Assembly: GCF_964204645.1 (NCBI RefSeq)
Contig: NC_134031.1
Span: 18,359,910 to 18,423,909 of the forward strand
Direction: 5' to 3'
Length of the DNA: 64,000 nucleotides
DNA from: Tubulanus polymorphus
Taxonomy: Eukaryota; Animalia; Nemertea
Part shown: positions 1-64,000 of the stretch, piece after piece
Numbering within the stretch: position 1 is the stretch's first letter
How the letters are laid out: each line of letters opens with the position of its first letter
Notes under the pieces: model-generated
Seen by the model: only the letters and a program-made list of their open reading frames with translations
Database searches by the model: none
What the model was told of the DNA's origin: nothing
Translations under genes and position numbers: made by a program

Positions 1-283
1 ATGGGAATTTTGTAAGAGATTGAAATGAGTACATCCATGTGATTAATCGAAATAAAGTAAGATTAACGTTGAAAACTCACCAGAGCATTCGAACCAAAAG
101 CATGGACCTTAATCAATTTAGATGTAATATACATGGACAAGAGTTTTCTATAAAATTTGTGCGTTTTAACGTTTGAAATCTTACTTTATTATGAGAATCT
201 TGTGGATACCGTATTGAATACGGAATCTCAGATTCTCAGGAGTGATTTCTACTCCTATTCCTACTCTCCTACTCAATACAAAC

Positions 284-3200
284 CTTCTCCTCTTTATCTT
301 TCTTAGTATCGTCGACTGATAAAGACCGACTGATCGTTCGTTTACGAGTTTTCTCCACCAGGGCGACATCTGCTTAAAATACAGAAAAACGTTTGAATTT
401 ACCAACGATACAAAACTGTGAACTGTCAGTTATCCGAACTCTGTACCTTTCAAATCTATTTCCATCTCTTCATTGTCTTCAGTCTGCCCGTTATCGAACG
501 TCTGTAACGTCACCAGTTGATAGTAAATTCCTTTATTAGCCATCAGTTCTTCGTGGTTACCCTTCTCCATAACTTTTCCGTTGTCGATAGCGTAGATGAC
601 TTCGGCGTTTTTGACCGTTGATAATCGGTGGGCGATAATCAGCGTGGTACGTCCCTGCGATGCCTGGTCATTCATAAAATGAAAACTTACATAATGAAAG
701 TTTTTAATACTGCGTGTACCAGTAGTATTCAGTTAACTGCTTTTAACTCATTGAATCATTTTAAGTCATCACAAACTGTTGCAAAAGAATAACAATTAAA
801 TTCTATCTTGAATCATCACTTAAACTCAAAACACAAATCACTACACCCAGTTCTCAGTTTATGTATGAATCTGCAGAGTTTGAACATCGGAAATGAACTA
901 CCTGTGATTTTAGCTGTAGAGTCAAACTTAACCATGAACTTTGGATCCAGGGGACAGTTGCACAGTCACGGCTTGGATTAAGGACCAGTCTAAGCTCATT
1001 ATGATTCTATAATTAAGGACTGTGTCTACTCTCTAACAATTTTACCTGATCTAGAGCTGCTTGAACTAATCCTTCACTTTCTGAATCGAGAGCAGACGTT
1101 GCTTCATCGAGCAGTAAAATCTTTGGATCTCGTACGAGAGCTCGTGCTATAGCTATTCGCTGTTTCTGTCCACCGGATAATTGAGTTCCTCGTTCACCGG
1201 CTAACGTTTCATATCCCTAGAAATCAGAATGATTCATCGGGTCTCAAACAGTCGAGAAATAAAATCATACCATTTGGGTTCTCAAACAAAAACTTAAAAT
1301 AAGAATAAGCTCATTTTGGCTCTATAACCAAACTAACAAAGTAAAGACCGGTTATTAGAGTCACAATTTCAATTGAATATTTTGACAGAGAAACTGTTTA
1401 TAAGATAAACTTACTTTTGGAAGTTGCAGAATGAATTTGTGAGCGTTAGCAGATTTCGCTGCTTCGATCACTTCTTCCATCGTGACATCATCGCGTCCGT
1501 ATTTAATATTCTCCGCGATACTGCACCCGAACAAAACCGGTTCCTGTGAGACGATACCGATCTTATTACGCAGCCATTTTATATTCAAGCTTTTGATGTT
1601 GTGTCCATCAAAGACGACCTGTAAGAGAAAACAGATTTAGCTGGGGGTATCAGCAGAAAGAGGAAGAGAAGTTGAGAGAGGGGGTCAGGTATTGAGAGTG
1701 ATAGAAGATAGATAGAGGTATGGAGAAAGGGAGAGTGGATGGAGAGAGGGGATGAAGAGAGGGAGATGGGAAAACAGGAAGGGAGAGTGGAGAGAAGCTA
1801 TTATGGTTAAGATATCTAGATTCAAGCTTAGACTGGTGCAACACTAAATCCTGGCCTCAGAATAGATCACTGCCGTCAGACCAGACTTATCACCGCACAG
1901 TCAGACCAGACTTACCTCTCCGTTATCAGGATCATAAAATCTCTGTATAAGATTAACGACAGTAGATTTACCGCAGCCACTTTCACCGACGAGGGCTACA
2001 GTTTTACCGGGTTCAATCTCCAGATTGAAATTCTGCAAAACCTATCACAAAATATCACAAACAACGCAATTCTTTAAACTGATCGAGGTATTTAACAACA
2101 AATCGTAATTCTAATTCTATCTCTCTTAACCTCGACTTCCTTCCTCGTCGGATACGAAAATGTGACGTCTTTGAATTGAATACGACCGGACACATTCTCT
2201 GGTTTGACGCCGTCAGTTGAGCTCGCGTCGATAGCCGGAATCTGATAACGAAAACATTAGATACGGTCATATTTCAATTGATTAAATGTCTCTAAAAATG
2301 TCGCCTATTGTGGCGAACATTGAGAAAATTTGATTCAAAGTCCGTAAACCAGTTAGATATGTAATGAATAATCCTACAATCAAGGATGATATTTCAAGGA
2401 TGATAAGTTTTGAGATTCATCTAAATACCATCTTCACAGAAACGGCAATCATTATTATTCGCGAAAATATATGATTAACATACATTATCGATTATTCCAA
2501 ATATGGTAACGGCCGAACCCATCGCCGTGGCTACTGCGGTTATATGAGGCGTTATCATACCCATCGACTGTGAGGCGATCATCACGCAGAAAAACACCTA
2601 CAATTGAAATTAAATCAGATTCATTATCCGGGACTAGCCGGTTAGTATTTTATCGGCAGGATTTTCACGGTATTTTTTGCTTACGGTTAAAACTTCTCCC
2701 GGCGAAATACCGCACGTCGTTAAACATTCTTGCCATTGTTGCACCTGCGTACTTCCATACCTAACAATCGAATTAACCGGTTATTTTAAAACTCATCGCC
2801 GTGGTTGAAATCGTCGTAACAATCGACGCCGATGGTAAATACTACTCACCAGAACGATAGCGAATACGTGGAGAATATCACCAGGAAGAAGAACGCGATT
2901 CCTACGGATGAAACAATCGTTTTTCTGTTTCCGATTTTGTAGCTTTCGCGAAGAGCAGAATTGTATCTGTAATTCATAACAACATTACCAGCAACCTAAT
3001 CTTCACAGGGTTCCAAGTCTAATTCCAACCTTCACAGGTACTGGTTCTAAATACTAAATCCACAGAGGGTTGTTGCTGCTACTGTTATTTTGATTGGACA
3101 AACCCTTTACAATACAGTAGGCCCTAAGGCAAAATCAACCCTTGGAACATTCCAAAATTCCTCAGGAGAGATTTGGTACCCAGTCTTAGTCCGGGAAACT

Positions 3201-4692
3201 GCGACTCCTGAGTTGTGAGCTCAAGTCCTGTACGGGGGTCTCTTACCTTTTCAGTTCTTTCTGGTGACCGTTGAATGACGTGACTGTTTTGATACAAGAC
3301 AACACTTCCTCGGCAACACTACCGGCTTTAGCGTAAGATTGTTGTTCTTTATTCGAATAACTTTGTATCAACTTCGAAAGAACAAAAATAATTTAACATT
3401 CATTAGGCCAAGACTAGATTTTGAGCAAATTCAGTGAACTTTAGGAGCCTGGATGGATCCAGTTTTTGGGTTAAGATTTGACTGAAGACTAAACAATATA
3501 AATGAACTAATTGTATAGGGTCAAAGTTAAACCTAGAATTGTAGAAGTGAGTCTAGTTACTGAAAGATGCTGTAAGGCCGAGGTGAATTTGTCTTGCATG
3601 TCAAAATCATAATCCTTTCAGTAACTACCTCCTGGAAAACTTTACCTTTCCAAGGAACGCGGAACAAATGGCCAACAGCGGTGACAATGACATCATCACC
3701 AGCGTCAACTTCCACGACTTAATGAATCCAACAACAAAACCAGAAACGAACATCGACAGACTTTGAACGACGAGACTTGATTTATCACCGAGACCTTCTC
3801 GAACTCTTTCTAAGTCACTGTCGAAACAAACGAAACAAATAAATAAATCAATCAACTTTCTGTTAAGATGTTAATTTTTTCTAAAACTTACTCGGCCAAT
3901 CGCGTGCTAAGTTCGCCGCTCTTATGAGTATCGAACCAGCCGATCTCTTGACGCAAAATCGATTTGAAAAACTCCTGGCGTATGGCGTGAGTCTGACGTT
4001 CACACGCTATCGACCAACACGTTACCTGCAACAACACCGTGTTAGTTACACATTGAAATATAGGTCCCTGTTCCATAGTTGGGGTAGGGAGGAATTGCCA
4101 AAGTAGATTGGCAATTAATCTAAGTCTAGAGGATTAAGCGAAAACAGTGAAAGTGGAATCCAAAACCCAGTTCTATCAGAGTTAAAAACTGACAGTATTG
4201 AAGATTTAACAGTGATGTTGGCGGTAGAATGGTTTTATCCATCCTCATTTGTCTCAGTCATTTGTTAAATAAATCTCTGAAGATGTGTAGAAGCATTTTC
4301 CCCGAAACATCAGCGTATATTGTGGCTCCACAACCGCAACGACTGCAACATATCTCAAAATAAATTTTTTCCATGAAGTTCTTATTGAGTTGCTGGGATA
4401 GCAGCTGACAGATGTACCTGTATGAACGCAGCTGCAAACGTTCCGCACGCGATATACAGATAAACCAGAGCAGAATCATTCATCGCGTCGACGAAATTCG
4501 GTCCTGTTCCGTTCGTCACGTTTATACCGACTGAAAATTTGAAAAAGATCGATGCAATCTAAATATTCTTATCGCATTCAAACATTCAAAGTCATTTCAA
4601 AAGGAAGAATCCACAGAGGCTCGCATCAGAGTAGTAGGAACTGTTAAAACGATAATCTGTTAATCCGGTGTCTACTATATGTAAAATAACAT

Positions 4693-4736
<44 letters not shown>

Positions 4737-6992
4737 TTTATTATATATTCTAGACACTGGATTTAGATTATCATTTTAACAGTTCCTACAACACTGATAC
4801 GAGCTCCTGTGGACGAATTGCATAATTCGCTTTTCAACTTCGGTTGGTCTGCTGAATTTTGCTACATGCATTACACCATATTGCATTCATATGAAACCTT
4901 GTAAATTTCATTACCAAGTAATGTAATTTTAAATCAGCCATTCAACTTTTATTCATTCATTCAGTCAACTTTTTTCAAATAGGTTATAATGCGTTAAAAG
5001 GATGACACAACTGATGAATTAAGCAGTTTTACTTTGTAAATGAATTTACCTGGAATGAAACTGTCAGTCATTTCACCGAAGTTCAAAAATAAAACGGGCC
5101 ACGCAGCGCCGTGAGCAATACTGGCCAGAGATCCGACGATAATCAGCAATACATCGAGTTTAGTAGCAAAACGAAACTACAAAATAGTTAAAGAATAAAC
5201 GAGAGGTCAATAACCATCGATGAAACACTGAAAACCAGTCTCGTTAAAACCAGTCTCGAGATTTAAGATCACTTTTTGACTTTTCACAACTGCGCGAATG
5301 GGTCCTGGGGGGTTTTAATCAGAGATCGATAGTCTACGAAGGTGGTGAATTTTTCGTGAAGAGTTCAGTTAGGTTAAAATCAATAGAACCGCAGTCATCG
5401 GGATAAACATCGCATTACAGTAGATAATCACCTATTCACGCCAAGAATGGAATGAGTTCCTAAACTCATTCACGTATACCATATATGGCTTTGGTTTTAT
5501 AACACTTCGAGATTGTCTAGAGATGATGTAAATGTAGCTTTCCAATTTGATCTGATACCGAAAATGGACGACTACCATATATGGTAACAAACACATGAAA
5601 TAGGTTTACTATCTACGCGCAATAACTGAAAATCAATTGGAGTTGAATGGAAACACTTTTTCATTATGAGGAGAATCAAGGTCATATCTATTAATATAAG
5701 CATTGCTCATAATCATTATCAGCTCAGGATTATTTTATCAAAATCAGGATTTCATTCACACTGAGTTCGATAACTTACCATTTGGAAAAATGATACCGTT
5801 TTTTTCTTATCAGTGCCCATAAAACTGAAAAATTAGGATAAGGATAAACTCTTTTTTACTGTAGTTCAAATCTTTGTACTTCGTATCTCCCTAAACAATG
5901 GACAATTGATAACTTACTACTAAGTATTAGTCAATTGCAATAAGTCAATAATACTGTTAAGATTTTACTTAAAAATCAATTTAAAATATTGGAACAATTT
6001 CATTGAAATCATTTGAAGTTACTGGGACTGATTTACACAGTCAAGGTTGGGATTTCGAAAAAGTTCAGCTCATTTTGGTTATGGTAAACTTAAGGCCAGC
6101 ATAAAAACCCATCTTGCTACAACAGGTTTACCTAATGTTCCACCCCAGTCCTGGGAGCAACCTAAGACTGGTCTGATGATTTAAGAGTACGCCTATTTCG
6201 ATGATATTTTCTTGTAAAATTCCCGTAAATACAAAAGTTCAAAGGCTATATATTGCAGTGCATTTCACAAGTGAAAGAATCAATTTAACCTTCATGTTGA
6301 TAAGATATAGTTTCATACTATTTCAAAGTCAGGGTGTGTCTATTTGTGAATGTATTATGATGTTGATATAGGCCTACCGGTAATGACATGGGAGCTTTAT
6401 TTTAAACCTGACATCGATTAACTACAATTACACTGATCTTTGATAGAGAACAAAAACAACTGTAAAAATAATTGACAATTGTCAAAAAATCAAAATTTTT
6501 TACAAAAATCCTACTTACATCGGTTCCAGTTTATCATCACTTTTTTTACGTTTTGAATCCATTTTTTTTGTGTGAAAATTAAAAACTTAGTCAAAGATTT
6601 GAAAGACGTTCTTTATCAATAATAAGATCCAATTGCGAATATTCGAAAAGATCGAATTTTTGAGAACTATGAATTATCAGTTGAATTTCTGTGAATTTCC
6701 GAGGATGCGCGATGGAACATGCTGCTGTATCACTCCACATCCAGGAAATGATGAATGAATGAACACATATACCATGCAACAGATATACCAGTTGGTAACC
6801 ATGGAAACTAATAATCAATACAGAGAATTTGTACCTGACATCTGGTGGTTCAGTTTGTTTCTGCTCTGCTGCGGTTGAATCAACGTCGGTTGAACCATAC
6901 TTATTAAATGATCCATTGATATTTTCTCTCTCTTCATTGCGTGGATTATCACCAGGCAACAGGGCCGCACGCTCATCATTCTCACGGACCAT
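284..6992 (-). CDS. ABCB1: ABCB1/P-glycoprotein (MDR)-type ABC transporter, N-terminal half (TMD1, NBD1, linker); gene continues beyond the left edge
   Basis: GT-AG exons in consistent phase: 6992-6835, 5824-5779, 5176-5050, 4530-4418, 4025-3892, 3817-3646, 3371-3247, 2966-2850, 2760-2685, 2597-2484, 2241-2131, 2041-1916, 1618-1415, 1216-1046, 663-447, 369-284. Motifs: [15 protein letters not shown], Walker [11 protein letters not shown]-loop VSQEPVLF, signature [15 protein letters not shown], Walker [14 protein letters not shown]-loop IAHRLSTV. The exact ABCB paralogue (B1/B4/B5-like) is not resolved. Confidence 0.95.
4612..4812. mobile_element. MITE-like inverted-repeat element with a central (TA)n tract
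   Basis: Arms cacag..gctcgcatcaga..gtaggaactgttaaaacgataatct and agattatcattttaacagttcctac..ctgatacgagctcctgtg. A related copy lies at 26105-26236. Confidence 0.75.
6519..6562 (-). CDS. Candidate alternative first coding exon of the ABCB transporter ([15 protein letters not shown])
   Basis: ATG at 6562-6560 in an A-rich context (cacacaaaaaaaATGg), 14 codons plus 2 nt, then a consensus donor AT|GTAAGT. Phase 2 matches the acceptor of exon 5824-5779. Confidence 0.6.
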
Positions 6993-7538
6993 TTCAAATT
7001 CTTCGACGGAACTTATTCAACTTCTGAAATCAAGATGCATAAGAAGCTGATGAGAATAGAGCAGGATTTATGAAGTTTCATGAAGATGTTTATAAGCTTT
7101 AGGTTTTGATTGTTGCAACTAAAAACTAAAATTCAAATTGTTCATTAACCTTGGCCCTGATGACGCAGTTCCACAGTCCTGACCAGTGTTCTGATGACCA
7201 GGCTTAAGTTGTTATATTAGCAATAGAACTAAGGTGGTCAAATACTGGTCTTAAATCTAATGACTATGACTGTGCCATGACTATGCAACTGATGCCTCTA
7301 AACTACAGTGAATGAATTACAAGGATAATTTTCTTTCAAAATTTGGGTTTTTATACCTGTCACAAAATATGTTTAAGAAAAACAGTACATACAGACTACT
7401 GAAAACGTTGTAATTAACGCTTCGAATTAAATGGAGGAAGTCAATTCTGATAAATAAATTAGACCATAAAATATATTTGACTTACTTGAATTATGATTTT
7501 TCAAGGAATCCACAATATTAGTTTATAGTCCACAAGTA

Positions 7539-7562
7539 GTGTGTGTGTGTGTGTGTGTGTGT
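7539..7562. repeat. (GT)n microsatellite
   Basis: About 12 GT units seen directly. Confidence 0.95.
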
Positions 7563-8530
7563 CTATCAGGTTTTATTAGAAAGTGCTGCTTAATGATAGT
7601 GTACAACTGGATATTACAAAATGAGGTCAGTATATAGGATCGAGGCTTATAGTCTAAAGGCGAACTACAGTATCAAAGTCAATGAGCGCTAGAACTTGAA
7701 ATAAGAATGACTCAACTAATCAAAGTAGAGTCATTCAACTAAAATAGCATCTGATCGAAGGATAATCTACTTGTTAGTATAGGCCTAATAACTAAGTCCC
7801 GGGTCTATACCAAAATGCAAGGGAGTGTGGGCCCGGGCGCACTTATCACTGAGCTGGAGGTCCCAAGTTCAAAGCTCTGCCTCAAGTATATTAGTATACC
7901 TAAAATAATGAACAAATTCAAAGCTCTACCCCCAGTCCACATTGACACAAACTCAAAAAAGTTTTAGCCTGTGTACTTTACCGACCACAGAACAGGCCAA
8001 CCCAGGCCCAGCGCCTAAGTCCGGAACCTAGACCTGGGTTTAATTTCAGGAACGCCGTATTTTCACAAGCATGATTGTTTAACGACAAGCGTTGGGACAC
8101 ACATACCTGGCTGGACCGAGACCGAGTGAACTGAGCTCAGCCTTTTTTTTTGTTGTGTCCAGGCAAAAATCCTCAGAGACAAAGGTCAGTGAGTGAAGAA
8201 ATCATCATTTGATAAACTTGTTATTTGAAAAGTTCTTAAACGTTAGTTTCAAACCATGAACTCCGATTCCGGCGTCGAATCCGTGAAAATGACCGCAATA
8301 TAATTTATTTAGCGTTTGAAATTATTGGGACTTTCTTGGAATATTTCGCGGAAAACACTTCTTTCGCGGAAGTTTGATGACAATGAATGCAATCGATACG
8401 TCTGAATTCAATATGACGTATAGCATGAAATCAATTGGAACTGTTGTCAATATAGCTGTTTAAAGTACAGGAAAAAACGATAAAAATCGTCACAAAAATG
8501 AGAGGACCCTAGATCGCTACCGAATTTGAC

Positions 8531-8670
8531 AATCACCATGTTTGTATCATGTGATCGACACGCGCACCGGCTGAACGCTGATTGGTCGCAGGTGCACGAG
8601 TAGCGCATGGTTTCTCATTGGCTGATTGGTCGCTCGTCATGGTTTCTCATTGGCTCGATAGCCTATAAAT
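8531..8670 (+). promoter_or_regulatory. MTHFR core promoter in the divergent ABCB/MTHFR interval: four inverted CCAAT boxes, TATA box, E-box
   Basis: ATTGG at 8581, 8617, 8625 and 8649; TATAAA at 8664-8669; ATCATGTGAT at 8546-8555. A donor AAG|GTAACT at 8800 closes a probable non-coding first exon. Confidence 0.7.
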
Positions 8671-8976
8671 ACCCTGATGGCTACCAGAACGATCTCTTCA
8701 ATCATTAACAATCGTAGAGCGAACACCGTCCGGTAACAGTTACGAGTAACATTTGACGTTTACGGATCGAATTAAATATATACTGGTTTTATTTCAAAAG
8801 GTAACTCGACAGATTTTTGAATACTTTCTTCGTTTGAAGCCGGATGCGCGATAACTGCCTGCATCGACCGGTTTGTTTACTGTAAAACAATTAAGCACGT
8901 GTATTTCCGGTTTGTGTTTACGGTTTTGACAGATCAGATTCTTTTCCTTTTCAAAGTAAATTGAAAGTGAAACACA

Positions 8977-11900
8977 ATGAAGCCCGAAGCATTAGAGCAG
9001 CGAAAAAACGCCGTCAGACGGTCGTCCAGCGAATCTTCGTCTAACGATTCTTTTATTGGAGAGCGCCCGAGAAAACTGAGCGCTAATATGATCGAATCGA
9101 GGTATCGGCCTCTGATAGACCGCATCAATAGCCGAATTTCATCCGGCGATAATTTCTTCTCTTGTGAATTCTTTCCTCCGCGGACTGGAAATGGTGCAGT
9201 GAATTTAGTTTCGAGGTAAGGCCCTGGTATAAATTGATAAATCCGCCGAAATTTGAATTAACATCTCATCTGTCAAAAAATAGTAATTGATTTACACCTG
9301 TCAAAATTTTTAAAATGAATAAAATAGTAAGAGGTTTTTATAGGACTGCAATTAGAAATGTGGATCCTGTTGCACATTTGTGAGTTTGAATTACAATACA
9401 CGTTCATTTTCAATGTTGAGAAATATTTTAACTCTGGATGAATTGTTGAAAATTTTTTTGAATATTCTTTTTTTTTACAATTTTTATTTTGACATGTTTT
9501 AGAAAATTCGAATGGACAGAGTCCTTTTTGGAAACTATCGATAATTGAGATAAAGAAATGATTTAATTCAAAAATTCAATTGTAAATTGTTAAATGAAAC
9601 GATAAAGTTAACTTAGAAATGTCTTAAGAAGGAAAATCTTAATTAGGTTAATAAGATTTGAAATGTATTCCTGTGATTGCAATGGTCATGTGTCGCTATT
9701 CGAGTTCTTTTATTAAGCCGAAGAAATTATGAATTTGATTGATACAGCGCAATTTAAGAAAAAACATGAAAGTTGTAGGAAAACTTAATGAAAAAGAAAT
9801 GCCTTGAAAATTGAGATCTAAAAAAATCGAACAAAAATTAAAAAAAGAAAAATATTAACTTGAAAAACTAGGTTTTTTTTTATTTCGAAAAAATATGAAT
9901 CGAATTTGAGAAATTTGTCAAAAACTGATGATTATTTTGAAGGTTTGATCGGTTTGCGGAGGGATCACCGTTATTCTGCGACGTGACGTGGCACCCGGCC
10001 GGCGACCCGAGCTCGAGTAAACCGACCAGCTCGACGATGATCGCTAACGCCATGTTGAATTACAGCGGCATCGAAACCATGCTTCACATGACGTGCGTTG
10101 GCTCGACTCCGCAGGAGGTCACCGCTAATCTGGAGAAAGCGAAATCGTTGGGAATTCGAAACATCCTGGCTCTGAGAGGAGGTCGGTAAAATTCACTAAC
10201 ATAATTCCACAATTGATGATACAGTCAAAGTTCGCTGCCATTGTTTTTAATGCAAACGCCAACATTTTTGAGAGAATATATATAAGCTCAAAAAACTCCA
10301 ATTCAATCGAAATACTATCGATTATAAAATATTATAAATTATAAGATATATAAAATACGTAAAATCGAATTCTTTATAACCCTAAATTCGTTTTAATGCC
10401 ATATTTTCACTGGTCCCAAAAGTGGCGTTACCAATGTAAAGGACTTTTACTGTATTTCAAAGTTTGGTCTTAAGTTGTTACATTGGTTATGGAACCTAAA
10501 TGAGTTTAGACTGGTCTTTAAATTGTTAGATTGGTTTTAGAATGAAATTGTTCCAACTTGAAGCAGAATTCCAAGTTCATTGTAATAACTTCTGGAAGGC
10601 CTGTAGTTCGACTTAAGCTGATCATGGACATATAAACTAGATTATACATCCATATGAGCTGATTGAGTTTGTGTTGTTTTGGGTGCGAGCTTGTGTGGCT
10701 GATTGGTGTAGATTGTGTAAGCACAATTAAACACAATTAATAAATTGTCTGAATTATTAACAATTTAATACATTCAGTCTACAATGAAATTAGAAACGTT
10801 AGAACTTGTTAATACCCTGGTAATCTCTCTCACAGGATTTTTGATTCAATTCACAGAAATATTTTTCCAGTTCCAACTTGTATTTAATTACATAATCTGT
10901 GACAATTGCCTTTTGTACTGTTTTTGTAATAATACCTTGAATGAATTTGGGCTTGTTGCTCTTACCGAAAAAAAAACTGACAAAAAGTTTCGCAACAGAG
11001 TTCCGAATAAGGCTTGTAGAATTGAGTCACTCAGGATTCTTACAGAAGGGAATTGCGGATTTAATTTTCCATGGAGAGAAAATTTGGGAATTTTTGGTGT
11101 CTTGCTATTCTTGCTGGTGATTAGTGGCACAAGGAACAGCTCCCACTGAGAATATCTGATAATCTAATCAGGGAATGATTGGTCAAGGATCGAAAGGAAT
11201 ATGATTGGAAATATTGGGGAATTTTGGATGAAACTTGCATGATTTTTTTTCTAATTGTGGGTTTTTCTTTAATTTGAAATTTAACTTGTCTCTGCAAAAA
11301 TTGGTTGCAAATCAAAAAGATGATTGAAAGAAATTGTTTTTTCTCGTCAGATCCTCCGGATGATGACGGTGTGTGGAAGACTCAAGAAGGCGGTTTTAAT
11401 TACGCGACTGATTTAGTTCGTCACATCAGAAAAGAATTTGGAGACTATTTCGTCATCTGCGTCGCAGGTACGTAACGATTCATCGGAAAATTACCGGACC
11501 TATTTATTTTTGAAATCGATTGTCAGACTTTGGACCCGAGAGTTCAGTTTGTTGACGCGTGTGAAGTGTTTTAGTCTGAAGCGTCTGTACAGAGTACATG
11601 GTGCTCGATCGAAGTAGAACCCGTTTTATGATCGATAAGATTTTAAAGGTTAAAGAACCATCAATCATGGTTCATTTACTGCGCAATTGTTTCTGCATAA
11701 GTGACGTCCCAGATTCTTTATCAGATATAAAAAATGTGACTGATAAAAACGGTGCCAATTTTAACCATTTTTGTTACGTAGTCAAGGTGCGTATTTTGTA
11801 CCTTGGTACGCGGCTTTATTTAGCGAGGGGAACTGACAAGACTGAACAATTTTGGAAAAAGAAGTCCTTTTGCAAATATTATTGTTGTAATATCTGCCCT

Positions 11901-14900
11901 TTTTAAGGTTCCTCTGCCCCCCCCCCCACCAAAAATAAAATAAAATTCAAATGCTAGTTACAGCCCTGTAGTTCTTCATGGAAAATGAGAGAATGGAGAA
12001 ATGAAAAATTCACAGGACGGATACAAAATAGTGGAACAAAAAATGCCTGTAGAATGTTTTACTGATGAATCTTAATTTCTTTTTTGTATTTGACTTATTA
12101 TTAATTTCCCTTCTAAAAACTAACTTAAAACTTTGAGAGGACAAATAGGAAATTGCCCTAAAAATTCACCTATTTTATCCTTCAAATCCCTTCAAGATTC
12201 TAAGTAAACTGAACCCACTCCTTGACTGTATTTAGATTCTAAAGCCCGATGCAAACCAGAATAACTTTGAAATGACCAACTTGCTACCAGTTGTCAGAGA
12301 TGAACAGCTTTTAGATTTAGGATACAGCAATATTTTCTCGCCAGTACAACGGTTTCTTTTCGAAGATCAAATTCCGTAATTCGTTTCTGATTTCTTTTCC
12401 CGTCATCAGATACAAGTAGAGATTAAATGAATAATTTATCATCAAAATATCAGTGAAAACAGCGAAAATATTTTTCAATTCTGGATTTGTCCAGATAAAA
12501 GGACTGAGGATGAACGTCGGGAATGTTGTAACCATGAAGAAGGCGCATAGTAACAGAACCAACACGGTTACCTGGTTCGAGTATTTCGATGCTTGAGTTG
12601 CGTCCGATTTGCTTTTTTTCCTTAAAGTAATCGAAGTTATCGCGGACATAACGGTTAACGAAGTGAACGGACCAATAGAGATGACAAAAGACTTCACAAA
12701 TGTGGGCACATTCTTATAGCTACAACCGTTGTCACTAATATCAATGGTTACAAATAAAAAACTAAAGCTCAACGATAGGAAGCAGATTACGGAGAAACAA
12801 AGTTCAGAAGCTGTATTCGGGCTCCAAAAACGAGGACCTCTAAACGGAAAACAAACGACGCACATTCGCTCGGTAGCTACGAGGACCAGCGTCCACGGAC
12901 TGCTCGAGAGGCACAATGCAATAAAATACTCAAAACATATACATTGAACTCGTGTTGACGGTTTGATCAGTAATTTCCTGCCGTGAAATGTATAAGATAT
13001 AACGTTGATGTATTTCATCGAATGAATGAAGAGAACCAAAGTGTCGCAGACGGCTAGTTGAACGAACATACGACTGAAAGAACGTCGCCATAGTTTACGT
13101 CGCAGCATAACTATCACGATGAGCAGATTACCGGTGAATCCGAGAATAAAACAAAGACTGGTGAATAACAGGAAGAACCAGAGATAGGTTCCGTTTATCG
13201 TAGTTGCAACCAGTACGATGCCAGTATAGAAATTAGTGGTGTTTGAGCGATTCTCAAGAAGTGAAGTTGCAGCCATAGCGTCGACCAATCAGACTATACT
13301 CTCAATTACAGCTCACTGATTATTGAAACTATATCTAAAGTTATATAGATTTCACAAACATCCACGCCTTCCTTCATTTCTATACAGTACTCAACGTTGT
13401 GCAAAAGTAGTTTCTATTGCAAAATTGTAAAATATGCCCGTTGAAATATCATATTTGATGCTTCAAATCCGACAATATCGTTGATACACATCCAAAACTA
13501 ATGCACATCATTTTACAAATATCACATTTACACATATCAAACTCATATTTTACCCATATCAAACTATCACATTTACCCGTATCAAACTCAAATTTACACA
13601 TCAAACTATCATCATATTTTACCTAACTTACTACCCATATAATTCATATTTTACCAAAACTATCACATTTATCCCATATCAAACTATCATGTTTTACCAA
13701 CTATCACATTCAACTCGTATCAAACTAGAATTAGAACGTATTTTTAAATCTTTCATTATTCACCGTACTTCAGAATTTAGAATTAAATTAACTTTCCTTA
13801 TTTTCAGGTTACCCGACCGGTCACCCGGACTGCGACTCATTCGAAGACGATATCAAACATTTAAAGACGAAATGCGATGCCGGAGCTGATTTCATCATCA
13901 CTCAACTGTTTTTCGAAACAAAAACTTTCATCAAATTCGTCGATGTTTGTCGAAAAGCGGGAATTACGTGTCCGATCATTCCTGGCGTATTGCCAATACA
14001 GGTAAGCGCCATTACTTGTTTGATCATTCCTGGCGTATTGCCAATACAGGTGTTCCATTGGTCCTGGTGTATTGCCAATACAGATAAGCAAAAGTTGTTT
14101 GAATTGATGTTGTAGATTTCTCTCAACCATGGAGTTAATGGTTATAGTTTCAAAGCCATTGATAGCTTAAAGAGTGGTTAATAATACCTTGATTATGATA
14201 ACTGTCAAATGCAATGATTATCCTTATAAAAGAAAATAAATCATCATTATCAGAAAACATATATAGCTGCAAAGCAGCTATATTTGTATTGAGGAGAGAA
14301 TCCCACAATGATAATAAAAAGTCCGAAAATGAAACTTCGAGATCTTCAGGAATAATGAAGATGACTATTAGGATATAGTCGAAACGTTGAAATAAACTAC
14401 TATCTCGAAGTTTCATTTTCGGACTTATTATTATCATTGTGGGATTCTCTCCTCATCGCGTCAACACGGATATAGTGTTCTACCAATCGTGATATTTGTA
14501 TCATTCTTATCACGGGTATAATTTTTTTACAGGGTTATCAATCGTTGAGACATATCGTAAAACTATCGAAACTCCAAGTGCCGCAGGAGATCATTGACGC
14601 CATAGAACCAATAAAAGACAACGATGAAGCTATCCGTAACCTCGGTATCGATCTCTCCGTTAAAATGTGTCGCGACCTCCTGCAACAAAACTTCAACGGA
14701 ATTCATTTCTATACGCTGAACAGAGACGTCGCAACGGTTACCATATTAAAACAAATCGGACTGTGGAACCCGGAGATAAATCGGTCGTTACCGTGGAAAC
14801 AGACGGCACATCATCTGCGCACGGGCGAGGATGTGCGCCCGATATTCTGGGGCGTTCGCCCGAAGAGTTACGTGCACCGTACGAATCACTGGGAGGAATT

Positions 14901-17054
14901 CCCGAACGGACGGTGGGGTGATTCCTCGAATCCAGCGTTCGGTGACCTACACGATTATTATCTGTTCTATTTACAAAGTAAATCGTCGAAAGAACAACGT
15001 TTGAAAATGTGGGGCGAGAATTTGACGACCGAACGGGACGTGTGGGATGTGTTCTATCAGTACATAACGGGAACCCCGAATTCTAAAGGCGTCAAGGTAA
15101 AGACAAACAACAACAAATTAGCATACTACATTGATCTAGTTCCACAGTTCAGAATGAAAATTTTTTTAATTTGAAAAAAAAACTTATTTAAAACTGAGGC
15201 GAGCGCAACCTTACAAACTGCAGAACTATACTTAATACGGGGTTCAACTTGAATCTCTAATTAACCAGGAAACTCATTCCAGTGTTTAATACCCAGGACA
15301 CAGTTCTGACACAGTGTTATTAAGGTTATTTGACTCAAGAGTTAACTCCTTGAATTGAACTTATTTTAACCGAGAGTTACTCTGACTTACAACTGTGGAA
15401 CTTGATCCTGGTAGTCGGAACTGTTTACTCACCCATTGCTCAGTACTGGAGGCCAATTTTTATAGAATTTAATCTGAAGTTCGATATTTTTTGATTCCAG
15501 GTGAAGCGTATTCCGTGGCACGATGATGAAATCGCCCCGGAAACGAATAAAATCGTAGATAGACTCGGATGGTTGAACAAACGCGGAGTTCTAACAATCA
15601 ACTCGCAGCCGTCTGTAAACTGTTGCCCGTCAACGGATCCCGTGCACGGCTGGGGAAGCCCCGGTGGCTACGTCTTTCAGAAAGCGTACCTAGAATTCTT
15701 TACGTCCAAGCAGAATATCACCTACCTGAAAGAGGTTCTCGCTTTGCCAGAATACGAGCAGAGAGTCAATTATCACATTGTCTGTAAATGTGTAAGTTTT
15801 CTATTCAATTCAGTTTGTCAAAGCTTTATTTCATTTGTAATGAGAATATTTTGTAGCTTTGGGACTGTTGTAAATATTTCAACCAGCGAAATAGAAAGTT
15901 TTTCCAAATAAAATTTATTTCGAAATTCACCTAAAACTTGAGGGGGGTTACTGGTACTGAATAAGGAGGCATCTATTGTATCACTATTCATTTCACGTAT
16001 TCAAGTCATTTTTCATTTCTTGTAAATTGAATGATTAAATTTCTCTTACAGGGAGAAGTAGATTACACAAACTGTGATGAGCTGCGACCCGTTGCTGTAA
16101 CGTGGGGAGTTTTTCCAGGCAAAGAAATCGTGCAGCCAACCGTTGTAGACCCGGTCTCATTCCGAACATGGAAGGTAAAATATCTTAATTCCGATTCCAC
16201 TCTGGTTCCAGGGCCGAGAGCCAAAAATCTGAGTTCAGATTTGAGTCTACAGTTCCACAGTTGTGAGTTAGAGTTCAGGATCGAGTTCCACGGGAATGAG
16301 ATAGTTAACTCACTCAGTTAGAATTAGTCTACTTTCAATGAGTCAAATCTGAACTCACAACTGTCGGACTGGATCCACTTTTTAAAATTTTGTCTCATTA
16401 GCCACGAATCATATGATTTCTGGTGAAGGTTATGAATAAGATAGATTTCTGTCAAAATTTAAACCCACTCAAGGCGATTTGTCCATTTAAAATTGTTCGC
16501 TTCAATTTATTCCAAAACAAATCATATATTTGTAGGATGAAGCATTTGGTTTATGGAGAGAACAATGGGCGAAGTTATATGAACCGAACTCGGAGTCTCA
16601 CGGTGTTATTATGGATATCCTTGACAGATATTACTTAGTGAATCTAGTCGATAATGAATTCCCGAAAGAGAATTGTTTGTGGTCAGTCGTTGAGGAGATG
16701 TTGAAACGCAAAGAAGCCGCACATCCCGAAGGTATGAGTGACTCAAATTTGGTGCCACAAGGAATCATATATATAGGGTATAAGATATAAGAACATTTTT
16801 GCCATGAATCCAAAGCTTAGGTTGAATTTTTAAAATGTTTCTAAGAAAATTCTCATACTTGTTGATCTGGTCCTGTCCAATACTGCACTGGTGGTGACTT
16901 AAGTTACATGAACAAAGCAGACAAAACAAACAAAACCTGTCCAATGACTGGGGAGTTGCTCAAATGTTCGTTAAATACAGATCCATGACATTTTCCATTT
17001 GGTTTATCTTCAGTTCCGTGTGAAAATGGAGAACTGGAAGAAGTGAGCAACTGA
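8977..17054 (+). CDS. MTHFR: Methylenetetrahydrofolate reductase (catalytic TIM barrel plus SAM-binding regulatory domain)
   Basis: Coding exons 8977-9215, 9943-10181, 11351-11467, 13808-14001, 14533-15096, 15501-15791, 16052-16174, 16536-16731, 17014-17054 (TGA). Motifs: [84 protein letters not shown]. Ser-rich N-terminus; AATAAA at 18131. Confidence 0.97.
10220..10454. mobile_element. Tc1/mariner-type MITE (TA-CAGT...ACTG-TA)
   Basis: Ends TAcagtcaaagttc and ggacttttactgTA. A similar element lies at about 47184-47408. Confidence 0.55.
12317..13276 (-). CDS. Intronless class A (rhodopsin-like) GPCR, FMRFamide-receptor/chemoreceptor-like, nested antisense in an MTHFR intron
   Basis: 319-aa ORF from ATG 13276 with seven hydrophobic segments. 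TM1 GFTGN, TM2 LAVCD, TM3 [11 protein letters not shown]6 [10 protein letters not shown]7 NYSFNLYLY; N-terminal N-glycosylation sequons NRS and NTT. Confidence 0.88.
   Translation of the reverse strand: MAATSLLENRSNTTNFYTGIVLVATTINGTYLWFFLLFTSLCFILGFTGNLLIVIVMLRRKLWRRSFSRMFVQLAVCDTLVLFIHSMKYINVISYTFHGRKLLIKPSTRVQCICFEYFIALCLSSSPWTLVLVATERMCVVCFPFRGPRFWSPNTASELCFSVICFLSLSFSFLFVTIDISDNGCSYKNVPTFVKSFVISIGPFTSLTVMSAITSITLRKKSKSDATQASKYSNQVTVLVLLLCAFFMVTTFPTFILSPFIWTNPELKNIFAVFTDILMINYSFNLYLYLMTGKEIRNELRNLIFEKKPLYWRENIAVS
13500..13730. repeat. Degenerate minisatellite (ATCAAACTATCACATTTTACCCAT-like units)
   Basis: About 8-9 imperfect copies visible in tandem, directly upstream of the nested GPCR. 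Confidence 0.8.
14290..14455. mobile_element. Inverted-repeat element (about 55-bp arms) with a degenerate hammerhead-like core in its loop
   Basis: tgaggagagaatcccacaatgataataa..gtccgaaaatgaaacttcgagat is nearly perfectly complementary to atctcgaagtttcattttcggac..ttattatcattgtgggattctctcctca. Confidence 0.8.
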
Positions 17055-17335
17055 TTTGAGACCTTTGCGCAGACGTGAAAACTGTGTACGGTATTTACTG
17101 GATGTTCGTCACGTGAATGCAACCGTTCCAAACAGAATGAATAGACGACACTCACTCCTTTGTAGTGCTGTTGCTATTCTTCTCGTGTTTGATGTTGTCG
17201 ACTACCATATAATGGAGACAGAAATTTTACGTTGTATTTACCGAAAGTCTTATGGTGTATACATAACACTTAGGAGCCGGTTCGAGGTTTGTGAAATAAG
17301 ACTTGAGGGTTTTAAATGAACTTATTTTCACTATT

Positions 17336-17522
17336 TAACCCTTACAGTGCGTCTACACCGCAGTGCAGTGTATAGAATCAGTGTCTGACATTTGCTAGTA
17401 CACCACATCACGGTGTATTTATGTAATTATTATCTGTAGATGGCAGCATTTGTTTAACATAGTGAAATATTAGTAACTAATAACGATACACTGCACCGCG
17501 GTGTAGATGCACTTAAGCGGTA
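17336..17522. mobile_element. MITE-like inverted repeat in the MTHFR 3' UTR
   Basis: agtgcgtctacaccgcagtgcagtgtat pairs with atacactgcaccgcggtgtagatgcact. The left end TTAA-CCC is piggyBac-like. Confidence 0.7.
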
Positions 17523-20479
17523 TTCCTGTTATTCAACACACAGGTGGATTTTTAAAATAAATTTTAACATCATCTCCAGCACTTTCTGGTATTAATTGGT
17601 GTGCACTGAAATGGTTCAAACAATTATAGAAATCGCATTTCAAATTTTTAACTCTAATACTAACCGTGTTAGTGGTTATTTGTATAACTACCGGTGATTC
17701 TATAATCTCAAATGTGCTCTGATTCTCGATTTCTTAAATCGGATTTTACAACATTTTGTGATATATTTAAAGACGAATATATGTGCTATGTATAAAATAA
17801 CATCTTCGCAAAAACTTTTCTCATTAGAACAAACAAAATCTTTTTGTATAAACGACATCTTGATATGAAAGCTTTGTAAAAATAGGTACCTATTTATTTT
17901 CCAGATTTTATTAATTTCATGTGATAATAAGATAATAACAATGAATGTGGAGAAGCTGTTCCACTTGGTGGATAATTCCACTCGGCATTCAATTCTGTGA
18001 TAAGTCATCATTAATCGGCATGATAGTGAATATTGTGAAAGGTATGAAACACCTTTGGTTTGAATGTGGTTGTTTGATGAATTATTACACCACATATATA
18101 TGAAATCTTGTACTCTTGTTTTGAAACGACAATAAAAGATAATGTAGTCAATATTTTATCTAAAATAATATCAGTTTTGGTTTTTTCATGTTAGGGAATT
18201 CTAGTACAATGTGGGCTGCTGCAAACTTCTATACTGGTACACCACAACCCTACCAGGCATTTTCAAGGACAATTATTTATTCTAAGAGGAAAATTATTAC
18301 AGATGAAAAAAGAATCATGCAGTCATTACTTGGACACAAAATTCGAACAATAGACCTCCAGGAATTTCTAAGGGTGGTTACTATTCCAAATAAAGGCCGG
18401 TGCCTAATAAGAGTGCGCCCACACGCAGACTACTCGCTCTGTAAAACAATCATGCCGATATAGCTACGATCCTAATACATCCACTTTTCGGGGATCTATT
18501 ACGATCTTTATCGCTTTTTATTGCAACAGAATTGCTTTATGATGACAGCTATCGGGAGATAAAGCTAGTCAGCAGCCATAATATATCAAGTCATTTTAAA
18601 TTGCTCGGGGTGTGACAAGATGGTCAAGTCAGCCAATCACTGATCGCTGTTCTATCTAAACCACAAATTTCTTTAATAAGTTCATAAATAGACCAGCACT
18701 GACCAATTCAAACTTCTCAAACATGAGAACGATATACCGCGTTTAGTGTCAGACTAAAAAGGATTCACCATTGTTAATTCATAAATCGACTACACTGACC
18801 AATTCAAACTTCTCGAATATGAGAAAGAGCCACCACAAGCGATAAAAGTCAATATTATACTCATGGTAGAAACAACGATGAAATAATAAACAAAGCAGGG
18901 CCAAGCCCAAAAACTTCACGAAACGATTGAAGGTTTTAACGTGAATCATATTTATTTTCACACAACAATTATAGAAAATGCCAGATAACGTGCTTAAGGA
19001 ATAATAATGTAAGTTCCTCAACTACGATGACTGTATTTCAAAAATGACCAACCATAATGGACGTATAAACTATAAACTAAGACAATTTACTAATGTTCAT
19101 ATATCCTCATTTATCAAACTCTACTCTATTCTACGATAGGACCTTAATTAAATCGCTATCACATGAACCACTGAATTCTATACAACGGTGAAAAAGTTGC
19201 TACAAACTAAACTATTAACAATTGAAGAGTAATAACATAATGATGAACATGTATGTCGCTAAATGACAGGTATTATACTCAAAGAATTTATCGTATAAGT
19301 TCCTCATGAAGAACAAACACGTGAACTGTATTGCAAAAAAGAACAGTTCAACATAAAAGCATTAAACTAGCGATAAAACCTACGAATTCACTATAATTTT
19401 TCCTAATTGCATTGTCCTAATTAACATTTTACAGACATTATCACTTCACTTGAAATATTATTCTGACATTTTTTCTTCCAGCTTTAGAAAACATTAAATA
19501 ATTATACTTTCAATAAATAATCAACAATGATATCAGTAATTCAAGTTTATAACTGTTTTACATTCGTGTAAATTGTACCAATCACATTTTATTCAACAGA
19601 GTACCCCTAAAACAATCAATAGTTATAACATTCTCGATTTAGTTTAGGTCTATGATTATTTGTTTCGTTTATTACTAACTGAGTAACTGAGTTGATAGAA
19701 TGCTTTAATGATAACAAAAGATCACAAGTTGTTGGCATACTTGGAGAAGGTTATTCTATGAATGAAGAACCTTATTGACAAAATACGTTGATTGATATAT
19801 GAAACCCATAAAGTTTAGTACTGATCTCTAAAACATCATTGAAGTCCAAAACAAGAATACTACACATATCAACTTTTTTTATTTAAAGACTGCAAAAACC
19901 AATTCATCCAATCATGGCAGGCTGAACTGGAGAACAGATTTATATGTCATTATCACAAATCATTCAAAGCTATGCTCAACTAAGTATAAAAATTATTTGA
20001 ACTTAAGTTCACAATATCATGTTGATATTATATCTCAGTTAAGGTGCAACTCAACCAACCTATGAGTCTAAACCAGGCGGTGGATGCGATCATCTAAACA
20101 GCGTCACCAACCCGACTAATCTATCTGGGAACAAAGATCAAGATCATGCAGCGAAGATGAAACTAAGAAGGAACTTTCATTCAGATTATAAAACAGAATG
20201 ACTGTATACAAATTCATCAGTCTTCTCGAAAACAGTTCACCCAATCAATATAAAGTATTTGGATGCGATTTTATTGAAATATTCAAACGTAGATAGTTCC
20301 TTCTAAGACCACAGGCCCCTTATTATCCTAACTTAAATTTCATTAGATAATTCATACTCTGATCTACCACTACAAGTAGACTAATCTGGTAGATTTTGTG
20401 AGCTACATTTCTGACTAGACCAGTTTGTACAAGTGTGAAGTGTAAAATAAATCATTACTTTACTATACTTTGAAGTCCA

Positions 20480-20770
20480 TTATTGTCTCTGTTGCTCCTT
20501 AGTGTTTATAAGATTCACTAGCTGCTCCTGAGTCGGTGTTTATACAATTCCCTAGCTGCTCATCAATGGTTTTTAAGAGGCACTAGCTGCTCCCCGAGTG
20601 TTTTTAAATGATTCACTAGCTGCACCTCAAGTGTTTATAAGATACACTATTGTCTCTGCTGCTCCTTGATCAGTGTTTTTAAGATGCGCTATTGTCCATG
20701 CTGCTCCTCGAGTGTTTATAAGATCCGCTACTGTTGCTCCTGAATCATAATGTTTGTAGAAATCCACCAT
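20480..20770. repeat. Tandem array of about 8 degenerate 30-40 bp units (CTAGCTGCTCC..AGTGTTTATAAGAT)
   Basis: Recurrent gctgctc and tgttt(a/t)ta motifs seen directly. Confidence 0.85.
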
Positions 20771-22227
20771 CTTGTTGAAGATATCCATCATTGGGTGGTA
20801 ACTCGCCGCTGCTGGCTCAACAACTTCTCATCTGGACATCTGCAGTTTTCATCGGCATCAGTAGTCGTCTACTTTTGGTTGTCGTTTACCAATCGAAGAC
20901 CATTATTTCCAGGATAGAGTTAAGCTGAAATAAGAAAAAAGAACATCCTTTGAGGCAGACCATACTAACAAGCATTGATTATAATTTACACGTTAATTTG
21001 AATTATACGGGCTGCCATGTTTTTTGTAGGGGAAAAAATTCATCGAAATTGATTGCGGCTTAAAACCACAATAATTAATAGTAGTTCAGCAACATTAATA
21101 CACCACTGATTAAGACTAGTGACAATAGAATATGAGGCTGGATATAAGATCAGCCGTGCGGACCGTTACATGAAAATTAAACAATATAGGTGAGGTCTGA
21201 TGTCTATACTAGAATAATTTCAGATCATTTTAATTCATCTTTATGTTAGATATTTAAACAATCGGTTGATTATTGAGCTATATAGCTATAGTTTTAGCTA
21301 TAGTTTGTTTTGGCAATTTGACTGCCTATATCCTAGTAATTACCTAGATTTTAATTGTCAGCTAAACAATATTCCTATTATCAAATTAACTTTATTGTCG
21401 GTTAATGATGACACTTGATTCGCCGAGAAATTCATTAATGAAAATGGTAAAACAGCACACAACATGTGGTGTAAAGTATTACCGGTACCTCATTCTTTAA
21501 AAAAGTGTCAATATATTATTTGCAAAAATAATCTATTAACCGACGATCAAGTTTAATTGATAAATAATATATGTATGACTAGTTTATAACTGTCTCATCT
21601 TAACAAGTAAACTTTGCCTGCATGTATACTTTAGTAAGCCCTGAAATATCTACCAATAATTTGGTATCCAACTTTATTAGAATCATAGTTAATTTCTAAG
21701 TAATTGGTCAATTAGAATATTTTCCTATTTATATTTTCATTGTTGAGGCGCGAAATATCTATACTAGAAAATATTTTGATATTCCTAAGATACTTATCGT
21801 ACATATCTTAAGAAAAATCTGATGATTAATATTAACTGGCCTACACATCAATACTCAGCCAAGAATATTCATATGAGACCTAACGAGTAATATTAGAGCA
21901 ATGATTGTTTTAGATTTCAACTCATTAATAACCATCTACCGGCCACAGAGTTTCAATCTTCAATCAGTTTATAGCCAAATTGAGAAAATTGAGAACTTCA
22001 CCAGCGTCTCTGTTCTCTCCAGTGCTATACACATCCTGCCCTTGATGCTAACCCAGTAATGAAAAATCAACTTAGCTTTTTATCAAGACTGCCAAGTTCA
22101 GTTTCGAAAGGTCTCTTGGTGTCTTGTTGATGAGTTTAATTCAAGCTGTAGTCGGTGGTCTCTTCTGGTCGGTAGGATCTAGATGGCTAATGTATCTCAT
22201 GCTGAGGCTTTCCAGATTCATGTTAAG

Positions 22228-22708
22228 CTGAAATGAGATAAAGAATGACATTCTGTAATTACACAATTCTTTGATTAATTGTAATTGACATGTGTATCAA
22301 CTTAACTTAGCATCCTTTTTTCATCGTCCTATGGTGTCTCCGTCATCTTCTTAATCATGGTGATGGGCCAGTTCAGATTAAGTTTACCTGAAATAGTAAA
22401 AAAAGACATTTCTGTAGTCACACAATCCTTTGATTAATTGTAATTGACATGTGTATCAACTTAACTTTCTTAGAATTGCCGAGCATCCTTTTTTCATCGT
22501 CCTATGGTGTCTCCGTTATCTTCTTAATCATGCCGGGCCTGTTCAGATTAAGTTTACCTGAAATCAGAATAAGAACAACATTCTGTAGTTACACAATTCT
22601 TTGACTAATTGTAATTTACATGTGTATCAACTTAACTTTCTCAAGATTGCCGAGTTCAGTATCGTCATCTTCTGTCCTCTTGGGGCATCGTCGTCTTCTG
22701 GGGGAGTC
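22228..22708. repeat. Three tandem ~160-170 bp exon+intron duplications
   Basis: Near-identical 78-79 bp segments at 22228-22306, 22388-22465 and 22558-22636 (cacaattctttgattaattgtaattgacatgtgtatcaacttaac), separated by related exon-like segments. Confidence 0.9.
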
Positions 22709-22745
22709 CTGAAACGAAAAAAAAAGAACAGAGATGAAAACCTGA

Positions 22746-22985
22746 TACGGAACAAAACTAATGTCCCAAAGCGCCAGCTGTCCTTCGCCGGTCATGTGCG
22801 GAGGATGCCAGAAAAAGAGTCAGCCAGGGATTCGCTGCCCTCTACATGCCCTCACACAGAACGCGAAAACCAAGACGACAACCGCTTCAAAATCACCATC
22901 TAACTACAGGATGTCCTAAGCGACGTCAGTAACTGACAAACCTATCAGATTGCACAACACTAAAATAGCGCAGTACAACCAAATT
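22746..22985 (+). mobile_element. Decayed 3' fragment of a non-LTR retrotransposon ORF2 (RTE-like), arm A of an inverted pair
   Basis: Translation KRQLSFAGHVRRMPEKE..(frameshift)..ALYMPSHRTRKPRRQ resembles the R-L-F/W-AGHV-RM..P-G-R-RGRP C-terminus of RTE-type ORF2. Recognised by pattern, not searched. Confidence 0.6.
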
Positions 22986-23009
22986 GACCGGGTTGAGATT
23001 CAAGATCTC

Positions 23010-23290
23010 AACTAGCACTCAAAAGCGTGACAAGAGACTTCATCCACTGACCGAGGTTGTCACAAGGACACAATGAAACCAGCACTCACAAGCCGACAAG
23101 AGACTTCATCTCTGACCGAGGTTGTCACAAGGACACAATGAAAACTAGCACTCAAACTAGAAATCAAAGAGCGCGACAGTAGAATCATCCCTCAGCCGAC
23201 TCAGAATACCAGAAACAAAGAGCGTGACAGTAGAATCATCCCTCATCCGAGCGGTCACAAGGACACAATGAATACTAGTAGCGTGACAGT
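23010..23290. repeat. Tandem ~55-65 bp repeats forming the spacer of the inverted repeat
   Basis: gacaagagacttcatc..ctgaccgaggttgtcacaaggacacaatgaa occurs twice, followed by two diverged gacagtagaatcatccctca units. Confidence 0.85.
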
Positions 23291-23525
23291 CCAGTATAAC
23301 CACTCCATTTTAACCCTGTGCAATCCAACAGATATGCCCATCATTGACATCACTCAGCACTCTCTGCAGTGAGATGTTGAAGTGAAGCAGTTGTCGTCCT
23401 GGTTTTCGTGTTCCGTATGAAGGCGTGTAGAAGGCAGCATTTCCTGACCGACTTTTTTTCTGACATCCTCCACACGTGACCAGCGAAGGAGAGCTGATGC
23501 TTTTGGACATTAGTTTTGTTCCATA
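23288..23525 (-). mobile_element. Decayed RTE-like ORF2 3' fragment, arm B (inverted copy of 22746-22985)
   Basis: QKHQLSFAGHVWRMSEKK..FYTPSYGTRKPGRQ. Aligns by eye with arm A over about 235 bp and starts at the same point. Confidence 0.6.
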
Positions 23526-24439
23526 GAACATCGAAAATCGACAGAGAAATCGGCCCTGAAAAATATAACGGATTAGACCCTGAAAAACAGAACGGGTTAA
23601 AGGCTGCAAAATAGAACGGATTAATTAACACGGAACAGTACAGGACAGCACAGAGACGAACAGTATCACGTAAAACATAAAGACGTCGTTCCTCATGAAG
23701 GAACCAGCTTGTAGAGCGCAGCGTCATCGCGAAGAAAAACGCCAGGAGGAGAATCCACGTCAGCATAGTGTCTGCACGGTGTGAAGAGCCTGAGGTGAAT
23801 GACTGGCTTAACGATTCTACTTACTGTCAACCGGTGGCGTATTTCAATATTGACCAATAGGCAGCCGCGCTGTTTGTCTCTTATTGTGAATGGGTTTACT
23901 GAAGTTTGTGGAAGGTGATACACACGCGACGTACCTCTGTAGTACATCCAGCATACAGACCGGGCTCGGCCGGTACCATTGAAATATTGATCTATAGAAA
24001 TATCTCCGAACATTTGAATTGTCGAAGTTACCGCATGATAGAACACAGACGCGACGTCACCTCTACACACACGGCATATGGAATTGAATGGAAGACCTGG
24101 AGGGACATGCCAATATATTTGCTTTTTGCAAATTAATTGCCAGTTTGACATTTTTTAATCCGTCCGCTAGCGCCACCTCAATGGTTTAAAAAGATATTTA
24201 CCCCACATATCACAATAACGTGATATAGCCATTATCAATAATTTAAAGGAACATTTATCTTAGCCAGTAAGGAATGATGATAATAATGGATGTGGCCGGG
24301 GCCACCGGGCTCGAGGAGTCGTATTTCAAGTTTGGGTGAACTGTTGCTTGCTTAGATCATCCAATATCCCAAAAAAGTAACTTGGTTTAGGATTTCGATA
24401 TCTGATGTTCTATTGCTAAGGTTTGCCAATCGTAGAAAG

Positions 24440-24957
24440 ATCTCATATTATGACCATTATTATTATTGGCCATCAGGATTAAGGAACACAGATCAAAGAC
24501 TTCTGCGATTGGACAACATCTCGCAATTTGTCACACTTGTGATCAGGAATTCAGTAACAACAAATTCAAAATTCTAGACAAAGGTTCATCTGATCTCGAC
24601 TGTAAAATTAGGGAGGCCCTGTTTATTAAAGCGCAACGACCCTCTTTAAACCAACAATTATTTCAAAACGGCTCATCCTTTATCCTAAATGTATTCAAAA
24701 AATTAGTTTGTAATTAAATACTTGGTTTGTAATTAGCTTAGAATTTAGCACTTGTAATTTTGTAACTTATGTTGTATATAAACCTGTAGTTTAATCATTT
24801 GATTCACTTGTATTTCACCTGATGAGGGGATATGATCCCGAAAACGTTCGTGTTAATAAACTGTATTTACTCATTAGAAAATGAGGTTTTTAATGTTATC
24901 GCTTCTATGGTTATTCGGATATTTGAACTCTCTTCCTAAGATCTATCTCATATTATG
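24440..24957 (+). mobile_element. 5'-truncated Penelope-like retroelement (GIY-YIG endonuclease C-terminus plus 3' pLTR) with a 13-bp target-site duplication
   Basis: ORF 24466-24717 RIKEH..SAIGQH..FKILDK..KIREALFIK..PSLNQQ is typical of PLE GIY-YIG tails. ATCTCATATTATG is repeated at 24440-24452 and 24945-24957. A hammerhead motif and AATAAA (24855) follow the ORF. Confidence 0.85.
24816..24852 (+). ncRNA. Minimal type I hammerhead ribozyme
   Basis: cac-CTGATGA-ggggatatgatccc-GAAA-acgt-TC-gtg: stem I cac/gtg, intact core, stem II ggg/ccc, palindromic AACGTT stem III, predicted cleavage after UUC (24849). Confidence 0.8.
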
Positions 24958-24994
24958 TTTGACGGACTGCTGAATCGGCTATATCGGCCGCTAT

Positions 24995-25545
24995 GTTCAA
25001 GTTCAAGTTCAAGTTCAAATTTATTTCACAGAAAGCATGACAGGCTATGTACACAGGTTGAGAGAAAACAAACAATAAAATTTACAATTTTTTTAAACAA
25101 AGCACAATTATAAAAAGAGAGAGAGGACAGTAGCTTTCAGTGTGGGCCAAGCAAAGCCTTTAGGCCGCTGTCGCAAGCACCCAGGGAAAAAAACGAAAGG
25201 GAAATGAAGAAACAAAGGGGAAGGAAATGAAAGTTGATGATTTTTGATAATTTCAGGAGAGTTTATATGAGTAAGCTAGAGGGTTCAGGAGAGTGAGCAA
25301 TTATAACAATTAGGGTTATTACATTGATGGATATCATTGTAGGCGGAGGTGAGATATGGTCTGAGTTTACGTTTTAAATTTTGTTTGCTTGTTTGTAGGA
25401 TGTCATTGGAAAAAGGTAGTTTTTGCCAGATGTTTGAAAGAATGTTTTGAGGTGAATTTTGAGGCGGGGTTGGTGGTGTTTGTTTTGAAAATGAGGAATA
25501 TGCGTGGTCTAAATATATGCTTTTTACCTCCGAGAAGTAATGCAC
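24995..25545 (-). mobile_element. 3' end of a CR1/L2-group LINE with (TTGAAC)n tail
   Basis: ORF remnant ending NIWQKLP..LKRKLRPYL..CNNPNCYNC, followed on the minus strand by a 3' UTR, AATAAA and four TTGAAC repeats (24995-25018). Lies tail-to-tail with the Penelope-like element. Confidence 0.7.
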
Positions 25546-25730
25546 TATATCAGGGGCCGCCGTGAATCAGACGTGTGGCCGCGGCCGGGACCCTAGCTTG
25601 AGCCGTGTTTTAGACGCTACCGGCGTTGCCAGTGTTTACATTTCCGGGTTTTGACGTTTCCGTTTTGCAGCATTCGAGTATTTCTTATTCTAATTAACAA
25701 TAAAATACTGAAATTAAGTGATAGATAATA

Positions 25731-28700
25731 ATGTCAGGCGAGTCGGAATCATCTTACCGGGTGAGAAACTGTTCATATTTGGAAATAAGAATTCTATAGA
25801 TTCTCGTAAAGGTTCAAAACCGATAAAGATAAGTCATTCTCGCTGACGACATGGACGAGATGTCAAATTCAACTTCAATTCACAAGTTTGTTAATCTTGT
25901 TCTTTTTAGGCTTCTTTTTACGAAGGCCTTGTGTAAATGTCCTTGTTTTTTTCTAGATGCTTCAGCGTCTCGGTAAAGGTGCCCAAGGAGCCGTTTATTT
26001 GGTCGAACATAAGGAGGAGGGGAAACAGTATGTTCTCAAAAAGGTAGTTGATCTAGTCTTTAATCTGGTTTTATTTTGTCTTTAAATTGTTAGCTTTAAA
26101 GCCTCGGGGCTCGTATCAGAGTTGTAGGTAATTTAAAAACGATAATCTGTTAATCCAATGTATAAAGTATATATAAAATAAGTTATTTTATAAATACTAT
26201 ATACATTGGATTAACAGATGAGTATGAGCCCCTGTGCTTTAAAGCTAAAGCTGAATAGTTGCATAGGAGATTATTAGACACTTTTACCCAGATACCTATG
26301 AATTGAGTCATTTAAATATCTATTAGACTGAAATTATGAGACCGGTGCAAATTTGAAATATATAAGTACTTCACAAGATAAGCTCACTTGGCATTGAACC
26401 CAATAATTTACGAAGTAGGGATTTTTTCTCTTGACTATTATTGATTAGATTACTCATGGTTTTATGTGATTCAAGGGATATACGGCACTGATAATCATCT
26501 CATTAAACCATTCGAAAAAAGTTTGTCTGGGTCCAAAGACGTCATAACATTCTCTTCGTGAAATCAATTGAAAAGGTTATTGGGGGCTTAAAATTGAGAA
26601 CTGTGAGAGTGGGTTCTGACATTGACTGCTTAGTCTGCCCAAAGAATCAATGTTATAGATTTCCCAGCAACATTTCCCCACCCAAAGGGTCTTATACAAA
26701 GGGCTTTGGGAGAGGATATGACCTGCCTTTTGTGTGGAGTGTCTGAGGGTACAATCAACCACCTCATCTGACTCTCAACTGGGTCTTGAAACTATCTTTA
26801 AAATCCATTGTAACGAAAGGGCATCAGTATCGTCAAGTACCCGTGCCTGGGCCACGGCAGCCATATGTACAAACGTTCAAGTTCAAGTTGATTTAGATAT
26901 TTTGAATTTGGTTTTTTTAAGGTTGAATGTCGAGATGAAAGTGAAGCGAACAAAGCGTTCAAAGAGGTATTTATTGATTTATAGCATTTTATCCTGACCA
27001 AATCATTTCTTGATTCCTGGGTTTTAGAAAAACTAACCCCAACTCCAAAATTAAAGAGTCATATTTTCATTCAGAACTGCATAAAAAAAGGTTTCAACGT
27101 ACAAAACTGAATTCTGAAGGGATCAAATAAATGTTGTAATTGTATATTTTTGATTTTGGATGTCGTTTTGATTTCAGGCAGTTGCTTTAGCGAAGTTGCA
27201 GCATGTATATATTTGTGGTTATAAAGAGTTCTATGTGATGTGGGATAAAGATGAATGCGCGATGTATGTGTGTATTATAATGGAATATTATAAACACGGT
27301 GACCTCGATAAAATACTCAAACAGAAAAGAAAAGAGCGAACTCCAATTGAAGAAATCGTAAGTTTACAGTCACATGGCGGTCACATTCACAGGATACTTT
27401 CAGATCTGAGAATCAAAAATTGATATTTCACAGGCCCTTGACTGAACATTCCCCGATTTAATTGATTTAAGATATTCTCAGGGCTGTTTCTTATCAAGAG
27501 GTTCCTTATGCAACTCATCTCACCACAGTGAGAACAACAAGACATCAAAAATTCAAATTCCCTGATTTAAAAGATGATTCAGAATTCCCTCATTTTCCCT
27601 GCAGAAAAAAATGAATCCAGAATGCCTTGGTTATTTTCCCTGATCTATAAGAACCCCGCTTTCAAGATCAAATATCTGGTTCCTGTTTTACGAAAAAAGA
27701 TAAACTAAAATTTTTGGTACGGTTTTTGTTGGTCACCGTACTTCACATTATCAATGAGGACTACCATTTGAACTTAACTGTGTAAACTTTTGCGTGAAAT
27801 TGGACCCAAATGTCATAAACTTAAGAACTGAAAAGTTCAAAATCTGTTATAAAACTATTCATGTATTTTATTGTAGATTATAAAAAAGTGGTTGGGTCAA
27901 ATGGTCGAAGCTTTGCTGTTTATTCATCATGAGAAAGTCATTCACAGGTAAGGTATTCAAACACGCCCCCCCACTTACACACCAAATGTTTAACTCTAAA
28001 TAATCTTTATGATTTCTTCACTAATTGACATAATATTAAATAAATTTTTGAGGGTTAGAATCTTCTTTGTGAAACTGGGTTCTGGCCTTGTTAGAATTAC
28101 AAATAGAATGTTTCGACACTGTTTAACTGGCAAACTGGCTTACCCGTCAGATCAGTAACAGTAGCGGCAATAGATTCCTCTATTTAGTTTTGCTTGTATT
28201 CAGGAATTAGAAAATAAAAAGGGTCGAGGTTTTATCTGATCGATTGAAAGTGTTGTTTATGATATTATTTCAGGGATCTGAAACCGAGTAATATTTTCAT
28301 GCAAGAAGATTTGAGTATATCGCTGGGCGATTTCGGCGTCGCCACGGTAATGGATGATAGTCGCACTAAAACGCGTACGGCGATCGGGTCGATGAACTGG
28401 ATGGCTCCGGAGGTGATGGAGCGACCCTACGACGAGCGCAGCGATGTCTGGTCTCTCGGGTGTATCATTCTGGAGATGACGACGTGCGGTTTCCTGGACA
28501 CGAATCACATGATGAGTAAACTGTTCGAGTTGAAGTCGAGTCAGGAAGTTCTCGAGGAAACATTGCAGGAAGTTTCGAAGACGTATTCGGTCGAGTTGGT
28601 GTCGGTAATTCGGGCGATGCTTCGTCGTAACTTCAAACAAAGACCGTCATCGGAGTAAGAGAATTGTGGATAACTGTGGAACTAGGATTCAGTTTAACCC

Positions 28701-31700
28701 TTTGGGGTCATTCATTTATTACGTACGCATTAGGGGAGGGGTCAGGGCAATTGCGTACTGTTATGCTTAATGTATATTTACAAATTTTATGCATACGTAA
28801 TAAATGAATGATCCCTTTAATGGCTAACAGTTCTCCACCTTGAACCCAGTTCCATAGTTTTGAGTTTAATACGACTGTACCATTAAAGTAAAATGAATTC
28901 GGCTTCATTTTTCAGAGAATTGGTTGAATTCCCGTATGTGAAAGACTGTCTCGCTTTGAGTGGGTCAGCACTGGCTGAACAACGCAAAAAGAGTCTCGGA
29001 AAAGGAACTGGGGGTAAGTGTTGAATTACACTGAACTACTACCAGTAGAATTGATGAGAGACCAGTGAAAGATTGACTGTTACTGATATGATTGATGAGA
29101 GGCACCTTTCTAAACTGTAATTCTTTGATGTATTGTTGTTTTAGGTCCCGTACCTAGAGGAAGTGGTGTAGCGGCCATTATTAAATACCTCGAGACCGAA
29201 CGCGGCCATGAGTCGTGCGTAAAAGACGGTCTGGAATATCTGTACGAACTTTCGAACAACGCTCCGTTAAATATTGATAACAGCGGGAAAATACTGATCG
29301 CGAATTTAATGAAAGAGAATATCGCGAGTAAAGACATTTTAGTGAGCGGGTGTAATGTGTTACAATCAATGGTTCCTGCAGGTAATCAACTCATTTCAAT
29401 CCAGTTCGATCCAGTTCCACAGAACTTCAAACCAGTTCAATCCAGTTCCACAGATTTTATTTCAATCGAAAATATTATCGTTTGTTTTCTTTGCAGCGAG
29501 TGAAAACGATGCATTATTCTCAGATGAAATTGTTTTAGTCGTGATTCAAGCCATGAAGGTCAGTTGACTGTCAGTTACAATGTACTCTCTTTCCCTGTGA
29601 TGATCATGGTCAAGCCTTTCTTAACAGGTTGGCCACTTCGCTGAAAATCATGGAAAAAATCAGGGAATTTTCTTTAAAAAGTCAGTGGATGGTCAGGGAA
29701 TTTTGTAAAAAAAAAAACTGAAAAAATTTGGGAAAATTCAGGAAAATTTGTTGACGTTTGATCGCGTGTAAAATCAAACAGTTTCCGTCTATGTCTTTTG
29801 TATTGGACTGTGTTGAATTGATTTGATTCTTAAATTCAGAGAAAACAACGTGCAAGTCAGATAAAAGTGGCCACCCTGCTTTAAACTAGTCCCTGACAGT
29901 AGTTTTCACTTAGATGATTTGATATTTCAGGCTCATGGAGGTTCACTGCGCGTTCAGATGGCTGGAGCTGCTCTTTTAGTGGAAGAAGCTGCTAATGGTA
30001 ATGTATAAACTACCCAGTGGCAGATTTATGGGGTGTGGTGTTGGGGTCCGGACCCCTGTCTTTCCACTGAGTTTGCACTTTCAACAAGACAAAGATTGTT
30101 AAAACCTGCACATTTGACACACATCCTCTCAGAAATTGCATATTTTCAGATGTTTTTCTTTCAAAGATATCTAACATGGAGGATGGGACTAGGCTTATAG
30201 CCTATGATGCCCTGCTTTATGTGAATAATTCCTCTTAACTCACAACTGTGGAACTGGATTCTGAGTTCAGAGTTAACTCTGACTCACAACTGTGGGACTG
30301 GATCCTGGGGTTATTCAACGAGTATCAAATATTTGTATGACCACACTGATCTCAACTTCGATGACTTTGGAAGAAAAGGAATGGTTTGCATCGGGAACTT
30401 CAGAATCTGAAGCCAGTGAAGACTGATTATAACAATCCTATGATGTTTTGGTTCACCTATCATAAATACTGTTGCTTATTAAACTTATTGGATCTTCAGT
30501 TCAGAGTTAATCACTATATTACACTCCCAACTGTAGAACTGGATCCAGTGTAACAAATTTTCATGCAAAATCTTCAGTCTAAATTGATTTCTGTTTCGTA
30601 ATGTCTCTCATTACTGTTTTCGTTATAGATGAGAGCTGCAGCCCAACAGCACTAGGGGGCGCTGTAGGTGTTATTCTGGACGCGATGAGAACGTTCACTA
30701 AGGAAACGACATTGTTGTTATCGTGTACTGGTGCTCTACTCAGTTTATCCATCAATGGTTCGTTTGAAAAAAAAACAAGAAACATGTTTTATATAGCCCA
30801 CTTGATTTAGAAATAAAGAACCCAGTTCCGATGTTCAGGGTTCTCACACAGATCAGGGAAAAGTCTATTTTACTCGGTGTCCTGTTGTTCTTGCTGATGA
30901 TGAGCGACACAAGGAACTTCTTGATAAGAAACGGCCCTTACTGACAAATATCTTACATCTTATCAGGGAATTTTAGTCAAGGGTCATGAAAATTCATTAA
31001 ACTATCAGGGAAGTTTGATTCCCTGATCTGTAAGAACCGTGAATGTTGTCTGTTCAAATTCATCTTAAATGATAAGTTTCTATTTTCTGAACGGCGCAGC
31101 AGTGAATGTGGTTCATCGTATTTTCAGAGAATACTTGTAAACTGGTAACAACAGAGAAAGGAATGCAGGATGTTTGTAACTGTATGGATTTACATAAAAC
31201 CAACCCGGAATTAGTTGCGTCTGCTGCTAAAGTGATAGCTCCATTATTGATCGATGGTGAGTGGACCCCTCCTCATCTCATCTCACATCATCTCCCCTCA
31301 CTTTGAAAATTTATGTGGTATATTTTGATTCAAAATGTTCAAAACTTGTGAGTCTACTGCTTATTCAGAAACGTGTTTCACATTTTCATTGACTCAAAAA
31401 CAAAAAGTGGCCACCCTGTATCGCCAGAACTAGTCAGATATTTAATCATCAGGTTCGGACTGATGATAAGAGTGCTGTTTGTTTCTATATTTTTTAGATG
31501 ATAATCTGCAGTTAGCGAAGAAGTTGGATTTAGTTCCGTTGTTGATTGAAGCGATTCACAATCATTTCAAAGAGGCAGATGTCGTAGAAGCTGCTTGCAT
31601 GGCGTTAACCGATCTTATTTACGCCGATGGTTCGTGTCTAAAACAAGTTTCTCAAAATTGTAAACCTGACTGTGACTACCATTTGAGAGTAGTTCTACCT

Positions 31701-33126
31701 TTTCTAAGATCTCTACCACTGATCCTAGAAATATTAAAAAACTTTCAAAATCAGTATAGGTTCTAGTTCAGTTTCAATCATATAACTATTTCTGATTTTA
31801 AATGACTCTCATTTTGTTGTGAAAACTACTAAAATTAGGAGATATCAGGTAGTCTGAGAGTTTACCTATAACTGACACAATCTCAATTGCCAATTCCTTT
31901 TTGGGGGAACTAGTTGGTGTGTGTGTGTGAGATTGAGGTTGACTCATTATTTTGGCAAATGAGGCAGCAAATCTTACTATAAAATACCAATCGATTATAC
32001 CGGTATTCAGTTACTCTTTCTTGCACCAGGGGCTGCAGTTGCTCAAATAAAGACAACCGTTGGATTAATACCATAGTGACAATGAACTTTAAATCGTCAC
32101 TATGTGAACTATCCACTGGTTAACTCTAACTGTTAACTCTTGAGCAACTGCAGCCCCAGAGTGTTAACCTGTATTATAATATTAGAGGTTGATGTTGTAT
32201 ATTGTGTATTGTAGAGGAACATGCGTATCTGGTATTGAACTGTAGTCGCAGTCACGCGTACTATGACGGAATATTTGAAATATTGAAAGCATACAACGAA
32301 CACAAGGACAACGTGAAAGTGATTGAGAATATCGTGACGGTCATCATGGAACTCGCTGAATACGGTAAAACACATGTCTGCCTACATGATATCCCCCTAT
32401 GACATCATCAACTTGTCTAGAAATGATAAAGAAACTTCCAGAAATGAAATCTCTCTATGACATAATCGAATTACCTATTTTATGATTTGATCCTGACACT
32501 TCCAGAAAAGCTGTCTGCCTCCATAAATTACCTATGACTTCAAAGTTCCAAGTTCTTTAGAACTGATTATTTTGTCTTGTTATGTTTCAGTTGATATCAA
32601 AGAAGAGTTGAAATCTCAAAATGTTGTCAGTTTACTGAATCAAATAAAAGGATCGTTTACTCAAAACAAGGTGAATATAGAACTTACTCTCTGTGTTACT
32701 GATCAATAACTGAGTGTGAGGGGTCGGCATTATTCCAGCGAGTCCGGCATCCTGTCAACAGTTGTCGGTTCATTTTGACTCTATAGCCTACATGGTTCAT
32801 ACAGATCAGGGCAAACCGGGAAATTCTGACTCTTTTCTTGCAAATCACGGTAATTTGAATTTTTGTTTTGCTTGCTGGTGACGAGTGGCATTAGGAAATT
32901 CTTGAAAGGGAACAGCCCCCACTGAGTTTATCTATATAGGAATTTTCGGTCAAGGGTCAGGGAAATATCGGGGAATTTTGGATTCCCTGATCTGTAAGAA
33001 TCCTGCTAGAGAGTAAATTTCAGATGTGATGTAGATTTCTACAGTTTCTACGTTGATGTTTTTCAGGATATAATGAACCCGTGCACTCAGGCTTTGCAGC
33101 TACTGGGTGCGGCTACTAAACGATAG
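25731..33126 (+). CDS. STKLD1: STKLD1 (SgK071)-like Ser/Thr kinase with C-terminal armadillo-like repeats, 645 aa
   Basis: Sixteen exons: 25731-25760, 25957-26043, 26922-26966, 27178-27357, 27877-27947, 28274-28654, 28916-29013, 29145-29381, 29497-29558, 29931-29997, 30629-30757, 31128-31256, 31498-31629, 32215-32364, 32591-32670, 33067-33126 (1938 nt, open frame). Motifs GKGAQG, VLKKVEC, HRDLKPSN, DFG, WMAPE, SDVWSLGCIILEMTTCGF, then ~43-aa helical repeat exons. The symbol rests on recalled similarity to vertebrate STKLD1. Confidence 0.88.
26105..26236. mobile_element. MITE, same family as 4612-4812
   Basis: ggggctcgtatcagagttgtagg..ctgttaatccaatgtata and tatacattggattaacagat..atgagcccctgtg. 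Confidence 0.7.
30836..31041. mobile_element. ~200-bp MITE family with CAGGG termini (hAT-like)
   Basis: cagggttctcacacagatcagggaa ... ttccctgatctgtaagaacc. Related copies at about 11032-11230, 32792-33005 and 33777-33967, with diverged ones at 27478-27658 and 29625-29878. Confidence 0.75.
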
Positions 33127-34118
33127 TCATCAACAATTCATCGCCGTGGCGATAGATGTGGCGATTGACGAGCTCATGCTATTCGAAATGGCCAAAGGAA
33201 GATTGTAAAAAGAATCGGTAGTTTAGTTGTAAAAAGTTTAGCTGTGGATTCAGCAGAAAAATTAGGCAATCATGATGTCTATAATAGGAATTTACTGCTC
33301 AACAGAAAAGTGAATTGTTTGTACTTCTAGAAGTACGCACATTGGAGTAATGATCGTATCTTTCTTTGAGGGGGTCTGGATCCACTTTCGTAGAAATGTA
33401 ATTGTTTTTTTTTGGTGATTTTATGAATCGAATCTGTGATAATTATTTCTTATTTCCGGTGATGTTCTGGTGTTATTTCTATTATTTATTATAATATACA
33501 TGTACTATTTTAAACACAGTTCATCGAAACCAGAAACTAAATCCAGTTCCACATTACCTATCATACTGTGGCGCTTGATTCAGCCGATGAGAGCCATATT
33601 AACTTGTATTTGCCATACCAGTCATTCCCCTCCTTTCTGTTACAGTGGGAAATTGTACAAAAACGTGTCAAACAATTATTACCAGAAGCTTTATTCTGTA
33701 GAGTCAAAAATTTTGTTTGCCAAATATTCTGTTGATAATTTAATGTGATATTTACGAGTAAATTCTAGACGTTTTGCAGGGTTCTTACAGATCAGGAAAA
33801 TCAGAGAATTCTGACTTTTTGGCGTCTTGTTCTTGCTGGTGACGAGTGGCACAAAGAACCTCTTGATAAGTAACAGCCCCCACTTAAAGTTCAATCCAGG
33901 GAAGTTTTGGTCGAGGGTCTGGGAAATAATCAGAGAATTTTGGATTTCCTGATCTGTAAGAATCCTGCAGTTTTAAAATCATCGATATACATAAACAATG
34001 AATGAATGATTTCCGTCCAATATTGATTTTATTCAATACATGTTCAATATTATATACAAAATGTTTAGAAAATTGATTTTTAAATATATACAAGTTCAAA
34101 ACGAAGAGTTTCCAATTG

Positions 34119-36046
34119 TTAAGTTTTTTCATCATTCGCGTCATCTTTATCAGAGGACGACTCCTCTTCACTTTCATCGTCACTTTCCTCGGATTCAGAG
34201 TCTTCTTCGCCTATGAAAAAATATTTGTATTGCAGTTTACAAAAGTGACTCGGCCGATTAGGAGAAACAAGGTATCATTTTTAGCCTTATCTCAAGCATT
34301 TTAGGATATGCAACTACATGTATCAACATTTAACATTTTCTCCATCATACTCACTGGTATCGGTATCTGATACTGATTGGTTTGATTTCTGATACCTCGC
34401 GGCTGTTTCGTGAAGGCACACATGAAATGTCGGATACTCGATTATCACTTTATCTTTCAGATTCTCGAGAACAGATTGTTTTAAACTGATCGAGTGATAG
34501 CTGAAATAAAAACATGATACAAATTAATCACAAACTGAATCAATTAGGAATTCAAACTGATTTGAAATATTGTCTTTCATACTTGGCAGCGACAGGTCCG
34601 GCTTTAACAACTTCTCCTTGTTCAGCTTTAAGAAACGCAACCCAGTTCTCCATTGGAACGTCTAGCATTGGTTTCAACTTGTATCGAATGACAGGATCGA
34701 ACTTCTCCGAATCCAGTTCATCTCTCAATACCGACATCAGATCCCTGTTTCCTTTTACCCTGTAATCAAAAAACCAATCGGATTCAAATATCCTGAGAAT
34801 ATCACAAAACTCGATTCGGGCTAGACTAGGAACTGCTAGAGAATACTACCAGTATTTAAAAACTGACCTGTTCTGTGTAATTGTGACATCGACATCTACA
34901 AATTTCCATTCTATAAACCACAGAAGTTCGGTTTTACCCCTAAAAATAATCAAGTATCCGGCATTAGATCTAGAATTGAAGGAATGAATTCGATTTCTGA
35001 TTGTGTTGGACTTACAACACAAAAAGTCGATTTTTTCTACGCTTTGTCGAATCTTTCGGCATAAATTTCAACGTAATTTTCTCATCTTTCGCTATTTTGA
35101 ATATCTTCTTTTGCTGAAAGAAAAAGCGCATATAAACAACTAACAAAATCCAGTGGAAAAACGAGAGTTATTTGATAATAATACTTCAGTATACTCGGGT
35201 CAACTCAGTGAGATAATTGAGCGGAGTCGACTTACAAATTTATTGAGGTTGTTGTTTTTCTTATGTTTATAATCTCTTTTCGCGATATCGACAACTCGGT
35301 CGACCTCTTCTAGAAAACGATAATCTGAATATAGAAAATTAAAACATTATCAAAGGCTAGAGATATTTATTATCTTAAGAGACTCGGTTATACAGCGGTA
35401 GGCCCAGCATCTTAATTAACCATATTTTTGACAATTACTCCCCACCCTTTCTCTACCCTTCTCTATCTCCCCCTCCCTCCTCTCACCCCTTCACTCCCCC
35501 TCCTCTCACCATTTCTCTCTCCTAAGCTCCTATGTTATCTATAACTCACCACTCAAAAGTTGTAAATCATCAAATTTAGCCATTTTAACGTAAGCTGTTT
35601 TATCCCTGCGACCGGTACAGTTCGTCTGTTCTTTATGTTTCTTCACACATTGTAATGAACACGATTTCTTTCTACATCCGGGACACGTATATTTGTGATG
35701 ATTCTCCAGACAAACTTCACAACTTCATCAATTAAAACAAGTGAGATACATCAATAATTACAGCTTGGAAAGCGTAAAGCTTTTAATCAGATGAAACTAA
35801 ACCACATGAAGGTAACTAACTAATGTCCATTTCAATGAAGACAGGTATGTACTTCCTTAACTGACTGAGCTAGGCCACCGATGTCCTTTCGGGCAAAGTT
35901 GAAATAGACATTAGAAATGTGCTCACGCATGGGTCGGCACACGGTGCAATATATTGAATTTAATTGATGTTTTCAATCGAGTTCTGTCGTTAAGTGAAAT
36001 ATAAAATCCAGCAGGTGACTGAAACTGACCTCTTATGATTCTCCAT
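34119..36046 (-). CDS. ZNHIT6: Box C/D snoRNP assembly factor BCD1 (zinc finger HIT domain protein 6), 287 aa
   Basis: Exons 36046-36030, 35722-35550, 35324-35236, 35113-35016, 34939-34868, 34759-34583, 34500-34355, 34210-34119 (864 nt). zf-HIT CEVC..YTCPGC..SCSLQCVKKHK..C, then LLSDYRFLEEV, LKFMPK..KRRKN, LWFIEWKF, NLKDKVIIEYPTFHV and an acidic tail. The short first exon is the least certain. Confidence 0.92.
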
Positions 36047-37196
36047 TTTACTACTGTTTATTCTACCAGTCTGAAATGTTCATTAGATTCTATTGATACC
36101 GATTTTAACAATAACAGAAAAACACTACCAACAACACAGCTGATGGAAGATGATGACGTCAGGGGCTTTCCTGGATTTCCCCTCGGAATTCCTTTTACTC
36201 GCATGCCAGTGAACGCCACGAAACAATTCAATTTCTTTTTATTGGATACAATACAATACATAACTTTATTGGCGCAGAAAACGCAATAAAACTTTCGAGC
36301 ATAAGAAGTTAGCGGAAATATGCCACGAAGCAATACAGGGACTCCAAGTTAATCAGCAGTGTAGTAGCAAGTGCCGAGCGCCGGATTTTTTTGATGGAAT
36401 GATTTGGAATAGCAGTACCAGAAGAAATATCCTGGTTCCCATTCAGATCCTGAGAGTGACTATTTTTCATTTGAAGGAAAAGAGTACCGTTCATACGAAT
36501 ATCAAATTTGATTTTAGGGAAAGTTAAGTAATTTTAGCGAGTTAAGAGATTTCTTAATCCTCTGCGAGATCCCCCGAGTGGAGTTCATTGCCAATTGATC
36601 TTCTTCTGTAACCGATAATAAAATTGTGTCCCAATTTGCTGCCGACGGAATTACCGTTTTTTAACGGAATTACTTTTTACAGTGTAGGCCCAGTGTCACT
36701 GAAAGCAATGCCATCGCTGGAAGGACCGTGGAAACGCGTTCTAATGGAAAAATCGAGGACGTGGGGCATAAATGAGCCTGTATGTAGAGCATAAGCGCAA
36801 GTATAAACATTGAAACTAATAATTATGGGACTGATGGGTCGGAATGGCTTTCATGATGAATGCAAGTTTCCATTTACGACCCGTTTCTAGTTTACAGGCC
36901 TTTGTTATTATTAGGCATCAGTTAGGGCACCATTTGGTAATCATAATTACTGCAATTAAAGCAATTAACAATTCGCTCCAAGTGCAATAATAGTCTAGCG
37001 GATTACAATTCGAGCTTAATTGATTTCAGTGGGAATCAGGCCAAACAGTTCATTTAAACCGACGGACACGAACAGAAGCAGGGTTCTGTGCGTATCGGGA
37101 AACTTTATGTAGAGATCACGTTGCAACTTGGGTTCTGTGTCGAGTCTATTAGTCTAAAGCCGTTGTTTTTAGATATCAAGTGCTATAACACCATCT

Positions 37197-37317
37197 GGGA
37201 CCGGTTTTATAGATTGGTATATATTACTTAAACCCTTGGGTTACGGCAACTCAATTGAAATTGAATTGAGTTAGCCCCCGGGTCGAAGATAATACCAGTG
37301 TATAAAACCAGTTCCTG
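37197..37317. mobile_element. Short palindromic MITE
   Basis: ggaccggttttatagattggtat ... ataccagtgtataaaaccagttcc. A related copy lies at about 48771-48875. Confidence 0.6.
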
Positions 37318-40300
37318 AATATTTCACAATGAAGCTCGGTTCCTGTTTGCGGCGGACCTCTCTCCCCCACCTGGTACTTTGTATCACTGTCAGTGAATTT
37401 CACAAAATAAGACTTTGCCTGATTCCCAATTTTCGTAGAGTTGCGCATTATTCCAGTGTTAAATGAAATAAATTATAATATTTTGAGTACTTATTCAGAA
37501 GAATTAGCCAGTTCCTTGAAGTTGAGCGTAATGCTGTCTAAACAGTTCCAAATATTCGTTACCAAAATCTCCCTAAGTTGGATCGAGGGTGTACAGAATA
37601 CATGATTTGATTCCGCGCTTGTTGGTAAGTATAGAGGGAAGAAACTATGAGTGACGTTTCGACTCCAACTCTAAAACGTCATAACTCTCTTAGTTGGAAA
37701 ATGTCGAAACAGCACCGTTCTCTCGGCTCTCAAATAGCCACTGATCTCTTAGTTTTTCTTCATAATCATCGGGTTTTCTTTAATTGAATAAATAACAGTC
37801 ATGGAAGCTGGATTTGGAATAGGGTGGAAGGGAACGTCTCTCAACTCAAATAATCGTCATACGAATCGGCGATGATTTCGTGAGCTGGCTCGCGCGCGCG
37901 CGCATCCCCTCTCCCAGTCGCGATAGAGTCTCTGGTTTTGACAAGCAGACTATTGGATGATAATTGGAGGTTATTGTATGAAACGATGAACTCGTCGCCG
38001 GCGTTGCGACGGTTCTGCTGCAATTTGAGAGAAGCGTTCATTATTTAATGAAAACTTAATTATTCAGCGTCTCGGACAGAAGCATCAGCAGCAGCGGCAC
38101 CAGCAGCACCAACCACAGCGGCAGTACGGAACAGGTTAATGTTTCGTTGACCCGTTAGGATCATAAATTCGGTGGCTATCAATTTGTCTGATCATAAACG
38201 CACAGGCAGAAACGAACGGATTAACGGATTATCTCGAGAATTATTGTGCGGATTAAATCTAAGGATCAATTGGTGAGTTAATAAGTTTATTCATCAAGTT
38301 AATTGTTAGTAAAATTATAATAATCGTAGAAACGAAGAATTCACTTTCTGGAAGTAAGAATTTTGGAATTATTGTAATTTGATTAAGAATCCGAATCTAG
38401 CGAATGCTTTAGGATACATGTATTCACTTATTTCACAGGAGAAAATTGTTGTTGTTTATTTTTTCAATGAAATGGAGACGTAGGGATTAACGAAACAATA
38501 ATTCATGATATTCGTATAAAGATAAACGCGAACCTGGGAAAATTACTTAACTATATTTACTTCATTACTTCGATTATTTGCTTTGGGACCAGTAAACATA
38601 GTGGGGCGACCACTCAGGTGTGCTGACCGGTAATAGCATTCACTTACGTACAATATCCTGTACATTCTATCATAGTAAAATAGCCGAATAGCCCGTACAC
38701 TTCGACGCGGAGAAGAGATGATCTGAACCCACTAAATGCACAATTCAAAAAGATTAAAAGCAATTTAAAAAGATCATCAGTCTCTTTTTAATCAAGGCTT
38801 ATTTTCCAAAATAATTTTTTAGCCACTCAAAAGACCTCGTTTATGGAAACATATTCGAAAAATATTCTAACCAATACAAATATATAAAGTTAAGGTTGGT
38901 AAGTATTTTAAATAGGCAAAAAACCAACAAAAGGGCTTTTGGTTTTGTACAAGCGAACTGTTTACAAGATAAATTTCACGTATGTTTATAACATGAGAAA
39001 AGTTTTACACCTAGAGCTCCTTACTGTACGTCATTATAAACACAATTACGAACAATTTTCATAGACAAATATAGTCTCTATATTATTACGTATTCTACTT
39101 TCCACAAAGTGATCGCAAATTGACCAAACAACTAATATACATGTATATTATGTACACGTTTAATGAGAAAAATACTGAACCGAATCGAGAAAACTATATA
39201 AATACTTATTATGGGAAAATAGACTGAAATCACATATTAGCCTAATATGTACGTAATACTAGACTGATACAGGCTTTCTCCATCCCCTTCTCTCCCCACT
39301 CTGCCTCCACTCTCTCTTACCACTCTCTCCCGGGTTCTCCCTCTCACCTCCTCTGCCTCTCCCTTCAGTCTCTTCTCACTTCCCCGGGCCTCTCTCATCT
39401 CTTTTATCCCAATTTCGTTCTCCCCACCCCCAACTCCTCTCTCATATATGTATTACATGGCCTAACGCGTTACATTCTAAATGATGAAATGATGATGAAA
39501 CCGTGAGTGAAATTAACGCTAAAAGTCGATGTCGTGTTTGCCTGGTACCCGTGGGAGACAACCAGCGAAACAGACCATCTGACACAATCGCTATACTGTA
39601 CAATCCTATAATATTATTATATTGACTCGTACAAATTTATAATTTAAACATTTCTCTCTCCCCGAGCATCAGGCAGCAGCAGCCGCAGCAGCAGCAGCAG
39701 CATCCATCAGATAAATTAGTCAACACGTAACGACAGAACAAAACGTCGAAATCAATTCAAACTGCGATACATAAAACCGCCGCCGCCTACGCGCGCTTGC
39801 CAGGGTAGGTGTTTCACATCCGGGCCTCGCCTGATACTAATTGCCATTTCGCGGAAACGAGAGATGCATTAGCCAGAAAAACGCTCATGGATCACAAAGC
39901 GTTTTAAAACTATTTACCCCGCGTATATTAATTAATATACGGATTGTTCACCGTTCATCGTTTTATACGGTTTTTATATTTCTGTGTCGGCACTTTAGAT
40001 ATCGATTACTCGCAGTTTGTGCCGGGTTGCGCGGCGTTCTAGCACCATCAAAGCGACTCGGTCGCCATTTTTAGTATTCACGCCTAAGTGGGCACATTTA
40101 GCACTGAAATTAACGACTCAATTAGCGACTCAAATAAGAAATTTCGATTAAAGTGTGAACATTATGAAATCGAGAGAAAAGATTAGTGAGTCGCACCCCT
40201 GTGAGCTATGTATGGGCAACCATAAGCCGAGGCTTAAGTGGGCCGGCTTTACAGTTAGGTATTACACTTAACCCGGGGGTTAACTCGGAACTGGGGACTG

Positions 40301-43154
40301 AGCGCGCTTTGCACTGCATTATATTCAAATAGATTTGACAAAGATGACGAAAAGTCGCTTGTAAATGTATGGTGCAGATATGTATTAAATATGGTTGTAT
40401 ATACAATGCATACCCGCTTGCCACAGCTCCCGTTGCTGAGCACATTTTTCCGGCTCGCGTGTGGGATCTATATTCTGCGCGCTAAATGCAGATTTTAAAA
40501 GTTGAGTTTTAAACAAGGAAATATGAATGAAATAAACACATTATGTTACTATACTTTCTTAAAATCACTGTAAAAAACAATTAAAAAAAAAACAAAAGAG
40601 TTCAGATAGATATGTAATTGATTATAGTGTGTAATCAATAGAAATCATCCACGCAAGTTTTGGATTTGGTGGTTTTGAATTAAATATATTTCAGAATGAT
40701 AACTAATTGGCCAAAAAAATTCAGGCCACTCAGGTTATTTTTATCGGCACTTAGCGAACATTTTCAAATTCATTTCTTCTTTTTTCCCTATTATGGTCGA
40801 GATGCCCCAGAGAATAAGAGTGAAAAGAATGACTGCCACCACCAGGACTCGAACCCACGTACCCTAAATTGACAAGGGGCCGAAATACGGTAATCCTCTA
40901 ATTCTATAATACTGTAATCCTCCGCAGCCAGTAGTCACCACGGGCTTCACGAGATTTCATGCTTCGGCGATGTATATACATTTGTCTGGATTTGACTGCA
41001 ATTAGTATTCAGGTCCGGAGACTAGTGATATTTGCCTATCTGTCCCGCGACGAACACCGAACAGTCAGCGGAAATATCGGATTCTATCGGCACTTGCACA
41101 TATCAATCTTTCCATCCCGCGCAGCCCCCGCAAACCAGAAAAACATATCATATACTAGAAGTTCATGTGCGGTTCTTGTTCGTTGTCGAGCGCGAGTGTT
41201 AATGCATATTGCTAAAAACCATTGGGAGGAATTGACATTAAAAATTGACGGTGTGGTTTCTATTTCCATACACACATCAACGTAATACACGTCGTCCATA
41301 TGCACCGATACGGTTATCAATAAATATGTATGATTGTGTATATGATTTCTAATCGACAAGGGATTCATTTTCCAGATTACTGTTAATGAATAAATAAAAC
41401 GTAAAACAGAAATAGACCGACGTCGTTCTGGAATCAGTCTACAGTTGTGTGGGTATAATCTGACTCTGGACCAAATTCCACAGTTGTGTGGGTTTGAATT
41501 GACTCTGGACCTAGTTCCACGGTTGTGCGAGTTTAATTTGACCCTCGGCCAAGTTCCACAGTTGTGGCTCTAGGCCCGAAGTTCTATAGCTGTGTGGGTT
41601 CAATTAAATCCGGGATTTAGTCTTACACGAGAATAGATTTTACCAAAATATATTGTATCTTGAGATGATCAATCATAAACCCGTGCCCTAGGCTTTTCCA
41701 CGCCTGAAACACGATCCGAAGCATGAAAATACCCGCTGAATAAAACATTTGGTTTTATATTAATTTTTTATTATCGGCACATGGTACATGATATTCATTT
41801 AGAGCGAAAACTGTTTCTCTATCAATTATTACGACATAACGCATTATTATGACATAGCGATATGACAGACGACAGAGCTCGCGTTGAATGATGGGAAACT
41901 GTTAGTTTGTTGCAGCCGATATTGACGTCGCTATAACAGTAGTTCATATAACCCACACCTATACAGAGAAACATCAATAGGCAAACACTTCACAACGTGT
42001 AAAACCAGTAAATTATTCATAATATCCCTCATTCTCTCTCCTCTCTCTTTCTCTCTTCTCCTCCTCTCTCCATGCATTCTATTTGTACTATATGATACAG
42101 ATACGTGATAGCCATGAAAGATATCACATTTAGAGCTCGGCTACTAGCTCGCCAGTCCTCAGCTCTGCGAATATGAGTGACCGAAGATCAAGGATTTGGT
42201 GCCCATTTGACAAGTTTCACACGGTTCTCGTTAAAGACTTTACTGTAGAATCATTGAAATGAAAATGAGTTAATTCAACTCTAACAGTCAAACTTAACTA
42301 ATCAGGGCGGACTTAGGATTTCTTCAAAGGATGTACAGAAAAAACACTTCATACCCGGCGCTCTAGAATCAAACTTAACTAATAACTGTGGAACTGGGTC
42401 CAGAACGACATAGCGTCATCGGTATTGTGGTGTCTGCTCATCTGATGAATGGCTTAACCTGTGAAACAGGGGCCCCTGATCTGTCAGGTTTCAATCTGTT
42501 CAAATTTTTCATTCCATATATAGATATCTTTTGCTTTGGGAATTCTGCCTGTGATACGAAGCGGGGATAATCAAAGTCTTTCAATTCGGAAACACGAATG
42601 ATAGAAAATAAAAATCACATTGTACAAATTAAAAGATTTTTTGAAAACGAACGAGAGATCAAAAGTTGAAATATCCATCCGTCAGGTGAGAAGATACACG
42701 TATACTTTTTAGTAAAATACATCGTACTATTGTAGGTTGATGTGTTGTACGTACATTATAACATATGGCTTCAAGTGAACTGAAGATATGTTGTATAAGT
42801 GATATAATGATATTTCAATGATATTTCATGATTAAGTGGCCTTTAATTGACTGATATATGAAGGTGAAGTTTTTCATTGAAACTGTTCTCATACAAACAC
42901 TTATCTAGAAACGCGTGCAGAATATTTCTTTTTTTAAAAATCTCGCATAGTTATTGAATGGGTGACTGCACAGCACATCACATCAGGATCCAGTTCTAAC
43001 AGTGTTGTGAGTTCCATTTCATGATGATGATAATTTCATTAATGTATTTTTCTTTATAGTGCAGCTGTGACATTAGTTTACAATAATCACAAAATAAAAA
43101 ACTAATATTAGGGTAAGAAACGTAGGTAAAAGGCAATCGAGTAAAAAGACTAAG

Positions 43155-43361
43155 GTCTATTTCAACTTGACTTGATTGCGGATTGCCCAAAAGATACTTT
43201 TTTTTTGCAATAATTCAATACAGTGTAAAATGGATTAAAGATCGATGTTTTAGTTCAACTGCCAGCCCTTTCTGGTCCTTGAAAGACCTATATCAGGTAT
43301 GTACCACCAAAACTGACTGTGCTTGGTCACCCGATGTCCAGTCAAGTCAAGTCGAAATAGA
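43155..43361. mobile_element. MITE with ~24-bp terminal inverted repeats
   Basis: gtctatttcaacttgacttgattg ... cagtcaagtcaagtcgaaatagac. Confidence 0.6.
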
Positions 43362-43539
43362 CATTAGCAAAGATAGCATGTGTTTAAGACTGTTAACTCA
43401 AATCTAACTCATGACAGTTGAACCGGATCAAGAGATACTAACGATAGAATAAAATATCTTATTAATTTTAATATTTTGCAGGAATTGAGGATATTTTACA
43501 CAACAGTTTTTCAACGGTGAACGCGCGTACGTCGAAACT

Positions 43540-46500
43540 ATGTGCTTATCGTCCCAATTGAGGGCGCTGCGGTCGCTTTTTTCGACCATCGCCAACCGTA
43601 GAAAATTGATAGTTCCAGAAGAGGCTGATCACATTCTGCAGAAAAACGAGGGCGAAAAATTGGACAAATGTTTGAATTTATTCGATTTGGTGATGTTAGG
43701 AACCGGAAGTTGTTTGGGTTCCGGTATGTATATTGTTGTCGGATTCGTTGCTAAGGATATCGCTGGACCCGGTGTAGTACTCTCTTTTCTGATTGGTGGA
43801 TTCGCTTCGTTTTTGTCTGGTAAGATTTTTTTGATAGACAACAATCTTTGGGGAAATTTCTTGTAGATTCGCAGACTTGCTTAGTTCACAGGAACTCCTG
43901 AAGAGGGCGAAAGATCTCTTACATGATATTCGAATCATTAACCCAAAACCTCAAAATAAACAGTCGTTTCTAAATATGTTGAAAGGCGTTAGAAAAATAA
44001 TTTGTAGTTTTCTGTGGGTCTAAAAGGTATCTTGATTGATTTATCCCATCTGGCGGATTTTCCGTGAAGTTAAATTATAATGCTTTTGTGATTTTACGAT
44101 AGACGTTTTCGATAGCAATACGAACGACAATGACACTGCGCCAAAAGATCCGTTCTAGTATCCTGTATTATTTTCAGGGATCTGTTATGCCGAGTTCGGG
44201 TGCAGGGTACCCAAGACGGCTGGAGGGGCGTATGTTTACAGTTACGTGACGGTTGGAGAGTTGATCGCGTTTGTGACTGGTTGGAATCTAATACTGGAAT
44301 ATATGATCGGAACAGCTAGCGGAGCTATAGGAATTAGTGCTTTAATTAATACGTTATCTAACGGTAAAATAGCCGAGTATATGACACAGCATACATTCCC
44401 TGTTATAGGTAAGTCTTAACGGGTAAACTCAAACGGCTACTGCGGTGATCGAGGATTCCGCTCATGGCAATTGACGATCCGCTAGGTTCGCTGGTAGTTA
44501 CTCAATATCATCCATTTTTCAGTTAGAATCGAATGCACTTTTCACTTGTATGAGTAAATGGAAATTGTTTTATCGTTTCAGGTCGCGCATATCCGGATTT
44601 CATCGCATTCGGTATTGGTCTAATGATGACCGCTGTTCTAGCCATGGGAGTCAAATCATCTGTGAAGTTCAATAATGCGTTGAACGTCATCAATTTGGTG
44701 GTTTGGGTGTTCGCCATAGTAACGGGGGCGTTTTATGCGGTGCCGAGTATGTGGTGGCAACATGGCTTCCTTCCATACGGGATGTCCGGGGTATACTCGA
44801 ATTTTTTTACAATCCTTTTCTTTTGCTGTAGATAATGAAGACACTTAAAAATCTATGAATATTCAATTACGTACGATTCATCGAATGATAAGAAAAATAT
44901 AATATAAATATAATATCAGTCTATAAAACCTAGTCATTGAATTTCTTTTACATACAAAAAAGAAATAAAAGTTTTTTTTTATAAACTATTCTTTTTAAGA
45001 CTTTTATTTCTAAAAAGGTGATGATTATTCAAATGAAACTTTATTGAAACTGAAATAGATTTGTTTTTTTTTCTGTATTTGAACAGGTATTTAGCGGAGC
45101 TGCCACTTGTTTCTACGCGTTTATCGGGTTCGATCTGTTAGCCACAACCGGCGAGGAGACGCGTAACGCTGGACGCGTTATCCCGATAGCCGTCGTCTTA
45201 ACGCTAGTCATATGTCTGACCGTTTACGTTACCGTAAGCGTAATCGTGACGTTGATGGTTCCGTATTTCGACGTCGTTACGAATTCGGCGCTGATTTCGG
45301 TGTTCAAACAACGTCACGTACCAGGGGCGGAATATGTTGTGACCGGAGGGGCGCTGTGTGGATTGATCGTTTCGCTTCTAGGTTCGGCTTTTCCGATGCC
45401 CAGAATCATCTACGCGATGGGATCAGACGGTGTCCTATTCACGTATGTACATGTACTGAATACTACATCCTTGCTTGCCAGGGTTCCAACGAGCTACCGC
45501 CGTGAGAGGCTTTTATACCGAACAGTGACAAGCGAGGATATGTAACTACTCATAGTCCAGTCACGAATTTAGAAATTAACCCAAAATTTGTCAGCTGTTA
45601 GTTGCCAACTATTGACGAAATAAAGCGAAAATATCTTTTTGAGTTCTTCTTGTTGAGTCTTAATTTCACGCCTACTGTTGTTTCTTCATTGAAGTAATAA
45701 AGGACCTGAGTGAAAGCTATGAGTAAACTGTACATATTTTTGTGTCTGTTTTTCCAGGTTTTTGTCTAAAATTACGCCGTCAACTAAAACCCCACTCGTA
45801 GCTACGATCATTTCCGGTGTCATGGCGGCTTTATTGTCGCTAATAATTGGCTTGAAAGCGTTGATTGAAATGATGTCAATAGGTTTGTATAGTACCTACC
45901 ACAACTTAGCACAACTCAGCCTGAGTACCTACTACCCTACAGAACATACCACAACTAATCATTATTTTCGTTGGTAATAATTGCAGGTACATTATTAGCG
46001 TACAGCATGGTTTCATTATCGATACTGATTCTGAGATATCGTCCTCACGAGGAAGATATCGAGATGCAGGTGACGACCACCACACTTCCGGTAACCGACG
46101 ACCGAGAAAAAGACGTCGAAAGCCGCGACGTAATCAACACAAACCGTGACGTAATCAACAACACGGAAAAAGTTCTAGACGCAAAAACCCGAGTTGTGAA
46201 ATACGAGACAGAAAGGCCACCGACACCTTTCGATCCACCCCTAAAACAGAACAGTTTAAATAGCAACGGTTACATCGCCGAATCGCCGGAACCGGAGATG
46301 ATGTCACAATATCAGCACGATTTCACCGCCAGTACCGGAAGTTACGAATACGAACGATTCGGCGACGACGATGAAGACATCGACGACTCGAAAGCGTCGT
46401 ATTGGTTTGAGAGTCTGAGGCCGTATTTCGATAATAAGCGCTCGACAGTAGCGACCGATCACAGTTCATATCGCGTATCACGGGTTATCTGGGTTTATCT

Positions 46501-48052
46501 AGCCGTGATATTGGCGTTGTGTTTATTGCTGGTTTTAGGCGAAGAGATTTTGATTTCTGGTGTTCTGTGGATCTATTTCGTAATCGCGGCTTTAGTTATC
46601 ATATGTTTGCTGTTGATGCTCAGTTTATGGTGTCAGCCTGTGAGCAGGTGAGTCACTGGATACAAACGATTCATAAAAACCAATTTAGACCATCTCAGTT
46701 CTATAGCCAATCTAACAACTTCTACGCCCATTTTAGTTCAATACCCATCCTAACAACACTGAAGACCAGTTTAAAATCATTTTGGTTCTCTAACCAATCT
46801 AACAACTTAAGACCAGTCTGAGCGAATTTTGATTCCAATACGATTTAAGACACGACTGTTAAACTGGATATTAAAGATTCAATTCACAAATGAAGCGTAA
46901 AAGGTCGCTGAATGCACGAGAAGGCTGTGATTAGTAACTTACCAAAATTTTACTAATCGTCGAAGTCATTACGAATGAGAAGGTCATCGTTGTTCTAATT
47001 CAGACTGTGTCTATTTTGATTTACAGAAAGACGTGTAATTTCATGACACCCGCTCTACCGTTTCTTCCGTGTTGCGCGCTATTCGTGAATGTGTATCTAA
47101 TGTTGAAATTATCCCCGTTCACTTGGGTTCGATTCATTGTCTGGATGACTATAGGTAAAACATGATGTGAGAAATTCTAAAAATACAGTAGATGTCCTTT
47201 AGAACTATTGGGACGAATAGAAAATTTGCCGTTATAACGAATATGGCAGCGTTATAAAGAATGGTTTTTAACGTTTCCGCTTTTTTTAAGAACGGTATTT
47301 CAAATGAATTTGAGTTGGATAGTGCAAATTTGTTCTCTGAAAAATGTTGGTGTTAAGAGAGCAGTAGCATTAAAAACGATGGCAGCGTTGTAACGAACTT
47401 TAACTGTAATTTCAACTATCCAAACTTCAATAATACTGACTCATGGACCCAGTTTTGAAGAGAAGACTCAGATTCCAGGACCAGTTCAGGCTAGAACCTA
47501 GGTCCTAGAACGATTCAATTACAGAAATTGGCGCCGAGGTCTCTGGTTTATTTAAGGGCAAGGCTCAGCTAGGTATCACGTATAGTTGCAATCGAACAGC
47601 GTATGACCATTGTTTCCATTGGAGTCAACGACTGTGGAACTGCACCCGAAGTCTGACTACAGATTACTTTTTGCACGGCGCTTTTTCCTCTTTGATTACG
47701 CCAAATCAGTTGTCAAACACAATAAGTGATCTAGAGGAAAGAAACTCGACTTTCCCCTGATTATCCTTTGTTTCCAGCACTGGTTAGCAAACAAACGTCA
47801 CATGCATGACGTCACTTGCATAATAAATTTCCAAATTGATTTTATTTTATTTTTTTTCATCCAGTTTACAACTTTCTATTCTATTCTGCAGGATTTGGAA
47901 TATATTTCACGTATGGCGTGAAAACGGCCGAAAAGATTTACAAAGAACGCGAAGAGGTTTTAGAATTACTGAGTAAAAACACTCACCACAAAAGCAGCAT
48001 CAGCGGTAGCAAATCCGACAAACCGGACGACATCACAGACGATCTAAGATGA
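43540..48052 (+). CDS. SLC7A14: Cationic amino acid transporter (APC/SLC7 CAT family), SLC7A14-like, 716 aa
   Basis: Exons 43540-43819, 44178-44408, 44582-44790, 45087-45442, 45758-45882, 45987-46647, 47027-47154, 47892-48052 (2151 nt). Motifs [66 protein letters not shown], a long acidic insert, and TWVRF. The long insert favours SLC7A14. Probable non-coding 5' exon ending at donor 38272; acceptor at 43481. Confidence 0.9.
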
Positions 48053-50459
48053 GATCTGAGACTGTTTTTAGATCATAAACTAAAATTAACAGTCGTATTA
48101 TTGTCATATCCCGCGGCTGAAGATAAACTAAGACTACGGCACTTCATTAACGTGGGATTTATAGACAGTGACTGGCTATACGGAAATCACGATATCCCGT
48201 GTGTATCTAGCGTGGGCTATTCATATTAATAATAACATCTACTACACAATAACAACCTCCGATTTTTTAAGTAATAATAGAGAATTCCACAGTAATAACG
48301 AACACGTGATATGATGTCCGAAATGAGAATATAGTCGAAATGTTTGATAAACTGCTAGCTCAAGGAAAAACATTTTCGGACTTATATTATTTTTTCGTCA
48401 TCATTATGGAATTCTCTGCATACTATCGTCAGTATACACGCGTGTAGTGTTTCATCAATGGTCAACGTGTAATGGTTAATTTTATTTTGCGAATTGGCAA
48501 AAGCGAATAGTATCCGGATGTATGATCTTTAGGACTGTAAAATATAAACGCATGACCTTGTGTGACCTGTGACACCTAGGACGATTCCATCGATTTTGGT
48601 TGATTTAAAGATATTATTGAGTGTTCTTTGCGTGGATTTAAGTATCCTCGGACTCAAATATGTAGCTTATTAAGAATGAACCTGATTGATCCGGAGAAGT
48701 GAACGTTGAACAACAGTCAGCCCCCGATATACCATCCCCTGATATACCGCCACCCCATAGCCTAACGCTAGGGTCCTGGTTTATAGACAGCTTTAAACCG
48801 GGGCTAACTCAGAGCATTTTTAATTGAACTAACCCTCGGATTTAAATATAAAACAGTCCATAAAACCAGACCCAGGTTTCTCTTTCTGATAACGAAACAT
48901 TGGTATTTTGTGTTGGAACTAATCTGAATTAACCCCCATTACCGTCATACTTTCTTTGCCACCCAAATCCAAATAATGGGTACCGTATTTGGGAAGGGTT
49001 GGGTGCGGTACATCGGGGGCCTTGACTGTCTATTTTTTAGTCATGCGCCTGTAAGTCATCGAGTACGATCGATAAATCAGAGAACCGATAAATTCTCTGT
49101 AGTGAGACGGATCACGTGTAAAATCCGTCTGCGCCAAGTTGAACTCTGTCTAGAGAGTTCTCTTGACGAATTGTCTTTGTTTGTAGTCGTGTTGTGTACG
49201 GTATGTTTAACGGTCGAGATTAATTAAAAAATCCCCTCTGTAATAAATTACCTTTCCTTTTATTAATATCCCGACTAGCGCCATGTTGTTGTGTTATGTG
49301 TATGAGGCCTCCTCTCTCTCTCAATAAACGTCATTCTCATAACGTATCGTGTAATTGTGTCTTGCGTGAGTAAGAGCACTCAGTCCCACAGTCGGGGCCC
49401 AGAAGTTGTTAAACTTGTCTTGGTTTGAATAATTGGCAAATTAGTTTTCAGTGACGATGAAAATTCAAGCTTAACCAAGCTTTAAGTTTAGTTGCTGTTG
49501 GTCACTTTATGTTTTAGATGTGATGACAACAATTCGAACTTAACCGTTTTACGCTTAGACTTATTCCCGAAACTGGTATGGCCCTTGGATTCGACTCGGG
49601 TCTGTTTTAGAGATTGACTCCTAACCGCTTCAAAATTAACTGAATTCGCGAAGAATCGATATAAGAATTGAACTTGTTGTTAAAAAGCGGTCAAATAATG
49701 AAGATGTCATGATTTGTCTTTTAATCATTGAGTCGCCCTTTTTTGAATACAAGTTATTATCAGTTCCGAATTTTCACATTCAAATTGCGAATTTTCATAA
49801 TTTCATCAAGATTTTGCCATAAAAGGTCGAAAAAACGCCTCTTTCAAGCTCTGAATTTCGAAAATTAATACTAGGAATCTTCGATTGCAATTCCCAAGAT
49901 CCAGAAATATCGGCGAATACGGTACAAAGTATGGAATATAGTTCCGCTTGTATTCATTCTGACCCCCTTTAGAATATCCTAGTGACGCCCCCTGGTGCTA
50001 ACAGGTTGTGGAACTGAAATCTGTAACCAGACAATGCATTTTTATTTTTCTGCCTGTGATTATGAAACGAATACATATTGTATACTAAATTATGCTAAGT
50101 TATGAAATGTATACTACATTATCAATAAATGGAAAACTGATTGAATCTGAAAATGAATCCAGTAATTCTTTTTTCCTTTTTTTGATATTACAGTTTATAG
50201 CTTAGACTTTTGTTCAACTTGTAACCTGTAGCAGTAACATCATGACGGTCATCAAGTAAATGGTGCAAGTGTCACATTTCATGATTCAATTTTCCATCAG
50301 ATTTACCACCCGGATCCGTCCAAACGATTTAGGCTAAACCACTTTGTTTTCGCCGAGTTTTCTCACCGACTGCTGCATTAGCTTTCCGTGTGTCAATGAA
50401 GAAAGGGGGAAATTCCTTATTTGATGTATTTGATGATATTTGATGTAATAATCATTTCT

Positions 50460-50493
50460 CAATTGAAGAAGGCTTGAAGGCCGAAACGTTTTG
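50460..50493 (+). ncRNA. Variant minimal hammerhead-like motif (Penelope pLTR-type remnant)
   Basis: caa-TTGAAGA-aggcttgaaggcc-GAAA-cg-TT-ttg: stem I caa/ttg, stem II ggc/gcc, core C3 replaced by U. Confidence 0.5.
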
Positions 50494-52229
50494 TGATCTC
50501 TTATCAAATTAAAAATGCACCTCGTCCACACGGTCTATTTTGATTTTAATAATTCTTTCGACCGACCAAGAAAGTTTTTGAAGTAGTTGACATTGACCGG
50601 CAACATCTTTTGTTTCGACCGTACAGCAGCGCCGGTATTTAGTGGCGGTAGATTTTTCCTAGGGAGAATCCGTGGCGTTTCTGTTCGTAGGAAAATAAAT
50701 ATACGTCGAATTCAAGAACGGACTGATAATACCAGTGGACTGATACAAAATGTTTTCACTCCTTGCCTTCCGAATGTAAGGAGAATTCATTTATGGAGAA
50801 TTAAATATCAGTGATGATTCATAGGTTTAAATTTATTACGAATGAAACCATAGTTTTTTGATAGATATTCTCGGTATTTATTATGTCTCTTTCTAGTGAT
50901 GACTATAGTGATGGTTGTCAGTAAGGCCAAGAAGTTTCTCTAAAGTTGTGCTGTATTAATCAAATAGAAAGGTTCTCGACAGATACATTGGATTATTTGA
51001 TGATGCCAATATTGCTTACATGTATGAACAAGTTTTCTTCTCAGTCTTATCGATGGGAACCTACTGGTCAATCTGTCTTATCGAAGCCCCTTCCATTAAG
51101 ACCCTCAGACTCGATCAGTTGTCAGATTAGACTTCGATCCGTTTTTTTCTCACGCCGCGTCACAATTCGGACTCGACACGACGCGACAAGATCCGGCTAT
51201 ACGTTATTCAATTTTCGTCGATAGCAACCGACACGGAATGTTCTGTCGTCTGTGCCACGTGATAAGACAGACGATCAAAGACCGCAAAGTTCAGTCGACA
51301 AGACGGTGGCATCAAGGTCTCAGCGAGAAACCCTGCTCGAAAATGAATACCATTTACTGAGTGGAACGTACATATTGCCAATTGGCTCCTCGTTACCACT
51401 TTCTCGTCTTCCAATAATCTAAGTAGGATACTTACTGCTTTGAGTCGCTTGATTTCATTAGGAGCGGCAATCAAGTCCTGGCAAGTGAGTGGGACAATGG
51501 GCATACTTTGAGCTCAGGTCGAACTTCGGTTTTCCTAGTTTGTCAACTTAGTGGTCGGAGCTGAATCGAACGCACTATGGTTCAGTCTTAACGCATTTCA
51601 CAGTGTGACAGCCATCTTGGAACTATCCGAACTGCAACGTGCTCAATCCCGTGGTTGACTATTCGGGGGGAGGGGGGTATCCATAGGTCCGACCTACGAG
51701 CAATCATCTCAAGTTCTGTCAAGGCTCGACGAACCGACATTCGGCTTCCTTCCGTTCGCTGATTGTCGATTAACTCCGATATCCGCATTTCACCTAGGCT
51801 GATCCTCGCTGCCCAGAGGGTGGGAGGGTCTCTATGCGATTGGCTGTATTTGGCTGTATGGCGACGTTTGTAGCCCCTTTTTTGAATCCGTCTAAAGATA
51901 AGAGATGTGGTACTTTGAATACTGGAGAATTGTATAAGAAAACAATAGTCTTTTTTGTCATGAGAATTAAATCAATTGTTTTATTTTTGGTGAGAAATAA
52001 CGGGATCTATCTGTAGGGCTCCGTTTTATCCTTCCAATCCCTGGTAGTATCCTGGGTCCGTTTTGTGTACTCGGTGGCTCCCTCTATGAGCAGGTGTTGT
52101 GTACTCTCGCGCTTGTGTTAGTATTTCATCTCGCACGAGCCGTTAGCTTGTCACGTGACAGACGAAATACCAACACGAGTGAAAGAAACTTTCTCGACGA
52201 ATCCGCGCAATTTCCTCTTCCACTTTTCA

Positions 52230-52480
52230 TTGCCCTCTTCCTCCTCACTCTCTCTTCCTTTCCACTTTCCTCCCCTTCCCTATCCTCCTCCACGGCCCGC
52301 CCCGTCCCTCTTCTCCTCCCTAATCCTCTTCCTGATCTCCCTTCTCCCTTCCCTATCTGATCTGTTCTTCTCCATCCCCTCACCTTCCATATTTATCCGC
52401 TAGTCTCACTCATCTCCCCTCTCTCTCCCACTCCCCTCTCTTATCCGTCCCCTTCTCACCCTCCTCATCTCTTACTCTTG
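52230..52480. repeat. Polypyrimidine/polypurine low-complexity tract
   Basis: CT-rich run. Similar tracts lie at 1655-1800, 35440-35525 and 39275-39445. Confidence 0.85.
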
Positions 52481-53099
52481 CATCGCACCCATTTCTCATT
52501 TTATTTCGCAGGTGCTAAAATCACCGTCAAATCTTATAATTGCTTTTCTTCATTTTCTCATAAGTCTTTAATGAATTCTTCGCATGAAATGTTTCGCTTA
52601 CAGTTTATGAGATTGTCGCGTCGTTGTCGGGTCTGACGCTGAGCTTGCGATACACACTGCCGATATATATTGCAAGACGACAACACTTCGCTTTTAAAAA
52701 ACGACACAATTTAACGACCCCACTTCCCCGTGTAAGCTCCGGAAGGGCTTATTCCCCGTATATCAGGAACGATGTCGCATTTCCGGTCAAGGAAGCTGAC
52801 GTCTTTGATCAATTCCTGGCCGATTTAATCCACGGTATCGGAGTCTTTCCGGTATTTATACCCGTATCTGCATCTGTATTTAATGCAACCTTAAAAATCC
52901 TTTACACCGCGTCAAATAGCGATACCGGTAGCTCCACTAACTGCCGGCTCAGTCGACCTAGTACTTCGCAGTGTGTCTTAATTATTTCCGCGCTGATGAT
53001 TTTTGATGCGGGATGTTTTTTAGAAGCTGGCAGGAAATTCCGTGTTTCCGACTGAGATCCTGTATAGAGAATAGTAATGGCCGCGCGACAGTGTTCAAA

Positions 53100-53215
53100 A
53101 TCCCCATCGGGAGAATGTGTATAGATCCCCATCCGAAGAATAGTGTATAGATCCCCATCCGAAGAATAGTGTATAAATCCCCATCCGGAGAATAGTGTAT
53201 AGATCCCCATTTCTT
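53100..53215. repeat. ~26-27 bp tandem repeat (ATCCCCATCCGAAGAATAGTGTATAG), about 4.5 copies
   Basis: Seen directly. It explains the repetitive ORFs 52902-53249 and 52982-53266. Confidence 0.9.
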
Positions 53216-53463
53216 CGAAATCACACCATGGATTGAACCATAATTCCATTCGCAGTCACGTTGCAATGGGTATTTCCTTTAAAGATTATATTGTCAACAG
53301 TTCTACGTCCAGTCCCAACATTTTTTGCCACAACAAGGCATGAAGAATTAGCGAACTCAATTCTTTTCTGAATTGGGGTTAACTAGCTGTAAGCTTAGTT
53401 GTCGAGTTTGTTTTTGCTTGTTCGTCGTTAATCAATGCTGAATAAAAAATCAAATAGCAGAGA

Positions 53464-53529
53464 GGGATTCGAACCTGATCGCAACGAGCCTCTCACCAGG
53501 GAGCCGCGATACGATCAGGTTCGAATCCC
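53464..53529. repeat. Perfect 18-bp inverted repeat containing tRNA B-box (GGTTCGAATCC) sequence
   Basis: gggattcgaacctgatcg (53464-53481) and cgatcaggttcgaatccc (53512-53529), with a 30-nt loop. Confidence 0.85.
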
Positions 53530-54140
53530 GTCAAACAGAGGATTTTCGAGGCGCTTCACACAAAAAACACATTTTCAAATTTTTTTGTAACATACTATTA
53601 TTTATAGATGGTTATATTTATCCGTTCTGCAATTCAATAATTTCGAGAGCGCTCGGTTGATTTTAGTACTTCTTTACAACTATCTTTGTACAAAATATAC
53701 ACAACAGCAATATCTTTTTAATTACAATGGGTTTTTTTCTGCCGTCCATTCAACCCTAACATAACTGACAGTAGATATGCTGGGATATTATCTTTTCGTT
53801 CCCAGCGATTTATCGGCGATATCTGTCTAAATGTCCGCTATACAAAACAGAGCGGTAAAGAAAAAAAGTTGTCTGTATTTACATTTCACTTTGTAACAAT
53901 TTCAGTATAGAATATCCCAGTAACAAACAGATTATTGTATTGGCGGAAAAACGATTTTAACATAAAAGAAAAAATAAACATTTAAGATAACAAAACGTTC
54001 TCTTATCCACTTAAAAAAACAAATGAGAAACCATGTACACTGATTATGTTCGATGTAATCTCGCGCAAAGCAAAGAATTTCTATGTAGCATTTTTGATAT
54101 ATAACTAAAATAGAATTTATAACGGATTTTAGACCGTGTT

Positions 54141-54288
54141 AGGCCCAGTTGCACGGTCGTGACATACGTTCAAAAGTGGCTTTGAATCTTACAATTTGTC
54201 TTAAGTTGTTGGATTTGGATATAGAACTGGTCAGATGATGGTCCAAAACTGGTCTTAAATCCAAGCCTATGCCTGTGCAACTGGCCCC
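54141..54288. mobile_element. MITE family GGCCCAGTTGCAC...GTGCAACTGGCC
   Basis: Terminal inverted repeats seen directly. Related fragments lie at about 950-1020, 7160-7295, 10460-10520 and 56757-56850. Confidence 0.7.
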
Positions 54289-55889
54289 AGGAAAATGGTA
54301 AAAAATTAACAATCGGTTTTCTGCGGCACCTTCATTTTTAATTGCTTAAAACGGCAATAAAAAGCCGCCTTAACTCTTTCCATGCGACTTTAATAAAACC
54401 CTTTCAAACCCTCAGATTTTGCGAAATAAATTTCGAAAAAAAAGATTTTTAAACTGGGGTGGATCTATGGGGGGTAGACTTCGACAGGAGCACAACGAAA
54501 TGAAAATGGTGTGGGCAAATTATCCGCACCTAAGAGTGACCATCGTGTATATGCGCGAAGAAGCCAAAACGCGGATTTGAAATTTCAGTGCATTTTGATA
54601 GAAGAATACTGCCGTTATTGCCGTAAAAGTGCTCCTTGTGTGTGCTTACTCATCTCAAGGAAACCTTGACAATGATTTGCATACTTCGTCGGTTCGGTCG
54701 GTGTCAATTCCCCGAACGGTTTATCTTTAAACCAACTAATAAATTGAATTGTCGGTAATCTGATTTTGAGTTACCCGTGTACTGTCGAGCTTTTCCTTGT
54801 CTCGTACTCCACTTGGTCATGACCTATGAATAATATATTCATATACATGTACACAGAATGCTACGTGTCAACAAAATCATCTCAGATTTCTTTCAGATTG
54901 TAGCGATTTATCTGGAAAACCCCTTAGATTTATTGAACCGCTCGGAAATGTCTTTCTTCAAACTCAACCAATCGAAACCCAATTCATGATCCTGTCCCAC
55001 GGAGCCGGGTCCACTGGGCCCCGTTTCAGAACATTTCCCGGCTAATGAAAATATAAAAGTTGTTTAGTGAAACGAGGGAAAGTTGCGCGATCGCACTTTG
55101 AAATTGAATTTCGATCCGCTTATAGTCGCGACTTAATTAACGACAACTGTTTTTGGGATTACCGGAGATTTTTGAATGATCTCACACCGCACCCTATAAT
55201 ACCCCCCTCCTCCCCCGTAAACTCTCACCGATACACTTACAGAAAATATACATAGAACCACTTAGCGAAAATAGCTTTTAAATAAATGCAAACTTTGTGA
55301 CGAGCGAAAAACAAATATTCTCAAGGGGATAATAAAACCCAGGAGAAAATTATCTAATTGAATAAACGACTTGACGTGAGCTGAGTAATTCATAGATTCC
55401 TCCCCGCTCCCCTCTCCCCTCGGCTCCCCTAGCTCAAGGACGTGGCATCCTGTTTGATAATCAACACAAACCACCGAGTTACAACAGGTGAGGATGTGGT
55501 AAGCATTAGTGCGCGTGCGCATCGGAAGAATTTGTTCGTCGTCTGTGATTAAAAACGCAAACTCGCACGCTGAAATATCGACTATCATGATTTTAATTGC
55601 ATGTTTGCGCACGCGCGTTTATCGAACAGACTTTTTCGACGATAATCGACATTTTTGGAACTAAATGCGAGTTTTTGCTAAGAAATAGACACAATGTGTC
55701 CCGTCGGTCATTAATTATAATAAAAGAAACCAGCAATTAGACGCAACAACTTTTATCGCCATGTTTTGCCTGGACCCAGTTCCATAATTACTCTGGTCAC
55801 TACTTGACTCTAAAACATCGAAAACACAAAACTGGTAGAGACTGATACATCTCAGTATTTCTGAGTTAATGAGCAAAACCCACAGTAAA

Positions 55890-56005
55890 TGATTTTACAG
55901 TTTCGAAGTTTTGACTAAACTCCATCATCAGAGAAACCAAAATGACGAAAACATTTTCGGTTATCTGATGATGAAGTTTATTCAAAACTGAGAAACAGTC
56001 AAAAT
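55890..56005. repeat. Palindrome made of two head-to-head hammerhead-like motifs
   Basis: Minus: CTGATGA-t-ggagttt-agtca-aaacttc-GAAA-ctg-TA (55931-55896). Plus: CTGATGA-tgaagtttattcaaaactga-GAAA-cag-TC (55965-56000). Centre aaaatg/catttt. Confidence 0.65.
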
Positions 56006-57101
56006 GAATTGTAATTGACCAACTGTCGGTTTTTGCTGATTAAACCAAGAACTGTCGAACTGAGCGTACTAGTCCATTTTCTCTATTCATGGACTTTGTT
56101 AGAAGATCAGGTTCGTTTCGACGGTTTGGGCCTGATTGAAAAAACTAGTTTTAACTTCAGCCCGTCGGTTTATCCAATTCTCTTTGACCTCTGGGTTGTA
56201 GTTGAAGCTAGTTTAAAATCAGGCCCTGAGTTTTCATGATGGAACTATGCCAACAATATGAGCCGGATATTTCCCCTCGTCTATGGACTTTTACTAGCAA
56301 CATCATTTTTTATATCTGCCAATTAATTTACATATCACAAAATTACAGAATCGATACGCAATTTCTGTCGTATCTAATCAGTATACAATTATAAATTACA
56401 AATTATATACGTAATTTTTTTCTGATTCACGAAACACATGTGAATATTCATCTATTTATAGTTAAGCATGCAAATTACATTATCATTTACAAATTCACAA
56501 ATTTTTGATAACAATAGAAATTTTTTCTCCTCAAATTCAGAATGAGAGGGAAGGTTTTCGAAAGTAATTTATGAAAAAAACAGAAGGCCCTCTACTTGCT
56601 AATGACTTAAAATTTCACTAGATCATAATGACTAATGAAACGTTTAAGTTGTTAGGTGTAACGGACCTCCGATCCACACAGGTCATTTGAGACTCCGGGG
56701 ACGAAACTTGTCTTCAAAGTCATAATTACTTCATGCAATTTTATAAAGCTGGCTTCAGGGGCTTTTTGTACAGTCACGGCTTAAATTTAAGACCAGCCTA
56801 AGCCCATTTCGGTTCTATAGTAAATAGAATAACTTAAAACCAGTCTAAGACCACGTTTTGTTAAAAAGTTTAGCTAAAAACTTCGAAATCCGTGTTACGT
56901 ACTTTCGATTTTCACGTATTTCGCCACCGACAATAAAACCAAGTTTGGCTTGAATTTGGTCGATTCAGATACATTGTATTATTCACGCGGTTGTCTTTAT
57001 AAAAAGCGAACGGTTTTCCAGCAATTACCAACGGCTGCGTGTCAGGTTGTCCTTTTTTTTAAAATCCACGGCAACAAACAGCGATTCGTTCTTGACTATC
57101 A

Positions 57102-58319
57102 TTATAAACAGTCGAACATTTTTCGGCAATCATCGCGGAAGTTTTTATTCATGAACGAATAGATGACTGGATTGGCGATGTTATTCGCGAAGTACATATA
57201 GAATACTATACTGAAATAGGGAATCAGATTGTTGGCCATGAGACCCGCCGGAAGGAAAGTCACCACAAACACGACCGTTACCACAAACAACATGGCCGCT
57301 GTTTTCACGTTTTGCATACGATTTTTATCTTTTTTCGTCGACTTTCGTTTCAAGCGTTTGTCATCGTTCGGGTTTAACGATATTTTATTGTTGTCATGGC
57401 CGTTAAGGGTCGTGAGTTGAGTCTCCTCCGTGTCCAAGGATGTCTCGCGCACGTTGACCGTACATGTGGTGGCATTCGCGTGGCGCCATTTGGCTCGTTT
57501 CCGGCGACGCATGAGCACTGACCGGTAAATCAGCGCGTACAACACAACCACCACTAACAGACACAATATGTACGAGGCCACGTGCACCTTTTGGTATGTT
57601 TTACGAACGTATTCGCTCAGAATCAACTCATTCGCGTTGCAATATCCATGGTATAAAATTTCGAACTTAATCGGTTCCGCAACGGTTTCGACTTTAACGG
57701 TTGAATTCAAACGGCACCAGGGAATATGCGCGTACGCTACCGAATCGGTGACGTTTACGTCAAATTTACCGTTGATAACGTTTAAAGCGTCCGTCGAATT
57801 ACAAGGCACGAACGCTACGCGTTTGTAAACGCCGTAAGCTAGCGCCACGATCACGCCCATAACCGCCGACAGGAGGCCCAAACAGAGAATGACGATTTTA
57901 GCACGTTTGATGTTCATAGCGTGAAGGAAAGGGTGACATATGCACAGATAGCGGTCCACAGCAATACCGGACATTATCAACGCCGAATAGGGCACGTTTG
58001 ACGTCACAAAAAACTGATAAATTTTGCACAGGAAATCGTTACCGATATAGAATCTGTAGTGCTCCATGACGATTGTAAACGGTATGATCACTGCACAGGT
58101 CATCATATCCACGACTGCCAGGGCAATGATGAACATCGTCGACGTTTGGTTGTCGTTACGTTTCGAAAATACGTAGACGACCAACGCGTTACCGGCGGTG
58201 CCAAGAACGCTTAAAAATATCAACATGGCCACCAGCGTATATTTCTCAGCCGGGGACATGATGTATTCAGATGGCTCCAGTGGCTCCACCTCAGACGTTG
58301 TTAAAATCGTTATATTCAT
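57102..58319 (-). CDS. Class A (rhodopsin-like) GPCR, peptide-receptor-like orphan, 405 aa, single coding exon
   Basis: TM1 GTAGN, TM2 LAVVD, TM3 DRYLCICHP, TM5 LYALIY, TM6 FVVTFLP, TM7 NPVIYSF, helix 8 FRDD. A 5' UTR acceptor lies near 58388. Confidence 0.95.
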   Translation of the reverse strand: MNITILTTSEVEPLEPSEYIMSPAEKYTLVAMLIFLSVLGTAGNALVVYVFSKRNDNQTSTMFIIALAVVDMMTCAVIIPFTIVMEHYRFYIGNDFLCKIYQFFVTSNVPYSALIMSGIAVDRYLCICHPFLHAMNIKRAKIVILCLGLLSAVMGVIVALAYGVYKRVAFVPCNSTDALNVINGKFDVNVTDSVAYAHIPWCRLNSTVKVETVAEPIKFEILYHGYCNANELILSEYVRKTYQKVHVASYILCLLVVVVLYALIYRSVLMRRRKRAKWRHANATTCTVNVRETSLDTEETQLTTLNGHDNNKISLNPNDDKRLKRKSTKKDKNRMQNVKTAAMLFVVTVVFVVTFLPAGLMANNLIPYFSIVFYMYFANNIANPVIYSFMNKNFRDDCRKMFDCL

Positions 58320-59579
58320 CGTGCGTTAGTCCTTTCTGATAGTCCTTGTAGTCTATTTCTAGTCCGTTCCTTGTGTAAAAGTGCTCCTATAAAATGAAAA
58401 TATGAAATATTTTAATGATATGTAGATTAATGTAATCCGGTGACAGTTGCGACGAATAATTCCCGATCCCGCGATCTGTCGATTTAAATTTAAACGACAA
58501 TTTGATGCGAAAATGAAACCGGTTTTTAGAATTTCGAATTCGCTGTTGTTAAATATTCAGGCGTAGAACGTATGTTCGCACCTAGCAATAAAGTAAACAA
58601 GTACAAATAATCCAATTTCAAATACTCAAATTACGAGGTGGTTTTGATAGGCTTTTAAACGTAGTTCGTGTTCGGGTCAGGAAAACATTTCTATTTCTCA
58701 GCATCACAATAAAAATGATTTTTCACAACGTGATATTCGACGCTATTTTGATAATACGCCCCCTGGCGGTGCAGCACGCGCGTGTCGTTGTTAGGTCAAT
58801 CTGTGCAGTCAATCGAAGTGTCAACTCGTCAATATCAATGGGGTACCGGCACCGCTACTGTGGCAATCGAGGATTCCACGTATGGCAGGCGAGGATCCGT
58901 CAGGTTCCGGTGAATTTTTTAGTTGTACACACGAGAAAAAGATATGTTATAACAGGCATACAATGAAACTTTATATGGAGATAAGACAGAAGAGAGATTG
59001 AGTTTATTGTCGAGGATGACTGATTTCTAATTACGAGAATACACAACAGGACGTGATTCACTTCGCTTGGAAAAATTTATAGTCGCTGCAACGTGCGCGA
59101 CAGTCAAACCGTTATCTACGGATCCCAGCAACGCTATAAACAATTTGTAAGAAGAAATATGTTTAACCGATAAGAGCTCAATATTCACGATGTTTGCACA
59201 AAAGATATATAGATATTCCCCTGTTCGGAGTTAGTTCGAGATAGCGACCGGCGTCGGGTCTTAAATAATACGAGCTCGCAGACGCTAAGAAATTAGTTGG
59301 CGAAAAAAGGTAGACCTATTCCACCGGGGCTTTCTAACAGAGTAAGTTGTCAAGATTGTCACCAGAAAAGGACATTACGAGCGCGCGCACGCGACATACA
59401 GGAAATTTGTTTCTTAAAAATCTGATTCCATTGGGGACGTGCTCTCTCGCTTGACTCGTTTCGACGAGGTTGTCAAAATTGTCGCGCGAAAAAGAATTTA
59501 AATTCGTAATATACACATAAAATGATTAGAAAATACCAAGAAAAAATTCGCTACGTCAAAAAGCATTATTCGACTGTCG

Positions 59580-59820
59580 AATTCAACTCACACAGTGTGG
59601 AACTGGATCCAGAGTCAAATTAATCCCACAAACTGTAGAACTGGATTCAGAGTCAAATTAAACCCACACAACTGTTGAAATGGATCCAGAGACAAATTAA
59701 ACCTACACAACACTGTGGAACTGGGTCCATAGGCAAATTAAACCCACACAACTGTGGAACTGGATCCAGAGTCATATTTAACCCAAACAACTGTGGATCT
59801 GGATCCATAGTTAACTCTCA
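59580..59820. repeat. ~39-bp minisatellite (CACAACTGTGGAACTGGATCCAGAGTCAAATTAAACC), dispersed family
   Basis: About six tandem copies here, an inverted array at 41438-41620, and single or paired units at about 15380-15410, 16200-16377, 30235-30306, 30520-30548 and 61170-61490. Confidence 0.85.
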
Positions 59821-62800
59821 ACTCACTGCTGTGTTCAGTATTAAACTTAAACTGACAATCACTAACCTTCTGTCACAGAAGTCGGGTTTTGCAGATCGAT
59901 GGCACAGCGCGTGGCCGCTTGGGCTGTCTATTCCCCACGATACCTTTTCTGACAATCTCAGAATATGTTTTCGACGAAACAACAGGTGTTTTACTGACAA
60001 TAAAATCCGAACCAGACGCGGCTGAACGTGAAACACGAATCTAGAGGCTACGATACGAATTAGATGATTGTATAATATTGAATGTCTTAAATCGACTGCT
60101 CGACGAAGGGAAGCGAAATATTGTCGAATTCACGCCGACACAATTTGTCTACTGTTAAACGGAAATATCGGACAATTTGGCAATCATGAATAATCATATC
60201 TCTAATTATATCTCTAATCATATCTCTAATGATCATATCTCTAATAATCATATCACTAATACTCTATTTGGAAATAAGGGGTCATAATTATGATGTTATT
60301 TTTGACATTTGACATTTTCAGGCTTCCGTATCTGTTCCATTATCACAATGATCCACGAAATATGAATAAAATTTCATTTTTTCTCAGTGATTTGGTATAG
60401 CGTTATCAACTTTTCACATGAATAAATCAATTATTAATTGATTTAATTATGTGAAAAAATGCATTCGTAGACGTAACGCTGAAGACCGAGTAACCACTAG
60501 CGACATACAGCGTATCCTCGCTTGCCATGGATAGAATCCGCGATTGCTACAGTTACTGCCGGAGGTTGAACCCGATAACCCGGCAAAACGAATACAAAAC
60601 CCGCTCGATAATTCACTCGATTCTAAATTAAACTCTATTCCACCGCTCGACAGTTGAGTATAAAAGGCGGCAGCAATAAGTGGACTTGATGTTTCATTTG
60701 CGGCGAACGAAAATTAAACTCTTTTGTCGAACATTCGGTGGTATCGGAGACAATTTAATCATCCAGTCCCAATTGTCAAATATAGTGTTAATTATGTTTG
60801 CTTGATTGCATTAGTGACTTATTCGGCGGTTTCAGAATCGAGAAAAAGTAACAATTTGATCGTCTGGGCTGCCGCAAATCGGTGGCCACGAAACTGCAAC
60901 GGAAAGTCTTTAATCAATAGATGGACGGCTCCGATATAATCTAATACAGCAGCGGTCGCGAATTTCGTTGCAATGGTCAGCACATTATCAGTGTCAGATC
61001 AAGACAGGAGATCATACTGTAAAAAGGACTCGTCTTTATTTCATTTGCGACTGAAATGTAGCGCAACTAAATGGATTAGTAACATATTGGTTTTATACAC
61101 TGGGGTGCATTCAGCGTGCGCCGATGGTCTGTTGCTTAGAGGTTGGTTAAATAAAAAAAGAATGGCCAACTGGGATCCAGTGCAGTGGATCTGAGTTTAG
61201 TTAAGCGACAGAGTTCAAATTAGTTTAATCCGAATATTGTGGAACTGGATGCTGTGGATAGTTTACTCAGTCTTAGCAGCGAATGACTGACATACATTTG
61301 TTATTTGCCTACGTAAGATATCCGGCTAATTTTCATGATATAGAGTTAGAAGTTTGATAGGATCCAGTTGCAATTTAGAGTTAACTCACTAATTAGTTCA
61401 ATTTCATTGAGTCAAATGTTAATTCAGAGCTGTTGAGCTGAATCCGATTTTCAACTCAATAGAGTTAATTCTAATTTCAAGGATCCAGTTCCGCCGATCC
61501 ATCTGCAAAACGCGATCCTATGAGCAATAATCCACCAGCATTGTGACCTCATTCCACCAGTTGTCTATAATATTTTACATAAGAGTCAAAAATTGAATAT
61601 GATCTTAACAATCTGTAATTAAACTTAACCGACAAGTTGTAGAACCGATCGAGTCTTGTTCTAGAACAGAATACGTCAAAAGATTCTTTTTCAATTATTC
61701 GTATCATCGTTAATTAGCAGTGATTTCACAATCATCAGTGAAATTCTACTTTGGACTTGAAACATTGCAAATCAGCTGGAATGCAGTCAAACTTAACAGA
61801 CTGCGAGACTTGTTGTTCTAGAACATAATACGACAAGAGATTCATTTTCTATCATTCACATCGCTGTTAATTAGATTTTTATAAGCTCGAGCTTTGTGTT
61901 GAGGCGCGGTCTGGGAATTATGATGAATAAACATCGAAAAACCCTGACTGTTCACTGAGCCTGAGCGGTTGTGAGCGGATATCATTTCTGCACGCCTGGA
62001 CGTGCCTTAACGTTCTACTCTGTAATTATTACCTAACAATATGTGGATTACTCCGCGCATTGAATGCTTAATTGAAAACAAAATTTCAGGATTTCGGCAG
62101 AAATCGCTGAGACTTATCTAGATGTATACAGATTGAAGACGTGGTGGATTTTTCGAGGGAAATCTCCCAGGAGATTCCATCAACAGTGCGACGCGGTTTT
62201 TTGCTGCTAACTTTGTGATGGATGATTTGTCAAAGCCCCAATCAATGTGTAAAAATCCCTAAGGAAATTAGTACCTGACACCACATATTCTCATCGTCTG
62301 CTGAGAAAAGACTCGTAACTATAGGGAGAATCGAATACGTGTAACGTACAATTTCGACGGAAAAGTGCTCCATGAAATACCGCTACTTTAAAAACCTGGC
62401 TAGGTACCTGGGAATCAAATCGAAGAGAAATTAATCCATCCAAAATCGAGTCCGAGATATCCAATTACTCCATAGGCGGGTGCTACGATTCACAAATTGC
62501 AACATTATGGAATTTAAGACATGCTTATCGTCGGTTCAAATGAAGCAAATGTTTGTTAATTTCAATGATACATGCTCTTCATACAATTCTATTACATAAG
62601 GAGTACCACAAGGTTATATCCTTGGGCTACAATTCTTTGTTACTCTGAACCTTTTTAAAAACGCAAAATGTATTCTCGTGAAAACACGAACGACGACCTA
62701 AAGTCGAAGACAAAAAGTTTGACAGAAACTTTTCACAGACACGATAGTTTAATCAGACAGTAGAAAAAACCCGTTTGCTGATCTCAAACTGGAAGCTGAA

Positions 62801-64000
62801 AAAACGGAATTTGAGATGAAAGAATACGCGCGCAAACACTCGGAAAACTTTCTGATTAAAATTATTTTTAGTTTGAGACGCTTTTTCAATTTCAAACATT
62901 TTAATCTAGCTTTAATCAAGAGCGCTACCGGGTAGCGTTACAGATTCACCTGGTACTAGTACGGAGGAAACTAAGTCCCGCAGTTTCTTAGATTACTGGC
63001 TCGATGTTTTTTTTTCATCAGCTCACAGCTCGCACACTGTTTCCTCGTTATTCAACGAGTGGTAGAATTAATCACACTTTACGGTATTCGAATTCATCAC
63101 ATTTTCCACTATTTATTTTTTAAGGGATAGAATACAAAAGCGAGTTCTAGGGTATAGGGCATATATGAGACTTTGGGCTGAGATGGGGGATAGGAGGATT
63201 GAACGGAGTTATTTGACTGGCAATTAGAGAACCGCGCCCTGTCTTACATTGAATTAATCTAATTAATCAAGAAATCCGTATGACTAAATTAGACTATATC
63301 AACTCTCCGTCTTTCCTTTCTGTTTCTAATTTATCCAATTAGTAAAAATGAATCAATTCTAACTTTTAATCATGCGGAGCATTTAATCTAAAATGTGATG
63401 ACGACATCGAAAAAATTCCCTCAGTTCATAGCCCTTGAACAGTTTAACTTCTATTCAATGATGGATTAAGAATGATTCTTCAACCGCCAGATAAGATAAG
63501 TACTCAAATAGAGTATGATTATTGAAAACTTCAATGACCCCCGTGGCAGAAATCTAACACCTCCATTCATACACAATTCAAACATTTGCTCCTTGGGTAA
63601 AAAAGAAAATATTGAAGCTGTTATTGGCAATTTGATAACTAGCAAGAGGTGTTTCAAATCCCAGTATCACGTACAGTAACTGGGCCCTTAGTCCAGTTTT
63701 GCGATACAGTTTTCAGCGAACACTTTAGTTAGCAGCAACAAAAAATGAGAATGCATCGATTATTTTTGTGGCGACGTTTTTTTGCACGATTTATCCTCTT
63801 TCTATGAAACCAGAAAGAACTCGACTCGAATAGACGACAAAAATATGACATTTGCTTGCATCCATTTCGATGAGACACCAGGCTGAAAATGATTCCGATC
63901 GATAATACCACTTAGAGTCGCGGGACGACTAGGGAAGGGATCTTAGCAGCAGGTAAAATCTCGCGTGGAAGTAAAACGAAAAATTGAATTTCGATAAATT

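Follow-up and report, generated by a model that had tools for sequence, protein, structure and literature searches.

The stretch of DNA analysed here (the window) comprises 64,000 nucleotides of contig NC_134031.1 of the nemertean Tubulanus polymorphus, and contains a long inverted repeat whose two arms face each other across a spacer built of tandem repeats (Table 1). A repeat search of the window detected two collinear arm pairs, 22746-22828 with 23443-23525 and 22834-22889 with 23383-23438, each 86% complementary, which are merged by gapped local alignment into a single pairing of 219 columns. Both arms begin at a common starting point, TA(C/T)GGAACAAAACTAATG, and no duplication was found at the arm ends of the window copy. 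The facing arms, the tandem-repeat spacer and the identical starting point had been described in an earlier, sequence-only reading of the locus, and were all borne out by the repeat search and the gapped alignment. The spacer harbours a 65-bp unit repeated 2.2 times (23010-23156) and a second repeat consisting of two 38-nt copies at 51-bp spacing (23162-23250). In the consensuses of the subfamilies to which the unit belongs, the pairing of the arms extends over about 250 columns.

Several other features occur in the vicinity of the hairpin. On the minus strand, the 24-bp unit located next to the right arm reads as a polypyrimidine run followed by CAG/G, and resembles a 3' splice site. The 83-aa ORF that follows the repeat copy gave no Pfam match above threshold, and is reminiscent of the GIY-YIG endonuclease tail found in Penelope-like elements. 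Further downstream, two ORFs read like protein kinase exons (...HGDLDKILKQ... and ...SMNWMAPEV...SDVWSLGCI...) and point to a plus-strand kinase gene some 3-4 kb past the repeat copy.

Table 1. Features of the window in and around the inverted repeat (window positions).
Feature	Position	Strand	Basis or remark
Larger non-coding repeat copy, approximate extent	18444..24448	.	Homology to the C7, C1, C2, C6 and C12 sisters
Tandem array, units of ~31-43 bp (GTGTTTATAAGAT.CACTAGCTGCTCC...)	20502..20742		Within the larger repeat copy
171-bp unit, tandem x2 (88% matches)	22309..22654		Repeats part of the family left flank
Left flank common to all sampled copies, outside the inverted repeat	22538..22745	.	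Copy alignments
Left arm	22746..22966	-	Pairs with 23307-23525, 78% identity; 3' arm on the putative minus-strand transcript
Spacer/loop, ~340 nt, tandem repeats	22967..23306	-	Repeat searches
Right arm	23307..23525	-	5' arm on the putative minus-strand transcript; arm alignment and folding
Right flank common to the family	23526..23800	.	Copy alignments
24-bp x3 tandem repeat	23554..23624		Just outside the right arm; conserved across subfamilies
83-aa ORF (MAIRIKEHRSKTSAIGQHL...)	24466..24717	+	Just past the repeat copy
Kinase-like ORF	27196..27423	+	Reads like a protein kinase exon
Kinase-like ORF	28299..28658	+	Reads like a protein kinase exon

Treated as RNA, the minus strand of the window unit folds with an energy of -423.3 kcal/mol (z -25), against -311.6 kcal/mol (z -14) for the plus strand, a difference of about 110 kcal/mol in favour of the minus strand. 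The two strands rank in the same order when they are folded as single-stranded DNA with DNA energy parameters (-179.1 kcal/mol for the minus strand versus -149.2 kcal/mol for the plus strand). According to these models, the inverted repeat would be foldable as a single transcript over some 220-250 paired columns. Compared with the reverse complement of the right arm, the left arm exhibits 16 C>T and 12 A>G differences, i.e., 28 positions that pair as G-U on the minus strand, and 2 T>C and 6 G>A differences, i.e., 8 positions that oppose each other as A-C, in addition to 12 transversions. The bias of 28 versus 8 was submitted to a binomial test on the aligned arms (p=0.0012), and the earlier hand count of roughly 30 versus 9 was correct. 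G-U pairs represent about 12% of the stem. The spacer by itself shows no significant fold on either strand as compared with shuffled sequences (z -0.8 and +0.15). The MFE and RNAalifold models both draw a long rod across the loop, but such a structured loop is unsupported, the spacer folding no better than its shuffles. The covariance models of Rfam, applied to four copies with their flanks, gave a chance-level match only (E 0.6) and no family.

Both arms translate into ...RQLSFAGHV.RM.EKES... and, past a frameshift, ...TRKPGRQ..., with the LINE-like sense on the plus strand in the left arm and on the minus strand in the right arm. This motif (..RLSFAGHV.RM.EKES../..TRKPGRQ..) reads as a putative LINE ORF2 C-terminal tail. 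Only ~30-35 aa of LINE-like sequence lie in frame, and searches gave neither a match in Pfam nor a lead in the ESM Atlas, so that the RTE-like assignment of the sequence-only reading was not confirmed. No parent LINE was detected by sensitive blastn against the window and the fetched loci, and the search of the genome for relatives of the arms scored the best 40 candidates, a depth at which diverged LINEs could escape. With respect to the origin of the arms, two independent LINE insertions are unlikely, since both arms have an identical first base and the unit has been copied in its entirety, as a single block. A SINE mobilised via a LINE 3' tail was also rejected, because the LINE-like segment is internal and does not form the 3' end of the element.

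The hairpin is widely distributed outside the window. When 268 Mb of genome in 77 contigs were searched with the 780-bp unit, at least 40 full-length matches of 87-97% identity were retrieved from many contigs, every one of them possessing its own arm-to-arm cross-match (74-80%). The window unit is slightly worn and 97% identical to its nearest sisters. In addition, the 16-mer at the arm tip has 245 exact matches in the genome (129 forward and 116 reverse, against 0 for the reversed control), mostly organized in convergent pairs 660-790 bp apart, which corresponds to about 120 or more hairpin copies. Six unpaired matches to the arm 16-mer were inspected and all of them are hairpin-family copies, with no LINE or other target among them. 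The sibling loci that the sequence-only reading had proposed to look for are thus numerous, and the domestication of a retrotransposon fragment into a spliced hairpin gene, which it had inferred, is not borne out: the unit is part of a dispersed repeat, and its copies depart from the single or locally tandem arrangement of a discrete host locus for an hpRNA gene. As far as annotation is concerned, it would be wrong to label any of these ~120 or more copies as a hairpin-RNA gene that is unique.

Judging from its sequence, the carrier of the hairpin is a large, modular, non-coding dispersed repeat. In every copy, homology continues beyond the arm ends, over about 200 bp on the left side and for 250 bp or more on the right, and the arms are internal to the repeat, family sequence extending for at least ~850 bp in one direction and for several kb in the opposite one. 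The nearest sister copies align with the window from ~18444 to 24084-24448 (445-463 to 6085-6449 of a query made of window positions 18000-30000), the copies of the largest subfamily, G2, have at least 7 kb in common, and the carrier repeat measures at least 6-7 kb. Depending on the copies, the left and right continuations occur as several variants, each common to several copies, and the repeat is therefore modular. No ORF of at least 70 aa occurs in the window between 19021 and 22601, and none of at least 100 aa occurs over the 7 kb or more of the G2-type copies, except for the read-through of the arms. No LTR, TIR, terminal repeat or target-site duplication was found at the sampled element ends. 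The ends mapped so far, CAACAAC... on the left and ...GTTAGAGAT or ...CTTGGAG on the right, are modular and provisional; they are unlike the 5'-TC...CTRR-3' termini, with a short 3' hairpin and insertion at AT, of Helitrons and Helentrons, a comparison made on ends that are not securely defined. An interpretation of the arms as the termini of a MITE or of a foldback element was rejected, since homology runs past both arms in all subfamilies, without target-site duplication.

Thirty copies first fetched were distributed among three subfamilies, G1, the subfamily of the window copy (n=5), G2 (n=23) and G3 (n=2), and twelve further copies yielded a fourth lineage, G4. The G2 copies are 98.8% identical to their own consensus. 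When the consensuses of G1, G2 and G3 are compared, divergence amounts to 12-15% in the arms and 2-3% in the spacer, whereas G4 has arms 85-88% identical to those of G2 and a spacer that is, by eye, roughly 60-65% alike. The idea of a centre kept as sequence accordingly holds within G1-G3 only, the G4 spacer having diverged far more than the arms. The members of G4 (L031 and L035-L042, e.g., G000:C1:23807390-23808120) contain related ~65-bp units in a spacer of variable length, with an arm-tip spacing of 663-786 bp. The tandem duplication of the 171-bp unit was seen only in the subfamily of the window (L001-L007). Within every subfamily consensus the arms are 76-80% alike, and the G-U:A-C counts on the minus strand amount to 30:11, 25:7, 32:10 and 35:10 in the four consensuses, a 3:1 excess which has to be read as one inherited state and not as four independent observations. 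The occurrence of the same excess in all four consensuses indicates that the bias predates the insertion in the window, and that the hairpin was not domesticated there.

The arms of the different subfamilies have changed in a coordinated manner. Among the G1-G3 consensuses, 15 pair columns are compensatory, versus 0-4 in controls in which the partner was shifted by 1-8 columns, and 2000 random-partner shuffles averaged 1.8 such columns and never exceeded 7. With the four consensuses, the number of compensatory columns reaches 20 (versus 2-5 in shifted controls, and a mean of 2.7 with a maximum of 9 in 2000 shuffles), the consensuses of the small subfamilies including some private decay. RNAalifold, applied to 30 copies, predicted 291 pairs, 18 of them with kept double changes. 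Some columns pass via wobble intermediates, e.g., U-A/U-G/C-G or U-G/C-G/U-A/G-U. The covarying columns are gathered in two patches, some of them are adjacent, and one third correspond to double transversions; a kept double change was also observed in two single copies. The hairpin proposed by the sequence-only reading consequently stands as a long stem that favours the minus strand and whose pairing is apparently maintained, on account of the compensatory excess and of the unskewed flanks, but not as a domesticated gene specific to this locus.

The possible contribution of a mutational bias was approached in several ways. Changes that oppose one lineage to the three others comprise 22 A>G+C>T and 21 G>A+T>C substitutions, together with 33 transversions, and no net substitution flux toward G/T on the minus strand is found across the four lineages. 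The singletons of G2, which represent post-insertion decay, are strand-symmetric (16 changes from Watson-Crick to G-U versus 12 from Watson-Crick to A-C) and display no A>G excess. Recent polarised lineage-specific changes (14 versus 7 and 17 versus 12) are weakly biased, neither contrast being significant. The G+T content of the minus strand is 0.64 in the left arm and 0.61 in the loop, versus 0.47 and 0.53 in the flanks. An equal G+T skew in the flanks would have pointed to the rival named in the sequence-only reading, a local transcription-associated mutational asymmetry. No such skew exists, and this rival is rejected, taking into account the presence of the bias in all consensuses, the unskewed flanks and the absence of flux. 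Both A>G and C>T contribute to the bias, in both arms, within a spectrum of substitutions that includes ~37-43% transversions and in which A>G is not dominant, so that ADAR editing alone does not fit. A fossil of ADAR hyper-editing was rejected for the same reasons, and because of the missing A>G excess among singletons. Taken together, the mutation tests favour a constraint on minus-strand pairing. As a separate observation, private substitutions of G2 per non-CpG site amount to 0.035 in the spacer versus 0.065 and 0.112 in the arms, i.e., they are ~2.5 times rarer in the spacer, which may reflect unsampled sub-lineages, a more mutable stem or a constraint on the loop.

Copy number, ancestral bias, covariation, folding asymmetry and lack of directional flux were all computed directly. 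The explanation which, on balance, we favour as somewhat more likely than not is that the window contains a passive copy of a conserved hairpin module, whose stem would be kept on one strand, transcribed and needed in cis. The repeat family probably makes use of the hairpin in single-stranded form, and the spreading lineages appear to have preserved its pairing on one of the two strands. We infer that the strand in question is a transcribed RNA and that the stem has a role. The ~250-bp arms, which apparently come from the 3'-terminal part of a LINE ORF2, would have been inverted and duplicated once in the ancestor of the family. The lineages that spread since then would have kept the arms paired on what is the minus strand of the window, Watson-Crick pairs presumably turning into G-U pairs or being compensated on the other arm, and A-C mismatches staying rare. 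Transcription of the repeat from the minus strand is the most likely reading, and the resulting RNA, a long imperfect stem closed by a loop of ~300 nt, may be needed in cis for the spread of the repeat itself or for the handling of the RNA.

Another explanation is that the module serves as an hpRNA or endo-siRNA precursor, the transcribed copies being diced into small RNAs directed against the parental LINE or other targets. It overlaps with the conserved module needed in cis, as dicing would be one of the things that the stem does, and, taken as an explanation in its own right, it appears unlikely. The stem possesses suitable properties, being long, imperfect and rich in G-U pairs on one favoured strand, and G-U-rich hairpins are effective RNAi triggers that avoid the problems associated with perfect DNA palindromes (PMC9263138). 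A domain search of the host genome disclosed one Dicer_dimer locus, and hence at least one Dicer locus, along with about four adenosine-deaminase-domain loci, so that both the dicing and the editing of dsRNA are possible in principle. On the other side, no target was found, all 245 matches of the 16-mer being apparently copies of the family (as judged from the six unpaired ones that were checked), and neither the window nor the fetched loci contain a LINE copy. Moreover, selection acting on the host could hardly hold the pairing in 120 or more dispersed copies, and the private mutations of the copies look neutral.

The pairing could also operate at the DNA level, through gene conversion, quasi-palindrome template switching or a hairpin of single-stranded DNA formed during transposition, without any function of an RNA, which we consider less likely again. 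The clustering of the covarying columns, some of them adjacent and one third of them double transversions, and the double changes kept in two single copies could also result from such processes. The strand asymmetry, moreover, persists with DNA parameters, and the bacterial REPINs offer an example of mobile hairpin DNA with compensatory changes (PMC3116915). However, the copying of one arm onto the other yields Watson-Crick pairs only and with no strand preference, which leaves unexplained both the 3:1 G-U excess and the cycling of columns through U-A, U-G, C-G and G-U pairs. In addition, the arms are still just 76-80% identical, and the inverted repeat is internal instead of terminal.

A more specific proposal is that of a mobile, non-coding repeat which would need the ~250-bp RNA stem, made from captured LINE coding sequence, in order to spread, possibly as a parasite or antagonist of that LINE that uses or feeds the dsRNA machinery of the host, with selection acting on the repeat lineage and not on the host; its probability is lower still, and we regard it as doubtful. 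Least probable of all is the absence of any function, i.e., a relic of strand-asymmetric mutation or editing (transcription-associated or of the ADAR/APOBEC type) in an ancestral master copy, with covariation due to chance or artefact: the inheritance of the bias from the family ancestor, the equally G+T-rich loop, the weak bias of recent polarised changes and the ADAR/ADAT-like genes of the genome fit such a relic, but the contribution of both A>G and C>T in both arms, the frequent transversions without dominance of A>G or any excess of it among singletons, the lack of net flux next to unskewed flanks, and a covariation far above shifted and shuffled controls all argue against it.

The conserved module resembles different known systems in some respects and differs from each of them in others. 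Like the hpRNA loci of the Drosophila type, it is a long inverted repeat, a few hundred bp in length and imperfect, that apparently derives from another element and is predicted to fold on one strand with many G-U pairs. Those loci, however, occur singly or in tandem in the host, and both their target gene and their Dicer-2 products are known, whereas the present module is internal to at least ~120 dispersed copies and no target was found for it. Inverted-repeat transposons and MITEs from plants, mouse oocytes and nematodes similarly consist of mobile families with a fold-back that would give dsRNA when it is read through. The inverted repeats of MITEs and foldback elements are nevertheless terminal and serve a transposase, in contrast to the internal, LINE-like arms described here, which covary and carry a one-strand G-U bias. 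REPINs are also non-coding mobile units defined by a hairpin, with frequent two-sided compensatory changes (PMC3116915), but they are ~70-100 nt long, bacterial, and moved as single-stranded DNA by a RAYT transposase, as opposed to a ~250-bp stem in an animal host. Finally, in hairpin transgenes engineered with G:U pairs, C-to-T changes in one arm disrupt the palindrome in the DNA, yet wobble pairing keeps the RNA stem together (PMC9263138). Such hairpins are designed, with all changes in one arm, whereas both arms carry A>G and C>T changes here. Their design nonetheless suggests what might cause hairpins in nature to drift toward one-strand G-U pairing.

Fold-backs are a frequent feature of repeats, and most often they are set aside as the remains of decaying transposons. 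The module described here carries two marks of single-strand use, a G-U excess on one strand and compensatory changes between subfamilies, and it belongs to a family that was copied recently, the copies of the largest subfamily having diverged by ~1% from their consensus. Should the stem prove to be RNA, the family would represent either a spreading structured non-coding RNA or a supplier of dsRNA across the whole genome, and this in the nemerteans, a phylum whose small-RNA biology is, to our knowledge, almost unknown. With regard to their chromosomal distribution, the copies among the matches listed for C1-C5 reside almost only in the outer thirds of these chromosome-sized contigs. On C1, which measures 32 Mb, the listed family copies are located at 0.2-8.5 Mb and 23.8-31.3 Mb.
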